From assembly GCA_012512325.1 (NCBI GenBank), contig JAAZEL010000069.1, forward strand, positions 1,303 through 65,302: DNA of 64,000 nucleotides. The letters run 5' to 3'. This DNA comes from Candidatus Fermentithermobacillaceae bacterium (GTDB taxonomy: Bacteria; Bacillota; Sulfobacillia; Fermentithermobacillales; Fermentithermobacillaceae). The stretch's first letter is position 1, and each line of letters starts with the position of its first letter. A model generated the notes under the pieces. That model did not search any database and was not told the DNA's origin. It saw only the letters and a program-made list of their open reading frames with translations. Below are positions 1 to 64,000 of this stretch, one piece after another. The position numbers and the translations under genes were made by a program.

Positions 1-279
1 GCTTGTACCGTGTTTGGCCACCCCGGACGCCGTCATCACGGGTGACACCGCCGCTATGCCGGGAATATCCTGCAGGATCTCATCCAGCTGGCTTTGGGTG
101 AGCACCCTGTCGGGCCCCCTGCCCCTGATTGACACAGTGATGAGGTATGTGCCCAAGGACTCGATTTCGCCGGTCACTTCGTTTTGGGCACCTTCGCCGA
201 TAGCTACCACCCCTATGACGGCGGCGATACCGATGGTAACGCCCAGAATGGTGAGGGCCGAGCGCAACTTGTTGGCCAT
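1..279 (-). CDS. ABC transporter permease, FtsX/MacB-like (5'-partial in window; N-terminus at 279)
   Basis: Reverse-complement of 1-279 reads MANKLRSALTILGVTIGIAAVIGVVAIGEGAQNEVTGEIESLGTYLITVSIRGRGPD..., a typical FtsX/MacB-type permease N-terminus with TM1. A GGATTAGGGG RBS precedes ATG(279..277). The gene runs off the window edge, so it is absent from the ORF track. Confidence 0.6.
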   Translation of the reverse strand, partial: MANKLRSALTILGVTIGIAAVIGVVAIGEGAQNEVTGEIESLGTYLITVSIRGRGPDRVLTQSQLDEILQDIPGIAAVSPVMTASGVAKHGTS

Positions 280-373
280 TACGGCCCCTAATCCTATTCT
301 CAAGGCAGTGAAGAAATCCATTACCCCTGCATCCTTTCGCCGTCTTAGGTTGTAGCAGTCACGTCGCCGGCGC

Positions 374-2020
374 TCATGGGAGCCTGAGCCTCACGTTTCC
401 CGAGCCGAAAGGCCAGGAGCTCCCGGAAAATATGAGCACCGTGTCTCCTTCTTGGAGCCCGCTGAGGATTTCGGCGCTGTTGGAACTGATAAGCCCGACC
501 TCTACCGGTACAGGTTCGGCGCCGGTAAGCGCTTTGCGTGCTGCAGCCGGAGCCAAACGGCCGGATTCCAGGTCGCTTTCAGACAGGCCGGATACAACCC
601 ATACGATATAACCGCCGTTTTTGGATTGGAGCGCTTCGATGGGCAGAACCAGCACATCGCTTTTTGAATCAGTGGTAATAACCACGTCGCAAGACATTCC
701 GGAGAGCAGATGGCCGTCCGATTCCACAAGTATCTTGGTGTCGAAGGTTGCTATGCCCCCGGTAGGTTTTCCCTCAAAGCTTATGCTAGTGACAGTTCCC
801 GGAAATTCCTTTCCAGGCACGGCATCCGCAGTGATTACCGCGGTCTGGCCGGGCCTGACTTTGCCTGCGTCAATCTCATCCACAGGGATCGTGACCTCCA
901 TCAGGCTAAGATCCCCAACCACAACTATCACTGAGCCGGCAGACACCTTGTCACCTTGCTGCACGCGGACATCCAGCACGGTGCAGTCTTCAGGCGCTCT
1001 TACAGTTTGGGCTTCCAGGGTGTCTTCCAGGGACGCCAGCCGATTCCGGGCATGCCTCAGCTTAAGGGTATTGGTCTCTACTTGCGCCTCAAGGGATGCG
1101 TTTTCAAGCCTGGCGATTATGTCACCCTCTTGGACCCGGTTACCTTCGGCAACCGGAACTGCGACTACTTTGCCTGAAGCCTTGGCGGTTACTTCGTAGA
1201 CCACATGTGAGATCTGGTTTTCCTCGTGGTACGACTTGACCGTACCTTCAGGGGTGTCTACTTCAACGACCACTGACATCCCGGGCATGAGGGCTCCGAG
1301 GTTTTCTATTTCCACGGTGGCTGAATACAGCACCACACCGCCTTCCCTTGCCTGTCCCGCCTGACTGACGTGGGTCACTCTACCTGGAACCGTGCTCAGC
1401 AGGTCCTCGAAGAAAACCCTGGCTTCCTGGCCCCTCGCTATTCCTTCCGCCTGGGCCTTGTTGAAGTAAGCCTTAACTTCCATGTGGGGAGCCGTAATGG
1501 TGCATATGTGGGCGCCCTCAATTACCGATTGGCCTTCCTTTACCGACAGGCGTGTTACGGCGCCTTCCCATTGGTTCCTGACTGTAAGGGAGGCGTATTT
1601 GTCTTGCAAGTCAGAAAGGGTGGCCTCTATCTGCCTGAGCTCAACGGTTGCGTCGTCGATGCTCAGGAGAATATCATCGGTTTCCAGTTGTGCGAGCACC
1701 TGTCCCTCTTGAACATCCTGCCCGGGGGCTACAAACACCCCTGTCACCTCTCCGCCGTACTTCGACGACAGCTCCCAGTGTCGGTGAGGTCTTACCGTAC
1801 CTGTCCCGGTGACGGTGACATCAATGGAACCCCGGGTAACCCTTGCCAGGCGGAAGCCTTGCCCTTGGGTTGTTGCCAGGATGCGTTGCCTGAGGGCAAT
1901 CCCCCTCCAGGCCAGGAATCCCAGAACCAGGATCAACAAAATCCAAAGCTTGCGACGGCCGGAAAAGGCCTCCTTGATTGTGTCCCAAAAGCTTGATCTG
2001 TGCTTGGATGTAGGTTCCAT
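374..2020 (-). CDS. efflux transporter periplasmic adaptor subunit (HlyD/MFP family)
   Basis: 548 aa with an N-terminal TM anchor (LWILLILVLGFLAW), a long coiled-coil/lipoyl-like central region and a beta-barrel C-terminus. It sits directly upstream of the MacB-like permease on the same strand. Confidence 0.8.
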   Translation of the reverse strand: MEPTSKHRSSFWDTIKEAFSGRRKLWILLILVLGFLAWRGIALRQRILATTQGQGFRLARVTRGSIDVTVTGTGTVRPHRHWELSSKYGGEVTGVFVAPGQDVQEGQVLAQLETDDILLSIDDATVELRQIEATLSDLQDKYASLTVRNQWEGAVTRLSVKEGQSVIEGAHICTITAPHMEVKAYFNKAQAEGIARGQEARVFFEDLLSTVPGRVTHVSQAGQAREGGVVLYSATVEIENLGALMPGMSVVVEVDTPEGTVKSYHEENQISHVVYEVTAKASGKVVAVPVAEGNRVQEGDIIARLENASLEAQVETNTLKLRHARNRLASLEDTLEAQTVRAPEDCTVLDVRVQQGDKVSAGSVIVVVGDLSLMEVTIPVDEIDAGKVRPGQTAVITADAVPGKEFPGTVTSISFEGKPTGGIATFDTKILVESDGHLLSGMSCDVVITTDSKSDVLVLPIEALQSKNGGYIVWVVSGLSESDLESGRLAPAAARKALTGAEPVPVEVGLISSNSAEILSGLQEGDTVLIFSGSSWPFGSGNVRLRLP

Positions 2021-2387
2021 GTTAACACCTCACCGGTTCATTCGGATGTCAGCTGGTTTATGCTCATTTGACCGGGATGGAAAGCCCGGCATCCACTAGT
2101 ATATTCTATCATCCGCGCCCAATCTCTCAACGCGTCCCGACGAGCGTCCAGCAACCGCCTCAACCGCGCGTTGTCCGTGGAGGACCGATTTGTGATGAAT
2201 CGCGTTGACAATTCTGGGGATAAGTGCCAGGCCCTGTGGATAAATTTGGAATGGCGCCCGCCCGAAATGGTAAAATTTGCAACGGAGACGGAAGCCGGAA
2301 TACCAAGGCCCTCGCTGTTGTTGTAAGATAGAGTTAGGTAGGGGAGATAAAACGGCCTGGGAAACTGGTACGAGGAGCGGACACCTT

Positions 2388-3950
2388 ATGGACAAAGTCG
2401 CCGATGGTATTATTCAGAGCATCGCTTATTACATAGGGCAGGATCCTGTGAGGATGCACATGCCCGGGCACAAGGGGCGCCTCAGGCGGAAACAGGGCGA
2501 AGGCCGGCCCCAAGGCGGGGATGAGGCCGCTTCGCACATGTCAGGCCTGGTACTGGATGCGTTAGACGCCGTCAAACCCCTGGATGTTACCGAAGTACCG
2601 GGATTGGACAATCTCCACTATCCAAGCGGCCCGATCAAAGCCGTGCAGGATGCCATGGCGGACACCTTCGGCACTGCGGCTACTTACTGCCTGATCAACG
2701 GGGCCACTGCCGGGATACTTGCATCCCTCATAGCTGTGAGGATGACCATGGGGCCCGGTATGGTGGTAGTTCCCCGGAATGCCCACCGCTCAATAATCTC
2801 AGGGCTTATCCTGTCAGGTTTGGAACCCTTGTTCGTTTATCCTGAATATGACAGCCGTTTTGGCGGATATCTGCCTCTTAAGGTTTCCGACGTACAAGCC
2901 CAACTTGAAAAGGCTGCCTCCGAGGGACGGCGGGATATGGCCGGAGAGGGAAGGTTATGCGGCGTGGTGGTGGTAAACCCCACTTTTACAGGGGTGTGCA
3001 GGGACATTACTGAAATATGCGAGTACGCCGACGGATTGGGTGTTCCCGTGATTGTGGATGAGGCCCATGGAACCTTGTTTGCCTTGTCAGAGAGACTGCC
3101 TCGTTCAGCCATTGAAGCAGGAGCCGCCCTTGTGGTCCACGGTGTCCACAAGACCACAGAAGCTCTTACACAAACGGGCCTGCTCCATGTGACTCCCAAG
3201 TGCGTCGCGAGCTTTCCGGCGCTGGCTGTCAATGTGGCAGAAGCCCTGAGGCTGGTTCAGTCTACCTCACCTTCGTACATACTGCTTGCATCTTTGGAAA
3301 GGGCAATACGAAGTCACAAACATGATGAAACCTGGGTTGAATCAATGATACAATCAGCACACCTGATCAAGGGTGCATTATCCGGGTTCAGGGGAATCAG
3401 CGTAAGGGTTCCCCAAGGGGCGGGCTGGGACCCTGTAAAGATCTTGGTTGACGTATCCGGGTTGGGTTTGTCCGGACCACGGGTCCAGGAGTTGCTGTGG
3501 GATGAGGCAAGGGTTGTCCCGGAAATGGCCGGCCCGGACCACGTCTTGTTGATGGTCACAGGAGCCGATACTTCAGACAGTGTGGAAAAGCTGGTTAAGG
3601 CGTTCCGCCGCATATCAGACGGGTGCTTGGGACTGGAACGGCCTGGCAGTGCAGGTTTGTGCAGCGAGTTGCTTACCCGCGAACCGCCAAGGGCGGAGAG
3701 GGCGATGCCTCTCTCTCGGGCGTTTTACTCCGGAAGCAAGGATTACTCTCTCGAAGAATCGGTGGGCAGGGTGAGTTGCGATACGGTGATGATCTATCCG
3801 CCGGGGTCTCCTGTGGTGGTTCCGGGAGAGAAGATAACCGCAGAAATAGCCGGGTATCTCCGGGCAGCGGTAGAGTGTGGCCTCCAAGTGCTGGGACGCG
3901 GGTACGCCTGCGGTGGGGAGGAGTTGAGAGTGTTTTGCCTGGAACAATAG
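2388..3950 (+). CDS. Orn/Lys/Arg decarboxylase family protein (YaaO-like)
   Basis: HMPGHKG motif near the N-terminus, a hallmark of B. subtilis-type YaaO/SpeA-like PLP decarboxylases. The gene precedes tmk as yaaO does in B. subtilis. Start taken at MDKVADG (AGGAG RBS); the ORF track extends to 2277. Confidence 0.75.
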   Translation: MDKVADGIIQSIAYYIGQDPVRMHMPGHKGRLRRKQGEGRPQGGDEAASHMSGLVLDALDAVKPLDVTEVPGLDNLHYPSGPIKAVQDAMADTFGTAATYCLINGATAGILASLIAVRMTMGPGMVVVPRNAHRSIISGLILSGLEPLFVYPEYDSRFGGYLPLKVSDVQAQLEKAASEGRRDMAGEGRLCGVVVVNPTFTGVCRDITEICEYADGLGVPVIVDEAHGTLFALSERLPRSAIEAGAALVVHGVHKTTEALTQTGLLHVTPKCVASFPALAVNVAEALRLVQSTSPSYILLASLERAIRSHKHDETWVESMIQSAHLIKGALSGFRGISVRVPQGAGWDPVKILVDVSGLGLSGPRVQELLWDEARVVPEMAGPDHVLLMVTGADTSDSVEKLVKAFRRISDGCLGLERPGSAGLCSELLTREPPRAERAMPLSRAFYSGSKDYSLEESVGRVSCDTVMIYPPGSPVVVPGEKITAEIAGYLRAAVECGLQVLGRGYACGGEELRVFCLEQ

Positions 3951-4627
3951 GGACAGGGTTTCCCGGGGTATTCATAAGCCTTGAAGGATGCGACGGGTCC
4001 GGTAAGTCCACCCAGATGGCAAGGTTGTCGAGGAGGCTTGAGTCATTGGGCCTAAGCCCTGTGATAACCAGGGAGCCGGGAGGGACTCCCTTCGGGGAGA
4101 GGATCAGGCAGCTGCTCTTGGATCCGGACAGCCCTGACAGGTCCATCTTGTCCGAAACCTTGTTGTACGCTGCGGCCAGATGTGAATTTGTCTCGAAAAT
4201 CGTAAGGCCTGCTTTAGCCGAGGGGCGCATAGTCATTACTGAGAGATATGCCGATTCAACCTGGGTGTACCAAGGGTATGCAGGAGGGGTGCCCCTTTCG
4301 ACCATAGAAACCCTCAACGCAATCGCCACAGGCGGCTTGGAACCCGACCTGACTTTAGTGCTTGATATAGGTGAAGAGCGTGTTGTCAATGAGCGGCTTG
4401 CTACCAAGCGGAAAGACAAGATTGAACGCAGAAGCGGCGAGTACCATCAAAAGGTAAGGGAAGGGTACAGGCAACTTGCCAGACGGTATCCCCACCGTGT
4501 GGCATACGTAGACGGCGGTTTGGATGTACATTCCGTCGAGGCTATAATTTGGCAAGAGGTTGTCAACATTTTGTCTAAGAAGGGGTATGATCTGACTGAC
4601 GAGAAACGAGGGAGGGAAAGCCTGTGA
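3935..4627 (+). CDS. tmk: thymidylate kinase
   Basis: P-loop FISLEGCDGSGKSTQ and DRY-like ERYADS motifs. Putative TTG start overlaps the yaaO-like stop; the 5' end is uncertain (ORF track opens at 3623). Confidence 0.8.
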   Translation: MPGTIGTGFPGVFISLEGCDGSGKSTQMARLSRRLESLGLSPVITREPGGTPFGERIRQLLLDPDSPDRSILSETLLYAAARCEFVSKIVRPALAEGRIVITERYADSTWVYQGYAGGVPLSTIETLNAIATGGLEPDLTLVLDIGEERVVNERLATKRKDKIERRSGEYHQKVREGYRQLARRYPHRVAYVDGGLDVHSVEAIIWQEVVNILSKKGYDLTDEKRGRESL

Positions 4628-4950
4628 AACTGATGATTGCGGTTATCCAGGACAAGGACGTCCCCAAACTCATGGATGCCCTTGTGCGATCAGGGTTCAG
4701 CGCTACGAAACTTGCTTCTACTGGCGGCTTTCTCCGGGAAGGTAACTCCACGATCTTGATCGGGGTGGACGATGACGATATCGAAAGCGTTCTGGATATC
4801 GTCAAGAGCACCTGCAGCGCCCGTGAACAGCTTGTGACGCCCATAACTCCGGTTGGGCCTGCCGAGTCATATGTACCGTATCCGGTAGGGGTTGTGGTAG
4901 GCGGAGCCACGGTCTTTATCCTGCCGATTGAGAGGTTTGTCAAGGTTTAG
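4624..4950 (+). CDS. darA: cyclic-di-AMP receptor, PII-like protein DarA (YaaQ)
   Basis: (M)KLMIAVIQDKDVPKLMDALVRSGFSATKLASTGGFLREGNSTILIGVDD... aligns almost colinearly with B. subtilis DarA MKLIVAVVQDQD... GTG start overlaps the tmk stop. Confidence 0.85.
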   Translation: MKLMIAVIQDKDVPKLMDALVRSGFSATKLASTGGFLREGNSTILIGVDDDDIESVLDIVKSTCSAREQLVTPITPVGPAESYVPYPVGVVVGGATVFILPIERFVKV

Positions 4951-4987
4951 CAGCCCGGGAATATGGTATGAGGTGTCATGTAAACCC

Positions 4988-5917
4988 GTGGATCACGTGA
5001 AACACATTGTCAGCGGCCAAGAGGTTGCCGTCAAGATACTCAAAGCCATACTGAAATCAGGCAGGGTTGCCCACGCATACCTGCTGAAAGGCCCGGCAGG
5101 TTCGGGGAAAACCGCCTTGGCAAGGCAGTTCGCAAAGGGATTGTTGTGCCTGAATCCTGGCCCGGCGGGAAGTGGTCTTGAAGCGGGAGCCGATACAGGG
5201 CTTTCGTGCAATATGTGTGAGTCGTGCAGCAGGGTGGATAAGGGTAGCCATCCCGATTTGCTGATTATCGAAAAGGAAGGGACAAGCATCAGGATCAGTG
5301 CCTCCCACGGGATGATCATGGAAGTGCTCACACGCCCGCTTATTTCCAAGCGCAAGGTTTTCATTGTGGATGATGCTGAAGCTCTGACTGCCGAGGCGGC
5401 TAACGCATTGCTCAAACTTCTGGAAGAACCGCCTGCCTACGTCAATTTCATCCTTACCACGTCAAACGAGACGGCAATTCCCGCCACGGTGGTCTCCAGG
5501 TGTCAGGTGATCCCTCTGAGGGCCTTGCCTACCGGGGCGAAAGACGATGTTGACGTGGAAGTGCCCGTGGACGCAATATTGAGAGCTTCCCCTGTGGATC
5601 TTGCACTTGAACATTCCAAGGCAGACTCACAAGACAGGCACAGGTTCCTTGCCGCCCTGGAGCTTAGGTTTGCACAGAGGCTTTTCAGCGCGGCCATGGG
5701 TTATAATCGTGATGAAAGTGGAGAACACATGGAATGCGAGCTACACGGAGAACACGAAATGTCAGGGAAAGGCGGGGACATCGCTCTCATGGAGAACTTC
5801 CGGGTTCTTAGGGCGATCACCAGGGCCAGGCGGAGACTGGCTGCCAACACCAACCCGTTTCTCGTGTTTTGTACCCTGTTCATGGACATACAGAAGCTTA
5901 TCACAGAGGAGATCTGA
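4988..5917 (+). CDS. holB: DNA polymerase III subunit delta'
   Basis: AAA+ Walker A AYLLKGPAGSGKTALA, a CxxC zinc module (CNMCESC) and a FIVDDAEALT box. The position after tmk/darA matches B. subtilis. Start chosen at the in-frame GTG after the darA stop. Confidence 0.8.
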   Translation: MDHVKHIVSGQEVAVKILKAILKSGRVAHAYLLKGPAGSGKTALARQFAKGLLCLNPGPAGSGLEAGADTGLSCNMCESCSRVDKGSHPDLLIIEKEGTSIRISASHGMIMEVLTRPLISKRKVFIVDDAEALTAEAANALLKLLEEPPAYVNFILTTSNETAIPATVVSRCQVIPLRALPTGAKDDVDVEVPVDAILRASPVDLALEHSKADSQDRHRFLAALELRFAQRLFSAAMGYNRDESGEHMECELHGEHEMSGKGGDIALMENFRVLRAITRARRRLAANTNPFLVFCTLFMDIQKLITEEI

Positions 5918-5923
5918 GCTTGT

Positions 5924-6766
5924 ATGACAGAGACATCTCCAAGTGGGGAGAGAGATATGCCGATAGTTGCAGGAATCAGATTCAAGGAAAAAGGTAAGGT
6001 GTATTACTTCGACCCAGGCGATATACCGCTCAAACTCGGCGACAAGGTGCTGGTGGAGACCGTAAAAGGCATTGAGATGGGAACCGTGGTCATTGAGCCA
6101 AGGGATGTGCCGGAAGAAGATCTGGTTTTGCCGCTTAAGAAGGTGTTGCGTGTAGCCGGCGAAGAAGACCTGGCCGTGGCGAGGCAAAACGAGGAAAAAG
6201 CAAGTGAGGCCATGAAGATAGCAGCGGAAAAAATCGCCCAGCATGGCCTGGAAATGAGGCTGGTGGATGCGGAATACACCTTTGGCGGCTCTCGGGTTGC
6301 CATATATTTCACTGCCGACGGGAGGGTGGATTTCCGTGAACTGGTGAAAGACTTGGCTTCCGCACTGAGAACCAGGGTTGAGCTCAGGCAAATCGGAGTG
6401 CGGGATGAAGCTAAGTTCTACGGGGGCCTGGGCCCCTGCGGCAGGGAATTGTGTTGCGCCAGCTTCTTGTGTGAATTCCAGCCCGTTTCCATCAGGATGG
6501 CCAAGGAGCAGAACCTGCCACTGAATCCTTCAAAGATTTCCGGTACATGCGGCCGTCTTCTGTGCTGTTTGAGATTTGAATCGGAATGCTTGAACGCTGA
6601 AAAAGGCCAAAAGCTACCCATAGAAGCAGGTACGTACGTGATCACCCCTGCAGGTGAGGGCCAAGTTACAGGGTACAATCAGTCCACAGGACTTATCACT
6701 GTGTTGTTGGAAGACGGCACCGAATCCGAGTTCCCTGAAGAAGAAGTTGACGAGAAGAAAGAATGA
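5924..6766 (+). CDS. ricT: PSP1-domain regulatory protein RicT (YaaT)
   Basis: PSP1 C-terminal domain with Cys-rich GPCGRELCCASF...CGRLLCC; conserved position after holB. Confidence 0.8.
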   Translation: MTETSPSGERDMPIVAGIRFKEKGKVYYFDPGDIPLKLGDKVLVETVKGIEMGTVVIEPRDVPEEDLVLPLKKVLRVAGEEDLAVARQNEEKASEAMKIAAEKIAQHGLEMRLVDAEYTFGGSRVAIYFTADGRVDFRELVKDLASALRTRVELRQIGVRDEAKFYGGLGPCGRELCCASFLCEFQPVSIRMAKEQNLPLNPSKISGTCGRLLCCLRFESECLNAEKGQKLPIEAGTYVITPAGEGQVTGYNQSTGLITVLLEDGTESEFPEEEVDEKKE

Positions 6767-7509
6767 GAGATGCGGACCTTACCCAAGCGGCGGTAAATGA
6801 CAAGTTCCAGGCCGAGGGGGTTCTTTACATTTGCGGAACCCCCATAGGCAACCTGGATGATGTTTCTTTCAGGTTGATACAGGTGCTGAAACAGGTTGAT
6901 CTTATCGTCTGCGAAGATACCAGGCGGACGCGGAAGCTTCTGGCCCGTTACGATATAAGCAAGCCCCTTCTGGCCTTCCACGAACATGTTGAGAGGCAGC
7001 GCACCGGGACGGTGCTGGAACGGTTGTCCCAGGGCAAGTCAGTGGCCTTGGTTTCCGATGCGGGCATGCCCCTGATTTCGGATCCCGGTGCATACTTGGT
7101 GACACAAGCACGGGAAAGCGGGTTTAAGGTAGTCGTGGTTCCGGGCCCGTCTGCCGTAACCGCCGCTCTCGCGCTTGTGGGGTTTCCGTCATCCCGGTTT
7201 ATCTTCGCCGGCTTTCCGCCGCGCAAATCCAAGAAGAGGCAGGAATTTTTCATCCGATGGATAAAACCGCAGGTTCCTGCAGTGTTTTTTGAGTCGCCCC
7301 ACAGGTTGGTCAAGGCCCTCCATGACCTTATGGCGGCTTTTCCTTCGGTTCAGGTGGGTCTGTGCCACGAAATGACCAAGGCCTACGAGAGCGCAATCGT
7401 GGGCCCGATAAAGGATGTCTATGAAAACCTCAAAGATTCGGATGTAAAGGGCGAGTGGGTAGTGGTGGCATATCTCGAGTCACCTGAAGATCCGGAAGAG
7501 GCGGGTTAA
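6763..7509 (+). CDS. rsmI: 16S rRNA (cytidine1402-2'-O)-methyltransferase RsmI (YabC)
   Basis: LYICGTPIGNLDDVSFR...VDLIVCEDTRRT tetrapyrrole-methylase-fold signature; ATGA overlap with the ricT stop. Confidence 0.85.
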   Translation: MRDADLTQAAVNDKFQAEGVLYICGTPIGNLDDVSFRLIQVLKQVDLIVCEDTRRTRKLLARYDISKPLLAFHEHVERQRTGTVLERLSQGKSVALVSDAGMPLISDPGAYLVTQARESGFKVVVVPGPSAVTAALALVGFPSSRFIFAGFPPRKSKKRQEFFIRWIKPQVPAVFFESPHRLVKALHDLMAAFPSVQVGLCHEMTKAYESAIVGPIKDVYENLKDSDVKGEWVVVAYLESPEDPEEAG

Positions 7510-7571
7510 CCCCGCCTCTTCCCATTCACATAGCTAATTGTTATCTCTTGCTATGTAAACCTCTTGCCGCC

Positions 7572-7823
7572 TCATGACCGCATGGCTGCGAGCTCCCCCA
7601 GGCAATTCTGACAAACCCGCTTACCTTTGTATATTTCGACTCCGGCCGCGTTTCCGCAGAATACACAAGCGGGTTCGTATTTCTTGAGGATGATGCTCTC
7701 GCCGTCGACATAAATCTCCAAAGAATCGTTTTCGCCGATGTCGAGGGTGCGACGAAGCTCGATTGGGATAACGACCCTTCCCAGTTCATCCACCTTCCTG
7801 ACTACACCGGTTGATTTCATCAT
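7572..7823 (-). CDS. abrB: AbrB-family transition-state regulator; N-domain nearly identical to B. subtilis AbrB, C-terminal Cys4 zinc ribbon
   Basis: MMKSTGVVRKVDELGRVVIPIELRRTLDIGENDSLEIYVDGESIILKKYEP matches the B. subtilis AbrB N-domain. The C-terminus reads ACVFCGNAAGVEIYKGKRVCQNCLGELAAMRS (CxxC...CxxC). AGGTGA RBS 9 nt upstream of ATG 7823. Confidence 0.85.
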   Translation of the reverse strand: MMKSTGVVRKVDELGRVVIPIELRRTLDIGENDSLEIYVDGESIILKKYEPACVFCGNAAGVEIYKGKRVCQNCLGELAAMRS

Positions 7824-7863
7824 TTTGTACATTCACCTCTCTTCCCAGCCGGTTCCTCCAATT

Positions 7864-7912
7864 TTCGACAATGTCACAAATAATAGATAGCAAAGATGCC
7901 AGAAAGCGTCAA
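7864..7912 (-). promoter_or_regulatory. putative abrB sigma-A promoter (-35 TTGACG 7912..7907, 17-nt spacer, -10 TATCTA 7889..7884) with a Spo0A box TGTCGAA (7870..7864) in the leader
   Basis: Motifs read on the minus strand upstream of abrB. A 0A box just downstream of the TSS mirrors the B. subtilis abrB arrangement. Overall the upstream region is AT-rich. Confidence 0.4.
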
Positions 7913-8227
7913 GGTATTTCATCAGAAAAATGGGTAAACACGTAAAACTTACATATTCAGACTTAAAGCGTAAGCTCAACCATAGTGAGACAGGTTGTTC
8001 CTATATTTATGAGGACAGTTCCAATTATAAACCATTACTGATATCCATTGCACAGCAAATCGCGTTATTACCGGGCTTATTTCCGGCCGCGAACTTACAT
8101 GGGCCTGTATCACCGACCTGCCACAAGAGCTTGCTTCAGGGCCCGGCTTGCCTGGAGGCGGTGATCAAGGTATAACCGTCATATGGGCCCCAAGTACAGG
8201 ATGATTTGAAGAAGGAAGGCGGTTTGA

Positions 8228-8557
8228 ATGGCTGAAACCATTACGCTGGAGGAGTTCAAGCGAGTTGATCTCAGGGTTGGAGAAGTTGTCTCGTGCGAAA
8301 GGGTAGAAGGTACTGACAGGTTGCTCAAGCTTACAGTTGACCTTGGCAATGAAACCAGGCAGCTGGTGGCAGGGATTGCCGCCCATTATGAGCCGCGGCA
8401 TCTCATTGGCGTCCAGATCGTGGTGGTGTGCAACCTGAAGCCTGCGGTGATACGAGGAATAGAATCCCAGGGAATGCTGCTTGCCGTCCAGGACGGCCAA
8501 GTGCTTGGGATACTGACACCGGAACGAAGGGTGCAAAATGGTAGCAGAGTATCGTGA
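8228..8557 (+). CDS. stand-alone tRNA-binding (EMAP/MetRS-C-terminal-like) domain protein, CsaA/YgjH-like
   Basis: VDLRVGEVVSCERVEGTDRLLKLTVDLGNETRQLVAGIAAHYEP...LKPAVIRGIESQGMLLA is the OB-fold tRNA-binding domain found at MetRS C-termini and in CsaA. It sits where metS lies in B. subtilis. Confidence 0.75.
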   Translation: MAETITLEEFKRVDLRVGEVVSCERVEGTDRLLKLTVDLGNETRQLVAGIAAHYEPRHLIGVQIVVVCNLKPAVIRGIESQGMLLAVQDGQVLGILTPERRVQNGSRVS

Positions 8558-9356
8558 AACCGGTAGGCCGGCTCCGGCGGTCTTCGACACCCATGCCCAC
8601 GTATCGGCGCGGGCGTTCGACAAAGACAGGCATGAGGTCTTGGGGCGCGCAAGAGACTTGGGGATTGTCTTCCTGGAAGTAGGTTTCAACGAAGACTCGT
8701 CAAGGAAAGCCCTTGCCCTTGCAGAGGAGGCAGGCGGCTTCTGTGCCGTGGGGATTCACCCCCACGATGCAATGGCAGACGAAAGCCTCGAAGCCAGGTG
8801 GCAATATATCGAGACCTTAGCGCTCCAATCGCCAAGGGTAAAAGCCATAGGTGAAATCGGCCTGGACTACTACCGCGAGCTGTCACCTAAGAAGGCTCAG
8901 GCGGACGCATTTGTCATGGGCCTGGACTTAGCCCGGCGCCACAGGCTCCCTGCTATCATACATCAGCGGCAATGTTCCTGGGACGTTGTCTCAATCCTGG
9001 AAAAGCACGGCTGCGACATCCCCCTTGTGTTCCATTGTTTTTCCGAAGGAATTGACTATGCCCGAAAATGCCTGGATCTCGGAGGTTACATCGGTTTGGG
9101 CGGCCCCCTTACCTACCCGAGGAACGGTTACCTCAGGGATATGCTTAAGTTCCTGCCCCCGGACAGACTATTGGTGGAAACTGACTGTCCGTGGCTTCCG
9201 CCCCAAAGTAAACGGGGCAAGAGAAACGAACCCGCGTATATCATGGAAGTAATCCAAGCCATAGCAGGGGTTTTGGGGCGGCCCCCTGCGGAGATAATGA
9301 AGCTTACCTTTGACAATGGGGTGCGGGTGTTTGCAATCGGGGAAGGTGAATGGTAA
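8538..9356 (+). CDS. tatD: TatD-family metal-dependent DNase/hydrolase (YabD)
   Basis: FDTHAHV N-terminal motif, GIHPHDA, EIGLDYY, HCFSEG, and ETDCPWLPP; GAAGGGTG RBS. Confidence 0.85.
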   Translation: MVAEYRETGRPAPAVFDTHAHVSARAFDKDRHEVLGRARDLGIVFLEVGFNEDSSRKALALAEEAGGFCAVGIHPHDAMADESLEARWQYIETLALQSPRVKAIGEIGLDYYRELSPKKAQADAFVMGLDLARRHRLPAIIHQRQCSWDVVSILEKHGCDIPLVFHCFSEGIDYARKCLDLGGYIGLGGPLTYPRNGYLRDMLKFLPPDRLLVETDCPWLPPQSKRGKRNEPAYIMEVIQAIAGVLGRPPAEIMKLTFDNGVRVFAIGEGEW

Positions 9357-9491
9357 AGTCTATCACTGTGGGTGACGATTAGGGGAAAGATCGGGTAAAC
9401 AAGAGGATATTTTCGCAAAATATTCACATAATTATGGACAAGGGGAACTTACAATATTTGGAGTAGTGGACCAACAGGAAAAGCCCATCTT

Positions 9492-10547
9492 ATGGGGAAT
9501 AAGCCTGTGGAATATCCTCTGACAGGGGGTGTCTGCTTGCGAATATCAAGTCTGATAGCTGGCAAGCGGCATTTGGTCGGGTTGGTTATTCTTGCGGTCG
9601 TGGGGCTCGTGGCGGTATGGGTAGGTGTTCGGGCCGGCCTGGGAACCCATGAAGTCAAGGTATCCGCATGGGACAGGGAGGTTTATCTCACCACAAAGGC
9701 TGTTACGGTAGCTGATGTACTGGCTGCCTTGAATATATCTCCGGACCCCGGGGACCTGGTTGAACCTTCTCTCGATACAGCGGTTGAAGACGGCATGGAA
9801 ATAAGGGTTGAAAGGGCAAGGCCTGTGTTCGTCATGTTCAGGGGCAGGGGTTTTCCGGTTTTCACGGCGGAGGACCGGGTATCCCGGATTCTGTCTGTGG
9901 CGGGCATAGAACCGGAGCCTGACGATGTTGTACACCCTGGCTTGGATGAAACAGTATCCCCTGATTGTGTCATCAAGGTGGTAAAGGTCAGTTACGGTGA
10001 CGTGACGGAAGAACGAGAGATTGCCTATGATACCCAGAGGCGGGAAGACAGTACCCTGGAAGCGGGACTCACCAGGGTACTCAAGCACGGGGCGCCCGGG
10101 CTTATCCAGGTGGTATACCAGGTCACGTATGAAGACGGCGTGGAAGTATCCCGTGAGGAGAAGGCCAGGAGCGTGCTGAAGGAACCATCCCCCCTTGTAC
10201 TGCTTGTAGGTTCTTTGCAACAAGTATCCCGGGGTGGCCAAGATATCCGGTTTGAAAGGGCTCTGGAAGTTACCGCAACCGCCTATTGTCCTTGTGCAAA
10301 GTGCTGCGGGCCATCCAATGTGGGTAAGACCGCCACAGGGATCCCTGCGGCCAAAGGCGTCATCGCGGCGGATCCCAGAGTGATTCCCCTGGGAACCCGG
10401 GTGTACGTGGACGGCTATGGAGAAGCGATTGCCGCCGACGTGGGTTCGGCGATCAAGGGCAACAGGATAGACGTGTGTTTTGACACCCATGAGGAAGCTT
10501 GGTCATGGGGAGTAAAGCAAACAAAAGTGTATATCCTCTCACAATGA
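9492..10547 (+). CDS. yabE: G5 + 3D (MltA-like) domain cell-wall protein YabE
   Basis: N-terminal TM anchor, central G5-like repeats, C-terminal 3D domain (ATAYCPCAKCCG...GTRVYVDGYGEAIAADVGSAIKGNRIDVCFDT). Confidence 0.75.
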   Translation: MGNKPVEYPLTGGVCLRISSLIAGKRHLVGLVILAVVGLVAVWVGVRAGLGTHEVKVSAWDREVYLTTKAVTVADVLAALNISPDPGDLVEPSLDTAVEDGMEIRVERARPVFVMFRGRGFPVFTAEDRVSRILSVAGIEPEPDDVVHPGLDETVSPDCVIKVVKVSYGDVTEEREIAYDTQRREDSTLEAGLTRVLKHGAPGLIQVVYQVTYEDGVEVSREEKARSVLKEPSPLVLLVGSLQQVSRGGQDIRFERALEVTATAYCPCAKCCGPSNVGKTATGIPAAKGVIAADPRVIPLGTRVYVDGYGEAIAADVGSAIKGNRIDVCFDTHEEAWSWGVKQTKVYILSQ

Positions 10548-11410
10548 AAAACACCACCACCTACAGCCAAATCATGAGAGAGTACGGGGTCAGGTTGAAG
10601 AAGCGTCTAGGCCAGCATTTCATGACCGACCCCGGACTCCTGGCCTCGGTTGCCGGGGCCATGGTACCTGGTCATGATTGGGTGGCAGTGGAGATAGGCG
10701 CAGGGCTGGGAACCCTCACCCGGGAATTGTGCGCCAGGGCACGTTGGGTATATGCCCTGGAAATCGACAGGGAACTGGAGCCCGCCGTGCTTGACATCAC
10801 CGCCGATTTTGCGAACCTCACCTGGATTTGGGGAGATGCCTTGAAGCACGATCTTTCAGGGTACACCCTTAGACAGGCCTATCCTACGACGCCCCTGGTG
10901 CTGTGCGGCAACTTGCCCTACTATGTTACTTCTGAGATCGTGTATTCGGCCCTGGTGGCCCGTCCGGCGTGGAACCGGCTTGCGTTTGTGGTCCAGGATG
11001 AACTGGGCAGGCGCATGGTAGAGTCGCCGGGGTCCCGTGAGTTCGGGCGCCTCTCCCTGTGGTGCCAATACCGTTCAAAGGTCAAGGTGGAAAGGAAGAT
11101 CCCTAGGGGGGCGTTCCTGCCGCCGCCCAAAGTGGATTCGTGCCTGGTAACCATGGAAGTATATCGCGAGTTTCCCCTTGCTGCGCACGAAGAGGAGGTG
11201 CTCGATGTGATATCCCGGAGGGCTTTTTCCCAGAGGCGCAAAACCTTGTTGAACTCGCTCTTGCCCTTGTTCCACAGCAAAGCACAGCTGCGCGAGCTTG
11301 CGGACAAGTGTGGCATTGACTTGAGCAAACGGCCTGAAGACATGAGTATGAGTGAGTACGTGACATTGGCGAGAGCTGCAACCCCTCACATAGCCCAGAA
11401 CTTGCGGTGA
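10544..11410 (+). CDS. rsmA: 16S rRNA (adenine1518/1519-N6)-dimethyltransferase RsmA/KsgA
   Basis: LKKRLGQHFMTDPGLL, VEIGAGLGTLT (SAM motif I), CGNLPYYVTS. ATGA overlap with the yabE stop; ORF track starts earlier (10499). Confidence 0.85.
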   Translation: MKNTTTYSQIMREYGVRLKKRLGQHFMTDPGLLASVAGAMVPGHDWVAVEIGAGLGTLTRELCARARWVYALEIDRELEPAVLDITADFANLTWIWGDALKHDLSGYTLRQAYPTTPLVLCGNLPYYVTSEIVYSALVARPAWNRLAFVVQDELGRRMVESPGSREFGRLSLWCQYRSKVKVERKIPRGAFLPPPKVDSCLVTMEVYREFPLAAHEEEVLDVISRRAFSQRRKTLLNSLLPLFHSKAQLRELADKCGIDLSKRPEDMSMSEYVTLARAATPHIAQNLR

Positions 11411-11592
11411 TGAAACAACCGCTATGGACACATCATGAGGTTTGGGGTGTAAGAGACTCCGAACTCGCAGTGATGGAACAACCGCCTATGGACACTCTTG
11501 AGAAACCTCTCTACAATGATTTGTCACTAATTTTCGGAATTGAATACACAATTGCGCAAGTGCAAGAAAAATGATAGAATTAGCCGAAGGAC

Positions 11593-12081
11593 ATGGGCAA
11601 GGAGGTCGAGACATTGCAGTTCATAAGCCCTACAAAAGGGTCAATGAGCTTTGAAGCAATGTTTCAGGACATCCTTGACTTCATCGCCGAAAATCCTGAT
11701 TCCCAGTACAAACTCATAGTGGGCAGCGATTCCCAGTCAAGGGAGCAGATATGCTTTGTGACCGCGGTCGTGATCCACCACATCGGTAAAGGCGGCAGGT
11801 ATTACTATACACGCTCTTTCGTCAAGAAAATGCCCAGCATTAAACAGCGGATCTTCTACGAAGCCCACTTAAGCTTGGACATTGCCAGCAAGCTGGCAGC
11901 TCAATTGTCATATAACGGGCATAATGATCTTAACGTGGAAATCCACCTTGATGTGGGAAGAAACGGCCAAACAAGAACCATGATCAAGGAACTCGTCGCC
12001 CAGATAGTCGGCAGCGGGTTTTGCGCCAAGATTAAGCCTGATGCATACGGAGCCCAGGTGGCAGATAAGCACACCAAATAG
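11593..12081 (+). CDS. YkuK/DUF458-family RNase H-like protein
   Basis: FISPTKGSMSFEAMFQDILDFIAENPDSQYKLIVGSDSQ... resembles the YkuK family. Immediately upstream of veg, probably co-transcribed. Confidence 0.5.
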   Translation: MGKEVETLQFISPTKGSMSFEAMFQDILDFIAENPDSQYKLIVGSDSQSREQICFVTAVVIHHIGKGGRYYYTRSFVKKMPSIKQRIFYEAHLSLDIASKLAAQLSYNGHNDLNVEIHLDVGRNGQTRTMIKELVAQIVGSGFCAKIKPDAYGAQVADKHTK

Positions 12082-12101
12082 GGCCAAAGGAGGGATAGCT
12101 G

Positions 12102-12365
12102 TTGAAACCCAAGATGTCAATCGACTCTATACGGACGAAACTCGATTCCCATCTCGGGAAAAGGATAAAAGTCAGGGCTAATGAAGGACGCAGGCGTATT
12201 TCCGTAAAGGAAGGTATTCTGGAAAACACGTATCCCAGCATATTTGTGATACGGCTTGGCGATGAGTCAGGCCGGGCCGCTACATGGAGCTATATAGATG
12301 TGTTGACCGATTCCGTGGAAATACAGTTCCTCGAAGAACCGCAGGAGGCATCGGCGGATAGCTAG
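12102..12365 (+). CDS. veg: Veg (biofilm/sporulation-associated small protein)
   Basis: IDSIRTKLDSHLGKRIKVRANEGRRRISVKEGILENTYPSIFVIRLGDE is a canonical Veg sequence. Confidence 0.85.
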   Translation: MKPKMSIDSIRTKLDSHLGKRIKVRANEGRRRISVKEGILENTYPSIFVIRLGDESGRAATWSYIDVLTDSVEIQFLEEPQEASADS

Positions 12366-12369
12366 CTCC

Positions 12370-13773
12370 TCATTTCCGGGAAACCGTGTAGTCCGGACCG
12401 GGCGGCTGCATGCGGAAAGTCTCGGATTGAATGAGGACGGAATAAGCTTCCACCGCCTTCTCCCATTCAGCCATATCAGGCTGCCGGTTTGAGTAATGGC
12501 ATCTGCAGAACAGCTCGGTAATATAGTTGAATGCTTGACGCCCATCCTCAGTAGTCACCTGATCCGGTATCCCTTTTGCGTGTTCCAAAGGGGTTTGGCT
12601 TTGCTTGCGTGGAACTCCATGCCTGCCCAGTGCTTCCAACGACCGGGAGTACAGTTCCTGAATATTCCTCGGTCTGCCCGGCAGAATGGCGCCCAAGGTA
12701 TGGGCCAACCCCGCTCTTATCCGGGCTTGGATTTGGCCCATTGCACTCTTTGCCCAGTCCCCGAATGTTTCTCTTCCCAGCAGGCTTGTTCTGGTTTCTT
12801 TCAGCAGAGACGATTGTTTGTCAGAAGTACCCCGTTTGAGCGCGAACCGCCATATGAGCCAAAGCACCGCCGCTATGGCGGCTCCAATCAGGATGGCATA
12901 GGCCCACGGGGGCAACTCAGCCGGCTTGCCTTCTTCCTGAAGCCGTTCAAACATGTCTCTCCCAAGAGGAGGGAACTCCTGTGTTTCAGCGGGTTCTAAG
13001 TTCAACAGTTGCCGCAGCCGTATCACGATCCATTCTGCGATCAAGCCAATGGGTACGGCTATGTAGATGACGAGGATGCTCAGCAGGTTCCACGCTTCGG
13101 CCAGGAACCTTCCTATCAGCGATACGGTCCCGGGAAAACCCATTGAAACAAGGGCTGCAATAGCCAGGACGAGGGTCAGGAATCCTAAGCCTCCGGCCGT
13201 CCAATACCGGCGCCGGCCTGATTGTACCGGCCTGAGCACTTCGCTTTGCCGTACCATGGAGATGTCCAGGGTCGACACTAAGGCGAAAAGCAGCGCGCCG
13301 GCAGCCAGGTTCACCCTATCCGACACCTTCAACGAGGCAAGAAGGGCTAGGAGCAGAGTTCCCAGTAGGCTGTTGCGCTGGGAAGTGACAAGCTTGTATA
13401 AGCGCACCCGGTTGATCCCCTGAACTGAGCAAAGCGCCCACAGTATCATGTACATAGGCCCTCGGGCTGATAGGGCTATGTCCCACGGAAGGATTTCCGG
13501 CTTCAGCCATACGAGGGTCTGGACAATCCCTGACGCCATAATCGGGCTGAGCCACCCTGCCAGTATCAAGCCCTTCCTGGAGCTGAAGGGACCTTCCTTC
13601 GCAACCCGTGCAAGCCCGTATCCCCAGACAAAACCCATGCCGCTCACCAAAAACGGCCATGGTTCTCCCGTGTAAGCTCCGAACCCATCAAGGATCGCGG
13701 CTGCTATGTGCCCCCAGAAAACCGCAGTAAGGGCAGCCCCCAAGCCAAGCTCAGCGGATACGCTCAAACGCAA
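12370..13773 (-). CDS. polytopic membrane protein with C-terminal DUF4129 (transglutaminase-like-associated) domain
   Basis: Multiple TM helices, then a cytoplasmic C-terminal region (TPLEHAKGIPDQ...YSVLIQSETFRMQ). Third gene of a MoxR-DUF58 operon, overlapping the DUF58 stop. Confidence 0.6.
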   Translation of the reverse strand: MRLSVSAELGLGAALTAVFWGHIAAAILDGFGAYTGEPWPFLVSGMGFVWGYGLARVAKEGPFSSRKGLILAGWLSPIMASGIVQTLVWLKPEILPWDIALSARGPMYMILWALCSVQGINRVRLYKLVTSQRNSLLGTLLLALLASLKVSDRVNLAAGALLFALVSTLDISMVRQSEVLRPVQSGRRRYWTAGGLGFLTLVLAIAALVSMGFPGTVSLIGRFLAEAWNLLSILVIYIAVPIGLIAEWIVIRLRQLLNLEPAETQEFPPLGRDMFERLQEEGKPAELPPWAYAILIGAAIAAVLWLIWRFALKRGTSDKQSSLLKETRTSLLGRETFGDWAKSAMGQIQARIRAGLAHTLGAILPGRPRNIQELYSRSLEALGRHGVPRKQSQTPLEHAKGIPDQVTTEDGRQAFNYITELFCRCHYSNRQPDMAEWEKAVEAYSVLIQSETFRMQPPGPDYTVSRK

Positions 13774-14992
13774 TCACCCTCCTATCCGTTTGTCCGGTGA
13801 TGTCCTTGCACACATAAACGGGCATGTGTCGGGCAGCTTTATGGAATGCCGGGCTTGAGGCGTAAGAGGGGCGGATCAGCAATACCGCCACCGGGTGTCC
13901 CGCGTCAGCCAGGGTTGACAGGTGTTCCAGGTCAGTCTCGGACACATGGGGCATAATGGCGAGCACCGTTGTATCTTGGCCCAGCCGGTATCTGAGATGC
14001 CTTAAGGTGGTTGAAAAATGCATCCAGGGCAGGCTCAAGCGGGCCAACGCTTCAAGGATGCGCTTAAGGTGACGTTGAGACGAGCCCGGTCCAATGAACA
14101 GCGAGCCTCTGTTTGTCCCGATTGAATTTGTCGTCAGGCCGAAAGCCCCACCTTGATGGAACATGGCAGAGCACACCGATGCAGCGACTGTAATGGCATC
14201 TTCCAGGGCCTGGGCGTCTATCCCCTGCCAGAAGTGGTCTGAAGTAGACAGGTTGAGCGCTACAATAGTGTTTGATCGGAGAGAGGGGTCCAACTCCTTG
14301 ATCCTGAGATCACCCGTTTTGGCCGTGGCCTTCCATGCGATCCGGTTGGCCGGAGTGTTTCCGTCGTACTCGCGGGTACCTGCCAGGGTTAACGGGTCGG
14401 GGTGGAGCCACCCTTTGGCGGGCACTACGCCGAAGGGAGCTCTGTTCAGCCAGGGCAACCCCTCTAGTTTCACTATCTTCGGATAAACGGTCAGGGTGTG
14501 GGCCCTGGGCACTGCCGCGCTGTGAGACCCAAGCCCAAGGGGGTCACCTGCAGTCAACCTTGCAGGGCCCAGCCTGAAAACCCCTCGTTTTGCACATGAA
14601 ACCTCAAAGGCCCGCTCCACACGCTCAAACCATTTGAGGTGCACTGTGTTGGAAAGCATCGCCCTTCCGGGCACATGGGGTGTTAGGGGCAACCCACCCA
14701 GGGCCCCCTCACCGGGGAGTTCATCATCGCACTTGAGCCAAAACACGGGCAAGGGCTTGCGGTTCTCTATGCGGACCTTCAAAGTTACGGTGTCGCCCAC
14801 AAAGGTTTCACAAGGTTCTACAGTGAGGTCATAAGACAAATAGCTCGCGGCGCTTTTTGCGTAACGGTGGGCCAGAACTGCCGCCAAGGCAAGGTAAGCT
14901 CCGGCCATGGTTACATAGGGGGCTTTGGCTAAGACTCCCAGCCCCGCCACGGCTATTCCCAATGCAAGCACAGTCCGGCTGCTCATCGTCAC
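13751..14992 (-). CDS. DUF58 (vWA-like) domain protein
   Basis: N-terminal TM pair, then a DUF58 core (LTVYPKIVKLEGLP...REYDGNTPANRIAWKATAKTGDLRIKELDPS) and a vWA-like C-terminus. ATGA overlap with the MoxR stop. Confidence 0.65.
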   Translation of the reverse strand: MTMSSRTVLALGIAVAGLGVLAKAPYVTMAGAYLALAAVLAHRYAKSAASYLSYDLTVEPCETFVGDTVTLKVRIENRKPLPVFWLKCDDELPGEGALGGLPLTPHVPGRAMLSNTVHLKWFERVERAFEVSCAKRGVFRLGPARLTAGDPLGLGSHSAAVPRAHTLTVYPKIVKLEGLPWLNRAPFGVVPAKGWLHPDPLTLAGTREYDGNTPANRIAWKATAKTGDLRIKELDPSLRSNTIVALNLSTSDHFWQGIDAQALEDAITVAASVCSAMFHQGGAFGLTTNSIGTNRGSLFIGPGSSQRHLKRILEALARLSLPWMHFSTTLRHLRYRLGQDTTVLAIMPHVSETDLEHLSTLADAGHPVAVLLIRPSYASSPAFHKAARHMPVYVCKDITGQTDRRVIAFERIR

Positions 14993-15939
14993 CCTTTGTC
15001 TCCTATGGGCACCGTCACGCCATTCAGGACCTGCATTATTATGTCCTGAGCGCTGATCCCTCGGATGAATGAGTCCTGGGATATCACCAGCCTGTGAGCC
15101 AGCACAGGTACGGCAAGTGCCTTTACATCGTCAGGCAACACGAAGTCTCTACCTTCTATGAAGGCGTACGCCTTGGAGGCAAGGGCCAGGGACAGGGAGG
15201 CTCTTGGGCTTGCCCCCAGCTCAACGGCGTCGAGCTTCCTTGTCAGCCTGCAGATGCTGCTGATGTAAGACCTCACGTCGTCAGCCAGATATACCCGCTT
15301 GACTCCTTCTTTCAGTTCAGCTATTTCATCTTGGGTCAAGGGGGAGTCCGGCCGGATATCCGTACCTTGTTCAAACCTCCGCAAGATTTCATTCTCCTCT
15401 GCTTCGTCCGGATACCCCAGGTGTATTCGCATCAAGAATCTGTCCATCTGCGCCTCCGGCAGGGGAAAGGTTCCTTGGAGCTCGATGGGGTTTTGGGTCG
15501 CAACCACTGTGAAGTGTGGCGACAACCGGTGGGTTTCGCCGTCGACGGTAACCTGTCTTTCCTGCATGCACTCGAGCAAACTGGATTGAGTGCGGGGAGT
15601 AGCCCGGTTGATCTCATCCGCCAGCAGGATGTCGCAGAATACAGGGCCGGGCTTGAACTCGAACTCACGGGTCTTAGGGTTAAACACGTTGATCCCTGTT
15701 ATGTCTGACGGAAGCAAGTCCGGAGTGAATTGGACCCTGCGGAATTGTAGCCCCAGGCAACGGGCAAAGGTCCTGGCGAGGAGGGTCTTGCCTACGCCGG
15801 GGACATCTTCTATCAGGATGTGGCCTCCGGTTAAGAATGCGGTCAAAGCGAGTCTTATTGCAGCTTCGTTACCCACTATTACCTTGGACATCATGTCGGT
15901 GAAACGGCTTATGGCCGGATGTGCTCTGTCAGCTGCCAT
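14989..15939 (-). CDS. MoxR-family AAA+ ATPase
   Basis: Walker A GHILIEDVPGVGKT, Walker B ILLADEINRATP, and a sensor motif. GGGAGGGG RBS before ATG 15939; the ORF track extends to 16032. Confidence 0.85.
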   Translation of the reverse strand: MAADRAHPAISRFTDMMSKVIVGNEAAIRLALTAFLTGGHILIEDVPGVGKTLLARTFARCLGLQFRRVQFTPDLLPSDITGINVFNPKTREFEFKPGPVFCDILLADEINRATPRTQSSLLECMQERQVTVDGETHRLSPHFTVVATQNPIELQGTFPLPEAQMDRFLMRIHLGYPDEAEENEILRRFEQGTDIRPDSPLTQDEIAELKEGVKRVYLADDVRSYISSICRLTRKLDAVELGASPRASLSLALASKAYAFIEGRDFVLPDDVKALAVPVLAHRLVISQDSFIRGISAQDIIMQVLNGVTVPIGDKG

Positions 15940-16128
15940 TGGGTCCCCTCCCTGATCTGCCGGATCACATTGATGTACAGTTCTGGTTTTCCCGGTATAT
16001 TCCTGCCCTAGCACGGCCAAATGAACCGGCACCGTTTTTGGTTCAGGGACGAGCTGTAACCAGAACCTCCCTCAGCCATTTTACATAAGGTGTGATGCAG
16101 GGTGCTTATGTGAAGGGAGGGAGGTTCG

Positions 16129-17130
16129 ATGAATTCCGTAATCAGGGCGCTCAAGAACTGCGGTTCAAAACTCATGCACTTCCCAAACGTAGTAGGTGTG
16201 GGATACGGCCACAAACACGTGGGCGGGAGAAGCACGGGGAAGGAATCCCTGGTCGTACTGGTGGAGAAGAAAGTGCCCGCTGAAGAACTGAGTTCAGACC
16301 AGATAATCCCCAGGAGTATGAACCAATGCCTGATTGATGTTGTTGAGGTAGGTGAAATCGTCGCCCTTGGCCGGACCGACCGTCAAAGGCCTGCCAGGCC
16401 GGGCTTGAGTATAGGGCATTTTAGGGTTACCGCAGGGACATTCGGTGCCGTGGTGTACGATGCCAAGACAGGTGAGCCCCTGATACTGTCCAACAATCAC
16501 GTGCTTGCCAATTCTTCAAACGGCAGGGACGGGCGGGCGAAGATTGGGGATGCGATTTTGCAGCCGGGGAGATACGACGGCGGCACAGACGATGACGTAA
16601 TAGCCAGGCTACACAGGTTCGTCCCAATCGAACTCGAGGTTTCGGAACCTGATTGCAAGCTTGCCGCCGCTGCTCAGAGGCTGCTGAACAGGGCCATCAG
16701 ACGGATACGCAGGAACTACGAGGTCAAGATCGAGCGCACCGGCACCGCGACCAACTTGGTGGATGCGGCAGTGGCCAGGCCCTTGTCCAGAAACCTCATT
16801 TCCGACGACATAGTGGACTTGGGTGTTCCCAGGGGAACCGCCGAAGTCGTGGTGGGGCAAAAAGTGAGAAAGAGCGGCCGAACCAGCGGGACTAACGAAG
16901 GAGAAGTCAAGGTGGTTCACGCCACCATTAAGATAAGCATGGGGGAAATAGGGTCGGCTACCTTTACCGATCAGGTGCTCACAACCGGCATGGCCCAGCC
17001 CGGTGACAGCGGTTCTGTGGTGCTGGACGAGTACAACAGGGTATGCGGGCTTCTGTCAGCAGGGTCCCAGAATGTGTCGGTGTTCGGCCGTATCCAGAAT
17101 GTATGTGAGGCCCTGGGAGTAAGATTCTAG
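16129..17130 (+). CDS. S1 (trypsin/streptogrisin)-like serine peptidase
   Basis: Catalytic Ser motif GDSGSVVLDE and His context LILSNNHVLA; GGGAGGGAGG RBS. Divergently transcribed from the MoxR operon. Confidence 0.6.
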   Translation: MNSVIRALKNCGSKLMHFPNVVGVGYGHKHVGGRSTGKESLVVLVEKKVPAEELSSDQIIPRSMNQCLIDVVEVGEIVALGRTDRQRPARPGLSIGHFRVTAGTFGAVVYDAKTGEPLILSNNHVLANSSNGRDGRAKIGDAILQPGRYDGGTDDDVIARLHRFVPIELEVSEPDCKLAAAAQRLLNRAIRRIRRNYEVKIERTGTATNLVDAAVARPLSRNLISDDIVDLGVPRGTAEVVVGQKVRKSGRTSGTNEGEVKVVHATIKISMGEIGSATFTDQVLTTGMAQPGDSGSVVLDEYNRVCGLLSAGSQNVSVFGRIQNVCEALGVRF

Positions 17131-17198
17131 GGGGTAGGGTTCAAGAGAGCTAATGTTCAGGAAAAGGGTTTTGGAAACCGGGCGCCGAAACTCACCGT

Positions 17199-18167
17199 GT
17201 GCTAGAGGGTAGAGGCGATATCAGAGCGGTCAAATACCGTGCCTGCGCAAAGATAAACCTGGCTCTGGGCATCCTGGGGAAAAGGACTGATGGGTGCCAT
17301 GAGGTCGGCACGCTGATGGTGCCGATAAGCCTTGCAGATGTGGTTACAGTGGAACCCCAGGCTCAGGGCTTAAGCTTGTATTGTCCGGGATTGCCTGAAC
17401 TTAGACAAGAGGATAACCTTGCTTACAAGGCTGCGGTCTCCCTCCTATCCGGGAAGGGCCGCGCTCATGGGTTTGCAATCTCCGTTGAAAAGGCGATCCC
17501 TCCGGGCAGCGGATTGGGAGGGGGTAGTTCAGACGCCGCGGCCGTCTTACTTGCCGTAAGCGAGCTTCTGGAAGGCCGGGACAAGCCGGACACTCTTCAT
17601 CTCATGGAAACGGCGGCCCGGTTAGGATCAGATGTGCCTTTCTTCATTGGGGCCAACGCAAGGCCGCCTGTCTGGGAGGGGGCTGTATGTACCGGCAGGG
17701 GGGAGCGGGTGCATCCCGTTCAAGGCGGCTCCTTCTGGGTGCTCCTGGGCTTGTCCGACGTCCCAATCTCCACCAAGTCGGCTTATTCCAAATGGGATGA
17801 TATGAACCCTCATGTCCCTGAGTTTGCCACATCCCTTGATTATGCCGGGGCCCTGGCTGCCGACCCGAGACTAAGGGCTACGGTTGAAGGGTTTGCGTCA
17901 GGTGACCTTGAAAGGCTGGGCAGGTGTGTGTTTAACGACTTCGAAAAATCGGTGTACCCATTGTATCCGGTGTTATCTATAATCAAAGAGAACCTTTTGC
18001 TGTCAGGCGCTTTCGGCGCTGCGCTAACGGGAAGCGGTTCCGCCGTCTACGGTATCTGCGGTTCCCGCGGACATGCAGAAGAAGTCAGAGATAAGTTTCT
18101 CGAATTGTCCGGTGATTTGCCTGTATCCCAGGTTGTAATCGCCAGGACGGGGGTGAAGGCAGGGTGA
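17199..18167 (+). CDS. ispE: 4-diphosphocytidyl-2-C-methyl-D-erythritol kinase
   Basis: GHMP kinase motif PPGSGLGGGSSDAAAVLLAV; N-terminal AKINLALGIL. Confidence 0.85.
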   Translation: MLEGRGDIRAVKYRACAKINLALGILGKRTDGCHEVGTLMVPISLADVVTVEPQAQGLSLYCPGLPELRQEDNLAYKAAVSLLSGKGRAHGFAISVEKAIPPGSGLGGGSSDAAAVLLAVSELLEGRDKPDTLHLMETAARLGSDVPFFIGANARPPVWEGAVCTGRGERVHPVQGGSFWVLLGLSDVPISTKSAYSKWDDMNPHVPEFATSLDYAGALAADPRLRATVEGFASGDLERLGRCVFNDFEKSVYPLYPVLSIIKENLLLSGAFGAALTGSGSAVYGICGSRGHAEEVRDKFLELSGDLPVSQVVIARTGVKAG

Positions 18168-18910
18168 AAACCGATGCAGTTGTTCTGGCTGCCAGGGCAA
18201 ACACAGGCAGGCTGGCTTGTGTAAGTGACGAAGCGCTTGAGGCCAACATAGATATTGGGGGCAAACCCATGCTGGGTTATGTGCTGTCTGTGCTGGAACA
18301 GTCACCGAACATCGCCAGGATAGTCGTTGTGGGGCCTCAAGACGGACTCGCCGGGCACAAGACGGATAAGGTTTCCATAGCCGAGCCAGGAAAGGATCTC
18401 ATAGACAATGTGAGGATCGGGCTCCGTCAGGTGGCCACTGAATTCGTGTTGGTCGCATCTTCAGATATCCCCCTCTTGACCGCGGAAGCCCTTGAGGCGT
18501 TTCTTGAGGAGGCCAAAGCATCAAGGGCGGACTTCGTGTACTCCGTATCAACCAAGGAAGACTGTGAACGCAAGTATCCGGGAGTAAGACGTACCTACGT
18601 GAAGGTCAGAGGGGTGGCTTTTACCGGAGGAAACCTGTTTTTTGTGAGGAGAAGCATTGCCAATAAGGTGTGGCCGGTGCTTGAGAAGATGATAGAGTAC
18701 CGGAAGGCTCCTTTCAAAATGGCCTCGTTTTTCGGATTCCAGTTTGTAGCCAGGGTATTCTTGGGATTTGCCGGGATTCCTGAAATCGAGGAATATGTGG
18801 GTAACCTCTTGGGCATCAGGTGCAAAGCCGCGATATCCGCGCCCGAAATCAGTGTGGACGTGGATAAACCTCAGGATCTGGAACTTGTAAGGGGTATACT
18901 GGGAAAGTGA
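18164..18910 (+). CDS. MobA-like NTP-transferase family protein
   Basis: N-terminal nucleotidyltransferase fold (AVVLAARANTGRL...IGGKPMLGYVL). Translationally coupled to ispE with a 4-nt overlap. Confidence 0.5.
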   Translation: MKTDAVVLAARANTGRLACVSDEALEANIDIGGKPMLGYVLSVLEQSPNIARIVVVGPQDGLAGHKTDKVSIAEPGKDLIDNVRIGLRQVATEFVLVASSDIPLLTAEALEAFLEEAKASRADFVYSVSTKEDCERKYPGVRRTYVKVRGVAFTGGNLFFVRRSIANKVWPVLEKMIEYRKAPFKMASFFGFQFVARVFLGFAGIPEIEEYVGNLLGIRCKAAISAPEISVDVDKPQDLELVRGILGK

Positions 18911-18934
18911 TATAATACCGTGGGAGAGATTTGC

Positions 18935-20347
18935 ATGGCGCTGGGACGCAAAATTTCAGTGGTTATACTGGCAGCCGGCGAAGGCACCCGGATGAAATCC
19001 GATACCCCGAAGGTGCTGTTTCCCCTTTGCGGGCGCCCAATGGTGGACTACGTGCTCGATGCCGCCTCCTGTGTCAATCCCGAGAAAATCGTGATTGTAA
19101 TCGGGCGCCGGGGGGAAGTGGTGGCTGAACGGGTAACCGAAGGTTGGGCTAGAGACCGGGATAGGGCCGATCTTGTGAGGTTCGCATGGCAGCCTGAAAG
19201 ACGGGGCACGGGCCACGCCGTGTCGTGCGCCATGGAACAGATACCTGTGTGCGACGATGTGATGATCCTTTGCGGCGATACCCCGCTCATAACCGGAGAC
19301 ATGCTTGTTCGCTTGTTTGAATCCCACCTTTCAGCCAAAGCTCATGTGTCCCTTGTCACCGCCGTGGTGGATGACCCGGGTGACTACGGGAGGATGCGCA
19401 GGGATGCAACCGGTGCTGTCTTGGGTATCGTGGAAGCAAAAGACCTCCTGCCGGGCGACGGCCATATAAGGGAGATTAATGCGGGGATCTACATTGTTAA
19501 CAAGGGTATTTTGGCGGAGCTGGTTTCCACGTTGGACGACCGCAACGCCAAGGGCGAGTTCTACCTTACGGATATTGTAGAAAAAGCCGCCCAGGCCGGA
19601 TATGCCGTGAACGCCTTTGTATGTGAAGATGCGTCTCTGATACAGGGTGTAAACGACAGGTACGCCCTGGCGTTTGCCGAGTCAAGGCTGCGGGAAACCG
19701 TGATACGCAACTTGTGTCTGGGAGGGGTCGCTGTCAGGGATCCACGGAATACGTATATAGATCCCGGCGTAACCATCGGACGGGATACCATCATCGAGCC
19801 GGGGACCTTCCTCAGAGGCAAGACGGCCATTGGCAGGGAATGCATCATCGGTCCCGGTACCGAGATCATCGATTCCCAGGTGGGGGACAACACGGAGATA
19901 TGGAGGTCCGTGGTGGAGGCATCCACCGTGGGGAACCATGTGTCCATAGGCCCGTTTTCCCACATAAGGCCCGGTTCAGTAATAGAGGATTATGTGTCCG
20001 TAGGAAACTTCGCCGAAGTGAAGAACTCCAGGATCGGCCTGGGTTCGAAAATCCATCATCATTCATACATAGGCGATTGCACCATGGGCTCCAATGTGAA
20101 TATAGGAGCAGGGACCGTAACCGTGAATTACGACGGGCACAGGAAGCACAGGACGGTCATAGGGGATAATGCCTTTATCGGGTGTAACGCCAACTTAATT
20201 GCTCCGGTCAGGATTGGCAAAGCCAGCTATGTGGCTGCAGGTTCCACGGTGACCCAGGACGTGCCCGACGGGGCGCTGGGTATAGCAAGGGAGAGGCAGG
20301 TCAACAAAGAAGGATGGGTAGCCAAGCGCAGGCAAAAGCTGGATTAG
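18935..20347 (+). CDS. glmU: bifunctional UDP-GlcNAc pyrophosphorylase / GlcN-1-P acetyltransferase
   Basis: ISVVILAAGEGTRMKSDTPKVL N-terminal motif and C-terminal left-handed beta-helix hexapeptide repeats. Confidence 0.9.
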   Translation: MALGRKISVVILAAGEGTRMKSDTPKVLFPLCGRPMVDYVLDAASCVNPEKIVIVIGRRGEVVAERVTEGWARDRDRADLVRFAWQPERRGTGHAVSCAMEQIPVCDDVMILCGDTPLITGDMLVRLFESHLSAKAHVSLVTAVVDDPGDYGRMRRDATGAVLGIVEAKDLLPGDGHIREINAGIYIVNKGILAELVSTLDDRNAKGEFYLTDIVEKAAQAGYAVNAFVCEDASLIQGVNDRYALAFAESRLRETVIRNLCLGGVAVRDPRNTYIDPGVTIGRDTIIEPGTFLRGKTAIGRECIIGPGTEIIDSQVGDNTEIWRSVVEASTVGNHVSIGPFSHIRPGSVIEDYVSVGNFAEVKNSRIGLGSKIHHHSYIGDCTMGSNVNIGAGTVTVNYDGHRKHRTVIGDNAFIGCNANLIAPVRIGKASYVAAGSTVTQDVPDGALGIARERQVNKEGWVAKRRQKLD

Positions 20348-20359
20348 GAGGTATTCTCA

Positions 20360-21307
20360 GTGTCGCCCTATGGTGATGACAAACTAAAGGTTTTCTCAGG
20401 CAATGCCAATCGGGATTTGGCGTTGGAAATATGTAGTTACATAGGTGTACAGCCCGGGGAGATAGAAGTCGGCAGGTTTTCCAACGGTGAAATCAAGGTG
20501 ATCATTAACGAAAACGTGAGAGGTTCGGACGTTTTTGTGGTGCAACCTACCTCCGACCCGGTCAATGACAACCTCATGGAGCTTCTTATCATCATAGACG
20601 CTTTGAGGAGGGCTTCGGCGAGCAGGATAACAGCGGTTGTCCCGTTCTACGGTTATGCTCGTCAAGACCGGAAAACCAGGGGCAGGGAGCCTATCACCGC
20701 CAAACTCGTTGCCAACCTGCTCGAATCAGCAGGGGCGGATAGGGTTCTGACCATGGATCTTCACGCCGGCCAGATCCAAGGCTTCTTTGACATTCCTGTG
20801 GATCATCTCACGGCGGTGCCCCTGTTGTCAGACTACTTCAAAGAGCAAGACCTGAAAGACGTGGTAGTTGTGTCTCCGGATGCAGGAGGGATTGCCCGTG
20901 CGAGGGATATGGCAGCGAGACTGGATGCCCCTGTGGCGTTCATAGACAAGAGGCGCCCTGAGCCCAATGTAGCTGAAGTGATGCATATAGTAGGACAAGT
21001 TTCAGGCAGGAACGTTATCTTGTTGGACGACATGATCGATACAGGCGGGAGCATCGTCGAAGCTGCAAAAGCTTTGCGCCAGGAAGGTGCGTCTTGCGTA
21101 ATGGCATGTGCAACCCATCCGGTGTTTTCCGGGAATGCGCCTGCGAATATTCCCGAAGCCGAACTGGACCAACTTGTGGTGACCAATACCATCCCTATTG
21201 CAGAACCTATGAAATCTATGGTAGAAGTAATTTCTGTGGCGCCTCTTTTCGGTGATGCCATGGTCAGAATTCACGAGGGCCGGTCTGTTTCGGCGATGTT
21301 TAGGTGA
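20360..21307 (+). CDS. prs: ribose-phosphate pyrophosphokinase
   Basis: [25 protein letters not shown]-binding [11 protein letters not shown] and VVVSPDAGG. Confidence 0.9.
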
Positions 21308-21342
21308 GATTCTAACTGATTGTTGCCAGAGGATGAAAGGAC

Positions 21343-21972
21343 GTGACAGTATTGGCACAAGATGTTATCACTGCGAAGACCAGAGACACAGGTACGAGCG
21401 CGGCTAAGGCTTGCAGGCGGCAGGGCTTGGTTCCCGGCATCGTGTACGGGAAGGGCATTGAACCGGTGCCTGTAGCTCTCAGCTCTTCGGAAGTAAGGAG
21501 ACTCTTGTCCAAAGGGATGAGCCACATCCACAGGCTCAAAATTGAGGATGCAGGCTTTGACGACAGGGTAATGGTTCAATCTGTCGATCGAAACCCTCTT
21601 ACAGGGGAGATTATCCATATCGACTTGCACAGGATTTCCATGGAAGAAAAGGTCAGACTTGAGGTTCCCATTGCCCTTACCGGGGAAGAAGAAATCGCTT
21701 CCCGAGGCCTGATCCTGCAAAGGCAAGCCAGGGAAGTGACGGTAGAATGTCTGCCTGCGGACATCCCCAGCCACATTACAGCCGATGTGTCGGGTATGCA
21801 GGCCGGTGATACGCTGTTAGTCGGGGATCTGGCCGTACCTGAGGAGATTAGGCTGCTTACCTCACCCGAAGAGGTGGTGGCTGCGGTTGTGGCTCCGAGG
21901 CTCGCAGCCGAAGAAGCTGCAGAGGCTGAAGAGACTGCCGATGAAGGCGAACCTGAAGCAGAAGCTGAGTAA
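21343..21972 (+). CDS. ctc: 50S ribosomal protein L25 / general stress protein Ctc
   Basis: N-terminal L25 domain (TRDTGTSAAKACRRQGLVPGIVYG) plus an acidic C-terminal tail. Confidence 0.85.
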   Translation: MTVLAQDVITAKTRDTGTSAAKACRRQGLVPGIVYGKGIEPVPVALSSSEVRRLLSKGMSHIHRLKIEDAGFDDRVMVQSVDRNPLTGEIIHIDLHRISMEEKVRLEVPIALTGEEEIASRGLILQRQAREVTVECLPADIPSHITADVSGMQAGDTLLVGDLAVPEEIRLLTSPEEVVAAVVAPRLAAEEAAEAEETADEGEPEAEAE

Positions 21973-22017
21973 GTGCCTCACAATGGATAGGCCGGTGGGG
22001 CCGGGGTGGCCTGCACT

Positions 22018-22620
22018 ATGAAATGCTTGATAGGGTTGGGCAATCCGGGTAAACGGTATGCGTTAACCAGGCATAATATTGGATATATGGTCGTTGACTG
22101 TATCGGCCGTAAACTGGGGCTTGAGTTTACAGACAGAGGGTTCAGCAGTATTGCCTTAGGAAGCCTGCCTTGCGGTATTGAAGATGCTGAACCTTCCCGG
22201 ATTCTCCTGGCCAAGCCTGCTACGTATATGAACAGGAGCGGGGTTGCGGTAGTGGAGATCTTGGAGGATTTCCCAATCCTTATCCAGGACATCCTGGTCA
22301 TCCATGACGACATGGATCTCCCTTTCGGCAGGATCAGGTTCAAACGAAAAGGCGGCTCCGGCGGGCATAAAGGCGTTCAGTCCATTATAGATTTGACGGG
22401 GCAATGCGATTTCCCGCGCCTCAAGGTAGGTATAGGAAGACCGGAAACCGGGATGGGCCCCGCCGAGTATGTGCTCAGCCTTTTTGACGATGATGATTGG
22501 CTTTCTGAAGTAGTGGAAACTGCCGCATGCGCTGCGCTTACCTTCTTGACTTCAGGCCTTGGCCAGGCAATGAACCGGTACAACAGCGAATCGATTTTTG
22601 AGGAGACTGAGGGTAAGTAA
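22018..22620 (+). CDS. pth: peptidyl-tRNA hydrolase
   Basis: MKCLIGLGNPGKRYALTRHNIGYMVVD is a canonical Pth N-terminus. Confidence 0.9.
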   Translation: MKCLIGLGNPGKRYALTRHNIGYMVVDCIGRKLGLEFTDRGFSSIALGSLPCGIEDAEPSRILLAKPATYMNRSGVAVVEILEDFPILIQDILVIHDDMDLPFGRIRFKRKGGSGGHKGVQSIIDLTGQCDFPRLKVGIGRPETGMGPAEYVLSLFDDDDWLSEVVETAACAALTFLTSGLGQAMNRYNSESIFEETEGK

Positions 22621-25600
22621 TGCCTCATCCAGGGCTCTTGGATTTGTTTGCAAAAAGCGGCAGTGCCCGAAAGGCTATCGGCGCCATTTCCCAGGGGCGG
22701 ATGCCTGCTATGATTGCAGGCGCCCAGGGATATGCGCGCACTTTTTACTTGGGGACTGTTTACCGGCAGCTCTCCCGGCCCATTGTGGTGGTGTATTCCA
22801 GGCCTGAGGAAGCCGTCACATCCCGCAGGGACCTTGGGGATCTCATCGGCCACGACAAGGTGTTGTTGTTCCCTGCCAGGGAAGTCATGCCTTTTGAAGC
22901 AGCCCAGGGGAACCGCGAATCTCTATGGATTAGGGTATCGTGTTTGTACGAGCTTCTAAGAGATGAGAGGGATGGCCTTCCTCATATCGTGGTCATGCCT
23001 GCCACAGCGCTTCTGCGAAAACTTATGCCCTCTCAGAGTTTCAGGGACGCCTGCATCAGGTTAAGCGTGGGGGCGAGGTTGCTTCCGGAAGAACTGGTCA
23101 GGAAGCTTATAACCTATGGTTATGAGCGGGTCTCCTCGGTGGAGTCCAAGGGGGAAGTGGCTTTGCGCGGGGGGATCCTGGACGTGTTTCCCCCGATAGC
23201 CGAGCAACCGTACAGGATCGAGTTTTTCGACGACGAGGTAGATTCGATACGGGGTTTCGACCCTGAAACTCAGGTGTCTACCGTGATGCTTGACGAAGCT
23301 ATTTTGTGCCCGGCCGCAGATTACATTCCGGGCGGGGAAGACTTGGGTGAAGGCCACGGTAAAGACGATGGGGTTACGATCTTTGACTACTTCCCGGAAC
23401 TGCCTCTGATTGCGGTGGACAGCTATGGCAGGTGCATGGAATCTCTCAACGAGTTCGAACAGATCGGCACGGAGATCGCGTCGGCCAGGCTCTTGGCGGG
23501 CACCATGACATCCCAGGACAGCTCCATATATTTCCCGGTGTCTTCGGTAGAAACATATCTGTCCCACACGTCCCTGGTTTTTGAGCCTTTTGCCGGCGCT
23601 GCAAGGGGGCTTTCTCCGAAAGAGATCATAGAAACCGATACCACCCTTCAAGTGGGTTTTGCCGGGCGCTGGCAGGATATGGTCCAGGAGATAAGACAGT
23701 TGATATCGACCAAGCAAAAGATAGTCTTGCTGGCGGGCAATCGGGAACGCCTTGCTTTGCTTGAACGGTGGCTTGAGAGAGAAGATCTGTGGGTTTCAGT
23801 CCAGGAAAGCATTACACTGGAGCCTGTTCCCGGACTTGTGACCCTGTCCCTGGGAAGCGGGGAAAGCGGCTTCAACTGCGCTTCTGTCGACTTGTCGGTA
23901 TTCACCGAGACTGAGCTTTACGGCAGGACTAAGGTGCGTCGGGCAAAGCGCACCAGGCCCGGGCCGTCGCTCCATTGGCGTGAGCTTTCCCCCGGGGATT
24001 ACGTGGTCCACGCCAACCACGGGGTCGCACAGTTCATGGGCATCAGGAACATGACTGTCAACGGTGTCACCAGGGATTATCTCCACCTGCGATACGCCGC
24101 CGATGATGCCTTGTACGTTCCCATTGACCAGGTAGATATGGTCGAAAGATATATAGGCCCGGAGGGAGTCAAGCCCACCCTGCAGAGGCTGGGTTCAGGG
24201 GAATGGCAGCGGATAAAGGCCAGGGTAAAGAAATCCGTCGAAGATCTGGCGCGCAACCTGCTGTTGCTGGAGGCCAAGAGGAAATCGAGGCAGGGGTTTG
24301 CGTTCAGCCCCGATACGCCGTGGCAAAGACAGTTTGAAGAGGAGTTCGAATACGAAGACACTGAGGACCAGGCCACGGCCACCCAAGAAATCAAGCGGAA
24401 CATGGAAAACGGGTATCCCATGGACCGGTTGCTCTGTGGGGATGTGGGATACGGCAAGACCGAGGTTGCCATGAGGGCGGCTTTTAAGGCGGTTATGGAT
24501 TCGAAACAGGTCGCGGTGCTTGTCCCAACCACGGTCCTTGCCGAGCAGCACTACGCCACGTTTGCCAGGAGGTTCTCAAACTACCCCGTGTCGATTGAGG
24601 CGTTGAGCAGGTTCCGAGCCCCTTCAGAGCAGGCAAGAATCCTCAAGCAGGTGGCCCAGGGCGCGGTGGACATCCTTATCGGGACTCACAGGCTGCTCAG
24701 CAAGGATGTGAAATTCCACGACCTGGGCCTCCTGATAGTCGACGAAGAACACAGGTTCGGTGTTGCCCAGAAAGAGCGGTTGAAGCAACTGGCAGAAACG
24801 TGCGACGTGTTGACCCTTACCGCTACACCTATCCCCAGGACGCTCAACATGGCTCTCACAGGTATAAGGGACATCAGTCTCATGGAAACCCCACCCGAGG
24901 GGCGGTTTCCTGTGGAGACTTATGTGGTGCCCTATAACCCTGCTTTGGTTGCCCAAGCTATCCGCCGGGAGATGCGGCGGGGAGGCCAGGTGTTCTACGT
25001 CCATAACAGGGTCTATTCAATGGCCCGTGCAGTCCAGCGCGTCCAATCGTATGTGCCTGAGGCTAGGATTGCCGTGGCCCACGGAAGGATGAAAGAACAC
25101 CAACTTGCATCAACCATGCAAGGTTTCATGCAGGGCAGGTACGACGTGCTGATTTCAACCACCATAATCGAATCGGGTCTGGATCTGCCCAACGTGAACA
25201 CACTGATAGTAGAAGACGCGGATAAGCTGGGGCTTGCCCAGTTGTACCAGCTCAGGGGCAGGGTAGGAAGATCCAGCAGGATTGCCTATGCATACTTCAC
25301 CTTTAGGCCCGACAGAAGCCTCACACCGGAGGCAGAGCAAAGGCTGACCGCCTTGCGGGATTTTGCCGCCATGGGCTCGGGGTATAAGCTGGCCCTGAGG
25401 GACCTTGAGATACGCGGAGCGGGCAACTTGCTTGGTCCCGAACAGCACGGATTCATGGTCCTGGTAGGTTACGATATGTATGTGAAGCTACTTGAAAAAG
25501 CCGTGAACATACTGAAGGGCCAAAAGGAAGAGGAACCTGAAAGGATCCAGACTTCGATAGAGATACCGTGCGACGCCTATCTGCCTGAGGAGTATGTCCT

Positions 25601-26006
25601 TGATTCAAAGGAACGCTTTTCGTTGTACAAACGAATTGCAGGTGCCAAAGATATGGAAACCCTTTCGGACGCTGAAATGGAGCTGGAAGATCGCTACGGC
25701 GATTTGCCAAGACAGGCCAGGAATCTACTGAACGTCGCCCGTTTGAGGACCCTGTGTTCTTCCTTGGGCATTACCCAGGTTTCCCTGGCCGATGTGGACT
25801 TGGTTTTAAGGAAACAGAAACTTGCCTTCAGAATCGAAATCCCCCATGTGTTCCCCTTTGATAGGGTGCAGCCCTTGAGCAAGACGTTCCCCGGCTTATC
25901 CCTTGGCGGCAGGGGGTCAGCTTTGACGCTGGTGTTGTCCGGGAAATCGCCCGATGAAGTGCTGGGGCTTAGTCTCAAGCTTGCCAAAGAACTGGCATCA
26001 AGGTGA
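22620..26006 (+). CDS. mfd: transcription-repair coupling factor Mfd
   Basis: 1128 aa with UvrB-homology N-terminus, an RNAP-interaction domain, superfamily-2 helicase motifs (GDVGYGKTEVA, DEEHRFG) and a TRG motif. Confidence 0.9.
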   Translation: MPHPGLLDLFAKSGSARKAIGAISQGRMPAMIAGAQGYARTFYLGTVYRQLSRPIVVVYSRPEEAVTSRRDLGDLIGHDKVLLFPAREVMPFEAAQGNRESLWIRVSCLYELLRDERDGLPHIVVMPATALLRKLMPSQSFRDACIRLSVGARLLPEELVRKLITYGYERVSSVESKGEVALRGGILDVFPPIAEQPYRIEFFDDEVDSIRGFDPETQVSTVMLDEAILCPAADYIPGGEDLGEGHGKDDGVTIFDYFPELPLIAVDSYGRCMESLNEFEQIGTEIASARLLAGTMTSQDSSIYFPVSSVETYLSHTSLVFEPFAGAARGLSPKEIIETDTTLQVGFAGRWQDMVQEIRQLISTKQKIVLLAGNRERLALLERWLEREDLWVSVQESITLEPVPGLVTLSLGSGESGFNCASVDLSVFTETELYGRTKVRRAKRTRPGPSLHWRELSPGDYVVHANHGVAQFMGIRNMTVNGVTRDYLHLRYAADDALYVPIDQVDMVERYIGPEGVKPTLQRLGSGEWQRIKARVKKSVEDLARNLLLLEAKRKSRQGFAFSPDTPWQRQFEEEFEYEDTEDQATATQEIKRNMENGYPMDRLLCGDVGYGKTEVAMRAAFKAVMDSKQVAVLVPTTVLAEQHYATFARRFSNYPVSIEALSRFRAPSEQARILKQVAQGAVDILIGTHRLLSKDVKFHDLGLLIVDEEHRFGVAQKERLKQLAETCDVLTLTATPIPRTLNMALTGIRDISLMETPPEGRFPVETYVVPYNPALVAQAIRREMRRGGQVFYVHNRVYSMARAVQRVQSYVPEARIAVAHGRMKEHQLASTMQGFMQGRYDVLISTTIIESGLDLPNVNTLIVEDADKLGLAQLYQLRGRVGRSSRIAYAYFTFRPDRSLTPEAEQRLTALRDFAAMGSGYKLALRDLEIRGAGNLLGPEQHGFMVLVGYDMYVKLLEKAVNILKGQKEEEPERIQTSIEIPCDAYLPEEYVLDSKERFSLYKRIAGAKDMETLSDAEMELEDRYGDLPRQARNLLNVARLRTLCSSLGITQVSLADVDLVLRKQKLAFRIEIPHVFPFDRVQPLSKTFPGLSLGGRGSALTLVLSGKSPDEVLGLSLKLAKELASR

Positions 26007-26077
26007 ATAACGATTAGAAAACACCTATATACTAGCAAAAGACGAAAGTGAGATTGCTCAAGGGGGGTGGTATTGAA

Positions 26078-26638
26078 TTGAAAGCAACAGGAATTGTAAG
26101 AAGGATTGACGATCTGGGAAGAGTGGTCATACCAAAGGAAATAAGGCGCACCCTGAGAATACGTGAGGGAGACCCTCTGGAGATATTCGTGGACAGAGAC
26201 GGGGAAGTGATTTTGAAGAAGTACTCTCCCATTGGTGAGCTGGGGGATTTTGCACGTGAGTATGCTGATTCACTGGCAGAGGCCACGGGTAAGATAGCAA
26301 TGATTGCAGACAGGGATTCAATAATAGCCGTGTCAGGCGCTCCCAAGAGAGAGTTCCTCAACAAGCGGATTTCACAGGCCGTGGAGAGAATAATGGAAGA
26401 CAGGAAACCGGAGTTGATTACCAAGCCGGGTGAGGACAGGTATTGCAAAGAGTGTATCACTGAAGATGAGGCAGGTTGTACTTTCACATCTGAAGTTATA
26501 GCGCCGATTGTGGCTGAGGGAGATCCCATTGGGGCTGTTATCATATGTACAAGGGAGCCCGATGACCTTGTAGGTGAGGTTGAGCTCAAACTGGCCGAAA
26601 CCGCAGCGGGGTTTCTTGCCAAGCAAATGGAAGAGTGA
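26078..26638 (+). CDS. spoVT: stage V sporulation protein T (AbrB-N domain + GAF domain)
   Basis: (M)KATGIVRRIDDLGRVVIPKEIRRTLRIREGDPLEIFVDRDGEVILKKYSPIGELGDFAREYAD is near-identical to the B. subtilis SpoVT N-terminus. TTG start with AGGGGGGTGG RBS. Confidence 0.9.
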   Translation: MKATGIVRRIDDLGRVVIPKEIRRTLRIREGDPLEIFVDRDGEVILKKYSPIGELGDFAREYADSLAEATGKIAMIADRDSIIAVSGAPKREFLNKRISQAVERIMEDRKPELITKPGEDRYCKECITEDEAGCTFTSEVIAPIVAEGDPIGAVIICTREPDDLVGEVELKLAETAAGFLAKQMEE

Positions 26639-26702
26639 TGTAATCACTGAGCTTGCCGTCCTAATTTTGGTTGAGTTTGTTTCGGGTTTGACGACGGGTT
26701 AT

Positions 26703-26736
26703 GGTGGCACTTGGTGCCACCTTTCATTTATAATTT
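26703..26736 (+). terminator. Rho-independent terminator after spoVT (stem GGTGGCA/TGCCACC, loop CTTGG, then a T-rich tract)
   Basis: Read directly from the sequence: ggtggcacttggtgccacc tttcatttataattt. Confidence 0.5.
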
Positions 26737-26786
26737 GGGGGAATGTCAGGTAATGGCTTGCAAACAGAAAGGGGCGCCCACCGCAA

Positions 26787-28358
26787 ATGAACGGTAAAGA
26801 TTCCAGGTTTCTCAAGGGTGCGTTTACCCTTGCCCTTGCGGGCGTTATTGTAAAGGTTATCGGCGCCCTTTACAGGATCCCCCTTTATAAGATCCTGGGC
26901 AGCGAAGGCATGGGGCTTTACCAATACGCTTACCCCGTCTATGCCATAATGCTTACAGTGTCTTCAGCAGGCCTTAACGTGGCCATCTCCAAATCCGTGG
27001 CGGAAAGATGGGTGCTCGGCAAGCGCAAGGCTGCATCAAGAGTGTTCCGTATATCCCTCGTCCTTATGGCGGCCCTGGGATTTGCAGGTTTTGTGGCCAT
27101 GTTTTCCATGTCAGGATGGATTGCTGCGAATATGGCCAAGGACCTCCGGGCTACCATCTCAATAGCTGCTATCTCACCTGCGTTGTTCATGGCCGCAGTG
27201 TTGTCGGCATTGCGTGGGTGGTTCCAGGGTATAGAGGAAATGACGGTGCCTGCAGTGTCCCAGGTCTTGGAGCAAGTCGGCAGGCTTCTAACCATGTATA
27301 CGCTGGGAGCCATGCTCCTGCCTAAGGGCATTGAATATGCAGCGGCCGGAGCTACTTTCGGGGCCGTTGTGGGAGCGCTTATAGGAGTGGTGTACGCAGC
27401 GGCAGCGTATTTCAGGCGGACCGGCGGGTGGGCGTTGGATGAGGACGGGCCTGACGAACCATGGGGCAGGATCGCCAGGGAGGTTATACTGACTGCGATT
27501 CCAATATCGCTGGCGTCGGCGGTTTTCGGCATTGCGGAAATCATCGACCTGGGCCTTGTGCCCGGGCGGCTTCAATCCACCGGGCTTACCCCTGAAGAAG
27601 CTACCACGCTCTTCGGCCGGCTCACAGGGGGCGCGTTTCCCCTGCTAAATATCCCGACGATTTTTACAGGGGCACTCCAGATGGCGCTTGTGCCCTCCAT
27701 ATCAGGCGCGGCTGTTCTCCGGGACAGGGAGAGCATCGTACGGAGGGTTAGGAAAGCCCTGGGCATCACCGTGGCTTTAGCCCTTCCTGCTGCAATGGGC
27801 ATGTATGTGTTGGCTGATCCCATACCCGCCTTGCTTTTCGAGGATTGGGAAGTTGGCAGAGTGCTCCGGCCCCTTGCCCCGGGGGTGTTCTTCCTGGCGC
27901 TTCAGCAGGTTACCGCCGGGATCTTACATGGGCTTGGCAGGATGAGGATCCCCCTTGTTAACCTCGCGTGGGCGGCTCTGATTAAAGCCATACTTACCTA
28001 TGGGCTGGTGGGCAACCCGTCATTCGGCGTGGTAGGCGCGAGTATAGCCACATCGGTCCACTTCGGCGTGGCGGCACTGCTCAATCTCCTGGCTATCAGG
28101 CGGGAAATAGGCGATGTCTTGGACGGCCCGGTTATGCTGAAAATATCCCTGTCCACAGGGGTTATGTCTGTAATAGCAGGCTTTACCTACGGTAAGATGC
28201 AAGCATTAACCGGCTGGAAACAGGCAACCATAGCTGCCATTGCCGTAGGTGCCATCGTGTACGGGATCCTCGTATTGGCGACAGGCGCAATCACCATGGA
28301 AGATTTGCAGAGTATGCCGGGTATAGGCAGGCTGTTTAGGAATCGTAAGAAGGAGTAG
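26787..28358 (+). CDS. MOP-superfamily polysaccharide/peptidoglycan-precursor flippase (YabM/SpoVB-like)
   Basis: 523 aa with about 14 TM helices; YabM/SpoVB/MurJ-like; conserved position after spoVT. Confidence 0.8.
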   Translation: MNGKDSRFLKGAFTLALAGVIVKVIGALYRIPLYKILGSEGMGLYQYAYPVYAIMLTVSSAGLNVAISKSVAERWVLGKRKAASRVFRISLVLMAALGFAGFVAMFSMSGWIAANMAKDLRATISIAAISPALFMAAVLSALRGWFQGIEEMTVPAVSQVLEQVGRLLTMYTLGAMLLPKGIEYAAAGATFGAVVGALIGVVYAAAAYFRRTGGWALDEDGPDEPWGRIAREVILTAIPISLASAVFGIAEIIDLGLVPGRLQSTGLTPEEATTLFGRLTGGAFPLLNIPTIFTGALQMALVPSISGAAVLRDRESIVRRVRKALGITVALALPAAMGMYVLADPIPALLFEDWEVGRVLRPLAPGVFFLALQQVTAGILHGLGRMRIPLVNLAWAALIKAILTYGLVGNPSFGVVGASIATSVHFGVAALLNLLAIRREIGDVLDGPVMLKISLSTGVMSVIAGFTYGKMQALTGWKQATIAAIAVGAIVYGILVLATGAITMEDLQSMPGIGRLFRNRKKE

Positions 28359-28432
28359 AAAAATAGCAGGACCACGCGCCTGAAGGGGCAGTGTTTATGT
28401 GTGAAGCGGACGGTAGACGGCCAGGTGAAGGC

Positions 28433-29239
28433 ATGGGCGGTTGTCCCTGGGAGAGGTTTGAGTCTATCATCAAGCGACTCAGGGGTCCTGACGGTTGCCC
28501 TTGGGACAGGCAGCAGACTTTTCAATCCCTCATGCCCTTCGTTTTGGAAGAAGCATACGAAGTGGTCCAGGCTGCTTCGGAAAACGATGCGGATAAGCTC
28601 AGGGAAGAACTGGGCGATCTGATGCTCCAGATAGGGCTTTATTCAGCCATTGCCGAAGAGCGGCAGTTTTTCACGTTGGCCGATGTGATTGACGGGATAT
28701 CGGACAAACTGGAACGAAGGCATCCTCATGTGTTCGGAGACTGTAAGGCGGACACTCCTGCACAGGTTGAGAAGCTTTGGGAGGAGATCAAGCGCAACGA
28801 GAGGGGAGAAGCTCCTGAGCGTCAGTCCTTGATGGATAAGGTGGCCAAAGGGCTGCCGGCCCTGATGAGAGCACAACAGCAGCAGGAAATTGCAGCCAGG
28901 GTGGGCTTCGATTGGCCCGATATGCATGGCGTGATTGACAAACTCCACGAAGAAATCTCAGAGCTCGAAGAAGCCTGGGACAAGGATGACAAGCCTCTGA
29001 TTGAGTCCGAAATCGGTGACCTCCTTTTCGCGTGCGTGAACCTGGCTAGGTGGTTGGGGGTCGATGCCGAGGTGGCACTTACCCGTACAATTGACAAGTT
29101 TTCCAGAAGATTTAGGCTCATGGAAGCATATCTGAAACAACACGATCTAACGATAAGAGAAGTAGGGTTGGACACCTTGGATGAACTGTGGGAAAAGGCT
29201 AAGGATGGGGAGAATAAGGAGGGTGAGGAAGGAGCGTAG
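28433..29239 (+). CDS. mazG: nucleoside triphosphate pyrophosphohydrolase MazG (YabN MazG-domain only)
   Basis: Tandem MazG EEXXE/RHPHVFG motifs (RHPHVFGD, EISELEEAWD). It lacks the N-terminal tetrapyrrole-methylase domain of B. subtilis YabN. The ORF track starts at 28391. Confidence 0.85.
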   Translation: MGGCPWERFESIIKRLRGPDGCPWDRQQTFQSLMPFVLEEAYEVVQAASENDADKLREELGDLMLQIGLYSAIAEERQFFTLADVIDGISDKLERRHPHVFGDCKADTPAQVEKLWEEIKRNERGEAPERQSLMDKVAKGLPALMRAQQQQEIAARVGFDWPDMHGVIDKLHEEISELEEAWDKDDKPLIESEIGDLLFACVNLARWLGVDAEVALTRTIDKFSRRFRLMEAYLKQHDLTIREVGLDTLDELWEKAKDGENKEGEEGA

Positions 29240-29319
29240 CGCCGTTTTGAGCTGTCCAAGAGGGTGCCGGCCAACACGGTTGGCAGTACATATACCGTCA
29301 CTAAATGGAGGGATCTAGC

Positions 29320-29592
29320 GTGAACAAATCTGAGCTTATCGGAGCCGTAGCCCAGAAGGCAGGGTTAACCAAGAAGGACACTGAGAAAGTCATTAACAGC
29401 TTTATCGAAGTTGTACAGGAAGCTCTCGCAACAGGCGATACTGTGGGAATCTTGGGATTCGGCACTTTCCTTGCGAGAGAAAGACCTGCCCGGGAAGGGC
29501 GCAATCCCAGGACGGGCGAACCCATTCAGATTCCTGCAGCAAAGGTTCCTGTATTCAGGCCCGGCAGGGGACTAAGGGACGCTGTGAAGTAA
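29320..29592 (+). CDS. hup: DNA-binding protein HU
   Basis: (M)NKSELIGAVAQKAGLTKKDTEKVINSFIEVVQEALATGDTVGILGFGTF...RNPRTGEPIQIPAAKVPVFRPG. GTG start after a GGAGGG RBS. Confidence 0.9.
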   Translation: MNKSELIGAVAQKAGLTKKDTEKVINSFIEVVQEALATGDTVGILGFGTFLARERPAREGRNPRTGEPIQIPAAKVPVFRPGRGLRDAVK

Positions 29593-29671
29593 GGTAGCGG
29601 TAGGCAAGACACAGGACAGATACAAGAAACATCGCAGTTTTGAGGATACGGTTTCCGGAGGAGGGCTGGCA

Positions 29672-29938
29672 GTGCGTCTGGATAAGTATCTTAAGGTGGC
29701 ACGTTTGGTTAAGCGCAGGACTCTTGCGCAAGAGTTGTGCAACGGAGGCCACGTAACCAAGAACGGACGCCCTGCCAAGCCCTCAACCCGCGTTGAGGTC
29801 GGCGACGTGTTGGAAATCAGGTTTGGCCCCAAAACGGTCATCGTTGAAGTGCTTGCTTTGGCCGACAGTGCCGACAAGAAAACCGCCGGCTTTCTCTACC
29901 GGCGGCTCTCAGGAGAGGATTTGGCTGAAGAAAGCTAG
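29672..29938 (+). CDS. yabO: S4-domain RNA-binding protein YabO
   Basis: MRLDKYLKVARLVKRRTLAQELCNGGHVTKNGRPAKPS is an S4 domain. Confidence 0.85.
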   Translation: MRLDKYLKVARLVKRRTLAQELCNGGHVTKNGRPAKPSTRVEVGDVLEIRFGPKTVIVEVLALADSADKKTAGFLYRRLSGEDLAEES

Positions 29939-29953
29939 CGCGCCGTATAGCCT

Positions 29954-30244
29954 TTACCGGTCTTCTCCATCCTTTATGGGAATGTACTGCACTTCCCCGG
30001 GCATAACCAGCCCGAGCTTCTCTCTTGCGGCCTTCTCTATATACTCTTCGCTGCCCAGGGTTTGTGCTTGCTCTTCCAGTGCACTGTTCAACATCATGTA
30101 GTACTCTATCTCGGATTCCAGCTGCGCAAGCCGGTTCCTGACCCGTATCACTTCAACTTGTCTGACGGCAAAGGTTATGGCAATCAACCCAATAAACGCC
30201 CATATCAAGTTGAGGTTGGTTTTGCGTTGCCTTCTACCCCTCAT
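29954..30244 (-). CDS. divIC: septum-formation initiator (DivIC/FtsB family)
   Basis: N-terminal TM helix (LIWAFIGLIAITFAV) followed by a coiled coil. Opposite strand to yabO, unlike B. subtilis. Confidence 0.7.
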   Translation of the reverse strand: MRGRRQRKTNLNLIWAFIGLIAITFAVRQVEVIRVRNRLAQLESEIEYYMMLNSALEEQAQTLGSEEYIEKAAREKLGLVMPGEVQYIPIKDGEDR

Positions 30245-30477
30245 GGCTGTTCCTCCTCTGTGCCATCTCCACCGAACAGGTTCAAGGGATCGCCTGAAAT
30301 CACAATGACTACCTGATAGCCCTTTTGTTTCGCCCTATTGTACAGAGTTGCTACGGTGGACTGGCTAAGGCCTAGCCGCTCCGCTATGGCTTGGGCTGAA
30401 TAACCTGTTTCTTTGAGGACTACTACTTGTCTTTCCCTGAAACTCAGCCTTTCGGCTCCTCGGATCTCGATTTGCAC
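30241..30477 (-). CDS. small GerE/LuxR-type (sigma-70 region-4-like) HTH protein
   Basis: LSFRERQVVVLKETGYSAQAIAERLGLSQSTVATLYNRAKQKG HTH; GTG start with AGGGGA RBS. Lies between yabQ and divIC, with DnaA boxes in its promoter. Confidence 0.55.
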   Translation of the reverse strand: MQIEIRGAERLSFRERQVVVLKETGYSAQAIAERLGLSQSTVATLYNRAKQKGYQVVIVISGDPLNLFGGDGTEEEQP

Positions 30478-30492
30478 AGCTTATCCCCTGGG

Positions 30493-30524
30493 TTATCCAC
30501 AAGTTATGCACAGATTGTGGACAA
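30493..30524. promoter_or_regulatory. DnaA-box cluster: TTATCCACA (30493-30501, perfect), TTATGCACA (30504-30512), inverted TTGTCCACA (30524..30516), plus a weaker TTATCCCCT at 30481-30489
   Basis: Read directly. The boxes overlap the putative -10 (TAAATT, minus strand, 30529..30524; -35 TTGACG 30551..30546) and the leader of the small HTH gene. Confidence 0.6.
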
Positions 30525-30627
30525 ATTTAGTACAACCTTATTCTACGTCAATATCGGAATTCCTGCACGGGATATAAGCTTAGCTGGATAATTTCAAGCA
30601 TGCGGTGGGTCAATCGGGGATGCCCCT

Positions 30628-31068
30628 TTATTGGCGGTTGTCCCCGTTTTCGGGGGGAGGTTTTGGCAGTATAGCGGTTACCAACAGCCTGATTTTCTGA
30701 TTGAAGGAGCTCATTGCTGATGTGAGGCAGCGTTTGGCCCTGGCGATTCCGTTCACGGTATGTCTGGCGCATGTGAATGCCAGGCCGTAAACGATGTTTC
30801 CTACCAAAGCGTTGGCGAAAAGGAACCCCATGGCAAGAGCGATGACGATGTATAGCCGGACTTCCCCGTAATTGATCAGGAGTACTGCACCTGCTATGGC
30901 AGTTAGCACTACCACCGCTACCAGCCCGTCCAGGACGTGGCCGGTGAGCTTTGCCGGGGAAGTGGCAGCCCTAAGGGCGGTATAAACCTGGAACGTTAGA
31001 CTGCAGAGAATCCCCATGAGAAAAAGCACGGCCAGCCGCCACACCTGTACGTCTACAGAAGGGTGCAT
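30628..31068 (-). CDS. yabQ: YabQ-like sporulation membrane protein
   Basis: 146 aa with four TM helices, directly downstream of yabP on the same strand (3-nt gap), matching the yabP-yabQ arrangement. Confidence 0.6.
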   Translation of the reverse strand: MHPSVDVQVWRLAVLFLMGILCSLTFQVYTALRAATSPAKLTGHVLDGLVAVVVLTAIAGAVLLINYGEVRLYIVIALAMGFLFANALVGNIVYGLAFTCARHTVNGIARAKRCLTSAMSSFNQKIRLLVTAILPKPPPENGDNRQ

Positions 31069-31070
31069 AA

Positions 31071-31361
31071 TTAACGGAAGATCCTCTGCAACAGACTGCC
31101 TTCCCGGCGCCTGGCCCCCCGGTCAAGGGACGAGTATTCCAGGGAAAACAGCATGCCTTCCAGGATCATCTGTCCCTTTTCCAAGTCCAGGGCGGTGATG
31201 TGGAATTCCTCCCCCATGAGCGCCAGGGTCCCCATTTCAGTTTCGACCACTACTTGCCTTTCATCGAAACTCTCTACGTGGAGCACTCCCGTTAGCCGGA
31301 CTGACTCCCTCTGGAAGATCTCGACCTTGTGGGTGCCTTGCTCAACTGGGTATTGATCCAA
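31071..31361 (-). CDS. yabP: sporulation protein YabP
   Basis: HKVEIFQRESVRLTGVLHVESFDERQVVVETEMGTLALMGEEFHITALDLEKGQMILEGMLFSLEY aligns with the B. subtilis YabP domain. Start placed at in-frame TTG 31361 with GGAGGTG RBS; the ORF track extends to 31466. Confidence 0.75.
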   Translation of the reverse strand: MDQYPVEQGTHKVEIFQRESVRLTGVLHVESFDERQVVVETEMGTLALMGEEFHITALDLEKGQMILEGMLFSLEYSSLDRGARRREGSLLQRIFR

Positions 31362-31459
31362 ACTGAGCACCTCCGGAACAAAGCTATGCGGCCGATCTAG
31401 TATCCTAAATATGCGTGGCCCAGTAATATATGACATGTGAGGGGAGCGGATTGCCGTGC

Positions 31460-31489
31460 TTGACACTGAAAATATGCATAACCTATAAT
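31460..31489 (+). promoter_or_regulatory. consensus sigma-A promoter for yabR (-35 TTGACA 31460-31465, 18-nt spacer, -10 TATAAT 31484-31489)
   Basis: Read directly: cTTGACActgaaaatatgcataaccTATAATcag. Confidence 0.55.
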
Positions 31490-31535
31490 CAGTTTGCCGG
31501 ATTTATCAACGAGTACCGGGAGGAATGTCGGAGGT

Positions 31536-31925
31536 ATGGCCCTCGAAGTAGGCGCGATTGTAGAGGGGATCGTTACCGGGATCACTAACTTCGGCGCTTT
31601 TGTGACTTTGCCTGATGGCGCGACCGGTTTGGTACACATCTCTGAGATCGCTGACGCATATGTCAAGGACATCAACGATTATGTGAAGACGAACGAGAAA
31701 GTTCAAGTGAAGGTGCTGTCTGTAGATCCTTCCGGTAAGATCGGACTGAGTATCAAGCAGGCCAGTCCAACGTACAGGCCGAGGCCTGCGCGTACGCCCC
31801 GCTCCCAGGCAAGCTTCGAAGACAAGCTTGCCAAGTTCCTGAAAGAGAGCGATGAGCGCCTGGCCGATCTTAGAAGGCATACAGATTCCAAGCGTGGAGG
31901 ACGCGGCTCTCGCCGGGACTTCTGA
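31536..31925 (+). CDS. yabR: S1-domain RNA-binding protein YabR
   Basis: MALEVGAIVEGIVTGITNFGAFVTLPDGATGLVHISEIADAYVKDINDYVKTNEKVQVKVLSVDPSGKIGLSIKQA is an S1 domain. Confidence 0.85.
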   Translation: MALEVGAIVEGIVTGITNFGAFVTLPDGATGLVHISEIADAYVKDINDYVKTNEKVQVKVLSVDPSGKIGLSIKQASPTYRPRPARTPRSQASFEDKLAKFLKESDERLADLRRHTDSKRGGRGSRRDF

Positions 31926-31934
31926 GCAGACTTA

Positions 31935-32022
31935 GCCGGGGTGTTGGAATAGGTAGACAATGGGGACTTAAAATCCCTTGGGCTTTTGGCCCGTGCGGGT
32001 TCGAGTCCCGCCCCCGGCACCA
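31935..32022 (+). tRNA. tRNA-Leu (anticodon UAA), type II with long variable arm
   Basis: Hand-folded: acceptor GCCGGGG/CCCCGGC, anticodon stem GGGGA/TCCCT with loop CTTAAAA, variable stem-loop GGGC-TTTTG-GCCC, T arm GCGGG-TTCGAGT-CCCGC, discriminator A and encoded CCA. Confidence 0.8.
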
Positions 32023-32172
32023 TGTGTAGGCTGTTCTACTCCATTGTTGGTTTTTGCACCCCATGAGTGCTCTCCATCGTTACTGCATAGCTTCATTATT
32101 ACGTGAGCAGTATCCTGGTGTTGCCCTCGTTGAGCCCGCGGTGTTATATAGATCTGCTTCTGGAGAGCCAAG

Positions 32173-32871
32173 GTGATGTGGTGCATATGCTGTTGTGACG
32201 CTTACGCCTACCGGAACCACGCCCGGATGAATGAGGTGACTTTCTCTGTGAGGACCCTGGAAGATGAACTGTGGGTGTACTTCGGTTGCCCCAACAGATA
32301 CTGGCGGGACAAGTGCGCAGCTTGCCGGGAAAAGGTCGGGAGACTCAAGGGGCCTGTCGCCGAGTGCATCGATTGTTGGAAGGTTGAAATATGGGGCCAG
32401 AGTCCGTGGCTCCTGGATGCCATGGGCTCTCATGATAGTCCGCGTGGGAGTGCCCACCATGGCAGGTGCAAGAACCACCGCCACCTGCCTCAAAGGGCCG
32501 GCAGTGCATGCATTGAGGAGCTTCTTGGGGAGTCACTGTATCCCGAAGGCATGCCTGTCGGGCTGGGCGTTCTACACCGGTTGGCTTTGCAGCTCGCCCT
32601 GAGACAGGGTTATGCTTTCGTGGCCAAGCTGTCTAAACACCCTTTGCATGTTGTCCGTACGGGGGAGCCTTTGACCCAATATCCGGAGCAGGAAACGGAC
32701 AACCTACTTATGATTTATGCGTCTTCAGTCCCGGAAAGGGACGAGATCCGGCAGGCGGTATGCCATATCCTGGGGTTAGAGCTGCGGCGGGCGGCGGACA
32801 TCCCTGTGCGCCGTGGATGTTGGGTGTATGATCCGATCCTGGGCCCCTGGCAGACCTGGAAGGTAGAATAG
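32173..32871 (+). CDS. hypothetical Cys-rich protein (possible zinc-ribbon N-terminus)
   Basis: 232-aa ORF with GGAGAG RBS. Cys pairs appear in CPNRYWRDKCAAC...CIDC. Not recognised as any family I know; coding status moderate. Confidence 0.4.
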   Translation: MMWCICCCDAYAYRNHARMNEVTFSVRTLEDELWVYFGCPNRYWRDKCAACREKVGRLKGPVAECIDCWKVEIWGQSPWLLDAMGSHDSPRGSAHHGRCKNHRHLPQRAGSACIEELLGESLYPEGMPVGLGVLHRLALQLALRQGYAFVAKLSKHPLHVVRTGEPLTQYPEQETDNLLMIYASSVPERDEIRQAVCHILGLELRRAADIPVRRGCWVYDPILGPWQTWKVE

Positions 32872-32964
32872 GAGTCAGGCTCTCTGACGGTGAGAAACTG
32901 TTATCATCCCGTTCATCGGTATTCCGCCTTGGCCTGCCTCGTGCAGGCGTTTTGGTCTTGTGCA

Positions 32965-33022
32965 TTGACATGCCGTCGGTTTGCGGCATACAATGTAGAC
33001 ACATACACCCCGGTGGGGGTGT
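32965..33022 (+). promoter_or_regulatory. copA promoter (-35 TTGACA 32965-32970, 18-nt spacer, -10 TACAAT 32989-32994) with a CsoR-type GC-rich inverted repeat ACACCCC-ggtg-GGGGTGT (33005-33022)
   Basis: Read directly. The inverted repeat lies between the -10 and the RBS (GGGGGTG) of copA. Confidence 0.5.
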
Positions 33023-33037
33023 TGGGGGTGTCTATCG

Positions 33038-35851
33038 ATGAGCGAAACAGCCAGGGACAAAGAAGCCAAGGACGAAGACAAGCACATGGGAAAGGAAACA
33101 CATTTCAACGTCACCGGTATGACGTGTGCGGCATGTTCAGCAGCCGTTGAGCGCAACGTAAGGCAGCTTGCGGGTGTAGACGATGCAGCCGTGAACCTGC
33201 TGACAGGGACCATGCGGGTCAAGTATGATTCCGGCCAAGTCAGTGATGAAGATATCGTGAAGGCGGTTACTCAAGCCGGCTACGGGGCTTCGGTGAAAGC
33301 CGAGGCCCAACAGGGAGCCCGCCGTGCTGCCCCTGCCGGCGAAGCTAAGAATGTGGTAGAAGAACAGATCCGGGAGATGAAAAACCGCCTGGTTTCATCC
33401 CTGGTATTCATGGTGCCCCTGATGTATGTATCCATGGGGCATATGGTGAATTTGCCTTTACCTTCATTCTTGTCGGGGGCCCAAAACGCGGTTTCCTTTG
33501 CTTTCCTCCAGTTTCTGCTGGTGCTGCCGGTAGCATACGTGAACAGGAAGTTCTTCACAGTGGGCTTCAGGGCATTGTTCAGGAGGCAGCCCAACATGGA
33601 TTCCCTGATTGCCGTAGGTTCCGGGGCAGGTTTGGTCTACGGGGTGTTTGCCATCTTTCGGATGAGTCGCGGTTTAGGCGCAGGAGACCTGGCTTTGGTG
33701 GCTCAATACGCCCATAACCTGTATTTCGAATCCTCGGCGATGATCCTCACCCTGATTACCCTCGGGGAGTTCCTTGAAACCCGGGCCAAAGCGCGGACTT
33801 CAGACGCCATAAAGAAGCTTATGGATCTTGCCCCCAAGACGGCCTTGGTGGAACGTGGCGGGATACAGGAAGAGATTCCCGTGGAACTGGTCGAAGTGGG
33901 AGACATCGTCGTGATTAAGCCCGGGGACCGGATTCCCGTGGACGGGATCATAGTCGAAGGACAGTCTTATGTAGACGAGTCTGTGTTAACCGGCGAAAGC
34001 ATACCGGTGGAGAAGGGCGTGGGAGACCGGGTAAGCGCAGCTACCATCAACGAATCAGGTGCTTTCAAGTTCCGGGCTACGGAAGTGGGTGAGGACACCA
34101 CCCTGGCTAAGATCATTGCGCTGGTGGGCGAAGCAAGCGCCACCAAGGCACCCGTTGGCAGGCTGGCAGACAAGATAAGCGGTATATTCGTTCCTGTGGT
34201 CATGGCAATTGCCCTGGTTAGTACCCTTGCATGGCTTTTGGCAGGCCGGAGCTTCGAGTTTGCCATGTCCATCGGCATCTCAGTGCTGGTGATTTCCTGC
34301 CCGTGTGCCCTGGGCCTTGCAACACCGGTCGCCATCATGGTGGGGACGGGTAAAGGGGCGGAGCACGGCATACTCATAAAGTCTGCCGAAGCCCTGGAAG
34401 TCCTCCATCATATAGACACAATAGTGCTGGACAAGACAGGTACTCTGACAGAAGGCAAGCCACGGGTGACAGATATCGTGTTGGGCAGTGCCGGGACTCA
34501 GGAAGAGCTCCTGGAGATCGCAGGCGCCCTTGAAGTCAACTCAGAGCACCATATCGCAAAGGCCATATTGAACTGCGCGGATGAACTCAACATCACCTTG
34601 AGGAATATCACGGAGTTCAAAGCCATTTCCGGCAAAGGCGTTGAGGGCCGCATTAACGGCAAAGCCTATTCAGCTGGGAATGTGCGCTTCATGCGTGAAA
34701 AAGGCGTTGACACCTCCGCCATGGAGCACCTGATAGACGGGCTTTCCGAGCAAGGCAAGACCCCCATATGTTTTGCCGAGGAAAACACCTTGCTCGGGGT
34801 GATTGCCGTTGCCGATGTGCCCAAGCCCACCAGCCGCCAAGCAGTGGAAAGGTTTAAGCAGATGGGAGTCAGGGTGGCAATGCTCACCGGTGACAACCGG
34901 AAGACGGCTGAGGCCATACGAAAGCAGTTGGATATCGATGAGGCCATTGCCGAAGTATTGCCCCAGGAGAAAGACAGCATGATTCAGAGCCTCCGGCAAG
35001 ACGGGCACAAGGTGGGCATGATAGGCGACGGCATCAACGATGCCCCTGCCCTTGCCAGGGCTGATGTAGGCATAGCCATAGGTGCAGGCACTGATGTGGC
35101 AATCGAGTCGGCAGACATCGTGCTGGTAAAGAGTGACTTGATGGACGCCGTGGGGGCCATGGAGTTATCCAAGGCGACTATCAGGAACATCAAGCAGAAC
35201 CTGTTCTGGGCGTTCTTCTACAACACCCTGGGCATACCCATTGCCGCGGGGCTGTTGTACCCTGCGTTTGGGCTCAAACTCTCACCCATGATAGGTGCTG
35301 CGGCGATGAGTATGAGCTCTGTGTTTGTAGTAACCAACGCCTTGAGATTGCGCAAGTTCAAACCTACTGCGCCTGAAAGGCAACAAGCCGTTGACCTGCG
35401 TTTTAAGCCGGTTGCAGTGTCCAAGGTGACACCGGCGGTCTTGGCTTCTTCGGAGCGGGTTGACGGTGACGGTGTTGCTGTTGATAGTTCCGTTGGTGCT
35501 CCCCAGTCAGCCGGAGTTTCACAGGTGCAGGTATTGGAACCGGCCTTTGGGGGCCCCGGTGCGGATTCCGGTTCGGATCCCGGTTCGGTTGCGGATGTTA
35601 AGCCTGCTTTCCAAGACAAAAGAGAAGAGGAGGATGTAATCATGAAGAAGACCCTGAAAATTGAGGGAATGATGTGCGGGCACTGCAAGATGAGGGTTGA
35701 AAAGGCCCTTGGTGCAGTGGATGGGGTAAGCAGCGTCGAGGTGAACCTCGAAGATGGAACCGCTGCCGCATCCCTCATGCAAGCTGTATCTGACCAGGTG
35801 CTGAAGCAGGCGGTGGAAGAGGCAGGCTATAAGGTTATCGAAGTAGAGTGA
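33038..35851 (+). CDS. copA: copper-translocating P1B-type ATPase with N- and C-terminal HMA domains
   Basis: N-terminal HMA ([12 protein letters not shown]), CPC in TM6, DKTGTLT phosphorylation site, GDGINDAP, and a C-terminal HMA ([12 protein letters not shown]) after a Gly/Ser/Pro-rich linker. Confidence 0.9.
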
Positions 35852-36046
35852 TATGAAGGATATGGCGTCAGGTGTAACGTGATGTACTTGTATGGGGTGG
35901 CGTCGTAAAGCGCGGACATCAATACCGGCCAGGGGTTCCGCGTTTCCCGTGCGGCTTTCCGGGTGATGGCTTCCGCCCCGGGAGAGTCACGCGGGCGGGT
36001 CGGAGTTATGTAGGAATGCGGTGGCAGTATAAGGCGGGAGATTGAA

Positions 36047-36313
36047 ATGAGGGCGAACAAAGACACCACGTTAAGGAAACTGAAAACCGTGCGGGGACAG
36101 CTAGACGGGCTTATCAGGATGGTTGAAGAAGACCGGTACTGTATCGATATCTCTAATCAGCTTATGGCGTCCATCGGTATATTGAAGAACATAAACAGGG
36201 ATATCCTGCATGCCCACTTGAGACACTGCGTTGCCGAAGCTTTCGAGGATGTTGAAACCAAGAAGCAGAAGATAGATGAGATTATATCGGTGATAGACAA
36301 ACTTGCCAGGTAG
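36047..36313 (+). CDS. csoR: CsoR/RcnR-family copper-sensing transcriptional repressor
   Basis: DUF156 fold with the Cys-His-Cys metal-ligand pattern (RYCIDISNQL...HLRHC). Confidence 0.8.
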   Translation: MRANKDTTLRKLKTVRGQLDGLIRMVEEDRYCIDISNQLMASIGILKNINRDILHAHLRHCVAEAFEDVETKKQKIDEIISVIDKLAR

Positions 36314-36376
36314 CCGGCCAGATAGGTTATACGACCATAGACCGGGACCAGGCTCAAGCCAAAAGAAAGCCGATAT

Positions 36377-37033
36377 TCATGAAATAGTGACTTCTTTTGT
36401 CCCGTCCAGTCGCCTGAGTTCATCAAGCAAGGCGTTCTTGTCTGCACCGGGGGGTACCGATACCAGAAACACGACCTCCATAAGGTCTTCATCGGAGCTT
36501 ACCATGTCTATATCCCTTATTTGTACCTTGAACCGACCCATCACATCGGTAACCTTAGCCAGTTGGCCAGGTTTATCCGCAATGGTCATGGCAATGTTGA
36601 CTAACCCCTTCTTCTTGAAGAACAATCGCTCAAGGCGCCTCAATGAAACGAGTGTAACGGAGACCAAGGCAAATGCCACGATACCTCCTGCATAAAGGCC
36701 GGCTCCTATGGCAAGCCCGATACATCCTACAACCCAGAGGCTTGCGGCGGTGGTGAGGCCTTCTATCCTGTGTCCGTCTTTCATTATGGTACCGGCGCCC
36801 AAAAAGCCTATGCCGCTTACTACCGCAGCGCCCAGCCTAGCAGGATCCAGATTGGCGAGGTGATGATATCTCTGGAACAGGGCTTCACTGATCACCATTA
36901 TGAGAGCTGACCCTAAACATACCAGTGTATGCGTCCTAAAGCCTGCCGGCCTGTTCACAAGCTCTCTCTCCAGGCCAATAACCCCACCCAGAAACATGGC
37001 CAAGAGCAGCCTGAGCACTACGCTCCACTCCAT
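36377..37033 (-). CDS. mgtC: MgtC/SapB-family membrane protein
   Basis: MEWSVVLRLLLAMFLGGVIGLERELVNRPAGFRTHTLVCLGSALIM is an MgtC N-terminal signature, followed by a C-terminal ACT-like domain. Confidence 0.85.
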   Translation of the reverse strand: MEWSVVLRLLLAMFLGGVIGLERELVNRPAGFRTHTLVCLGSALIMVISEALFQRYHHLANLDPARLGAAVVSGIGFLGAGTIMKDGHRIEGLTTAASLWVVGCIGLAIGAGLYAGGIVAFALVSVTLVSLRRLERLFFKKKGLVNIAMTIADKPGQLAKVTDVMGRFKVQIRDIDMVSSDEDLMEVVFLVSVPPGADKNALLDELRRLDGTKEVTIS

Positions 37034-37206
37034 ACAAACACCTCCTCATATATGCATGTCTAGCCTATGCAGATGCAGTCTAGTTTGCCAGAGGCAATTC
37101 TGTCAAGGAAAGCCAGGCATCTGCCTAACGTACGACTTGGGGCTCTCGCGTCTAAGACTCTTCAATAAGAAGAGACCCGGAGCTTACAAAGGGCGTGCCG
37201 GGCCAT

Positions 37207-38046
37207 CTATACCCCTTTTACGGCAAGCACCTCTCTGGCAGGGGTCCGGTCTCCGGTGCAGTTTATCATCCTGGGAGCGTCAAGGTATCTAAGACAAAAG
37301 CCCAGGTTCTTGTAGAGCCGGACAATCCGGTTGGTGGCTTGATTGGACAAGACGACCCGACCGGGATGTCTTGCCAGCCACTGAGCAAGCCTTACCTGAT
37401 CCTCCCATGTAAAGCCTTCCTTGGAGTACTGGGTGAACTCAACGTCATAGGGGGGATCGGCATAGATGAAATCGTCAGGTTGGACCGGTATATCCTCGAA
37501 ATCAGTGCAGGTAAATTGCCAGTTCCTGAACAGGGATTGGTAAGGTGAGAAATCCCGGATGTAGTTTATGGTCTTGTAACGCCCGAAGGGGACGTTGAAC
37601 TTACCTTTCTTGTTGAACCTGCAAAGGCCGTTGTAGCCGGTACGGTTGAGATAATAGAACAGCTCTGCCGCTTGTTTGGTGTTGTCAAGACCTTGCTGTA
37701 TGAGTTCATTGAAGCGGTTACGGTGGGAATAATAGAGCTCCTTCTCGTTCCGCATGTCGATTTCGACCTGAAGGCCTTTGGAGACCCAACGGAAGAAATT
37801 GATCAGATGCCGGTTTATGTCGTTGAGCAATGCTGAGTCCGGCATTAGGCCCAAAGTCACGGCCAATCCGCCGCAGAAGGGCTCAACCAGGCGCCTGTGG
37901 GAATGGGGGGTCCAGTATTCCCTCAAGTAGGGGACTAACCACCGTTTGCCGCCTGCCCATTTCAAGGGGGGCTTCAGGGTTGGTTGTACGGTGTTTTGTC
38001 GGGGCAAGATGTCTTGTTGTTTCTTACGTTGCGATGGCGGTACCAC
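37207..38046 (-). CDS. Dam-family (D12-class) DNA N6-adenine methyltransferase
   Basis: LKWAGGKRWL N-terminal motif, FxGxG-type SAM motif EPFCGGLAV and catalytic DPPY (FIYADPPY). No recognisable cognate endonuclease could be confirmed. Confidence 0.85.
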   Translation of the reverse strand: MVPPSQRKKQQDILPRQNTVQPTLKPPLKWAGGKRWLVPYLREYWTPHSHRRLVEPFCGGLAVTLGLMPDSALLNDINRHLINFFRWVSKGLQVEIDMRNEKELYYSHRNRFNELIQQGLDNTKQAAELFYYLNRTGYNGLCRFNKKGKFNVPFGRYKTINYIRDFSPYQSLFRNWQFTCTDFEDIPVQPDDFIYADPPYDVEFTQYSKEGFTWEDQVRLAQWLARHPGRVVLSNQATNRIVRLYKNLGFCLRYLDAPRMINCTGDRTPAREVLAVKGV

Positions 38047-38662
38047 TTACCGTCCTCCCAAGTGAGCTTATGCTATGCACATGTTTCTGCAAGCTTACAG
38101 GGTAATCCTGCGCCTGGCCTTTGTGCGCTGTACCGTTTCCCGGAGCACGTCCTTTTGTGCCAGTGCAGGTTCTTTCAAAGCAGGCACTAGATGAACAAGC
38201 CGGTTGCTTGAGTCTGGTTGCGAGACCTATGAAGCTTCCGGCAACACCGTTGCCTTTGAGTAGACTATCCAATGCTCTGATGCCCCAGGTCATGGGTAAT
38301 ATGTCGGAAAATGCCCGGAGTGAAGCGGGCATGGTGTCCCATGGGATTACAACTCCTGAGAAGAACAAGACCAAGTATTCCAGGATAGATCCAACCCGTT
38401 TCAAAACCATACTCAAAGATGCCATGAAAACTCCGAAGGCGTAAAGGGTGATGACTACTAGGATACCGATGACCAATGCCATTAAGGATACCCTGGGTGA
38501 CGAAAACATATAGCCGAGGTCCGGCTTGAACGCCATGTAAAGCACCGCGCCAACCGCAATGCTCTGGGCAAGAGTAAACACGCAACGCGCGATACTGCGG
38601 GCAGTTAAAACATGCATAAGGTTCTTTGAGCCACAAAACCCGGTTAGTAACCCTCTCGACAA
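38024..38662 (-). pseudogene. ABC-2-type transporter permease fragment (C-terminal ~4 TM helices; N-terminus missing)
   Basis: TM-rich ORF with an ABC-2 permease C-terminal signature (VLYMAFKPDLGYMF...LVLFFSGVVIPWDTMPASLRAFSDILPMTWGIRAL). The expected N-terminal ~50 aa are absent. The upstream ATPase gene survives only as a C-terminal remnant in another frame. Confidence 0.55.
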
Positions 38663-39371
38663 AGCCCATTCTGTGACTGGCCACTATAACGGTTTTTCCC
38701 ATGTCTTTAACCCAGCTCTTTATGGATTCGGTGAGATCTGCAGCGGCAATTACGTCAAGGCACAGGACCCCTAACTCCCAGTCTAGTATTACACGGGTAT
38801 AGGGTTTGTCGTGGTCCTCGCATTCGAACTTGTAGCTGAACTTAAACGGGATCTTCTGCAAGGGCTTCTGGATGTCCCCAAAAAGGTTGAACTGCCTATT
38901 AAGCACTTGCCATTCAGGTTTCCAGTCAGGTTCTGCTTCTTCAACAACATCCAAAACGCGTTTAGGCCTGACGATTCCCAGTGACACTTTCTCAGTTTCA
39001 TAAAGGGTTTCAAGCTGCTTGACGATGTGGACCGGCATCTTGTCGATTATCGCCCGACGGGCACGCCAGTCGCGATCTCGTTTGGTATCAAGCTGTTCTC
39101 CAATGAGTTTGATTGACTCTATGAGCGGCTCACGGCTTTCTTTTCGAGCGTCGCTGGAACGTCCCCTTGGCGCAAGATTGACCTCAATCCACTGATACTT
39201 GCGGAACCGCCGTTCGCGCGGCTGATATCGGTAGGGTATGGGGTAAAGCCGCACCCATTCATAGTCATCAGTGATCCCGGCAGTACATACTAGTTCCTTG
39301 TACTCGCGTGATGGATGAGGATACGTCATGACCGTTATCAATACACGTGTTGCTTGATAATCTGTTCCCAT
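38265..39371 (-). CDS. hypothetical protein of unknown family (~200 aa native part) fused in-frame to an ABC-ATPase C-terminal remnant; true 3' end uncertain
   Basis: Start ATG 39371 with GAGGTG RBS. Residues 1 to ~190 match nothing I recognise. A possible PD-(D/E)xK-like D...ExK appears at VILDWE...TESIK. Residues ~220-250 (DMGKTVIVASHRMGFVERVTNRVLWLKE) look like the tail of an ABC ATP-binding protein. Downstream of 38662 the ORF runs through the permease fragment in another frame, so that part is spurious. Confidence 0.4.
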   Translation of the reverse strand: MGTDYQATRVLITVMTYPHPSREYKELVCTAGITDDYEWVRLYPIPYRYQPRERRFRKYQWIEVNLAPRGRSSDARKESREPLIESIKLIGEQLDTKRDRDWRARRAIIDKMPVHIVKQLETLYETEKVSLGIVRPKRVLDVVEEAEPDWKPEWQVLNRQFNLFGDIQKPLQKIPFKFSYKFECEDHDKPYTRVILDWELGVLCLDVIAAADLTESIKSWVKDMGKTVIVASHRMGFVERVTNRVLWLKEPYACFNCPQYRALRVYSCPEHCGWRGALHGVQAGPRLYVFVTQGILNGIGHRYPSSHHPLRLRSFHGIFEYGFETGWIYPGILGLVLLRSCNPMGHHARFTPGIFRHITHDLGHQSIG

Positions 39372-40248
39372 TTGGCCACCTCAAGTCGCTGACGGTTAAC
39401 CCTGTGCTATCCGAAATAGATTCAGCTAGGACGGACCTATGGTAACGACTTGGATCGACTTCCATACACATGAGCGTTGAAGGCTTCGAACTCATCCACG
39501 ATGCAATATCTCGGACTAAGTCTTCTGCAGAGTTAAGAACCTCCTCTGTGTATCTGTTGAACAGCATGTCGAGATCGTCTTGGTCGTCCAAACATGCTCT
39601 CCATTCGGAAGGGATTCCCACTTGGGGCATATGTCGATATTCGATGTCCACATATTTTGCAAGATTCGCCAGTGTCGATCCGTAGAAACCAAATACCCGC
39701 GATACTGCATTTCTTCTTACGTCTATGAGCTGCTTGATCCCTGACCGTAGCAACAGATTCAAGAATCCATCTACTTGCATGCTCGAATAACCTACGGTGT
39801 ACACGGCATAGGGAGCTTCTTTGAGTGGGATGTAGTGCCTGTTGCGCTCACTTCTCGTTGCATACCAAGGATGTTGCGCATACACTAGTTCGGTCAGTTC
39901 ATTGACGGGATACTGACCATAGTTCGCCCAGAATCTGCCAAACTCCTTCCAAAGATTAGGGGGCAGATCCAATGATGTCTGTAACCCAAGGTCAGTGAGG
40001 CGGATGGCATTCGAGGACGGCAGCTCAATCAGTCCACTATCAATCATTTTCTGGAGTTCGTGATATAGCGTGAAAGAAAAGGGTCCATACTTGTAAGGGA
40101 GAAATTGGTAGAAAGCATGTGTATAGCGTGGACTGAGGTGCTGCCGGAGAAGAAATACTTGCTTGACGAGCTTCAGACGGGTTGTGCTTCCTCCGGAACA
40201 CTTTATTAACGCGATTATCAGCTTTTGTCTTATTAACATTTCAATCAC
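39268..40248 (-). CDS. fusion protein: N-terminal Panacea-like (DUF4065-like, xYGP motif) domain + C-terminal DUF488 domain
   Basis: N-terminus RLKLVKQVFLLRQ...FYQFLPYKYGPFSFTLYHEL resembles the Panacea/SocA/GepA antitoxin-domain motif (KLQKLLYYAQ...AWKYGPV). C-terminus VYTVGYSSMQVDGFLNLLLRSGIKQLIDVRRNAVSRVFGF...IEYRHMPQVGIP matches DUF488 (YTIGHS...LVDVR...SR). Own promoter-like TTGGCC-17-TACAAT; its 3' end overlaps the next gene by 104 nt. Confidence 0.6.
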   Translation of the reverse strand: MIEMLIRQKLIIALIKCSGGSTTRLKLVKQVFLLRQHLSPRYTHAFYQFLPYKYGPFSFTLYHELQKMIDSGLIELPSSNAIRLTDLGLQTSLDLPPNLWKEFGRFWANYGQYPVNELTELVYAQHPWYATRSERNRHYIPLKEAPYAVYTVGYSSMQVDGFLNLLLRSGIKQLIDVRRNAVSRVFGFYGSTLANLAKYVDIEYRHMPQVGIPSEWRACLDDQDDLDMLFNRYTEEVLNSAEDLVRDIASWMSSKPSTLMCMEVDPSRYHRSVLAESISDSTGLTVSDLRWPNGNRLSSNTCIDNGHDVSSSITRVQGTSMYCRDH

Positions 40249-40326
40249 TCTCGGAACTCAGTCCATCAGGTCTTAGTATCTATTTCCATTGTAGAGTTTT
40301 TCCTTGTATGATGGCCAAAAGCATGG

Positions 40327-40824
40327 CTAGATTGATGGTCGTCTCATAATCCCTTGTGAGACTTCAGAAATGGCCTTTATTATGCATGCTTCCCGGTGTC
40401 TAATGAACTGATCGAAATCATCCCGCATCAGAGCTTCGTATGCCTGTTTGTTAATGAAATGGGTTTCAAGCGTTTGTAACAGCCGAGACTCATCATTGTC
40501 ATGCCCTTCCAAGCACTCTTTGAAGAATTCAGATGGTCGTTTGTTCCGCTTGCGGTTATTGGTCTCTTTGGATATGAGTGTTCTGTTTAGAATGATGTCC
40601 ACTTGGTGATCGTGCCTGTATACTTCGCGGGGGAAAATGTGGTCATCCTGGCATGTATGTAGATCTGCCTTTTGCCCCGTTAGGAAGTCGCGGGCTCCTT
40701 TCCGAAGAATCAAGCACATAACACCCTTGTACACAGTAGATCGTCGCTCTGCAGCGGTCAAATCAACAGCATCTACGCTTACGCGGCGGAACCAGTCAGG
40801 TTCAGTACCACTGTGTTTCACCAT
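40327..40824 (-). CDS. DUF1524 (HNH-like nuclease, GmrSD C-terminal) domain protein
   Basis: His-Me finger-like DHIFPREVYRHDH...N...ISKETNNRKRNK. Overlaps the upstream DUF262 ORF by 23 nt in a different frame. Confidence 0.65.
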   Translation of the reverse strand: MVKHSGTEPDWFRRVSVDAVDLTAAERRSTVYKGVMCLILRKGARDFLTGQKADLHTCQDDHIFPREVYRHDHQVDIILNRTLISKETNNRKRNKRPSEFFKECLEGHDNDESRLLQTLETHFINKQAYEALMRDDFDQFIRHREACIIKAISEVSQGIMRRPSI

Positions 40825-41395
40825 CCCATACGTTTTGCTCCTGGTATAGCCACTGGTAGAAGGTGTTTGGTTCTCGAAAGATAGAGAATGGTAAAGCGTG
40901 ATGGGTCCTGACCATCTCTTGAATCTTAGACATTCGCCGCCGGTCGAGCAAAGACACGCCTACAACTGCTTCTTCAATATCTCCGTTTAGAGCCGCGTCC
41001 AGCAAAAGGTAGAATTTGTGAGAGAACTTGGAATTTCTCAGTGGAATGTCAGGGCTGTAGAGGGCGTAAAAGACGGAGGTTATCCGTTGTTGCCCGTCCA
41101 GAACCAGCTGCACTGTTGGGTGGCGATCAAAACGTACCTGTTCGTTGACTTTCTCAAGTCCTTCTATTGGACGAAAGGGAAACATAGGATTATCGGCGTA
41201 AATATCGAGCATTAGAAACGCCCCGATAAAGTAGCCCTGCAGAATAGAGCTCAACAATTCTTGAATATCCCTGCGCTCCCAGATAAAAGAACGCTGAAAT
41301 TCAGGAACCACTACTTTTCCTTCGCAGGCTTCTTCTACGATTGACAAAAGCTTTCTTGGATTGGCCTCGGGGGAGTCCATTTTAGTGAAGCGCAT
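40802..41395 (-). CDS. DUF262 (ParB/Srx-like NTPase, GmrSD N-terminal) domain protein
   Basis: VVPEFQRSFIWERRDIQELLSSILQGYFIGAF and DGQQR motifs; GGAGGG RBS before ATG 41395. Confidence 0.7.
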   Translation of the reverse strand: MRFTKMDSPEANPRKLLSIVEEACEGKVVVPEFQRSFIWERRDIQELLSSILQGYFIGAFLMLDIYADNPMFPFRPIEGLEKVNEQVRFDRHPTVQLVLDGQQRITSVFYALYSPDIPLRNSKFSHKFYLLLDAALNGDIEEAVVGVSLLDRRRMSKIQEMVRTHHALPFSIFREPNTFYQWLYQEQNVWDGETQWY

Positions 41396-41736
41396 CAAAA
41401 ACCCTCCTGCTTAGTTATTGCTCTCGGTCATTATCGCCAGGGCTTTTCACCCCACAAGTCTTTAGTGCGAATTTTCTAAGTTGATGGATTGCGTTGTTGA
41501 TTAATGGATGATTTTTGTGTCGCCCACAGTCTCTAATGGTGCATTCGACGCAGAGCAGCCGTCAACCTCTCCATGGATGCGCTCAGGATATGGCTGTCAC
41601 TCTAGGCGAAGATGCTACATAGGAGGCCTAAAGGAATCTACCTTATGACTCGGAAAAATGGGTACAACGACACAGTTTACTAAGCGGACATCATATGGGT
41701 CAAAACACAAAGGGAAGACTGAGTCAGGTTAGAATA

Positions 41737-41812
41737 TGGTGGGCCATACAGGACTCGAACCTGTAACCCTCCGATTAAGAGTCGGATGCTCTACCAATTG
41801 AGCTAATGGCCC
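41737..41812 (-). tRNA. tRNA-Lys (anticodon CUU)
   Basis: Minus-strand sequence GGGCCATTAGCTCAATTGGTAGAGCATCCGACTCTTAATCGGAGGGTTACAGGTTCGAGTCCTGTATGGCCCACCA. It folds as a cloverleaf with anticodon loop CTCTTAA. Confidence 0.8.
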
Positions 41813-41823
41813 ATGAAAAAGTC

Positions 41824-41900
41824 TGGTAGCGGCGACTGGATTCGAACCAGTGACTCTACGGGTATGAACCGTATGCTCTAACCAACTGAGCTACGCCGCC
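41824..41900 (-). tRNA. tRNA-Met (elongator-type, anticodon CAU; lysidine-tRNA-Ile2 not excluded)
   Basis: Minus-strand GGCGGCGTAGCTCAGTTGGTTAGAGCATACGGTTCATACCCGTAGAGTCACTGGTTCGAATCCAGTCGCCGCTACCA. Anticodon loop TTCATAC. The anticodon stem lacks the three G-C pairs of initiator tRNA. Confidence 0.75.
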
Positions 41901-42152
41901 ACCCATACAGCATAGATAATTATAAGCACGATATGAGCGTTCGTCAACATCTTCGCCCAGGGCTGCTACCGGCCAGTGCTTGCTATTGGTCAGTGATCTG
42001 CTACCGGATCTCCCATGACCCCCACCGTTCCAAATGGACGTCATTTCTTCGACAAGCATCTACTCTTCCTCAGAAGTGCCCAAGGACAAGCCCCGACATG
42101 AAATTCGCAGCCGACGGTATAAAATGGAAACACATCTGAGGAGGATCAAGAC

Positions 42153-44354
42153 GTGAGCAAGGTCACCAGCTTTCTCCAGGACAAGTTCAACCTGCGCCGG
42201 CGGAGGTCCAGACAAGCGCCCGATGAAGCAGGCAACGAGGGCTTGGTGGAACTTGCCCGGGGACAAAAATCAATGATACCTTTGTACCTGGTTTATGTGA
42301 TTGCATTCTTGCTGGGCAGGGTGCAGATCATCGGCACTCTTAGTCCATTCGGTCCTGGTTTCTACGTGGGTTACCGTACCGTCCTGGGTGGGTTTTCCAT
42401 ACTGTCAGCCGTTGCCGTACTTGCCGGCACTGCAAGCCTCAAGCAATGGGAGCTACTCATCCCGGCGGGGATCTCCATGGCCGGGATCACCCTGCTAGTA
42501 CGCGATGAAGACAAGGCTGGCTATGGACGCGTGGCAAATGCCTCCATTGCCGGTTTTTGCGTTTTCATGGCGCGGGCTATCACTGGAATTGCCACAGGTC
42601 TCAACTTGTCGCTGTACCTGTCTGCTTTCATGGAAGCGCTATGCACCATAGTCTCAGGACTGATTTTCATTTCAGCATTTGACAGGGCATCAGGCACGGA
42701 AAAGCCCGGTTGGCGATCAGGTAGAGTAGGGCAAGCCTTGATGTTAATGGGCTTGTTTGCAGTTGGTGGCCTTCAAGGAGTCAAACTGTTCAACTTGGAC
42801 ATTGGCGTCATTGTCATCATGGCTGCTACCTTCGCTCTTGCCTATGCATGCGGCCCGAGCGTCGGGGCGTTAACAGGCATATTGGGCGGCTTGGTGGCAT
42901 GCATGACGGGTTTGGAAAGCCCCGAGATAATCGGGCAGCTTGGCGTGATCGGGGTTCTCTCCGGTTTGGGAGGGAAATTGGGCAAGCTGGAAGCGACCCT
43001 GGGTTACCTGTCTGCAGGCCTTACCATGGCGTTCTTTTCCGATTCGGCTTCTCTAATTAGGCACATGTTGATGGAGCAAATCCTTGCGTCGGCTGTGGTT
43101 TTGCTCATCACCCCGGGTGTCAGGGGGTGTCTGCTTGAGAGTGTTTCAGGACTTATGCCCGGCGTCCGCCGACTTTATCGGCGGGTTGGCTCAGACGGGC
43201 TACCAGAGGAAATGGGTGAATACAGAACGAGTTCGGTCTTCAACGTGCTTTCTGAACTTGGCCGTCTATTTGAGGAGGCTAGCGTTACAAGGCCAGGCTC
43301 ATCCGAGCAAAATGCGCCTCCTGATTTGGATGTAGCCGTCATGAAGCATCTATACGAGAAAACCTGCCAAGACTGCGGAAACCGCGCTTATTGCTGGGAA
43401 GAGCATTTCGGGGAAACATATGAAGAGTTCATAAACCTGGCGCGAAAAGCGCGGCTTACAGGCAAACTTGGCTTGCACGACAGCAGTTTGGCCATAGCTG
43501 ACAAGTGCGGCAGGTTCCGTGAGATGGTGCTTCACCTCAATTACGAGAACCACATAGACAGGCTTGAGAAGCAGCTGGCGTCCATCGAATCGGACACCAT
43601 TGGCTGTCTCGCTTACCAGTTCAAGTGCCTGGGTCGGCTAAGAGCGGATGTGGATCCGGACGGGGGTATAGGTGTAACCGGAAAAAAGAGAGCTTCCCTC
43701 ACGATATCGGTAAAGGGCACCACTATCCCGGCATCAGGCGTAGAAAAACCCGGTGATATGTGGACCAGGTACGATCTGGACCCCGGAAGGACCCTGCTGG
43801 TCCTGGTGGATGGAATGGGCAAAGGGGAGATCGCAGCCAAACAAAGCCGAGACGCGATCCGGCTTCTGAAATCGTTGATAGAGTGTAGGCTCGATCACGC
43901 CGCATGCATATCGTTCTTGAACTCTGCTTTGCATCTTGCGTGGAGGCCCGACAGCTTCGTAGCCCTTGACTGCGTGGTAATAGACGCCGAGGTTGAAAGG
44001 GCGTATTTCTACAAACTGGGGGCGCCTCCGTCATTCATACGGAAGGGAGACGGCAATGTCCTGGCAGTACGTGGTTCCAACCCTCCTGCCGGGGCCGTCA
44101 CTCACGTGTACTGTCACGGTACAAGTGAGCCCATCAGCCCCGGCGATCTGATATTCCTGGTTTCAGACGGTGTCTTCAGGTCAAGCCCGGTCCCGGCAAG
44201 GGCAGAGCATATGCTGATGATGAGACTGAGCCGCATGAAGCAAGGCACTCTGGGCGATTACGTGAAGTCCCTGGTGAATCACAGTCTACGTCACCAAAGG
44301 CAGACGCCCAACGATGATATAACAGTAGTGGGTGTTCTCATAGAGAGTATTTGA
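42153..44354 (+). CDS. spoIIE: stage II sporulation protein E (10-TM domain + PP2C phosphatase)
   Basis: N-terminal polytopic membrane domain, central regulatory region and C-terminal PP2C domain (LVLVDGMGKGEIAA...VLIESI). GTG start with GAGGAGG RBS. Confidence 0.85.
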   Translation: MSKVTSFLQDKFNLRRRRSRQAPDEAGNEGLVELARGQKSMIPLYLVYVIAFLLGRVQIIGTLSPFGPGFYVGYRTVLGGFSILSAVAVLAGTASLKQWELLIPAGISMAGITLLVRDEDKAGYGRVANASIAGFCVFMARAITGIATGLNLSLYLSAFMEALCTIVSGLIFISAFDRASGTEKPGWRSGRVGQALMLMGLFAVGGLQGVKLFNLDIGVIVIMAATFALAYACGPSVGALTGILGGLVACMTGLESPEIIGQLGVIGVLSGLGGKLGKLEATLGYLSAGLTMAFFSDSASLIRHMLMEQILASAVVLLITPGVRGCLLESVSGLMPGVRRLYRRVGSDGLPEEMGEYRTSSVFNVLSELGRLFEEASVTRPGSSEQNAPPDLDVAVMKHLYEKTCQDCGNRAYCWEEHFGETYEEFINLARKARLTGKLGLHDSSLAIADKCGRFREMVLHLNYENHIDRLEKQLASIESDTIGCLAYQFKCLGRLRADVDPDGGIGVTGKKRASLTISVKGTTIPASGVEKPGDMWTRYDLDPGRTLLVLVDGMGKGEIAAKQSRDAIRLLKSLIECRLDHAACISFLNSALHLAWRPDSFVALDCVVIDAEVERAYFYKLGAPPSFIRKGDGNVLAVRGSNPPAGAVTHVYCHGTSEPISPGDLIFLVSDGVFRSSPVPARAEHMLMMRLSRMKQGTLGDYVKSLVNHSLRHQRQTPNDDITVVGVLIESI

Positions 44355-44401
44355 AAATGCTGCCGACAAATGGTATGTCTATGTAGGAAAAAACTTCAGG
44401 G

Positions 44402-45856
44402 GTGATTCACTCGGCCGGGGATCCTGTGAAACAAGTCCTGGATACCGTTGCCTCCACCATCCGGGCATACAACATGATTGAGCCGGGCCACATGGTTATT
44501 TGCGGCGTGTCAGGCGGCCCTGATTCCATGTGTTTGCTGGACTGCCTTGACATTCTATCCGGCGAGATGGGCTTTGGCTTGTTTGTGGCACACCTCCACC
44601 ACCACATGCGCGGGGAGCAAGCTGACAAAGACGCTCAACTTGTGGTGGATTTTGCCCAATCCCGGAACATCCCCGTTGAGGTAGGCCATGCCTATGTGCT
44701 TGAGCTTGCAGACGCTTTGAAGGTCGGGATTGAGGAAGCGGGCAGAATAGCCAGGTACCGTTTGTTTTTTGACTTGATGGAGCAAATTAGGCCCCACAGG
44801 ATTGCCTTGGGCCATAACATGAACGATCAAGCTGAGACCGTGCTCATGAGGCTGGCGCGGGGAGCCGGAACCCAGGGCTTGGCGGGTATCCCGCCTGTCA
44901 ACGGCCCTGTGATAAGGCCTCTTATCCATGTCCCCAGGGGTCTCATCGAAGAATACTGCCGCAAACGAAACCTCCCTGTGATAACCGACGTATATAATCT
45001 CGATCTCAAGTACACGAGAAACCTGGTAAGGTACGAGATCCTTCCAAAGATCGCAAAGGTGCTCAACCCGTCGCTGGTTGAGACCCTGGCTAAGACAGCC
45101 AAGGTCTTGAGATGGGATGCGGATTTTCTTGAGGAGCAGGCGGAAGCGGCGTTTCTCCGTACCTCAATGAAAGAAGGCAGGGTTACCCTGGTGTGCGAGC
45201 GGAGCGTGGGGGATCTTCCCAGAGCTATCGGGTCAAGGGTATTGGAAAAAGCTTGGCGGGAATGTGCCGGGAAAACGGACAACTTAGAGGTGAGCCACAT
45301 TCTCAGGTTGCTTGACGGCGGTGAAGATCCCCTATCATTACCGGGGAAGGTTACTGTCCACAGGTTCAAGGGGCAGCTATGTTTCTACCCTCCTCCGCCG
45401 GAAGAAGTCGATATCCCGGTGCGGGTACCGGGATGTACTTCCGTGCCTCAACTGGGCTTGTCCGTCCACACCAGAATTCGGGACAACCCCCGCGGCGGGT
45501 ACCGGAAAAGCGAGTTTAAGCAGGGAAAGAGCTTTTTTATGCTGGAACTGCGGGCATGGGTGGATTACAATAAGTGTGAGGGTGAGCTCCGGCTCAGGAC
45601 GAGGCAGCCTGGTGACCGGATTGCCCCCTTGGGGATGCAAGGGAACGAGAAGACCGTAAAAGACCTGCTCATATCTATGCGTGTCCCTCGCTACTACCGC
45701 AGTTTCGTCCCTATCTTCGTATCAGGAGACAAGCTTGTATGGGTTGGGGGATTTAGGTTAAGTGAGCAGTTCAAGGTGAGTGCAGATACCTGTAAGATTA
45801 TAGAAATCGAGATAGAGCCCTTATTGCGGAGAAGGCAGAATTGTGCTACGATTTAG
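44402..45856 (+). CDS. tilS: tRNA(Ile)-lysidine synthetase
   Basis: PP-loop MVICGVSGGPDS; conserved position after spoIIE. No hprT/hpt gene follows, unlike B. subtilis. Confidence 0.85.
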   Translation: MIHSAGDPVKQVLDTVASTIRAYNMIEPGHMVICGVSGGPDSMCLLDCLDILSGEMGFGLFVAHLHHHMRGEQADKDAQLVVDFAQSRNIPVEVGHAYVLELADALKVGIEEAGRIARYRLFFDLMEQIRPHRIALGHNMNDQAETVLMRLARGAGTQGLAGIPPVNGPVIRPLIHVPRGLIEEYCRKRNLPVITDVYNLDLKYTRNLVRYEILPKIAKVLNPSLVETLAKTAKVLRWDADFLEEQAEAAFLRTSMKEGRVTLVCERSVGDLPRAIGSRVLEKAWRECAGKTDNLEVSHILRLLDGGEDPLSLPGKVTVHRFKGQLCFYPPPPEEVDIPVRVPGCTSVPQLGLSVHTRIRDNPRGGYRKSEFKQGKSFFMLELRAWVDYNKCEGELRLRTRQPGDRIAPLGMQGNEKTVKDLLISMRVPRYYRSFVPIFVSGDKLVWVGGFRLSEQFKVSADTCKIIEIEIEPLLRRRQNCATI

Positions 45857-45925
45857 CGAGCAATCTCGTGCTTGAGATGGAAAATGGTCGATGAATACGG
45901 CAGATGAACGGAAAGGGGGATTGGA

Positions 45926-47857
45926 GTGAGCAGGATATGGAGAAGCCTTGCCATTTACGTTTTGCTCATGTTTGTTGCAATATCTTTGGTTGATCTCTTT
46001 GCCCCCAAGGATCAGCTTACCGACATGGACTTCAACCGGTTCCTTTCCCATGTGGAAAAGGGTGAGATAATCTCCATCACGATAACCGACCAGAAATCTG
46101 CGACGGGAGCTGCAATCGGGACTCTGAAGGATGGTACCAAGTTCAAGACGGTTATTCCAATCGATCCGGAGTTGTACCAGCACCTGGTTGCTTCAGGAGT
46201 TGTGGTGGAATTAAGGCTCCCGCAGGAACCGTCAATATGGGTGTCTCTCCTGACGAATATGTTGCCCGCATTGCTAATGGTAGGATCGTTCTTCTACATG
46301 ATGCAGCAAACCCAGGGCGGCGGCAAGCAAGTGATGCAGTTCGGCAGATCCAGGGCGAAATTGCAGACCGATTCCCATCAGAAAGTCACCTTTGCCGATG
46401 TGGCCGGCTGCGATGAAGCCAAGGAAGAATTGCAGGAAATAGTGGACTTTCTTAGGTACCCGAAGAAGTACGTGGAAATGGGCGCCAGGATTCCTAAGGG
46501 CGTCTTGCTTTTCGGAGCTCCGGGCACCGGCAAGACCTATCTGGCCAAGGCGGTGGCAGGGGAGGCCGGCGTGCCCTTCCTGTCCATCAGCGGCTCTGAT
46601 TTTGTGGAGATGTTTGTAGGTGTCGGGGCTGCGAGAGTGAGGGACCTGTTTGAGCAAGCTAAGAAGCGAGCTCCGGCTATCGTTTTCATCGATGAGATCG
46701 ATGCGGTGGGCCGTATGAGGGGGGCTGGCATGGGCGGCGGACACGATGAAAGGGAGCAGACCCTGAACCAGCTCCTGGTGGAAATGGACGGGTTCAGCGT
46801 AAACCAGGGGATTATCGTCATGGCCGCTACCAACAGGCCCGATATCCTAGATCCTGCGCTTCTGAGGCCCGGAAGGTTTGATCGCCAGGTAGTCCTTGAT
46901 AAGCCGGACCTTAAAGCGCGGGTCGAAATACTCAAGGTCCACAGCCGAGGCAAACCTTTGGCGAAGGATGTGAACTTGGAGACCCTGGCTAAGGCCACTC
47001 CCGGGTTTACGCCTGCAGACCTTGAAAACGTGATCAACGAAGCCGCGCTGCTTGCTGCGAGACACAGGAAGAGACGCATTGGAATGCAAGAGCTTGAGGA
47101 AGCGGTTCAAAGGGTGGTTGCAGGGCCCAGGAAGAAATCCAGGTTGATAAGCCCCAAGGAAAAACGGGTTATTGCCTTCCATGAAGCCGGGCATGCATTG
47201 GTTGCCAACAAGCTTCCCAATGCGGATCCCGTCCACGAAGTGGCGATCATTTCGAGAGGGGGCGCTCTGGGGTATACCCTGCAGCTCCCGACTGAAGACA
47301 GGTATCTCATAACCAAATCTGAGATCTTGGACCGTGTCACTTCGACATTGGCAGGGCGGGCTGCGGAAGAGATAATATTCAACGAAGTCTCAAGCGGTGC
47401 CGCAAATGACTTGGAAGTGGCAACCCGTTTGGTGCGTCGGATGATTATGGAGTTTGGCATGTCAGAGAAGTTGGGACCCCTTACTTTCGGCAGGAAGGAA
47501 GGGCAGGTGTTCCTGGGAAGAGATCTTGCCAGGGAAAGGGATTTCTCTGAGGAAGTTGCCGCGGCGATAGACCAGGAAGAAAGCGCCATAATCAAGCAAT
47601 GCTACGAGCGGGCTAAGCAAATCTTGTCTGAGCACCGTGATACCCTGATACTGATTGCCGAGACCCTTCTGGAGAAGGAAACCCTGAAGGCAGAAGAACT
47701 GGAGCGTCTGATGGCGGGTAAGCCCCTTGAGGACGCCGAGCCTGAGCCGGTGAAATCAGGGCAGGACGTTACACCTTCCCATGAGGTGCTGGAGGAAGGG
47801 TTGCCTAAAGAAGTACAGAGGCCAGGCAGGGTGACACCGGTTCCGGAGGTACAGTAG
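45926..47857 (+). CDS. ftsH: ATP-dependent zinc metalloprotease FtsH
   Basis: N-terminal TM pair, AAA+ Walker [14 protein letters not shown], second region of homology, and zinc site HEAGHAL. Confidence 0.95.
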
Positions 47858-47895
47858 AGCTGCAAGTATTAACCGGTCTGAGTTGACGTAACACA

Positions 47896-47932
47896 CAGCC
47901 GCCGGATGGTCTCCGGCGGCTGTCTTGCGTTT
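47896..47932 (+). terminator. Rho-independent terminator after ftsH (stem CAGCCGCCGGA/TCCGGCGGCTG, loop TGGTC, then TCTTGCGTTTG)
   Basis: Read directly from the sequence. Confidence 0.6.
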
Positions 47933-48008
47933 GAGCCCCTTACTGCCTGCTTGCGGGCTTGTCCTGGGGATGCTGAAGGACTTTTTGTCTTATAGGAAGA
48001 ACATAGCA

Positions 48009-48845
48009 ATGTTGCATATGGAGTTAGATGCGCGGCCCGGGCGAGAAAGCCCGGTCAGGGCGAGAACGTCAGATTCCGGAGGGATTGAGTTGACCTCTGA
48101 ATTTCCGTACGCGGGTTTCGCGGAAGTCTACGATGAGATAATGGCGGATGCGCCTTATGACTTGTGGCTCGAATATATCGAGTCGATCTGGTCTACCCAC
48201 GGTTTCATGCCTGTTTCAGTGCTAGATTTGGCTTGTGGAACAGGCAACATGTCATGGCGCTCGGCCAGAAACGGATACCTGGTAACAGGGCTCGACCGTT
48301 CGGAACAAATGTTGGAAATAGCCCGGCAAAAAGCAAAGGATGAGGGCCTATACATCCGGTTCATCAAAGGCAACATGGAAGACTTTATCCTTGAACGGCA
48401 GCTTGACGCAGCAGTGTGCTTGTTCGACAGCCTCAATTACCTCTTGGAACCAAGTGACGTCCGGTCTTGCTTTAAGTCAGTGTTCAATGCGCTTAATCCC
48501 GGTGGGTGCTTCATGTTTGACGTGAACACCCGGCTAAGGTTGTCTACCGTACCTGATGGCACAATGGTTTTCGAAGGTCCCTGGTATTTTGTTGTGTGGC
48601 GGAACTTCTGGGATGGAGACAACGAGTGGTGGCAGCTTAACCTCACGGGTTTCATCAAACGCAACGGGGTGTGGCAGCGGTTCGATGAGGTTCACAGGGA
48701 AAGGGCGTTTCCTGTGGAAACCCTTGCTGTATGGCTCGAGGAGGCAGGCTTTGAGGTAAAGGGGATTTACGATCCACCTGCTTTCAAGCCGGCTTCTGAA
48801 AGCACCCTTAGAGCTTATTTTGTTGCCCGTAAGCCGGACAGCTGA
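48009..48845 (+). CDS. class I SAM-dependent methyltransferase
   Basis: Motif I VLDLACGTGNMS; AGGAAG RBS before ATG 48009. The ORF track begins at 47925, but that would overlap the ftsH terminator. Confidence 0.7.
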   Translation: MLHMELDARPGRESPVRARTSDSGGIELTSEFPYAGFAEVYDEIMADAPYDLWLEYIESIWSTHGFMPVSVLDLACGTGNMSWRSARNGYLVTGLDRSEQMLEIARQKAKDEGLYIRFIKGNMEDFILERQLDAAVCLFDSLNYLLEPSDVRSCFKSVFNALNPGGCFMFDVNTRLRLSTVPDGTMVFEGPWYFVVWRNFWDGDNEWWQLNLTGFIKRNGVWQRFDEVHRERAFPVETLAVWLEEAGFEVKGIYDPPAFKPASESTLRAYFVARKPDS

Positions 48846-48974
48846 AGTAAAAGGGCACAAACTGTTTCCTCGGCGCGGGTATTATCTCTGCATCCGGGAT
48901 TTATGGCATGCAATGATTTGCATGGGTTCCTACTTGCACATGATAAAACAGCAGACACCATTGGAGGGCGGCTG

Positions 48975-50330
48975 ATGTTACCGGTGACAGAGGGAGAATC
49001 AGACGGCATGTTCAACATGGTAGAACTGGAACCCGGTATAGTGCTTCATTATCTGCCTGAATCAAAATGGAAGACCCTGTCAATCGACGTTTTTTGCAAG
49101 ATCCCTGCAATGGCCGACAAACTTGCGATCCTCTCCCTGGTACCCAGGCTGGCGGCCAGGGGTACTGAGGCTTTGCCCACTATGCAAGACATCTCACGGT
49201 TCCTGGAGGACATGTACGGCGCCGCCATGGCTGCCGATGCCAGGAAAGTCGGGCCTATCCAGGTGATCAGGTTCGGCATGGACTTACCGTCCCCTTCTCA
49301 CCTGAACGAGAATATATCGAGGGTGTCCCACGGTTCCATTGTGTCCCGGGCGTTTTGTTTCGTGTGGGACCTGGCTACCCGGCCGAACCTGAGAGACGGC
49401 GCCTATCCCCGAGAGGTGTTTGAGGTTGAACGGGACGAGCACAGGCGGGCCATAGCCGGCCTGATCAACAACCGCCCTTATTACGCCACAATCCGCCTTA
49501 TGGATGAGATGTCCCAAGGCGACCCGAGGGGGCTACCGGCGTGGGGGAGGCTAGCGGACCTTGACAAAGCCACCTCCCGGGATACATGGAACACGTGGAA
49601 ACAAGTGCTCTCCCGATGTGCTGTGAGCATTTACGCCGTAGGTGACGGGGCCGAGGAAGTAGCTGAGTTTCTAGGCGGTCACAGGCTGCAGTTTCCGCAT
49701 GGAAGGTCGGTCCGGGTGATGGATCTATCACCTGAGCTGGACCCGCCACCCCTGCCCGAGGATGTGTTGAGGGCTGAGGATTTCCTGCCGGGGGAGCAGA
49801 CGGTGCTGTGCATGGCCTTCAGCACCGGAATCCGCGAAGGGGATCCCAAAGTGCCTGCCATGTTGTTTTGCGACGGTATCCTCGGGGGACTCCCCCATTC
49901 CAAGCTGTTTACCGTTGTAAGGGAGCAGCATGGACTGGCGTATTTCTCGGGTACAATCCCAAATACCTGGCGCGGTTTGGTTATCGCCACTTCGGGTATC
50001 TCAGACGATGACAGGGCGGAAGTTGAGGACTTGATTGTCGGTCAGGTTGAAGCCATGAAACAAGGCCATATTTCAGACGAGGAGATGGAGAGTACTAGGA
50101 GGGGGCTGGTCAGGAGGCTGATGACGGAAGGTGACTCCCAGACAGCCCTTGTCATGCGGTCCCTTAGCCACGAAATACTTGGAGGGATGGCTACGCCCCG
50201 AGCACTTGCGGATGCTATCCTGAAAGTGACCAAAGACGACGTGGTCGAAGTGGCGTCAAAGATGGAACTGAAAGCAGTGCACACTCTGAGGGCAAAGGAA
50301 GATGCAATTGAAGAATCGCACTATCCTTAA
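48975..50330 (+). CDS. M16-family (pitrilysin-like) protein lacking the HxxEH zinc site (likely non-catalytic partner subunit)
   Basis: M16 fold without an HxxEH motif; GGAGGG RBS. Paired with the downstream catalytic M16 gene (29-nt overlap). Confidence 0.65.
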   Translation: MLPVTEGESDGMFNMVELEPGIVLHYLPESKWKTLSIDVFCKIPAMADKLAILSLVPRLAARGTEALPTMQDISRFLEDMYGAAMAADARKVGPIQVIRFGMDLPSPSHLNENISRVSHGSIVSRAFCFVWDLATRPNLRDGAYPREVFEVERDEHRRAIAGLINNRPYYATIRLMDEMSQGDPRGLPAWGRLADLDKATSRDTWNTWKQVLSRCAVSIYAVGDGAEEVAEFLGGHRLQFPHGRSVRVMDLSPELDPPPLPEDVLRAEDFLPGEQTVLCMAFSTGIREGDPKVPAMLFCDGILGGLPHSKLFTVVREQHGLAYFSGTIPNTWRGLVIATSGISDDDRAEVEDLIVGQVEAMKQGHISDEEMESTRRGLVRRLMTEGDSQTALVMRSLSHEILGGMATPRALADAILKVTKDDVVEVASKMELKAVHTLRAKEDAIEESHYP

Positions 50331-51603
50331 GGATGAGCTTCTCAAGGAAGAGATCCATGGGGCCGTTATAGACGGAGTTAGAGTTTTTGTGCTACCCAAG
50401 AAAGGTTTCCGTAGGAAGTATGCTGAGATATCGGTGCATTACGGCTCGAACGACAACGCGTTCATACCCAACGGCGGAGGTGATCCGGTCCATGTCCCCC
50501 CAGGTATAGCCCATTTTCTTGAACACAAGATGTTTGAAAAACCATGGGGGGAAGCCTTCTCTGCGTTTGCGGGCATAGGGGCGTCGGCAAACGCCTACAC
50601 GGCCAATAACTACACTTCGTATCTTTTTTGGACCTTGGAAAACCTCCTGCAAGCTTTGGAACTTCTGATGGAGGTTGTGTTCTCCCCCCATTTCACCGAT
50701 GAATCCGTGGAGAAAGAAAAAAGCTTAATCGCCCAGGAAATCCGCATGTACCAGGATCAACCGGGTTCAAGGCTCTTCAGGGAGACCCTTTCGTCCCTCT
50801 TTCTGGAGCACCCGGTGCGTTTGGACATAGCCGGCACGGAAAGCTCCATCAAGCAGGTGGCCAAGGAACTCCTCCATCTATGCCACTCGACTTTCTACTG
50901 CGGCGCCAATGCTAGTCTGTACATCGCCGGAGATTTGGACCCCGACGAAGCCCTTGAACTGGCGGCAGGGGTAATCGCCCGGAGGGGCCTTAAGCCTTGC
51001 AGGCCGCCTGAACGCATACGTCCACGGGAGCCTGAGAAGGTAGGCGGCGATGTCAGGATCAATATGCCTGTGCCCACGCCCTTACTCCAAATAGGGTGGA
51101 AGGATGTAAATCTCAAAGACGGCCGGGAACTGGTAGTGCGTGAGAGCTCTGTCAACATGCTGCTGGAGCTCATGTTCGGCAGGAGCTCTTCGTTGTTCAA
51201 GAAAGCCCATGAGGAAGGGTTGGCTGACATCATCAACTTCTCATACGAGGCCTGGCCTGACTATGGTTTCGCGCTGGTTGGCGCCGAAACTGCAAACCCT
51301 GATAAGCTGAGAGATATGGTGTTTGATGAAATCGACGACATCAAGCGCAGGGGTGTGGATCCACGGGATTTTCAAAGGTTGAAGAAAACTTGGTGGGGCC
51401 GGTTCATCGCGCTGTTCGACTCATTTGACACGGTAGGGCAGCTTCAGATGCGCCTGTCTGATATCGGCGAAGACGTGTTTTCCTACGGGTCCATGTTAAG
51501 GGAGCTCGACTTTGATGCAGTAATATCCGGCCTGGATTGCCTTGATGACAGGCGTTCGGCGACTACCGTTATCGCCGACGGCAGAAATAACAAGGATGCA
51601 TGA
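50302..51603 (+). CDS. M16-family zinc peptidase (HxxEH active site present)
   Basis: Inverted zincin motif HFLEH at the N-terminus (GIAHFLEHKMFEK). Confidence 0.75.
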   Translation: MQLKNRTILKDELLKEEIHGAVIDGVRVFVLPKKGFRRKYAEISVHYGSNDNAFIPNGGGDPVHVPPGIAHFLEHKMFEKPWGEAFSAFAGIGASANAYTANNYTSYLFWTLENLLQALELLMEVVFSPHFTDESVEKEKSLIAQEIRMYQDQPGSRLFRETLSSLFLEHPVRLDIAGTESSIKQVAKELLHLCHSTFYCGANASLYIAGDLDPDEALELAAGVIARRGLKPCRPPERIRPREPEKVGGDVRINMPVPTPLLQIGWKDVNLKDGRELVVRESSVNMLLELMFGRSSSLFKKAHEEGLADIINFSYEAWPDYGFALVGAETANPDKLRDMVFDEIDDIKRRGVDPRDFQRLKKTWWGRFIALFDSFDTVGQLQMRLSDIGEDVFSYGSMLRELDFDAVISGLDCLDDRRSATTVIADGRNNKDA

Positions 51604-51654
51604 GGTCCGGGGCCAAGGCTTGCAGCTGCAGGACAAGAACCCAAAGGGAGAGGG

Positions 51655-52965
51655 GTGTTGAAGGTGGTTCATGCTGACACCGTCAGGCGGCCCGGAAAGG
51701 TGTTTGCCGACATGGTGATAACCAATATAGGCCAGCTCCTTACAATGAACCCCGGTAAAGGGCCAAAGAGGGGCGCTGAAGCAAGGGATTTGGGGATAAT
51801 CGAAAACGCTTTTCTGGCTGCCAGTCAAGGGAAGGTGGCGGCATGCGGGCCGCAGGCTGCGTTTTCCGAAACGGTTGAGCTTGTGGCCGGGGCTACGGTA
51901 ATAGACGCCGGCGGCAAGGTGGTTGCCCCTGGTTTCATAGATTGCCACACCCATGTGGTGTTTGCAGGTTGGCGTGGGGAAGAGTACGGAATGAGGAGCC
52001 GGGGTGCCTCCTACTTGGAGATCGCTGCCAAAGGCGGGGGCATCATGAGCACTGTGCGGGCAACCAGGGCTGCTTCCAGAGAGGAACTGATTGAGAGGAC
52101 CCTTGGGTTCTTGGATGAGATGCTGAGCCTGGGAACAACCTCATGCGAGGGAAAAAGCGGCTACGGGCTGAACTTGGAAACGGAAATCAAACAACTTGAG
52201 GTAATCAGAGAGTGCAGCCGCCTCCATCCTGTAGATATTGTTCCCACCTTCATGGGCGCCCACGCTTTTCCGCCGGAGTTCAAGCACGACCGTAAGGGCT
52301 ACATCGATGAAGTGATTAGGATGCTTGAACCTGTAAGCCGTCTGAAACTGGCCAGGTTTGCAGACGTGTTCTGCGATGTTGGCAACTTTACCGTGGAAGA
52401 GAGCAGGCTTATCCTGGAAGAGGCCAGGAAACACGGGTTTGAGCTGAAGCTTCATGCAGATGAACTCGAGAATACAGGGGCAACCGAGCTGGCTTGTGAA
52501 CTGGGGGCAGTGTCCTGCGACCACCTGATCAAAGTGTCCCAAAGGGGCATTGAGATGCTGGCCGAAAGTGACACAATAACCGTGCTGCTTCCGGCCACGT
52601 CGTGCTTCCTGGGTGAGTTCCCGGGCGCTCCCGGTAGGAGGCTCATTGACAGCGGGGCGGCTGTGGCGATTGCCACCGACTTCAACCCGGGCACGTGCAC
52701 TGCAATGTCTATGCCCCTGGTGATGACTTTGGCTTGCTCTGTGCTGGGCTTTTCACCGGAAGAGGCTTTTGTGGCGGCTACCTGGAATGCCGGGTGGGCC
52801 GCAGGCTTGGGCGGGATTGCAGGAGGCTTCGCCCAGGGCTTAGCTATGGACGCGGTGATCTTTGATACCCAGGACTACCTTGATGTGCCTTACAGGTTTG
52901 GCACAAATCTTGTCCACACGGTGATAAAAGCAGGAAAACCGGTGAGGAGCAAGAACAATAAGTAA
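51655..52965 (+). CDS. hutI: imidazolonepropionase-like amidohydrolase (HutI family)
   Basis: PGFIDCHTHVVFAGWR, GTTSCEGKSGYGL and AFPPE motifs are characteristic of HutI-type amidohydrolases. No hutH/hutU is present in the window. Confidence 0.75.
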   Translation: MLKVVHADTVRRPGKVFADMVITNIGQLLTMNPGKGPKRGAEARDLGIIENAFLAASQGKVAACGPQAAFSETVELVAGATVIDAGGKVVAPGFIDCHTHVVFAGWRGEEYGMRSRGASYLEIAAKGGGIMSTVRATRAASREELIERTLGFLDEMLSLGTTSCEGKSGYGLNLETEIKQLEVIRECSRLHPVDIVPTFMGAHAFPPEFKHDRKGYIDEVIRMLEPVSRLKLARFADVFCDVGNFTVEESRLILEEARKHGFELKLHADELENTGATELACELGAVSCDHLIKVSQRGIEMLAESDTITVLLPATSCFLGEFPGAPGRRLIDSGAAVAIATDFNPGTCTAMSMPLVMTLACSVLGFSPEEAFVAATWNAGWAAGLGGIAGGFAQGLAMDAVIFDTQDYLDVPYRFGTNLVHTVIKAGKPVRSKNNK

Positions 52966-53016
52966 TTGCAGCTTCTTGGAAGCCAAGGAGCTTGATGCCC
53001 GCTTTGACGGACTTAG

Positions 53017-53277
53017 GTGGTGAAAACAGTGGATCGGGACAACGAAAGAATTCTCCATGGCCTCAGGGAACAGGACTTGGAAAAGCAGTATCGCTCCGAG
53101 TTTCAGAGATATGAAGAATGGAGGGCTTTGCAGGCAGAGGCGCCTGTGGCTCAAGCGACTGAGACTAAGGAGCAGCCGAAACAACAACCCAAGAAGGGTT
53201 TCACCAAGCTTGATTTCATATTCCTGGGTCTCGGGTTCCTGGTAGCAATGCTCTGGCGTGGATGTCAGTCATCCTAG
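53017..53277 (+). CDS. hypothetical small protein with C-terminal TM helix
   Basis: 86-aa ORF with a charged N-terminus and C-terminal LDFIFLGLGFLVAMLW; coding status uncertain. Confidence 0.3.
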   Translation: MVKTVDRDNERILHGLREQDLEKQYRSEFQRYEEWRALQAEAPVAQATETKEQPKQQPKKGFTKLDFIFLGLGFLVAMLWRGCQSS

Positions 53278-53357
53278 CGCAGTGGGGAAGGCAGCGGCCC
53301 GCCGGAGCTTTCTGCTTCTGATTCAATGTAGCGCAGTTTCAAGTCAGGAAAGGGGAG

Positions 53358-55064
53358 TTGGTCTTGAAGTCAGACATTGGAATTGCCCAATCGGCCAATA
53401 TGTTACCGGTTATAGAGATTACCAGACGCCTAGGGATACCTGATGACTACGTAGAGAATTACGGCAAGTACAAAGCCAAACTTACCCTTGATTTGCTGGA
53501 CTACCTGAAAGACCGTCCTAAAGGGAAGTACATAGTGGTCACCGCTATCACTCCCACCCCTCTGGGCGAAGGCAAGACCACAACGGCCATCGGGCTCGGT
53601 CAAGCCATGGGCAGGTTGGGTAAGAGCGTGATAAACACCATACGCCAGCCTTCCTTGGGTCCGGTGTTCGGTATTAAGGGAGGGGCCGCAGGCGGTGGCT
53701 ACGCGCAATGCGTCCCTATGGAAGATTTCAACCTCCACTTCACCGGAGATACCCATGCAGTGGCCCTGGCCCACAACCTGCTGGCAGCGTTTCTTGATGC
53801 AAGCATACTGCATAAGAACCCGCTCAACATAGATCCCCTTACGATAACCTGGCCAAGGGTAGTGGATGTGTCCGATCGGGCGCTCAGGAATATCGTGATA
53901 GGTCTGGGCGGCGCCCAGAACGGATATCCGAGAGAGACAGGTTTCGACATTGCGGTTGCGTCTGAAGTCATGGCGATATTGGCTCTGACTACCGGCCTAA
54001 AGGACCTCAGGGAGAGATTAGGCCGCATTGTCGTTGGGTACTCCTATGACGGCAAGCCTGTGACCGCCGAGGATCTGAGATGCGCAGGCGCCATGGCAGT
54101 GCTTATGAAGGATGCCATAAAGCCCAATGTGATACAGACCCTTGAAAACACACCGGTGTTTGTCCATGCCGGCCCCTTTGCTAACATAGCCCACGGTAAC
54201 TCGTCGGTGCTTGCTGATATGATGGCACTGCGCCTGGCTGATTATACAATCACGGAAGCAGGTTTCGGAGCTGACATAGGTGCCGAGAAGATGTTCAACA
54301 TCAAGTGTCGCCAGGGCGGATTGAAGGTGGATGCGGCTGTGGTGGTAGCCACCATCCGGGCGTTGAAAATGCACGGCGGCGCCATCAAGGCCGTCCCGGG
54401 CAAGCCCTTGGACACTGAAACCTTGGCTAAAGAGAACATCGAAGCGCTTGACAAAGGTTGCGAAAACCTCGACAAGCAGATCGAAAACGTCCTCCTGCAC
54501 GGAGTCCCGGTTATCGTGGCTCTGAACCACTTCCCCACGGACACCGACAAAGAAATAGAGTTTGTGCTGGGCAGGGCTAAGAAAGCCGGCGCTTCCGCTG
54601 CGGTTGTATCAAGAGTGTGGGCTGAAGGTGGTGCAGGCGGCATAGACCTCGCCAAAGCAGTCATCGATGTGACTGAAAACGAGCCTTCTGATTTCAAGTT
54701 CCTCTATCCGCTGGATGCACCAATCAAAGAAAAGATCGAGACGATTGCCACCAAGATCTACGGGGCGGACGGCGTGGATTACCTGCCTCTGGCCAACAGG
54801 CAGATCAGGCGTTATACCAGGTTGGGCTTTGGCAACCTGCCTATCTGCATGGCCAAGACGCACCTGTCCTTGTCCCATGACCCCAACCTCAAGGGGCGGC
54901 CGAGGAACTTCAGGGTAACGGTGAGGGAGGTCCGTGCGTCTATGGGAGCCGGCTTCCTGTATCCCTTGCTCGGTGAGATGCGCACCATGCCAGGACTTCC
55001 TTCAGATCCGGCAGGGGCACACATGGATATCGACGAAAACGGCAAGATCATTGGTTTGTTCTAA
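53358..55064 (+). CDS. fhs: formate--tetrahydrofolate ligase
   Basis: SDIGIAQSANMLPVIEI..., P-loop PTPLGEGKTTTAIGL, full-length FTHFS. Confidence 0.9.
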   Translation: MVLKSDIGIAQSANMLPVIEITRRLGIPDDYVENYGKYKAKLTLDLLDYLKDRPKGKYIVVTAITPTPLGEGKTTTAIGLGQAMGRLGKSVINTIRQPSLGPVFGIKGGAAGGGYAQCVPMEDFNLHFTGDTHAVALAHNLLAAFLDASILHKNPLNIDPLTITWPRVVDVSDRALRNIVIGLGGAQNGYPRETGFDIAVASEVMAILALTTGLKDLRERLGRIVVGYSYDGKPVTAEDLRCAGAMAVLMKDAIKPNVIQTLENTPVFVHAGPFANIAHGNSSVLADMMALRLADYTITEAGFGADIGAEKMFNIKCRQGGLKVDAAVVVATIRALKMHGGAIKAVPGKPLDTETLAKENIEALDKGCENLDKQIENVLLHGVPVIVALNHFPTDTDKEIEFVLGRAKKAGASAAVVSRVWAEGGAGGIDLAKAVIDVTENEPSDFKFLYPLDAPIKEKIETIATKIYGADGVDYLPLANRQIRRYTRLGFGNLPICMAKTHLSLSHDPNLKGRPRNFRVTVREVRASMGAGFLYPLLGEMRTMPGLPSDPAGAHMDIDENGKIIGLF

Positions 55065-55167
55065 TCGCTGTTGTTAACCCTGGATGATTAGTTGACAAAC
55101 GTTTAAATGCGGGCTGCATAGGGGGCGGGCAATCCGGCCTTATGCAGCCCGCTTCCGGTTAGGGAGA

Positions 55168-56178
55168 GTGGGTTCTATGGGTTCAATTTCGGATGTCAAA
55201 GGGATCAAAGTGGGCCATGCCGTCGATTCACAAGGTATCACAGGGATTAGCGTAGTGCTGTGTGAAGACGGGGCGGTGGGCAGTGCAGTCGTGGTAGGAG
55301 GGGCTCCGGGCACCCGGGAGACGGATTTGCTGAGGCCTTCGTATACCACAAACGAAGTGCACGGCGTGTTTCTCACAGGTGGTTCGGCCTTCGGTCTCAA
55401 TGCAGCGGAAGGCATTGTGAGATACTTGGAAGAGAGGCAGATCGGATTTGACACCGGGATAGCCAAAGTGCCTATTGTGGCGGGCGCGGTCATATTCGAT
55501 CTGGGGGTAGGCGACCCCCGATGCAGGCCCACTCCCGACATGGCATACGCTGCGTGCGTCGATGCCGGACGGGGTGAGCCTCTTTCAGGAAACGTGGGTG
55601 CAGGTATCGGTGCTACCGTGGGCAAGTTGTTCGGTCCCGAATACCTCATGAAGTCAGGTTTGGGCAATGGATATGTCCAACTTGAAAACGGGGTGTCCGT
55701 AGGGTGTGTCATGGTCGTGAACGCAGTCGGCGACGTGTATGACCCCGGCACCGGGCAGATCCTGGCGGGGGCCTACGACCGTAAATCCCGCAGGTTCTTG
55801 AACTGTGGGAATCCCCAAGAATCGGGGGGCCGGCCCGGAGGTTTTGAAGACCTGGCAGGACGGAGCACTACCATCGGGGTGGTGGCAACCGATGCGCCGT
55901 TGACCAAGGAAGAATGCAGGCGGGTAGCCATCATGGCCCTGGGCGGGCTTGCCCAGGCAATAAGGCCGGTGTTTACGCCTTTCGACGGGGATACCATCTT
56001 TGTGGTTTCCACGGGCAAGAGCGGGCACGGGTCTCTTGAGAGTTCCGGATTGAGAGCGCCCCTTGTGTCGCAAATCGGAATTGCCGCCCAACACGTGGTA
56101 AGGGACGCAGTGGTGGACGCTGTAACCGGTTGCCGGGGATTGGCGGGCATTCCGGCAAGATGCGACCTTGGTTTGTAA
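55168..56178 (+). CDS. S58/P1-family peptidase (DmpA/NylB-like L-aminopeptidase/D-esterase)
   Basis: SISDVKGIKVGHAVD...TGISVVL N-terminal signature and an Ntn-hydrolase-like core. Confidence 0.65.
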   Translation: MGSMGSISDVKGIKVGHAVDSQGITGISVVLCEDGAVGSAVVVGGAPGTRETDLLRPSYTTNEVHGVFLTGGSAFGLNAAEGIVRYLEERQIGFDTGIAKVPIVAGAVIFDLGVGDPRCRPTPDMAYAACVDAGRGEPLSGNVGAGIGATVGKLFGPEYLMKSGLGNGYVQLENGVSVGCVMVVNAVGDVYDPGTGQILAGAYDRKSRRFLNCGNPQESGGRPGGFEDLAGRSTTIGVVATDAPLTKEECRRVAIMALGGLAQAIRPVFTPFDGDTIFVVSTGKSGHGSLESSGLRAPLVSQIGIAAQHVVRDAVVDAVTGCRGLAGIPARCDLGL

Positions 56179-56356
56179 GGACTCTGTTTTGTAGCTTTGT
56201 TTGACTGAATGTACGCAGATGAATATATACTGAATGAGGGAAGAACCCAGGAAAACGGGTGGCAGACATCCCGTCGCCACACCATTCACTTACCAAAGCT
56301 ATATGGATTCCAACGGCATTCCCGGGAGAGGAAGCCGGAATGGAGGTGCCTCTACG

Positions 56357-57067
56357 TTGAAACTGTCAACACGCAAGATCACTGTGGTAGGCCTACTCGG
56401 AGCTTTGACTGTTGCGCTAGGCTTTATGCCCGTGGGAGGATTTATCCCCGTGCCCACCCCTGCAGGTTCGGCAACCACTATGCACATACCTACTATTTTA
56501 GCAGGCATTCTTGAGGGCCCTGGGGCAGGTGCCCTTGTGGGTGGAATCTTTGGCGCGTTCAGTTTTTGGAGGGCCCAGACCAACCCCAACCCTGTGGCCA
56601 AGCTCATGTTTTCAAACCCTCTGATTGCCTTCCTGCCAAGGATCCTGATTGGGGTGGCGTCCCACTATGTGTTTTGCCTTGGCAAGGGTACCTTTGGGCG
56701 GGCTGTGCTGATGTGCGCCACTGTGGCCGCGTTGGGGCACACAGGGTATTGGAGTTTTTCTAACCAACCTTTGGCTTGGCGTTGGGCGGCTGCTATCCTG
56801 CTAGGGGCGGTAGGTGTGCTGGCGATTGTGCTCATCAATCGGAAAAGCGGCAGCCAGGGGCCTGCCTTGGCGGCCATATCAGGCAGCGCCATCAATACCA
56901 TAGGGGTAATGGGGCTTTCAGTGCTGTTCGGATATGTACCGGTGCAAGCGGCGGTGGCGGTGGGAGTTACTCACGGGATACCTGAGGCGTTGGTTGCCAT
57001 GATACTGACGGATTTGATATACAGGGGTACCCGGCGGGTCAGGGGACAGGAGAAGCCTGCAACCTGA
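56357..57067 (+). CDS. ECF-transporter substrate-specific (S) component
   Basis: 236 aa with about 6 TM helices (KITVVGLLGALTVALGFMPVGGFIPV...HIPTILAGILEGPGAGALVGGIFG). TTG start with GGAGGTG RBS. Its position upstream of coaX suggests pantothenate (PanT-like), but the substrate is inferred only from context. Confidence 0.6.
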   Translation: MKLSTRKITVVGLLGALTVALGFMPVGGFIPVPTPAGSATTMHIPTILAGILEGPGAGALVGGIFGAFSFWRAQTNPNPVAKLMFSNPLIAFLPRILIGVASHYVFCLGKGTFGRAVLMCATVAALGHTGYWSFSNQPLAWRWAAAILLGAVGVLAIVLINRKSGSQGPALAAISGSAINTIGVMGLSVLFGYVPVQAAVAVGVTHGIPEALVAMILTDLIYRGTRRVRGQEKPAT

Positions 57068-57095
57068 CGGATTTCGCAGGGAGGGGGAGGTTAAG

Positions 57096-57869
57096 TTGCT
57101 GCTGGCAGTAGATATCGGCAATACACATATAGTGGTCGGGCTGTTGGATGACAGCGGCAAGGTGGTCTGCACTTGGCGGATTGCCGGGCAAAACCACAAG
57201 ACAGAAGACGAATACGGCTTCTTGCTCCAATGGATGCTTGAGCATGCAGGCTGTACCAGGGATGAGTTGACCGGAGCAGTCATAGCATCGGTTGTACCTC
57301 CGCTTACGCCCGTGTTCGAAAAAGCTTTGCGTGTTTACCTGAAAGTCGATCCTCTGGTAGTGGGTCCTGGGACCAAGACGGGTGTCAATATCAGGTACGA
57401 GAATCCCAAAGAGGTAGGGCCGGACAGGATAGCCAACGCAGTGGCAGCCTATCACAAGTATGGCGGGCCTGTGATAGTAGTGGATTTTGGGACTGCCACC
57501 ACCTTTGATGCCATATCTCGGAACGGCGACTACATGGGTGGCGCTATCGCCCCGGGGGTCATGACCGCTACTGATGCCCTGTTCTCCAAAGCGGCCAGGT
57601 TGCCCAGGATTGAACTGGTCAGGCCGCCCCAGGCCATCGGCAAGACCACGGTTCAGAGCATGCAGTCGGGCATAATCTTCGGATTTGCAGGCCAGACGGA
57701 TGCCCTGGTAAAACGGATATCGGCCGAACTGGGCGGCAACCCGAGGGTCGTGGCTACAGGAGGACTTGCCCAGCTTGTGGCTGCAGAGTCGGAGACCATA
57801 ACTGATGTTGATCCCACCTTGACCCTTGAGGGCCTGCACTTGATCCACAAAATGAATGCCAGGGCGTAA
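57096..57869 (+). CDS. coaX: type III pantothenate kinase
   Basis: MLLAVDIGNTHIVVGL (ASKHA fold, Bvg accessory factor family). Confidence 0.9.
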   Translation: MLLAVDIGNTHIVVGLLDDSGKVVCTWRIAGQNHKTEDEYGFLLQWMLEHAGCTRDELTGAVIASVVPPLTPVFEKALRVYLKVDPLVVGPGTKTGVNIRYENPKEVGPDRIANAVAAYHKYGGPVIVVDFGTATTFDAISRNGDYMGGAIAPGVMTATDALFSKAARLPRIELVRPPQAIGKTTVQSMQSGIIFGFAGQTDALVKRISAELGGNPRVVATGGLAQLVAAESETITDVDPTLTLEGLHLIHKMNARA

Positions 57870-57871
57870 GC

Positions 57872-57895
57872 GAGAGAGGCCTTGTGGCCTCTCTC
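57872..57895. terminator. bidirectional Rho-independent terminator between coaX (+) and the DUF1540 gene (-): stem GAGAGAGGCC/GGCCTCTCTC, loop TTGT
   Basis: Read directly from the sequence. Confidence 0.6.
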
Positions 57896-57915
57896 GGCAA
57901 CTTGTAAGCCTGCAA

Positions 57916-58233
57916 TCAGGTTAACTTGGGTGAGCCCCTGGGCCTGAAAGTCCTGCAACAAGTAGCTTCTGAGGTTCGGGCGGAATGGCCTTTCCCTGGG
58001 TCCGTTGTCCCGACCATACCCGTTTCCGCTTCGTGACGGTCCTTTTGCGAGTGGGCTCCTGACCCTCCTCGGTCAAGATACCCGGTATCACCGGGGAAAT
58101 CCAGGGATGACACTTCCATTCGGGTGGTGTCAGACCGCATCCGGTCTTGGTCTATGAGGATGGTGTCGGCCTTGCACACATCACCCTGGCCCCAGTAATG
58201 GCATGAGCTGACCTTGCATTTTACCTCGGTCAA
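57916..58233 (-). CDS. DUF1540-domain protein
   Basis: MTEVKCKVSSCHYWGQGDVCKADTILID is a DUF1540 Cys motif (CxVxxCxYW...C). Confidence 0.6.
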   Translation of the reverse strand: MTEVKCKVSSCHYWGQGDVCKADTILIDQDRMRSDTTRMEVSSLDFPGDTGYLDRGGSGAHSQKDRHEAETGMVGTTDPGKGHSARTSEATCCRTFRPRGSPKLT

Positions 58234-58341
58234 AACGGGTTCACCTCCTAACGCTACTAGTTTTGCCTTATCGCTTGGCCGGCTATCCAGTAAAGGAATT
58301 GCTCAGGTGGGGTAGAATGTAGGATACAAGGGGGTTAAGAT

Positions 58342-59721
58342 ATGAACCGGATAAATCCTCTGATCTTCAGGGAATACGACATCCGCGGCTTGGTCGGCGA
58401 AGACCTCACAGAGAGCAACGCATACATAATCGGACGCGCATACGGTACATTTCTAAGACAGCACAACATCGACTCTGCTGTATTGGCCCGGGACAACCGG
58501 TTGTCGTCCTACGCGTATTCAAGAGCCGTACTGGAAGCTTTTTGCGATACAGGTATAGACGTCACAGACATCGGGATGACGGTGACACCCGTGTTCTACT
58601 TCTCCAGGATGAAATATGGCATCGAGGGAGGCGTAATGGTCACAGGAAGCCACAACCCTCCCGAGTTTAACGGCTTCAAGCTAGGGTTTGGACGGGACAC
58701 CCTTTTCGGCCAAGGGATCCAGGCAGTCAGGGAAATCGCGGAAGCAGGTGATTTCGAAAGCGGCTCAGGCTCTGTGACCGAAAAAGACCCCCTGCCCGAT
58801 TATGCAGAGGATATCGCAGGAAGGATACAGCTTGGCCCCAAACGGGTTTTCTGCATTGTGGACGCCGGCAACGGCGCCGCAGGGCCCGTTGCCCGTAAGG
58901 CGTTGGACAGTATAGGGGCCAGGTATGAAGGGTTATTCTTCGAGCCTGACGGAAATTTTCCCAGCCATCACCCTGATCCTACCCAGGTCTGCAATCTTGA
59001 GCACCTTATCAGGAGGGTAAGGGAAACCAACGCTGACCTCGGGATAGCCTTCGACGGCGATGCCGACAGGATCGGGGTGGTTGACAGTTCTGGTAAACCT
59101 GTGTGGGGTGATGAGCTCCAGACTGTATTCTGGCGGGAGATACTGGCAAAGCACCCTGGCGCCCGCGCCCTGATAGAAGTTAAGTGCTCCCAAGCCCTAG
59201 TTGACGTGGTGGAGGAGCTTGGCGGAAAACCCGAATTTACTCGCACAGGGCACTCGCTGATCAAAGCGCGGATGAGAGAAACAGGGGCTCTCTTCACAGG
59301 TGAGATGTCAGGGCATATGTTTTTCAGGGATGAATACTATGGTTTTGACGATGCTATCTATGCAGCGGCAAGGCTGTTGCGCCTCTTATCCAATTCGGAC
59401 AAGAGCCTTGATGAGCTAATCAGCCTGGTGCCCAAGTACCACTCAACCCCCGAGGTCAGGGTAGCTTGCCCTGACGATTGCAAGTTCAAGGTGGTTGACA
59501 GCCTCAGGGATGAGCTTTCACGCGAATACGAGACCATCACCGTTGATGGTGTAAGGGCAGTATTTCCCGGCGGCTGGGGACTGGTACGCGCCTCCAATAC
59601 CCAGCCTGCATTGGTGCTCAGGGCGGAAGGCAGGACCCCGTCGCACCTGGAAGACATCAAGGGAATCCTGGAGGAAAAAATTGCAAAGTATCCTCAGGTT
59701 GGCCGCATAATATGGAATTAG
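58342..59721 (+). CDS. phosphomannomutase/phosphoglucomutase-family enzyme
   Basis: Active-site TGSHNPPEFNGFK and a Mg-binding FDGDADR motif. Confidence 0.85.
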   Translation: MNRINPLIFREYDIRGLVGEDLTESNAYIIGRAYGTFLRQHNIDSAVLARDNRLSSYAYSRAVLEAFCDTGIDVTDIGMTVTPVFYFSRMKYGIEGGVMVTGSHNPPEFNGFKLGFGRDTLFGQGIQAVREIAEAGDFESGSGSVTEKDPLPDYAEDIAGRIQLGPKRVFCIVDAGNGAAGPVARKALDSIGARYEGLFFEPDGNFPSHHPDPTQVCNLEHLIRRVRETNADLGIAFDGDADRIGVVDSSGKPVWGDELQTVFWREILAKHPGARALIEVKCSQALVDVVEELGGKPEFTRTGHSLIKARMRETGALFTGEMSGHMFFRDEYYGFDDAIYAAARLLRLLSNSDKSLDELISLVPKYHSTPEVRVACPDDCKFKVVDSLRDELSREYETITVDGVRAVFPGGWGLVRASNTQPALVLRAEGRTPSHLEDIKGILEEKIAKYPQVGRIIWN

Positions 59722-59726
59722 GAGGG

Positions 59727-60149
59727 ATGAGATTGATCCAGGTCACCGTCGATAGAATCGGACTTGATCAGACTGCCGATCAAGCGGTAGTGTTGCTTGG
59801 AGATCTTACCAGGACCACCTTTGTTCCTATATGGATACGGGCCCCAGAAGCAACCGCCATTGCCCTTCCCCTCCAGGGTATTAAGCCTCCGAGGCCCTTG
59901 ACCGCTGACCTGGTGATAAGCGTGGCAGAGCACTTGGGCGCAGAGATCGTGATGGCAAAGATCGATTCAATCAAGAATGACACCTTTTACGCTTCTTTGG
60001 TGCTGTCGAAGGGTGAGGAAACCATTGACATCGACTGCAGGCCTTCCGATGCCATCGCCGTTGCCCTCAGGAAGGAAGCTCCCATATATGTAGATGAGAA
60101 AGTCATGGCCGAAGCGGGTATTGCGGCTGAAGACTCACAAGTTCAATGA
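59727..60149 (+). CDS. bifunctional nuclease family protein (DUF151)
   Basis: MRLIQVTVDRIGLDQTADQAVVLL...FVPIWIRAPEATAIAL...DCRPSDAIAVALR. Confidence 0.7.
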   Translation: MRLIQVTVDRIGLDQTADQAVVLLGDLTRTTFVPIWIRAPEATAIALPLQGIKPPRPLTADLVISVAEHLGAEIVMAKIDSIKNDTFYASLVLSKGEETIDIDCRPSDAIAVALRKEAPIYVDEKVMAEAGIAAEDSQVQ

Positions 60150-60241
60150 TACCGGACAGGTGAACAGACTTGAAACAAACCGAGCTTGAGCGGGCAAGGG
60201 TGGATCAGAAGACGACGAAACAAACACTGTCTGAGCAGGCC

Positions 60242-61231
60242 ATGAAACCATTACGTTTTGGACACCTCGTCATATGGCCTCCTTTTGTAGCGGCCCCCTT
60301 CGCCGGGTACACAGATGGTGTCTACAGGGAGATCTTGCGGGAGTTCGGTTGCCCGTATTGCTATACCGAAATGGTCAGCGCCAAGGGCTTGGTTATGGGG
60401 GGCGAAGCCACCTTGGCCCTGTTGGAGCATTCGGAGCACGATCGGCCCCTTGCAGTGCAATTGTTCGGTTCTGAGCCTGAAGATATCTCGGAAGCGATCC
60501 GGGCGATTCATCAAGCGGACGTACCATTTGATGCTGTGGACATAAACATGGGTTGCCCGGCCAAGAAGGTTACTTCACAGGGAGCAGGCGGCGCCTTGCT
60601 CAAGGATATTTCCCGGGCCGAGGCAATGATACAGGCGGCAAAGAGCGCTACCAGACTTCCGGTGTCTGTGAAGATCAGGATAGGGTGGTCCGGCGGTGAA
60701 AGGGCAGTCGAGATAGCGTCACGCTTGGAAGCCGCCGGTGCGGATATGATTGCGGTTCACGGACGAACGGTGGCTCAGGGTTACAGTGGCGAAGCGGACT
60801 GGGGTACCATCGCCAGGGTGGCCCGGAGCCTTAACATACCGGTAGTGGGCAACGGCGACGTTACAGCTCCCCGCCAGGGTCTCAAACTGCTCGGCGAGTC
60901 AGGATGTTCAGGGATAATGGTCGGAAGGGGCATATTGGGCAACCCGTTTTTCTTCAGAAGCCTTTATCAAACCCTCCGAGGGAGTGAGCCCGAGCCGGCT
61001 GCCGCCGGCGAGCGTTTTATCCTTGCCATAGACCATTTGCATCGGGCAGCCCAAAGGTACGGCGAGCGCCGTGCGATGCTTGAACTCAGGAAACACCTTG
61101 CTTTCTACTTCAAAGGAATGAAAGGGGCATCCAAGCTCCGGACGGCCATGAACGGCGCCAGGTCCTGGTCGGAACTGGTTGATACCATAAGGCATGCTTC
61201 TCGGTGCTTTGGGAATGAACTCCACATGTAG
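60242..61231 (+). CDS. dusB: tRNA-dihydrouridine synthase B
   Basis: PFVAAPFAGYTDGVYREI, TIM-barrel FMN site (NMGCPAKKV) and a KIRIGW motif. Confidence 0.85.
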   Translation: MKPLRFGHLVIWPPFVAAPFAGYTDGVYREILREFGCPYCYTEMVSAKGLVMGGEATLALLEHSEHDRPLAVQLFGSEPEDISEAIRAIHQADVPFDAVDINMGCPAKKVTSQGAGGALLKDISRAEAMIQAAKSATRLPVSVKIRIGWSGGERAVEIASRLEAAGADMIAVHGRTVAQGYSGEADWGTIARVARSLNIPVVGNGDVTAPRQGLKLLGESGCSGIMVGRGILGNPFFFRSLYQTLRGSEPEPAAAGERFILAIDHLHRAAQRYGERRAMLELRKHLAFYFKGMKGASKLRTAMNGARSWSELVDTIRHASRCFGNELHM

Positions 61232-61341
61232 ATCCCTTTCCCAAGCAGAACCTTCCCACGGGTCGTTTGGGTAACCGCTTTTTGTTTGTACTTCCACTTG
61301 CTTCAGAGAATCGCCCTTGATATGATATTGTACACTAGATT

Positions 61342-61902
61342 GTGCACATGAATGGTAGGGATGGGGCTGTGGAATTCGTGCGGATAGGCGACAAGGTTAT
61401 CAGTCGCCAGAAGATCGATGAAGCGATAGACGAGATATTGAGTCTACGGGTCCAAGGCATGTCCCAGGCTGAGGTAGCAGGAATAACCGGTGTGGACAGG
61501 ACCTTTATTTCCCGCCTTGAGACCTTGGGGGAGATAAGGAAAGGCGGGTCTATTGCAATAATCGGCTTCCCCATAGCCAACTGCGAGGAAATCCGCGAGC
61601 TTGCCGCCGATGAAGGTGTGGATTTCGTGCTGCTCATGAGTGACAGGGAGCGATGGGATTGGGTGAGGAGCAAGAACGGAGCAGACCTGCTCAACGAGCT
61701 GCTTAAGCTCATCAACACCGTGCGGGGTTTCGACAAGGTGATTCTGATAGGCTCTGACAAGAGGCTTGAGCTAATGAAGGGACTCCTCGACAGGCACGCC
61801 CAGGTTTCTACCATAGTGATCGGCCGATCGCCCATGACAGGGGATGTGTATTTGAACCCTGGGCTATTGCGGGAAATGATCGCCAAACTCAAGGGGCAAT
61901 AA
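61342..61902 (+). CDS. HTH-domain protein of unknown function (N-terminal sigma-70 r4-like HTH, C-terminal Rossmann-like domain)
   Basis: LSLRVQGMSQAEVAGITGVDRTFISRLE HTH; no family assignment. Confidence 0.5.
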   Translation: MHMNGRDGAVEFVRIGDKVISRQKIDEAIDEILSLRVQGMSQAEVAGITGVDRTFISRLETLGEIRKGGSIAIIGFPIANCEEIRELAADEGVDFVLLMSDRERWDWVRSKNGADLLNELLKLINTVRGFDKVILIGSDKRLELMKGLLDRHAQVSTIVIGRSPMTGDVYLNPGLLREMIAKLKGQ

Positions 61903-61914
61903 GGGGGCGCTATT

Positions 61915-62847
61915 GTGAAGCACATAGTGAGCGTGAGCATTGGTTCGTCTAAGCGTGACAAACGGACTGAACAGGAACTCCTGGGCGAAAAGGTAATTGT
62001 GGAGAGGATAGGCACCGACGGATCCATTGAGAAGGCAATTCAAATCATACGCCGGCTGGACGGCAAAGTGGACGCGTTTGGGATGGGCGGAATAGACCTG
62101 CACATCGCATGCGGCAGGAAAAGATATACCCTGAAAGACGCAATTCCCATTGCAAAAGCCGCACAGAAGACTCCCATTGTAGACGGTTCCAGATTGAAGG
62201 GTACCTTGGAGCGCAGGGTCATCCGGTATTTGGATCGGCATGGCGTAGTGGATTTCAAGAATAAGACGGTGCTGCTGGTATGCGCCATGGACCGCTTCGG
62301 TATGGCTGAAGCCCTGCAGGACACAGGGTGTGACTTGATACTGGGCGACTTCGTTTTTGTACTCAACTTACCCTTTCCCTTGCGTTCTTTGAACGCCCTG
62401 GACAGGGTGGCAAGGCTTGTTGCGCCCATCGCTGTCAAGTTGCCCTTTTCCATGCTTTACCCCACGGGTGACAAGCAAAACGGGAATAAGGGCAAGAACA
62501 CATTGCAGGCCAAGTACTACCATCAGGCTGACGTGATTGCCGGCGATTTCCACTATATCAAGCGGTATATGCCCGATGATGGTATAGCCGGCAAGATCAT
62601 CATTACTAATACGGTAACCGAAGAAGACGTACAATGGCTTAAGCAGTTGGGGGCAGGCACTCTCATCACCACTACGCCCGAAATGGATGGGCGTTCTTTC
62701 GGGACCAATGTAATGGAAGGGCTGATCGTCGCCCTGCTGGGCAAAGCTCCTGACGATATTACCGACCAGGAGATAAATGAAGTCTTGGACAGGTTGAACT
62801 TCAAGCCGAGAGTGGAAATCCTGAATTCTGCTCAAACTTCAACATAA
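61915..62847 (+). CDS. conserved uncharacterised protein (family often annotated 'quinate 5-dehydrogenase-like')
   Basis: MKHIVSVSIGSSKRDK...FGMGGIDLHI N-terminal signature; the family name is from memory only. Confidence 0.45.
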   Translation: MKHIVSVSIGSSKRDKRTEQELLGEKVIVERIGTDGSIEKAIQIIRRLDGKVDAFGMGGIDLHIACGRKRYTLKDAIPIAKAAQKTPIVDGSRLKGTLERRVIRYLDRHGVVDFKNKTVLLVCAMDRFGMAEALQDTGCDLILGDFVFVLNLPFPLRSLNALDRVARLVAPIAVKLPFSMLYPTGDKQNGNKGKNTLQAKYYHQADVIAGDFHYIKRYMPDDGIAGKIIITNTVTEEDVQWLKQLGAGTLITTTPEMDGRSFGTNVMEGLIVALLGKAPDDITDQEINEVLDRLNFKPRVEILNSAQTST

Positions 62848-62900
62848 CAGACCTCCTCCAATACCTGATTTGCATGTTGCTTGAAGGAAGTGACCTTGCT

Positions 62901-63980
62901 ATGGGTAGTTTTGCTTTTATTGTCCATCCGATTGAAGTAGCCGATGTAGCGCGCAAGTTTCCGGTAGCCAAATACCTTCCGCAGAGGCTTGTGGAGGCCG
63001 CGCTTAAGCTTGTGCCTCCTTTCAAGCTTTCCGAGATCACAGGGGTCAGATCTGAACACGGGACCGCTTCCGGATGGTTTATATCGTGTCCGCTTACTCC
63101 CTCCATGATGCTACGCTTGCCCGAAGATGTGGTTATGAAGAAGATAATCCACGCCGCAAAGATAGCCCAGGATTTGGGGGCCAAAATCGTCGGGCTGGGT
63201 GCGTTTACCGCCGTGGTGGGCGACGCAGGAATAACGGTCAGCCGCAGCGTGGACATTGCCGTGACCACAGGAAATGCCTATACAGTGGCCACCGCAATAG
63301 AAGGCACTATAAAGGCGGCAGGTTTGATTGGCATAGACATGGAAGAGGCCGAAGTGCTTGTCCTCGGCGCAACCGGTTCCATCGGGCGGGTATTGGCTTT
63401 GATCCTTGCCTACAGGGGATACAAGCTCACCTTGGCTGCACGCAACGTATACCGGCTTGAAAAGGTTGCTCAACGGATTACAAAGGAAACCGGAGTAGTC
63501 CCGCGGGTTACCCGCGATGTAAAGCAAGCCGTAAGAAGGGCCGATGTGATCTTGTGTGTCAGTTCCGCTGTGGACGTTCTGGTAGAGCCTGAAGACCTAA
63601 AGCCCGGGGCGCTGGTGTGTGACGTTGCGCGGCCGCGAAATGTGTCAGTTGAAGTCAAACATAAGAGAAAAGACGTATTGGTAATAGAAGGCGGAATCGT
63701 GAAAGTACCCGGCGACGTTGAGTTCAACTTCGATTTCGGCTTCCCGAAGGGCCATAGCTATGCGTGCATGGCCGAAACCATGATCCTTGCCCTGGAAGAG
63801 AAATACGAAAACTGGTCCCTGGGGCGGGACCTGTCGGTGGCTCAGGTGAGCGGAATTGCGGAATTGGCAAGAAAACACGGCTTTGAACTTGCAGGCTTCA
63901 GGAGTTTTGAGAAACCTGTGACCCGGGAAGAAATAGAGATGGTGAACAGAAACGCACTGGTTAACGATAGTTACAGGTGA
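62901..63980 (+). CDS. shikimate/quinate-dehydrogenase-like NAD(P)-binding protein
   Basis: Rossmann motif VLVLGATGSIGRVLALIL and a fold-typical ...CVSSAVDVL... segment. The ORF track starts at 62874. Confidence 0.5.
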   Translation: MGSFAFIVHPIEVADVARKFPVAKYLPQRLVEAALKLVPPFKLSEITGVRSEHGTASGWFISCPLTPSMMLRLPEDVVMKKIIHAAKIAQDLGAKIVGLGAFTAVVGDAGITVSRSVDIAVTTGNAYTVATAIEGTIKAAGLIGIDMEEAEVLVLGATGSIGRVLALILAYRGYKLTLAARNVYRLEKVAQRITKETGVVPRVTRDVKQAVRRADVILCVSSAVDVLVEPEDLKPGALVCDVARPRNVSVEVKHKRKDVLVIEGGIVKVPGDVEFNFDFGFPKGHSYACMAETMILALEEKYENWSLGRDLSVAQVSGIAELARKHGFELAGFRSFEKPVTREEIEMVNRNALVNDSYR

Positions 63981-64000
63981 TTGGAGTGCGCCGCATCTTG

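Follow-up and report, generated by a model that had tools for sequence, protein, structure and literature searches.

Upstream of a small helix-turn-helix (HTH) gene and of divIC, in the 64-kb stretch of DNA that was analysed here (64,000 nucleotides, hereafter the window), there is a row of DnaA-box-like units that recurs at the same gene in several classes of Bacillota. We consider it probable, at roughly 70%, that this element is a DnaA operator array, in which a strong anchor box and weaker phased sites would repress the HTH-divIC operon when the level of DnaA-ATP is high. The sequence comparisons support the interpretation of the initial annotation, which had predicted that the small regulator is under direct DnaA control.

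A motif scan of the window recovered all four motifs on which that interpretation was founded, namely a perfect TTATCCACA on the plus strand (30493-30501), TTATGCACA on the same strand (30504-30512) and an inverted TTGTCCACA on the minus strand (30516-30524), each of these two with one mismatch, and a weak TTATCCCCT on the plus strand (30481-30489) with two mismatches. Together they span 44 bp and reach to within 4 nt of the GTG start codon (30477) of the 78-aa ORF. The window contains 22 boxes with at most one mismatch, as against 11.6 +/- 3.7 in shuffled sequences, and only two perfect boxes occur in its 64 kb. For 22 sites placed at random, the probability that three fall within 32 bp is about 0.001, and the phased pattern TGTNNANA-N3-TGTNNANA-N3-TGTNNANA, which occurs once in the window, was missing from all of 100 shuffles. 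These figures bear out the claim that the clustering is not a coincidence. With a consensus TTATCCACA and two boxes of at most one mismatch inside 32 bp, the locus has the composition of a DnaA-box cluster.

Read on the gene strand (minus), the element displays an 11-bp register made of TGTACTAAATT, TGTCCACAATC, TGTGCATAACT and TGTGGATAACC in direct succession. The anchor unit next to the gene, TGTGGATAACC (30491..30501), corresponds to the perfect plus-strand box, and the unit at -11, TGTGCATAACT (30502..30512), to the plus-strand box TTATGCACA. The unit at -22, TGTCCACAATC (30513..30523), includes the inverted box TTGTCCACA. Since TTGTCCACAA is nearly palindromic, the orientation of this box is ambiguous, and the unit can be taken either as an inverted box with one mismatch or as a direct box with three. 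The promoter-proximal unit at -33, TGTACTAAATT (30524..30534), lies at the predicted transcription start site; it is a poor DnaA box with four mismatches, yet it is conserved, its TTGTACTA being invariant among close relatives, and while it is present as a single copy within the window, one related locus (L053) carries three exact tandem copies. Mismatches to the DnaA consensus therefore rise away from the anchor, from 0 to 1, to 1 or 3 according to the orientation read, and to 4. A box of the high-affinity type at one end, followed by weaker sites 2 bp apart in an 11-bp register, is the layout of a DnaA oligomerisation array. The weak fourth box is of another kind, as it coincides with the Shine-Dalgarno sequence AGGGGATAA (30481..30489, minus strand; ribosome-binding site AGGGGA), which doubles as the DnaA-like TTATCCCCT of the plus strand and stands one base off register. 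GGGGATAA recurs in several distant loci, and ribosome binding could suffice as the cause, so that the conservation of this box may stem from ribosome binding alone.

The HTH gene (30241..30477, minus strand, GTG start) encodes a protein of 78 aa that consists of a free-standing domain of the sigma-70 region 4 or GerE-LuxR type between two beta strands. The GerE/LuxR-type assignment made initially holds, with Pfam matches above the cut-offs to Sigma70_r4_2 (37.6 bits, cut-off 25.7), GerE (29 bits, cut-off 23.5) and Sigma70_r4 (29.0 bits), and with a three-helix HTH fold in the AlphaFold model (pLDDT 86.9; strand-helix-helix-helix-strand). The best matches in a fold search were region 4 of SigF and SigD and the DNA-binding domains of GerE, NarL and VpsT, with rmsd values of 0.6-1.0 A. 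Sequence and fold searches disclosed no close solved relative, and the generic HTH matches that they returned say nothing on the function of the protein. The possibility that it is a sigma factor was rejected, as its 78 residues match region 4 only and contain no region 2. The name "sigma factor" that databases give to its homologues overstates the case. The family is very tight, with 70-95% identity from Fermentithermobacillaceae to Thermaerobacter, Sulfobacillus and Desulfotomaculales and a nearly invariant recognition helix; on clustering at 50% identity it was reduced to a handful of representatives, the remaining matches being unrelated multi-HTH proteins.

The septum formation initiator gene divIC (29954..30244, minus strand; Pfam DivIC, 3.4e-13) follows immediately. 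Its ATG overlaps the stop codon of the HTH gene (ATGA, as read from the sequence), and because of this overlap we regard the two genes as an operon. On the other side of the array are the sporulation genes yabQ (30628-31068) and yabP (31071-31466), both on the minus strand, so that the yabP-yabQ-HTH-divIC setting of the initial annotation is confirmed by Pfam and NCBIfam, with all four genes in the same orientation. The block is flanked by plus-strand genes, on one side a SpoVB/MurJ-like gene, mazG, hbs and a yabO-like gene with an S4 domain, and on the other side yabR (S1 domain) together with a tRNA-Leu; in the Fermentithermobacillaceae, the block from yabP to divIC has the opposite orientation to its flanks. 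The rest of the window includes a yaaO-like decarboxylase gene, holB, yaaT, rsmI, yabD, yabE and ksgA, a gene order that we take to mirror the origin-proximal 30-80 kb of the B. subtilis chromosome. Neither dnaA nor dnaN was found in the window.

The initial annotation had named conservation of the boxes upstream of orthologous genes as a check, and this was carried out on 81 loci, that is, the window plus 80 species-level orthologous loci obtained by scanning a genome collection. The sample covers Fermentithermobacillaceae, Limnochordales, Sulfobacillus, Thermaerobacter, Symbiobacteriaceae, Desulforudis, Desulfotomaculia, Carboxydothermus and Phosphitispora. On the gene strand, 63 of the 81 loci have a perfect TGTGGATAA no more than 160 nt before the start codon and another 15 have it with one mismatch (78 in total), and in one more locus (L076) the array stands about 230 nt upstream, behind a longer leader. 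The array is thus kept in 79 of 81 loci from several Bacillota classes, and only two (L057 and L077) are degenerate throughout. A lack of the boxes in relatives, which the initial annotation had named as counting against DnaA control, is clearly contradicted by these data. Counted from the first base of the box, the start codon is most commonly 24 nt away. Compared with the other 584 kb of the 80 loci, the 120 nt upstream of the gene are enriched 75-fold in boxes with at most one mismatch and 259-fold in perfect ones.

Alignment on the anchor showed that the units at -11, -22 and -33 all open with TGT (78-92% per base). In the unit at -22, TGT and CACA are conserved at 86-91% (78 loci), and its fourth base, C or A, shows the least conservation, as expected for the N of TTATNCACA, which is also the least conserved base within the units as a whole. 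Among 12 close relatives there is little or no change in the 9-mers, and the spacers of 2-3 nt vary freely, which is the pattern expected for protein sites separated by bases that are not contacted; the predicted footprint is that of a protein contacting 9-mers one helical turn apart. The number and wording of the units differ between lineages. Arrays of other lineages run to five or six units (TGTCCTCA, TGTCCTCA, TGTCCACA, TGTCCACA, TGTGGATAA is one case), there are lineage-specific variants such as TGTACACA versus TGTCCACA, and in several lineages the distal units read TGTAAT, TGTAAA, TGTCGTC or TGTCCTC. As to gene order, HTH-divIC is found in most loci, and in most lineages yabQ and divIC enclose the HTH gene. 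In loci of the Limnochordales type, the HTH gene stands alone in an unrelated neighbourhood without yabQ or divIC and the array is retained. Since the array is kept after the gene has left these neighbours, we conclude that it belongs to the HTH gene. This deep conservation is a strong argument that the proposed link between replication and division is functional.

With regard to the promoter, the initial annotation had placed the boxes on a putative -10 element, and here our results differ. The block conserved 5' of the array is GCAGGAATT-N11-GTAGAATAA, and in 12 aligned Fermentithermobacillaceae loci it carries a candidate SigH-type promoter with an invariant -35-like AGGA (30561..30564, minus strand) and, 17 nt after it, a near-invariant -10 TAGAAT (30540..30545, minus strand; its GAAT at 30540-30543). 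The sequence 5' of the conserved GCAGGA could not be aligned among the 12 close relatives. The spacing and both elements agree with the SigH motif, which has AGGA at -35, GAAT at -10 and a spacer of 17-18 nt (PMC12456013). A relaxed AGGA-N17-GAAT was found upstream of the gene in 24 of the 81 loci, against an expectation of 0.023 per 200 nt. Most Fermentithermobacillaceae loci have TAGAAT or TAAAAT about 68 nt before the start codon, and Sulfobacillus has TATAAT at a comparable position, directly upstream of which stands a further perfect DnaA box. No promoter was recognised in the Limnochordales-type loci, so that the arrangement of the array downstream of a promoter holds for part of the family. 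There is also a weaker sigma-70-like match, TTGACG-16-TAAATT, the -10 of which abuts the boxes; it was rejected as the main promoter, as the closest relatives do not keep its -35. With either candidate the array covers the predicted start site and the first 45 nt or so of the leader, and the conserved AGGA-17-GAAT lies further upstream, which takes the boxes off the -10 and places them around the start site and in the leader. The interval from yabQ to the array showed no terminator.

The same architecture is found beside replication genes. An unbiased metagenome scan for the bare register TGTNNANA-N3-TGTNNANA-N3-TGTGGATAA returned 120 loci, most of them head-to-tail DnaA boxes with 2-bp spacers. 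In 16 of the 120, dnaA and/or dnaN were adjacent to the array, and this HTH protein was encoded in only 3, so that the comparison with origins is one with unrelated metagenomic contigs. The origin-side arrays mix strong and weak units (TGTGAATAACC TGTTAATAACT TGTGGATAACT in one case, TGTTGATAACT TGTTTACAAGA TGTGGATAAAA in another), and on a Bacillus-like contig (L146) the array TGTCCACAAGTTGTCCACAGTTTGTGGATAA, with units TGTCCACAAGT TGTCCACAGTT TGTGGATAAAA, lies about 195 bp upstream of dnaA. Arrays of the TGTCCACA type were also seen on four contigs with neither the HTH gene nor dnaA (L103, L111, L181 and L194), the gene content of which was uninformative.

In E. coli oriC, low-affinity sites occur in fours, 2 bp apart, and are filled cooperatively from the high-affinity boxes R1 and R4 (PMC6070618; PMC4285127). 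The HTH array resembles these in that a strong 9-mer ends a row of weaker 9-mers 2 bp apart. It differs in the ambiguous orientation of its weaker units, in having neither an AT-rich unwinding element nor DnaA-trios and in being flanked by a promoter and by a GC-rich ribosome-binding site with its ORF, which points to an operator and not to an origin. A point against the proposed array is that, if every unit is read in the same direction, the weak sites of the E. coli arrays flank the strong box on the other side than they do here. In T. maritima, box direction does not matter for the assembly of ATP-DnaA into head-to-tail oligomers (PMC10316083), so that the inverted reading of TTGTCCACA need be no objection to a DnaA array. 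An origin or secondary origin was itself considered and rejected, as no AT-rich unwinding element, DnaA-trios, trinucleotide repeat or dnaA/dnaN was found nearby.

From this anatomy we infer a mechanism in which the gene-proximal consensus box TGTGGATAA would be a tight DnaA site. The three units 5' of it, set in the same 11-bp register (9-mer plus 2-bp spacer) and progressively less consensus-like, would be filled cooperatively by DnaA-ATP, and occupancy would spread towards the transcription start and the -10. At high DnaA-ATP the HTH-divIC operon would be switched off by a block of promoter escape or of elongation, the read-through from yabP-yabQ included, and the fall in DnaA-ATP after initiation would release it. 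Repression is the sign predicted by the geometry, with the array over the start site and leader, and it is also in line with the known behaviour of DnaA as a repressor. The SigH-type promoter would be active at the transition to stationary phase and sporulation, and the production of the uncharacterised regulator, together with that of a divisome component, would be tied to replication status. The retention of the array in almost all relatives examined suggests a possible direct tie between DNA replication and cell division or sporulation.

Among the alternatives, we find it rather unlikely that the HTH protein uses the repeats as an operator for its own regulation, or shares them as a site with DnaA. 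According to this explanation, the small LuxR/sigma region 4-type protein would bind the TGT-N8 direct repeats and thereby repress the operon that encodes it; any likeness of the repeats to DnaA boxes would then be fortuitous, or else a sign that the two proteins compete or cooperate. Autoregulation is common among small regulators, and the array is tied to the HTH gene and not to its neighbours. The protein and its recognition helix are nearly invariant, for which an equally invariant operator is to be expected, and the TGTAC(T/A)AA units are conserved though they are poor DnaA boxes. On the other hand, the nine bases of the universal DnaA consensus are matched exactly by the best-conserved unit, which is perfect in 63 of 81 loci and for which coincidence is an unlikely explanation, and the same register occurs by dnaA/dnaN in contigs that do not carry the HTH protein. 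Domains of the LuxR/GerE type usually bind inverted repeats as dimers, and not four head-to-tail units of 11 bp. Nor is there any sign of a regulon, as neither the 64 kb of the window nor 590 kb of related loci contained a further copy of the units. The TGTAC(T/A)AA unit, conserved despite its four mismatches and triplicated in L053, could mean that a second protein is involved.

We also think it unlikely that the element, with little effect on the neighbouring gene, is mainly a DnaA-titrating cluster like those close to oriC in B. subtilis that hold initiation back. The presumed correspondence of the window to the origin-proximal region of that chromosome would fit such a role. In B. subtilis there are six DnaA-box clusters outside oriC, the deletion of which leads to early initiation (PMC3245932). 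However, a titrating cluster does not call for a position and orientation that are fixed relative to the promoter and start codon (24 nt between box and start being the commonest distance) across lineages and even after relocation of the gene, and with only 3-4 boxes its capacity would be small. Titration and operator roles are compatible and not mutually exclusive.

A different regulator that binds direct repeats, either a response regulator of the OmpR/WalR type or Spo0A, is very unlikely. The WalR-type site, TGTWAH-N5-TGTWAH, also has an 11-bp period, and the Spo0A box, TGTCGAA, resembles DnaA boxes and overlaps them at the B. subtilis oriC. The distal TGTAAT, TGTAAA, TGTCGTC and TGTCCTC units of several lineages, and the location of the element among sporulation and division genes, would agree with one or the other. 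Against this, the three best-conserved units (TGTGGA, TGTGCA and TGTCCA) violate the WalR hexamer at positions 4-5 and agree with the Spo0A heptamer in no more than 3-4 of 7 positions, and tandem Spo0A boxes have a spacing of 10 bp and not of 11. Both proposals leave unexplained the conservation over the full DnaA 9-mer, including its TAA. Finally, it is most improbable that the repeats act at the level of the mRNA leader, by folding or as protein-binding sites made of UGU repeats, and an RNA element was rejected: the whole array would be transcribed if the predicted promoter is right and in the window TTGTCCACAA can pair with TTGTGGATAA, but folding of the leader is no more stable than that of shuffles (z = -0.62), the consensus structure for 15 diverse leaders reaches only -1.7 kcal/mol with no compensatory pair or covariation, no Rfam family matches at the locus, and the pairing partner is lost in Sulfobacillus-type arrays.

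A DnaA operator array at HTH-divIC would have several relatives among known systems. DnaA is an established transcription factor, and in B. subtilis its box clusters and the promoters under its control include those of dnaA-dnaN, sda, yqeG, ywlC, ywcI/vpr, yydA and trmE (PMC8203912). The present element resembles these targets in having several consensus or near-consensus boxes close together at a promoter that lies outside oriC and, on a Bacillota chromosome, in the neighbourhood of the origin. It differs from them in that HTH-divIC is outside the eight known targets, in that the boxes are in strict 11-bp register downstream of the promoter, and in its conservation over several classes and not in one family. 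The initial annotation had pointed to sda in particular, the promoter of which DnaA is reported to bind and regulate (PMC8203912; PMC2533591). The comparison stands in part, both being small, sporulation-linked regulatory genes with clustered boxes in the control region. It does not extend to the product, which is an HTH protein of the sigma region 4/GerE type (Sigma70_r4_2, Sigma70_r4 and GerE) and not a histidine-kinase inhibitor of the Sda family, and with a geometry that predicts repression, sda is to be taken as an analogy only.

For the division gene, the nearest parallel is ftsL. FtsL and DivIC are partners in one complex. In B. subtilis, DnaA binds the ftsL promoter (Goranov et al. 2005, as cited in PMC8203912 and PMC11019786). 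In both cases, a small bitopic divisome protein is encoded behind a promoter with a site for the initiator, which is a predicted one here. They are distinguished by the gene itself (divIC here, with the HTH gene first) and by a box architecture that is much stronger and more conserved at HTH-divIC. In Caulobacter crescentus, DnaA acts by activation on gcrA and ftsZ (PMC8203912), that is, on a downstream transcription regulator and a division gene, as we predict here. That system belongs to an unrelated phylum and uses another regulator family, and its activation contrasts with the repression predicted for HTH-divIC. Our search of the literature on DnaA with divIC or yabQ and on the DnaA regulon of Clostridia did not find a prior description of the element. 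The HTH-divIC array would therefore be a new and deeply conserved addition to the known class of DnaA-controlled promoters, built like a phased array of the origin type.

These results bear on the coupling between the initiation of replication and cell division in bacteria. A compact array precedes a divisome gene and an almost invariant small regulator across deeply separated Bacillota classes, and, if our prediction is right, the origin layout of a strong anchor with phased weak sites would have been reused as a transcriptional operator. With about 100 bp of DNA and two small genes, the locus is a simple object for tests. A further proposal, which we put forward tentatively and regard as doubtful, is that a hitherto unrecognised checkpoint module, gated by DnaA and ancient among spore-forming Bacillota, may have the HTH protein as its output. 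The levels of DivIC and of the regulator would depend on how far DnaA-ATP occupies the phased array, and the regulator might reprogramme division or sporulation genes, or act on DnaA boxes or TGTAC-type units in competition or cooperation with DnaA. If true, this checkpoint module would be a functional counterpart of Sda or GcrA, made of different parts.

Within the array of phased 11-bp units that resemble DnaA boxes, the unit nearest the promoter, TGTAC(T/A)AA(A/T)TT (window 30524-30534), was kept despite its poor match to the DnaA box. The same unit was present in three exact tandem copies in the orthologous locus L053 (about 3925-3960), and a Bacillus-like oriC contig (L146, 1395-1430) carried the repeats TTGTACA, TTGTACAA and TTGTACAA directly 5' of the dnaA ribosome-binding site. 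Sulfobacillus-type loci displayed an additional DnaA box about 80-95 nt 5' of the HTH start, which was perfect in L072 (TGTGGATAAC), had one mismatch in L042 and L048, and was degenerate in L033, L040 and L063. Since this box lies directly 5' of the TATAAT -10 element, these loci have boxes on both sides of the promoter.

The window and every Fermentithermobacillaceae locus had the yabP-yabQ-HTH-divIC block (29954-31466) inverted with respect to its flanking genes, mazG-hbs-yabO on one side and yabR on the other, whereas comparison with L030-L080 showed it to be co-directional with its neighbours in the other lineages. Because the plus strand carries most of the window genes, transcription of the block probably meets replication head-on. 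On the yabR side, a perfect sigma-70 promoter (TTGACA-18-TATAAT, 31460-31489, plus strand) was located just 5' of the listed yabR ORF start (31494). The true start is therefore probably an ATG further downstream, with yabR and yabP transcribed away from each other out of a very short intergenic gap. A 232-aa ORF (32173-32871, plus strand), for which comparison with Pfam and NCBIfam yielded zero matches, was also present next to yabR in several of the Fermentithermobacillaceae loci (L003-L006, L008, L015, L016 and L027-L029). As to the 78-aa HTH family itself, several database sources label its members (the homologues P0002, P0007 and P0011, among others) as 'transposase' or 'sigma-70 family RNA polymerase sigma factor'; neither name suits a region-4 domain that stands on its own and occurs in a conserved yabQ-divIC setting.

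Besides the box in the HTH leader, the only perfect DnaA box in the window was TTATCCACA (2235-2243, minus strand), accompanied at 20 bp by TTATCCCCA. The pair (2215-2243, minus strand) falls within the 257 bp that separate a divergent HlyD-like gene (374-2020) from a gene for a yaaO-like Orn/Lys/Arg decarboxylase (2277-3950), the latter upstream of holB, yaaT/PSP1 and rsmI. These boxes could mark a second putative DnaA-controlled promoter in the window.

What the first reader, a model, noticed from the sequence alone, without database searches (positions are those of the whole stretch)
37207..41736. Lower-GC mosaic defence/accessory island abutting the 3' ends of tRNA-Lys and tRNA-Met
Between mgtC and the tRNA pair lie, all on the minus strand: a split GmrSD-like type IV module (DUF262 then DUF1524); a Panacea-like/DUF488 fusion protein; an unknown protein read in-frame into an ABC-ATPase tail; an ABC-2 permease fragment; and a Dam-family m6A methyltransferase. 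By eye, codon usage and GC in 39.3-41.4 kb are clearly more AT-rich than the flanking core genes. The Bacillus-type synteny (yabR then tRNAs then spoIIE) is interrupted here by copA, csoR, mgtC and this island. No integrase, transposase or clear att duplication is visible, so the acquisition mechanism is unclear. The gene combination (Dam methyltransferase with no confirmed endonuclease, a Panacea-DUF488 fusion and an unknown partner) does not match any defence system I can name.
Basis: partly seen in the sequence, partly recalled or inferred. Interest (0 to 1): 0.75.

Follow-up and report, generated by a model that had tools for sequence, protein, structure and literature searches.

The report
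Decayed defence-gene remnant beside tRNA-Lys
A 3.5-kb stretch of foreign, AT-richer DNA next to a tRNA-Lys gene holds the broken remains of two phage-defence modules and an ABC transporter, while the neighbouring Dam methylase is an old resident gene; this is an ordinary decaying defence islet, not a new system.

Summary
For 38180-41732, GC is 47.7% against 54.6±1.05% elsewhere (z −6.6) and the tetranucleotide deviation has z +10.6. The interpretation needs four corrections.

1. Three related Fermentithermobacillaceae MAGs keep copA-csoR-(mgtC)-dam-tRNA-Lys-tRNA-Met-spoIIE. Dam is 82-84% identical and has core-like GC3, so it is a conserved orphan methylase outside the island. Only about 38180-41732 is the variable insert; L011 has 122 bp there.
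2. The "split GmrSD" is one BrxU/GmrSD-like gene with an out-of-frame internal deletion of about 0.64 kb.
3. The Panacea-like/DUF488 protein and its "unknown" partner are PADLOC candidate PDC-M19 (A 2e-67, B 3e-60). This is an untested two-gene cassette found by guilt-by-embedding.
4. PDC-M19B is cut at about residue 204 of about 270 and fused to ABC-ATPase and ABC-2 permease scraps. PDC-M19A carries Tyr at a Cys that is invariant in 47 of 47 homologues.

Two independent assemblies (99.8-99.9% identical) share the junctions they span, so this is not an assembly artefact. No integrase or att repeat is present.

Structure models suggest PDC-M19A is a DarG-C-terminal/Panacea-like domain plus DUF488, and PDC-M19B is a tandem-OB-like protein likely to bind ssDNA. 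Interest is low to moderate.

The parts
38180..41732 (.). Variable, horizontally acquired insert between the conserved dam upstream region and tRNA-Lys. The true right edge may lie between 41399 and about 41630.
   Evidence: DNA homology with L011 runs over 36379-38179 and resumes at 41733; L011 has only 122 bp in between. GC 0.477, z −6.6; tetranucleotide z +10.6. A 27-bp block near 41628-41655 matches the L011 filler at 24 of 27 positions.
40802..41398 (-). 5' part of a GmrSD/BrxU-like gene: DUF262 core with the DGQQR motif, 198 codons, ending at the deletion junction
   Evidence: PF03235 4.9e-18. PADLOC HEC-05 1.5e-18 (profile 25-131 of 600) and PDC-M55C 6e-14. 56% identical to L018 N part residues 4-191.
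40327..40824 (-). 3' part of the same GmrSD/BrxU-like gene: HNH/DUF1524-like end with the DDHIFP motif, in another frame
   Evidence: HEC-05 profile 512-593 of 600. HNH_4 E 0.0023. 51% identical to L018 C part residues 199-350.
40805..40815 (-). Deletion junction J1. About 0.64 kb is missing: the rest of DUF262 (the NIFERINRTG..LS.FDL region) and the linker domain. The deletion also shifts the frame.
   Evidence: Homology to the N part ends at VWDGE, and homology to the C part starts at TEPDW, within about 10 nt. The junction is identical in L008 and L024.
39268..40248 (-). PDC-M19A: DarG-CTD/Panacea-like helical N-terminal domain (about residues 1-135) plus DUF488 (about residues 148-290). 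The tail 295-326 is a read-through over the start of the B gene.
39442..39444 (-). Codon 269 of PDC-M19A: TAC (Tyr) where the family has an invariant Cys (CHRS motif)
   Evidence: 47 of 47 homologues have Cys. The 99.8%-identical contig L008 has TGT (Cys).
38757..39371 (-). PDC-M19B remnant: residues 1 to about 204 of a protein of about 270 residues. It lacks the last helix and two strands that carry the invariant FFMGT..P.N.W motif.
   Evidence: PADLOC PDLC04508 2.7e-60 (3-213 of 269); phrog_25907. Alignment with full-length homologues ends at DWELGVL. After residue 204, the window deviates at 15 of the columns that are at least 90% conserved.
38620..38756 (-). ABC-ATPase scrap (D-loop to H-loop, about 45-50 codons) fused in frame to the PDC-M19B remnant. 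Junction J2 lies at about 38750-38760 and J3 at about 38620-38635.
   Evidence: NCBIfam ECF_ATPase_2 positions 174-222 of 279, E 1.2e-3, with other ABC ATPase models at 3e-4 to 1e-2. PHROG_293 'ABC transporter' 7.6e-6. Three-frame reading.
38266..38611 (-). C-terminal half of an ABC-2 type permease (no N-terminal half), within ORF 38024-38662
   Evidence: PF01061 1.7e-10, profile 95-207 of 211. No paralogue in the window and no close relative in JGI metagenomes.
38047..38179 (-). Conserved dam upstream region; left edge of the insert
   Evidence: It lies within the 77.8%-identical block 36379-38179 shared with L011.
37207..38046 (-). Dam-family m6A methyltransferase. It is a conserved orphan that flanks the insert and is not part of it.
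   Evidence: PF02086 6.7e-44; TIGR00571 200 bits (cut-off 115); best PADLOC model is 'orphan methyltransferase', 5e-77. Orthologues in the same position in L010, L011 and L015 are 82-84% identical. GC3 0.657.
41737..41812 (-). tRNA-Lys(CTT). Its 3' end is the right anchor of the variable slot.
   Evidence: ARAGORN and Rfam, 76 bits. Homology to all relatives starts exactly here.
41824..41900 (-). tRNA-Met(CAT)
   Evidence: ARAGORN and Rfam, 70 bits.

Best explanation
The segment about 38180-41732 is the decaying remnant of a small, horizontally acquired defence islet. It sits in a variable slot between a conserved orphan dam gene and the 3' end of tRNA-Lys.

It once held at least three units:
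- a single-polypeptide GmrSD/BrxU-like modification-dependent nuclease (NTP-binding DUF262, linker, HNH-type DUF1524);
- the two-gene candidate cassette PDC-M19 (A is a Panacea/DarG-CTD-like domain plus DUF488; B is a tandem-OB-like protein of about 270 residues);
- an ABC-ATPase/ABC-2-permease pair.

Three deletions collapsed it:
- J1 removed about 0.64 kb inside the nuclease gene and shifted its frame.
- J2 removed the last quarter of PDC-M19B and about the first 170 codons of the ATPase.
- J3 removed the ATPase 3' end and the permease 5' half.

In this genome PDC-M19A has additionally lost an invariant cysteine (C269Y). No unit is expected to work, and the island is a gene graveyard.

Shown: the boundaries, the family assignments, the truncations, the shared junctions in independent assemblies and the conservation of dam.

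Inferred: the original gene content, the order of events and the loss of function.

Proposal for intact PDC-M19 (inference, low confidence): B binds single-stranded DNA through its OB folds. A restrains or complements it through its DarG-CTD-like domain, which may act as an ssDNA mimic, with DUF488 as the enzymatic domain. This would be a DarTG-like toxin-antitoxin or abortive-infection arrangement.
For: Synteny and empty site: L010, L011 and L015 keep copA-csoR-(mgtC)-dam-filler-tRNA-Lys-tRNA-Met-spoIIE-tilS-ftsH. The fillers are 122 to about 860 bp and are not homologous to one another.

Composition: GC z −6.6 and tetranucleotide z +10.6 for the insert; dam is core-like.

GmrSD deletion: ORF6 residues 7-194 match L018 N-part residues 4-191, and ORF5 residues 7-158 match L018 C-part residues 199-350. 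Longer homologues continue past the ORF6 stop with the conserved NIFERINRTG..LS.FDL segment, which is absent here. Other short homologues are independent breakages: a frameshift, an IS insertion and a contig end.

PDC-M19: PADLOC hits at 2.2e-67 and 2.7e-60. The A-B adjacency is conserved in five unrelated contexts, including between hsdM and hsdS. B homologues are uniformly about 255-290 residues and match the profile to positions 255-261. The window copy stops matching at about 204. A has C269Y.

ABC scraps.

Reality of the junctions: L008 and L024.

Against: - No intact ancestor of this island was found, so deletion sizes rest on homologues that are only 51-56% identical. The best comparator, L018, is itself frameshifted.
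- PDC-M19A and the chimeric ORF 38265-39371 remain long open reading frames. The first OB domain of B is intact, so residual or new activity cannot be excluded.
- The effect of C269Y is inferred from conservation only.
- The related genomes are distant (SpoIIE 54-74% identical), so gain in this lineage cannot be dated and is not formally separated from differential loss.
- The ABC-ATPase assignment rests on weak E-values.
Confidence: 0.78

Rival explanations
1. The island is still functional in reduced form. PDC-M19A, alone or with the chimeric B-ABC protein, and/or the two GmrSD halves act as a minimal or new defence or toxin-antitoxin module.
For: A is a complete ORF that deviates at only 2 of the 55 columns conserved in at least 90% of homologues. 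ORF 38265-39371 is open for 368 codons and keeps the first OB domain. The DGQQR and DDHIFP motifs survive in the two GmrSD pieces. The same state is seen in three assemblies.
Against: One of A's two deviations is the invariant Cys269. B lacks about 65 C-terminal residues containing 10 or more invariant positions, and among the 150 best of 2405 family representatives no full-length member ends there. The GmrSD linker and half of DUF262 are gone and the frames differ. In BrxU-type enzymes both domains act within one intertwined dimeric polypeptide (bioRxiv 10.1101/2024.01.29.577857). L008 has five further indels inside the B remnant.
Confidence: 0.1
2. The segment is ancestral to the family and was lost from the relatives. 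It would then be a case of differential deletion and not an insertion.
For: All four species have different, non-homologous fillers in the slot. L010 carries a possible HNH-like remnant there (31% identity to ORF5, pairwise E 5e-8). A 27-bp block next to tRNA-Lys is shared with L011.
Against: The segment is the strongest compositional outlier in 64 kb, while the flanking genes, including dam, are host-like. The L010 remnant is on the opposite strand and is a different gene with no Pfam or PADLOC hit. The module families are mobile and occur in unrelated phyla, plasmids and phages.
Confidence: 0.07
3. Dam together with the island genes forms one restriction-modification-like system, with Dam as the protective methylase and a neighbouring nuclease as its partner.
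For: Physical adjacency and same strand. Dam-family methylases serve in some type II R-M systems and match PADLOC MTase_II models.
Against: Dam is conserved at this position in three species that lack the island, with no nuclease beside it. The best PADLOC model is 'orphan methyltransferase'. Its composition differs from the insert. GATC is not strongly avoided (observed/expected 0.81, within the range of other 4-mer palindromes). By family knowledge, GmrSD-type enzymes attack modified DNA and are not partnered with a methylase.
Confidence: 0.03
4. The mosaic is a mis-assembly or chimeric MAG contig.
For: The source is a metagenome-assembled genome, and abrupt junctions between unrelated gene fragments can come from chimeric assembly.
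Against: Two independent assemblies from other samples reproduce the region at 99.8-99.9% identity. L008 spans all three junctions and both flanks, and L024 spans J1.
Confidence: 0.02

Closest known systems
PADLOC phage-defence candidate PDC-M19 (cassette CAS_00089, FAM_02799>>FAM_02993; Payne et al., bioRxiv 10.1101/2024.01.29.577857)
   Same: The A and B proteins match the PDC-M19A and PDC-M19B models at 2e-67 and 3e-60. They are adjacent, on the same strand and overlapping, as in other genomes, including a copy embedded between hsdM and hsdS.
   Different: B is truncated at about profile position 213 of 269 and fused to ABC scraps. A carries C269Y. The cassette is not embedded in an R-M system here. 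PDC-M19 itself is an untested candidate.
GmrSD / BrxU (PADLOC HEC-05; also PDC-M55C) type IV modification-dependent nucleases
   Same: A DUF262 N-terminus with DGQQR and a C-terminal HNH-type motif DDHIFP (BrxU has DHIYP). These genes often sit in or near other defence systems.
   Different: The second half of DUF262 and the whole linker domain (about 200 residues) are deleted, and the two parts are in different frames. It is only distantly related to BrxU itself; the PADLOC mREase_IV model gives E 0.007.
DarTG and PanAT toxin-antitoxin systems (DarG C-terminal domain / DUF4065 Panacea)
   Different: The Pfam Panacea score is below the gathering threshold (15.1 against 25.7 bits). The fused domain is DUF488, not a macrodomain, and it is C-terminal. 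The partner is an OB-fold protein, not an ADP-ribosyltransferase or any known PanT toxin. Neither toxicity nor neutralisation has been shown.
Orphan Dam-family methyltransferases
   Same: D12-class m6A methyltransferase above the TIGR00571 cut-off, with no adjacent endonuclease and a conserved position across species.
   Different: It is not an equivalog of E. coli Dam (119 bits against a cut-off of 441). Its target sequence is untested.
tRNA-flanking genomic islands and defence hot spots
   Same: Foreign composition, a position exactly at a tRNA 3' end, and different content in each related species.
   Different: No integrase, no direct repeat of the tRNA 3' end and no mobility genes. The segment is very small (3.5 kb) and fully degenerate.

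Membership tests
PDC-M19 (PADLOC candidate) | Protein matching the PDC-M19A model over its full length | tested here: met
   PDLC04505 2.2e-67, residues 4-284 against profile 1-287 of 294
PDC-M19 (PADLOC candidate) | Protein matching the PDC-M19B model over its full length | tested here: not met
   PDLC04508 2.7e-60, but only profile 3-213 of 269. Alignment with full-length homologues ends at residue about 204.
PDC-M19 (PADLOC candidate) | A and B adjacent on one strand, in the order A then B | tested here: met
   A is 40248-39268 and B starts at 39371 on the minus strand. The same order is seen in L001, L003, L004-7 and L009.
PDC-M19 (PADLOC candidate) | Anti-phage activity | not testable with these tools
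   The source paper lists the PDC systems as untested candidates.
GmrSD/BrxU-like type IV nuclease | DUF262 domain with the DGQQR nucleotide-hydrolysis motif | tested here: inconclusive
   PF03235 4.9e-18 and LDGQQRITS are present, but only profile positions 7-78 of 199 are matched and the distal DUF262 segment is deleted.
GmrSD/BrxU-like type IV nuclease | Single polypeptide with a large linker joining DUF262 to DUF1524 | tested here: not met
   There are two ORFs in different frames, and about 200 residues are missing relative to L018. The single-polypeptide architecture is described.
GmrSD/BrxU-like type IV nuclease | C-terminal HNH-type (D/E)H(I)xP nuclease motif | tested here: met
   DDHIFP in ORF 40327-40824; HEC-05 profile 512-593 of 600; HNH_4 E 0.0023, below the Pfam cut-off.
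PanAT (Panacea/DUF4065 antitoxin systems) | Pfam PF13274 match at the gathering threshold | tested here: not met
   15.1 bits against a cut-off of 25.7, E 0.045. One homologue, P0084, has a precomputed PF13274 hit.
PanAT (Panacea/DUF4065 antitoxin systems) | Panacea / DarG-CTD-like fold | tested here: met
PanAT (Panacea/DUF4065 antitoxin systems) | Toxic partner neutralised by the Panacea protein | not testable with these tools
The partner B has no similarity to known toxins.
Dam-family orphan methyltransferase | D12-class MTase domain above curated thresholds | tested here: met
   PF02086 150.9 bits (cut-off 22); TIGR00571 200.1 bits (cut-off 114.85)
Dam-family orphan methyltransferase | No cognate endonuclease beside it; position conserved across species | tested here: met
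   The order mgtC (or csoR in L010)-dam-filler-tRNA-Lys holds in L010, L011 and L015, with 82-84% identity.
Dam-family orphan methyltransferase | GATC m6A methylation | not testable with these tools
   This needs methylome data. GATC observed/expected is 0.81 and is uninformative.
tRNA-integrated mobile island | Integrase or recombinase gene | tested here: not met
   No such domain in any ORF of 37-42 kb
tRNA-integrated mobile island | Direct repeat of the tRNA 3' end at the distal border | tested here: not met
   No repeat of at least 14 nt links 41737-41812 with the left border.
tRNA-integrated mobile island | Atypical composition and absence from related genomes | tested here: met
ABC transporter (ATPase + ABC-2 permease) | Complete nucleotide-binding domain (Walker A, signature, Walker B) and a complete permease | tested here: not met
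   Only ATPase profile positions of about 174-222 of 279 and permease positions 95-207 of 211 remain.

The most novel reading that the evidence does not exclude
The most novel reading concerns intact PDC-M19, of which this locus preserves a naturally disarmed copy. It would be a DarTG-like, ssDNA-centred toxin-antitoxin or abortive-infection module. In this reading a tandem-OB protein (B) acts on or senses single-stranded DNA. It is held in check by the DarG-CTD/Panacea-like, possibly ssDNA-mimicking, domain of A. The uncharacterised DUF488 domain supplies a reversing or effector enzymatic activity. The loss of the B C-terminus followed by C269Y in A would then be the classic order of decay: toxin first, then the no-longer-needed antitoxin.
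Probability: 0.15. Interest if true: 0.6.

Novelty: new member of a known kind. Interest (0 to 1): 0.25.

Why it matters
For this genome the result is mostly annotation hygiene. The region should be annotated as pseudogenes plus a conserved orphan Dam, not as a novel defence combination. The slot downstream of tRNA-Lys is a small turnover hot spot in Fermentithermobacillaceae.

The wider value is modest. It gives a first structural sketch of PADLOC candidate PDC-M19:
- A is a Panacea/DarG-CTD-like domain plus DUF488.
- B is a tandem-OB-like protein family with no Pfam model and high conservation. It has 2405 representatives at 50% clustering, and the closest ones are about 60% identical across phyla.
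- The B-DUF488 linkage also holds on conjugative plasmids.
- B sits next to the immunity repressor in Gordonia phages.

These observations give concrete, testable hypotheses for an untested candidate system and for the function of DUF488. They should be tested on intact copies from other genomes, not on this locus.

Tried and rejected
- att-like direct or inverted repeats in 30-43 kb: only short chance matches.
- Rfam on the whole window: only the three tRNAs.
- Sequence searches of PDC-M19 A and B profiles against PDB chains: nothing meaningful.
- My first inference was an internal GmrSD deletion of about 230 residues, based on HEC-05 profile coordinates. I questioned it when the closest DUF262 homologues turned out to be only 198-346 residues long, which could have meant a natural short or split architecture. 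I rejected that reading. The longer hits continue with canonical DUF262 sequence that is absent here, and the short ones are independent breakages: an L018 frameshift, an L027 IS insertion and an L025 contig end.
- Search for the source of the ABC scraps: no paralogue in the window and no close relative in JGI metagenome contigs.
- The Gordonia phage 'immunity repressor' upstream of the B homologue is not an A homologue.
- The L010 filler ORF gave no Pfam or PADLOC hit. Only a pairwise similarity to the HNH region links it to ORF5, so I treat it as a possible remnant only.
- Literature searches for DUF488 function and for 'PDC-M19' in main texts found nothing informative. One apparent hit was DUF4886, a word-start artefact.
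- The exact-sequence look-up of the source protein P0001 returned nothing.
- The palindrome array seen in L010 is absent from the window.

Full report
**1. What is in the sequence**

On the minus strand between mgtC (36377-37033) and tRNA-Lys(CTT) (41737-41812), followed by tRNA-Met(CAT) (41824-41900), there are six ORFs.

- 37207-38046 is a Dam-family methyltransferase. PF02086 gives 6.7e-44. TIGR00571 gives 200 bits against a cut-off of 115. The best PADLOC model is 'orphan methyltransferase' at 5e-77.
- 38024-38662 matches only positions 95-207 of 211 of the ABC-2 permease profile.
- 38265-39371 has no Pfam hit.
- 39268-40248 has a DUF488 domain (7.8e-21).
- 40327-40824 has a weak HNH match.
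- 40802-41398 is a DUF262/GmrSD_N protein (4.9e-18).

A conserved N-terminal part runs in frame into LDVIAAADLTESIKSWVKDMGKTVIVASHRMGFVERV. This is an ABC-ATPase D-loop/H-loop segment (NCBIfam ABC ATPase models 3e-4 to 1e-2; PHROG 'ABC transporter' 7.6e-6). It then continues out of frame over the permease fragment.

**2. The composition anomaly is real, but it does not include dam**

The segment 38180-41732 has GC 0.477. Equal-sized windows elsewhere in the 64 kb average 0.546±0.0105 (534 windows). None is as low (z −6.6). Its tetranucleotide distance from the rest is 0.307 against 0.154±0.0145, with 0 of 214 windows reaching it (z +10.6).

GC3 of the insert ORFs is 0.49-0.55. Dam has GC 0.524 and GC3 0.657, like copA, tilS and ftsH.

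**3. The empty site, and what is core**

I used SpoIIE as the query against one genome per species and recovered six related loci. Three Fermentithermobacillaceae/Bacillota MAGs (L010, L011, L015) show the order yabQ-yabP-S1 protein-tRNA-Leu-orf-copA-csoR-(mgtC)-dam-filler-tRNA-Lys-tRNA-Met-spoIIE-tilS-ftsH.

| Protein | Identity to the window |
|---|---|
| Dam | 82-84% |
| CopA | 79-82% |
| TilS | 78-83% |
| SpoIIE | 65-74% |

So copA-csoR-mgtC-dam is family-level synteny and not a recent interruption. Dam is a conserved orphan methylase.

DNA homology with L011 runs continuously over 36379-38179 and resumes at 41733. L011 has only 122 bp in between. The variable insert is therefore about 38180-41732 (3553 bp).

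A 27-bp block near 41628-41655 matches the L011 filler at 24 of 27 positions. This suggests the last 110-165 bp may be old tRNA flank.

The fillers of L010 (about 820 bp), L015 (about 550 bp) and L014 are not homologous to one another. L010 holds, on the opposite strand, a possible HNH-like remnant. It is 31% identical to ORF 40327-40824 (pairwise E 5e-8) but has no Pfam or PADLOC hit. The slot behaves as a small turnover hot spot.

No integrase, transposase or att repeat is present.

**4. It is not an assembly artefact**

Contig L008 (ENA ERZ2648049, 4698 bp) is 99.8% identical over 37088-41791 and carries all junctions. L024 (JGI 3300049647, 1571 bp) is 99.87% identical without gaps over 39836-41406.

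**5. The 'split GmrSD' is one gene with an internal deletion**

PADLOC places ORF 40802-41398 at positions 25-131 and ORF 40327-40824 at positions 512-593 of the 600-position HEC-05 (BrxU-like) model.

The best comparator is a GmrSD-like gene of about 558 codons in a defence island (L018), which is itself frameshifted. It aligns to the window as follows:
- L018 residues 4-191 match ORF6 residues 7-194 (56% identity).
- L018 second-part residues 199-350 match ORF5 residues 7-158 (51% identity).

Longer homologues continue past the ORF6 stop with the conserved FMVPV...NIFERINRTG..LS.FDL segment, which is missing here. The two homology blocks meet within about 10 nt at 40805-40815.

This amounts to an out-of-frame deletion of about 0.64 kb. 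It removed the distal DUF262 segment and the linker. The DGQQR and DDHIFP motifs survive.

According to the literature read, GmrSD was first mis-described as two genes and is typically a single polypeptide with a large linker. BrxU function also depends on dimerisation of that polypeptide (bioRxiv 10.1101/2024.01.29.577857).

I considered a natural short or split architecture because the closest homologues are 198-346 residues long. I rejected it because these are independent breakages: a frameshift in L018, a DDE_5 IS insertion in L027 and a contig end in L025.

**6. The DUF488 fusion and its 'unknown' partner are PADLOC candidate PDC-M19**

ORF 39268-40248 matches PDC-M19A (2.2e-67, 1-287 of 294). 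Residues 7-215 of ORF 38265-39371 match PDC-M19B (2.7e-60, profile 3-213 of 269). Both also have PHROG families.

PDC-M19 is cassette CAS_00089 (FAM_02799>>FAM_02993) in the supplement of Payne et al. It is one of 145 untested candidates predicted by 'guilt-by-embedding' in BREX, DISARM and type I R-M systems.

The A-then-B pair recurs in unrelated contexts:
- among purine-biosynthesis genes (L001);
- between hsdM and hsdS (L003);
- next to a type IIG-like R-M system with an extra stand-alone DUF488 gene (L004-7);
- on a biogas contig (L009).

B is a large family with no Pfam model. The indexed search found at least 1351 clusters, the closest about 60-65% identical across phyla. The exhaustive search of 50%-identity representatives found 2405 with E ≤ 1e-3. 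Almost all are about 255-290 residues long and match the profile to positions 255-261.

**7. PDC-M19 is broken here**

Alignment with full-length B proteins shows that homology ends at DWELGVL (residue about 204, window about 38756). The last 65 or so residues, which carry the invariant FFMGT..P.N.W motif, are replaced by the ABC scrap.

A is complete. Its tail (residues 295-326) is a low-confidence read-through over the B start, which close relatives also have. However, A has Tyr at position 269, where 47 of 47 homologues have Cys in a C-H-R-S motif. The 99.8%-identical contig L008 still has Cys there (TGT against TAC).

L008 in turn has five small deletions, all inside the B remnant. These are either low-coverage errors or further decay.

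**8. The ABC scraps**

About 45-50 codons of an ATPase remain (profile positions about 174-222 of 279), together with the C-terminal half of an ABC-2 permease. They have no paralogue in the window and no close relative in JGI metagenomes. Two more deletion junctions are implied, at about 38750-38760 and about 38620-38635.

**9. What intact PDC-M19 may do (inference)**

The AlphaFold2 model of A has pLDDT 88 and pTM 0.86. It shows a helical, winged-helix-containing N-terminal domain (about residues 1-135) and an α/β DUF488 domain.

A 2026 paper states that DUF4065 (Panacea) proteins are homologous to the DarG C-terminal helical antitoxin domain. It cites Deep et al. 2023, whose title describes ssDNA mimicry by that domain (PMC13621843). 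Panacea antitoxins neutralise many unrelated toxins, usually with the antitoxin gene first (PMC8832971).

The B-DUF488 linkage also holds where DUF488 is a stand-alone 160-230-residue protein convergent with B. This is seen on Burkholderia, Streptomyces and Rhizobium plasmids.

In Gordonia phages a B homologue (PADLOC 2.5e-48) follows an HTH 'immunity repressor' near the integrase, without DUF488. On Sulfolobales plasmids it follows a ParB-like gene.

My working model has low confidence. B binds ssDNA. The DarG-CTD-like domain of A restrains it, possibly as an ssDNA mimic. DUF488 is the enzymatic partner. A rival reading is an ssDNA-handling or establishment module of mobile elements, not a defence system.

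**10. Verdict**

The region is a 3.5-kb, compositionally foreign, fully degenerate remnant of known or candidate defence modules plus transporter scraps. It lies in a variable slot beside tRNA-Lys and next to a conserved orphan Dam.

It is a new (broken) member of known kinds. Interest is low to moderate and comes mainly from the side observations on PDC-M19.

Noticed in passing
window 39442-39444 (codon 269 of ORF 39268-40248): PDC-M19A has Tyr (TAC) at a position that is Cys in 47 of 47 homologues (CHRS motif of DUF488). The 99.8%-identical contig L008 has TGT (Cys). This is a two-base change at a likely catalytic residue.
   Followed up: partly
L008 2461-2775 (window 39012-39324): All five small deletions (6 nt in total) that distinguish the low-coverage contig L008 from the window fall inside the PDC-M19B remnant, and none falls elsewhere in 4.7 kb. 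They are either assembly errors or further decay of the pseudogene in another population.
   Followed up: no
L010 9150-9700 (sister-species MAG, between tRNA-Met and spoIIE): There are about 9-10 copies, spaced about 55-60 bp apart, of a roughly 24-bp palindrome, AAATGGTGCAC-N4-GTGCACCATT. It looks like an array of protein-binding sites or a small repeat element. It is absent from the window (0 matches with up to 3 mismatches).
   Followed up: partly
L010 8252-8850: The slot between dam and tRNA-Lys in the sister species holds plus-strand ORFs with an HHLFP...N..LI...N motif. They are 31% identical to the HNH region of window ORF 40327-40824 (pairwise E 5e-8) but have no Pfam or PADLOC hit. 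This may be an independent nuclease remnant in the same hot spot.
   Followed up: partly
proteins P0242-P0260; loci L018 6001-7681, L027 4001-7698, L025 4001-4597: None of the 49 closest homologues of the DUF262 part is full length (maximum 346 residues), and many stop at 198-220 residues. The cases inspected are independent disruptions: a frameshift, a DDE_5 IS insertion and a contig end. This GmrSD-like subfamily seems to be found broken unusually often.
   Followed up: partly
L019 3027-4831 (Gordonia phage Eviarto gp44-gp43; also BatStarr, TimTam, Nymphadora, Herod): A full-length PDC-M19B homologue (PADLOC 2.5e-48) lies directly downstream of the annotated immunity repressor, an HTH protein without DUF488, and close to the integrase. 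This is the region where temperate actinophages often carry prophage defence genes.
   Followed up: partly
L020 5001-6264, L021 3001-4487, L022 3001-4307 (Burkholderia pYS1, Streptomyces canus and Rhizobium leguminosarum plasmids): On plasmids the B homologue is paired convergently with a stand-alone DUF488 protein of 160-230 residues that lacks the Panacea-like domain. It lies near KfrA, integrase or toprim genes. The B-DUF488 link is therefore independent of the fusion.
   Followed up: partly
L004-L007 7352-7909 / 5943-6500: An extra stand-alone DUF488 gene (185 residues) sits directly upstream of PDC-M19A in Poribacteria-like contigs. It lies next to a type IIG-like R-M system and an AAA/DUF8371 gene.
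   Followed up: no
L023 1933-3858 (Saccharolobus shibatae plasmid pBEU9E1): An archaeal B homologue follows a ParB/RepB/Spo0J-family gene. A recent paper reports that archaeal ParB-CTPase-fold proteins fused to DUF488-HTH bind CTP (bioRxiv 10.1101/2025.10.10.680097). I did not check whether this ParB-like protein contains DUF488.
   Followed up: no
L014 7457-9799: A more distant relative has about 2.3 kb inserted between tRNA-Met and spoIIE, encoding a 235-residue membrane protein and a 112-residue ORF. This is a second variable position around the tRNA pair.
   Followed up: no
window 32173-32871: A 232-residue ORF between tRNA-Leu and copA has no Pfam hit but is conserved at 52-62% identity in the same position in L010, L011 and L015.
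   Followed up: no

What the first reader, a model, noticed from the sequence alone, without database searches (positions are those of the whole stretch)
38265..40248. Overlapping gene pair: Panacea-like/DUF488 fusion upstream of an unknown ~200-aa protein; candidate novel two-gene toxin-antitoxin or defence module
The 326-aa upstream protein combines an N-terminal region with the Panacea/DUF4065-type motif (LKLVKQVFLLRQ...YQFLPYKYGPF...LYHEL) and a clear C-terminal DUF488 domain (YTVGYS...LIDVRR...SR). I do not know this architecture from described systems. Its stop lies 104 nt inside the next ORF. That ORF has a strong GAGGTG RBS and encodes a protein with no family resemblance, except a possible PD-(D/E)xK-like D...ExK (VILDWE/TESIK). 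Panacea domains characteristically pair with diverse toxins. Overlapping, translationally coupled genes are typical of toxin-antitoxin and abortive-infection modules.
Basis: partly seen in the sequence, partly recalled or inferred. Interest (0 to 1): 0.7.

Follow-up and report, generated by a model that had tools for sequence, protein, structure and literature searches.

The report
Decayed PDC-M19 candidate defence gene pair
The two overlapping genes are a broken copy of a widespread but untested candidate phage-defence pair that the PADLOC database already lists as PDC-M19, so it is neither new nor likely to work here.

Summary
Two minus-strand ORFs, A (39268-40248) and B (38265-39371), overlap by 104 nt, and a GAGGTG sits 5 nt before B's ATG.

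- **Not new.** A matches PADLOC PDC-M19A (E=2e-67) and B matches PDC-M19B (E=3e-60). PDC-M19 is a predicted phage-defence candidate for which I found no experimental test.
- **Protein B.** It is not a PD-(D/E)xK nuclease. A full-length homologue models as a tandem OB fold, like single-stranded-DNA binders. The proposed "TESIK" motif lies in foreign sequence.
- **B is broken here.** Homology stops at residue ~205 of ~265-275. The ORF then runs in frame into an ABC-ATPase fragment. A sister assembly has the same truncation plus frameshifts confined to B. A here also has Tyr in place of the near-invariant Cys of DUF488's CHR motif.
- **Family pattern.** Intact B always had an intact partner in 76 of 76 evaluable loci. 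That partner was A or an ASCH protein; more distant B relatives pair with a stand-alone DUF488. A, in contrast, often survives loss of B.

My reading, by inference only, is that B is the harmful effector and A a DarG-like antagonist. The copy in this window is most likely inactive.

The parts
39268..40248 (-). Gene A (PDC-M19A): Panacea/DarG-CTD-like N-terminal domain plus DUF488. It is 326 aa from the GTG at 40248; the likely true start is the ATG at 40239 (323 aa).
   Evidence: ORF. PADLOC PDLC04505, E=2.2e-67, residues 4-284 on profile 1-287/294. phrog_14939, E=2.8e-34. 100% identical to P0121, annotated 'DUF488 family protein'. Model pLDDT 89.2, pTM 0.86.
39844..40239 (-). N-terminal domain of A (residues ~4-135): a winged-helix-based domain related to Panacea and to the DarG C-terminal domain.
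39385..39807 (-). DUF488 domain of A (residues ~148-288), close to the N3a subclade.
39442..39444 (-). Codon TAC (Tyr269), replacing the nearly invariant Cys of the DUF488 'CHR' motif.
   Evidence: In alignment A3 this Cys is conserved in 90% or more of members, and the following H270 and R271 are invariant. Sister assemblies L001 and L086 have TGT (Cys) at this codon.
39268..39381 (-). C-terminal tail of A (residues ~290-326), which overlaps the start of B. It is predicted to be disordered.
   Evidence: pLDDT is below 50 for residues 296-326. The tail is 42 aa here against about 6-14 aa in most family members. A similarly long tail occurs in the closest relative, L002.
39377..39382 (-). Shine-Dalgarno-like GAGGTG, 5 nt upstream of B's ATG.
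   Evidence: Read directly from the sequence.
38757..39371 (-). Remnant of gene B (PDC-M19B): residues 1-~205 of a ~265-275-aa tandem-OB-fold protein. It is truncated at the 3' end.
38607..38756 (-). Fragment of an ABC-transporter ATPase (D-loop to H-loop region, ~50 aa), fused in frame to truncated B.
   Evidence: NCBIfam and PHROG ABC-ATPase hits on ORF residues ~194-255. PADLOC mad3 hit on residues 205-249.
38265..38606 (-). Rest of the 368-aa ORF: read-through with no family match, lying out of frame over the permease fragment.
   Evidence: No homology beyond residue ~255. It overlaps ORF 38024..38662.
38024..38662 (-). Fragment of an ABC-2 permease that lacks about the first 95 profile positions.
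   Evidence: PF01061, E=1.7e-10, residues 18-132 on profile 95-207/211.
40288..40317 (-). Promoter-like site (TGGCCA-18-TACAAT) about 40 nt upstream of A.
   Evidence: Consensus scan. The number of such sites is not above the shuffled expectation, so this is only a candidate.

Best explanation
The locus is a decaying copy of the two-gene module that PADLOC lists as phage-defence candidate PDC-M19. It sits in a low-GC island between MgtC and tRNA-Lys/tRNA-Met, next to a Dam-type methyltransferase and a short GmrSD-like gene pair.

Gene A encodes a bipartite protein built like the antitoxin DarG: a partner-binding domain (Panacea-like, DarG-CTD-like) joined to a presumed enzymatic domain (DUF488, N3a type). 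Gene B encodes a stand-alone tandem-OB-fold protein of the single-stranded nucleic-acid-binding kind.

In this genome B has lost its last ~60 residues, including the last two strands of its second barrel, to a deletion that fused it in frame to an ABC-ATPase fragment. A carries a Cys-to-Tyr change in DUF488's most conserved motif. The module is therefore most likely non-functional here.

For the intact family I infer a toxin-antitoxin-like logic. B is the harmful or effector component. A is its obligatory antagonist or regulator, acting through its N-terminal domain (direct binding, possibly over B's nucleic-acid groove, as DarG's C-terminal domain does with DarT), through DUF488's unknown enzymatic activity, or both. 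In other lineages a stand-alone DUF488 or an ASCH protein takes A's place.

Shown: family membership, domain content, the truncation, conserved linkage, and asymmetric loss. Inferred: which partner is toxic, the binding mode, and any role in phage defence.
For: **Membership.** PADLOC PDC-M19A E=2.2e-67 and PDC-M19B E=2.7e-60. [quoted passage not shown]

**Truncation.**
- B similarity ends at residue ~205, against full-length homologues of ~258-278 aa (two shorter database entries aside); the conserved 'DTRFFMGTxFPYNxWVVLGVFWPPK' segment is missing.
- ABC-ATPase and ABC-2 permease fragments follow.
- The same architecture appears in an independent assembly, L001, at 99.8% identity. All five of its indels fall inside the B remnant and none in the other ~4.4 kb.
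- Tyr269 replaces a Cys conserved in 90% or more of family members; L001 and L086 keep Cys.

**Folds.**

**Linkage.**
- 67 of 80 B-anchored loci have A directly upstream; the other 13 carry an ASCH-like gene there instead (PF04266 confirmed on one representative).
- Distant B homologues on plasmids pYS1 and pRL8 and in Gordonia phage Nymphadora pair with a convergent stand-alone DUF488.
- No third gene is conserved.

**Asymmetry.** 0 of 76 intact B genes lack an intact partner, whereas 7 of 58 A genes have a truncated or absent B (Fisher p=0.002).

**Conservation gradient.** B 60% > DUF488 45% > N-domain 34% identity to the window, in that order in 68 of 68 loci.

**Gene order and coupling.** The A-first order and ~4-nt stop/start coupling match the common arrangement of Panacea antitoxin-toxin pairs (PMC8832971).
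Against: - No experiment on any family member was found; PDC-M19 is a prediction by 'guilt-by-embedding'.
- DUF488's activity is unknown.
- The Panacea-like domain is absent from the stand-alone-DUF488 and ASCH variants, so it cannot be the essential neutralising element.
- Convergent DUF488/B pairs are not operon-like, unlike classical type II toxin-antitoxin pairs.
- Only a minority of neighbouring genes are defence- or mobile-element-related.
- The two locus sets behind the asymmetry test come from different collections (genomes versus metagenome contigs).
- A truncated B::ABC fusion protein could in principle retain some activity.
Confidence: 0.6

Rival explanations
1. The pair in this window is an intact, working two-gene toxin-antitoxin or abortive-infection module.
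For: Both ORFs are open. B has a good RBS. A models with high confidence. The locus sits among defence-type genes: a Dam methyltransferase and a GmrSD-like pair.
Against: B lacks the C-terminal ~60 residues that are conserved in the family, including two predicted barrel strands. Its 3' part is ABC-transporter debris. The sister strain shows frameshifts confined to B. The near-invariant Cys in A is replaced by Tyr.
Confidence: 0.07
2. The roles are reversed. DUF488 is the toxic effector enzyme, and its fused Panacea-like domain is an auto-inhibitory or sensor module, as in fused toxin-antitoxin defence proteins. B is the antitoxin, or a sensor that recognises phage single-stranded DNA.
For: DUF488 has an enzyme-like set of invariant residues: D176, R178, R184, E263, H270, R271. 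Its Pfam subclade is labelled 'active'. OB-fold proteins are natural sensors of ssDNA. The Tyr269 substitution here could be a compensatory inactivation after B was lost.
Against: A stays intact, with Cys, beside the same truncated B in L001. A is intact where B is deleted or absent in at least 5 other loci, while intact B never lacks a partner. B, not A, is the most conserved component. In the ASCH variants DUF488 is dispensable while B is kept.
Confidence: 0.17
3. It is not a conflict system. It is an accessory nucleic-acid maintenance pair, in which an enzyme (DUF488 or ASCH) acts on single-stranded DNA or RNA bound by the OB-fold partner, and it is carried around by mobile elements.
For: Most neighbouring genes are ordinary metabolic or housekeeping genes and no defence gene is consistently adjacent. 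ASCH domains are associated with RNA/nucleotide processing (my own knowledge). The solved structures closest to B are replication and repair ssDNA binders.
Against: The family has a patchy, cross-phylum distribution at ~60% identity, which implies horizontal spread. It occurs on conjugative plasmids and in the immunity region of temperate phages. It was found embedded in known defence systems. Here it lies in a low-GC island next to tRNA genes. The asymmetric loss pattern is typical of addiction modules.
Confidence: 0.16

Closest known systems
PADLOC phage-defence candidate PDC-M19 (Payne et al. 2024, 'guilt-by-embedding')
   Same: Both proteins match the PDC-M19A and PDC-M19B models strongly, in the same order and orientation.
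   Different: B covers only profile positions 3-213 of 269 and is fused to ABC-transporter debris. A carries Tyr at the conserved Cys. PDC-M19 itself is only a prediction with no assigned mechanism.
DarTG (DarG2 antitoxin: macrodomain plus DarT-binding C-terminal domain)
   Different: There is no macrodomain (DUF488 instead) and the domain order is reversed. B is an OB-fold protein, not an ADP-ribosyltransferase. There is no sequence-level similarity.
PanAT (Panacea/DUF4065 antitoxin-toxin pairs, Kurata et al. 2022, PMC8832971)
   Same: Two-gene locus with the antitoxin-like gene first, under 100 nt apart, and conserved across species. The N-domain is remotely related to PF13274.
   Different: The window protein fails the Pfam cut-off. 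The Panacea-like domain is fused to DUF488, a combination found in neither the text nor the supplements of that paper. B also pairs with partners that have no Panacea domain.
Pfam DuOB (PF22557, dual OB-containing domain) and multi-OB ssDNA binders (RADX, RPA, LEF-3)
   Same: B is predicted to have two OB-like beta-barrels, and its best structural matches are these proteins. A phage homologue gives a weak DuOB hit.

Membership tests
PADLOC PDC-M19 | Adjacent genes matching the PDC-M19A and PDC-M19B HMMs | tested here: met
   A: PDLC04505, E=2.2e-67, near full length. B: PDLC04508, E=2.7e-60. The genes are adjacent and co-directional.
PADLOC PDC-M19 | Full-length B component | tested here: not met
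   B covers profile positions 3-213 of 269. The alignment shows the last ~60 residues replaced by an ABC-ATPase fragment.
DUF488 (PF04343) | Pfam hit above the gathering score | tested here: met
   75.4 bits against a cut-off of 22.2, residues 159-277.
DUF488 (PF04343) | Conserved C-x-E ... C-H-R motif intact | tested here: not met
   The window has S-R-Y-H-R. This Cys is conserved in 90% or more of the 53 aligned members and is present in sister assemblies.
Panacea / PanA antitoxin (PF13274) | Pfam SocA_Panacea hit above the gathering score | tested here: not met
   12.7 bits against a cut-off of 25.7 (E=0.25) for the window protein. 16 of 53 relatives hit at E<=1, and P0204 reaches 27.2 bits. 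This indicates remote homology, not formal membership.
Panacea / PanAT | Conserved two-gene locus with at most 100 nt between the genes in two or more species | tested here: met
   67 of 80 and 74 of 80 loci have the pair. The junction is usually a ~4-nt overlap or a gap of a few nt.
Panacea / PanAT | Partner is toxic and is neutralised through direct complex formation | not testable with these tools
   This needs expression and pull-down experiments. The only indirect support is the asymmetric-loss pattern.
DarTG | DarT ADP-ribosyltransferase toxin | tested here: not met
DarTG | DarG macrodomain (or NADAR domain) | tested here: not met
   Pfam finds only DUF488. The sole PADLOC DarG hit is weak (E=0.038) and maps to the DarG C-terminal region.
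DarTG | DarG C-terminal toxin-binding domain | tested here: inconclusive
PD-(D/E)xK nuclease (for B) | Restriction-endonuclease-like fold with a D...(D/E)xK motif | tested here: not met
Pfam DuOB (PF22557) | Pfam hit above the gathering score | tested here: inconclusive
   Nothing for the window's B. 1 of 54 close relatives hits at E=0.09. The Gordonia phage homologue scores 18.6 bits against a cut-off of 27.

The most novel reading that the evidence does not exclude
The intact PDC-M19 family is a new DarTG-like toxin-antitoxin or defence system. In it, a highly conserved dual-OB single-stranded-DNA-binding protein (B) is a new kind of toxin or effector. It is restrained by a DarG-style antagonist that combines a domain occupying B's nucleic-acid groove with a DUF488 enzyme. 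This would give DUF488 (and the interchangeable ASCH partner) its first assigned biological role. The copy in this window would be a fossil of that system.
Probability: 0.25. Interest if true: 0.7.

Novelty: new member of a known kind. Interest (0 to 1): 0.38.

Why it matters
As a feature of this genome it matters little: it is a pseudogenised remnant in a small, eroding defence island.

At family level, PDC-M19 is widespread. The B family has about 2,400 clusters at 50% identity and occurs in many phyla. It joins a domain of unknown function (DUF488) with a protein family that has no Pfam model, and it is untested as far as I could find.

The comparative data collected here turn it into a concrete hypothesis that can be tested at the bench:
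- A has a DarG-like bipartite build.
- B has a tandem-OB fold.
- The partner varies between a fused Panacea-DUF488, a stand-alone DUF488 and an ASCH protein.
- Intact B always has an intact partner, while A often outlives B.

If the hypothesis holds, it would give DUF488 a function and add a non-enzymatic OB-fold effector to the list of toxin types.

Tried and rejected
- **PD-(D/E)xK nuclease for B.** Rejected on fold, and because half the motif lies in foreign sequence.
- **Assembly artefact as the cause of the truncation.** Rejected, because an independent assembly (L001) has the same junctions. A third contig, L086, diverges from the window at 39130 into HflC/HisZ-like genes. I treat it as a chimeric assembly and draw no conclusion from it.
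- **att-type direct repeats at the island ends.** None found.
- **Sequence-level relatives with solved structures.** None for A or B, with single sequences or with profiles.
- **Literature.** No paper holds 'PDC-M19'. No paper on DUF488 gives it a function. Searches for 'DuOB' returned only unrelated words. DUF488 appears in neither the text nor the supplements of the Panacea paper.
- **Homologue search with A's N-domain alone.** It returned only 3 fragments, so it showed no other architectures.
- **Gordonia phage 'immunity repressor' gp44 as an A homologue.** Rejected: BLASTP found no similarity and Pfam found only an HTH.
- **A conserved third gene.** None; the most frequent Pfam family occurred in 4 of 148 neighbouring genes.
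- **Foldseek against AFDB50.** The library was unavailable.
- **Promoter and terminator scan.** Counts did not exceed the shuffled expectation.
Full report
**1. What is in the window**

The finding's two ORFs lie on the minus strand.
- A runs 39268..40248. It is 326 aa from a GTG. The family consensus (MLxRQK...) and the identical database protein P0121 (323 aa) point to the ATG at 40239 as the real start.
- The second ORF runs 38265..39371 (368 aa).
- They overlap by 104 nt. A GAGGTG lies 5 nt before the second ATG.

The host context is CopA, CsoR and MgtC on one side, and tRNA-Lys, tRNA-Met, SpoIIE, TilS and FtsH on the other. This marks a Bacillota genome. The identical protein is annotated from a 'Firmicutes bacterium' MAG. 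The stretch 38.4-41.7 kb has 44-50% GC against ~55% in the flanks.

**2. It is a catalogued candidate system**

- Pfam finds DUF488 in A (E=7.8e-21) and nothing in B.
- PADLOC-DB matches A to PDC-M19A (E=2.2e-67, essentially full length) and B to PDC-M19B (E=2.7e-60).
- PHROGs holds both families, with unknown function.
[quoted passage not shown] - I found no paper that tests the system and none that assigns a function to DUF488.

**3. B is truncated here**

- The B family is large. A word-indexed search found 1,331 proteins. An exhaustive profile search found 2,435 clusters at 50% identity, and every full-length entry among the 150 listed is a stand-alone protein of ~255-330 aa.
- Aligned with ten homologues, the window's ORF matches only to residue ~205 ('ILDWELGVLC'). 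The conserved C-terminal ~60 residues are missing.
- From residue ~204 the ORF instead matches the D-loop-to-H-loop piece of ABC-transporter ATPases.
- A fragment of an ABC-2 permease follows in another frame. Two deletions therefore appear to have left a patchwork.
- An independent metagenome contig, L001, is 99.8% identical and has the same architecture, so this is not an assembly artefact. All five of its indels relative to the window fall inside the B remnant (window 39013-39324) and none in the other ~4.4 kb. That is what a decaying pseudogene would show.

**4. What A is**

- The AlphaFold model is confident (pLDDT 89.2, pTM 0.86), except for residues 296-326. This is the tail that overlaps B, and it is predicted to be disordered.
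- The window protein is sub-threshold for Pfam SocA_Panacea (12.7 bits against 25.7). Even so, 16 of 53 aligned relatives hit that model, and one (P0204) passes the cut-off.
- DarG2 is known to have a DarT-interacting domain besides its macrodomain (PMC11825919). Deep et al. 2023 describe the C-terminal domain as an ssDNA mimic.
- In the family alignment H270 and R271 are invariant, and the preceding Cys is conserved in 90% or more of members. The window has Tyr there (codon 39442-39444), whereas L001 and L086 keep Cys.

**5. What B is**

- The full-length homologue P0002 models well (pLDDT 85.6, pTM 0.83) as two beta-barrels with helical inserts.
- Foldseek against viral models gives the baculovirus ssDNA-binding protein LEF-3.
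- A Gordonia phage homologue gives a weak Pfam 'Dual OB' hit.
- There is no sign of a PD-(D/E)xK fold.
- The truncation in the window removes the last two strands of the second barrel.

**6. Family-level comparative evidence**

*Linkage.*
- In 80 genome loci found through B (Cyanobacteria, Chloroflexota, Planctomycetota, Poribacteria, Bacillota and others), A lies directly upstream in 67.
- In the other 13 a ~165-190-aa ASCH-like protein takes its place, again overlapping B's start. Pfam ASCH was confirmed on one representative (E=1.4e-5).
- More distant B homologues (~30% identity) occur on conjugative plasmids (Burkholderia pYS1, Rhizobium pRL8) and in Gordonia temperate phages. There they pair with a convergent, 3'-overlapping stand-alone DUF488 gene.
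- Nymphadora gp42, annotated 'HipA toxin?', is in fact a DUF488 protein (E=6e-33 to the pYS1 protein). It sits in the prophage immunity region.
- The constant association is therefore between B and a DUF488 or ASCH protein, not between B and Panacea.

*Neighbourhood.* No third gene is conserved. Neighbours include some type I and II methyltransferases, integrases, TIR and Uma2 genes, but most are ordinary genes.

*Junction.* The A-stop/B-start junction is usually a ~4-nt overlap or a gap of a few nt. The window's 104 nt is the extreme.

*Conservation.* Identity to the window is B 60%, DUF488 45% and N-domain 34%, in that order in all 68 loci.

*Asymmetric loss.*
- Among 76 evaluable loci chosen through B, every intact B has an intact partner.
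- Among 58 loci chosen through A, with room for a full B, B is truncated or internally deleted in 5, absent in 2, and frameshifted in 3.
- Fisher's exact test gives p=0.002 for 0 of 76 against 7 of 58.
- Caveat: the two sets come from different collections.

**7. Interpretation**

What is shown:
- The locus is a member of PDC-M19.
- Its B gene is truncated and decaying, and its A gene carries a substitution at a near-invariant motif residue.
- The module is therefore very probably inactive here.

What is inferred for the intact family:
- The pattern is that of an addiction-type pair in which B is the harmful or effector component and A its antagonist. B never occurs without a partner, A outlives B, the gene order is antitoxin-like first with translational coupling, B is the most conserved part, and the N-domain is the fastest-evolving part.
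- A's build parallels DarG: a partner-binding domain plus an enzymatic domain.
- Because DarG's C-terminal domain blocks DarT's ssDNA site, and B looks like an ssDNA binder, one attractive possibility is that A's N-domain occupies B's nucleic-acid groove. This is speculation.
- The ASCH and stand-alone DUF488 variants show that the enzymatic partner, not the Panacea-like domain, is the indispensable one.

The rivals cannot be excluded without experiments. They are reversed roles, with DUF488 as the effector, and a non-conflict nucleic-acid maintenance pair.

**8. Verdict**

The pair is a real, conserved, toxin-antitoxin-like candidate defence module with a DUF488 domain and a divergent Panacea-like domain. 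However, it is already catalogued, B is not a nuclease of the proposed type, and this copy is degenerate.
- Interest is moderate to low for this locus. The family itself is a reasonable experimental target.

Noticed in passing
window 38024-38760 (minus strand): Debris of an ABC transporter: a ~50-aa ATPase fragment fused in frame to truncated B, followed by an ABC-2 permease fragment lacking its first ~95 profile positions. This implies at least two deletions in the island.
   Followed up: partly
window 37207-38046 (minus strand): An apparently intact Dam-family (D12 class) N6-adenine DNA methyltransferase (TIGR00571, E=5e-59; PADLOC 'orphan methyltransferase', E=5e-77). No cognate restriction gene is evident, and its start overlaps the end of the permease fragment.
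   Followed up: partly
window 40327-41398 (minus strand): Two overlapping short ORFs matching the two ends of GmrSD / HEC-05-type proteins: DUF262/GmrSD_N (198 aa) and an HNH-like C-terminus (165 aa). Together they total ~360 aa against ~600 in the profile, so this is either a split or minimal form or another decayed defence gene. The same arrangement is present in L001.
   Followed up: no
window 41737-41900 (minus strand) and 38400-41700: tRNA-Lys(CTT) and tRNA-Met(CAT) bound the low-GC stretch (44-50% against ~55%) that holds the defence-type genes. No integrase or att-like repeat was found.
   Followed up: partly
L083 (Gordonia phage Nymphadora NC_031061.1) 4822-5274: gp42, annotated 'HipA toxin, toxin-antitoxin system?', is actually a stand-alone DUF488 protein (40% identical to the plasmid pYS1 DUF488, E=6e-33). 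It is convergent with gp43, a B-family homologue that is co-directional with and adjacent to the immunity repressor gp44.
   Followed up: yes
L031, L033, L035, L037, L040, L054, L079, L008 (about 400 nt upstream of B in each): In Chloroflexota/Anaerolineae loci, B's upstream partner is an ASCH-like protein (~165-190 aa; Pfam ASCH confirmed on the L033 copy) instead of Panacea-DUF488. In L037, B itself is split into two ORFs.
   Followed up: partly
L086 (FZPS01000140.1) beyond position 1080: A contig 99.8% identical to the window over A and the first ~80 codons of B then switches abruptly to HflC- and HisZ-like genes. This is probably a chimeric metagenome assembly.
   Followed up: partly
L109, L130, L133, L141 (metagenome contigs): Independent cases where A is intact but B is internally deleted (residues ~42-229 missing in L109 and L130) or truncated. 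This suggests recurrent loss of B.
   Followed up: partly
window 40157 and 39442-39444: The only substitutions between the window and L001 within gene A are non-synonymous. At both sites the window has the non-consensus residue (Val for Ala in 'KxAFLL'; Tyr for Cys in 'CHR'). This is compatible with relaxed constraint after B was lost, but the counts are very small.
   Followed up: partly
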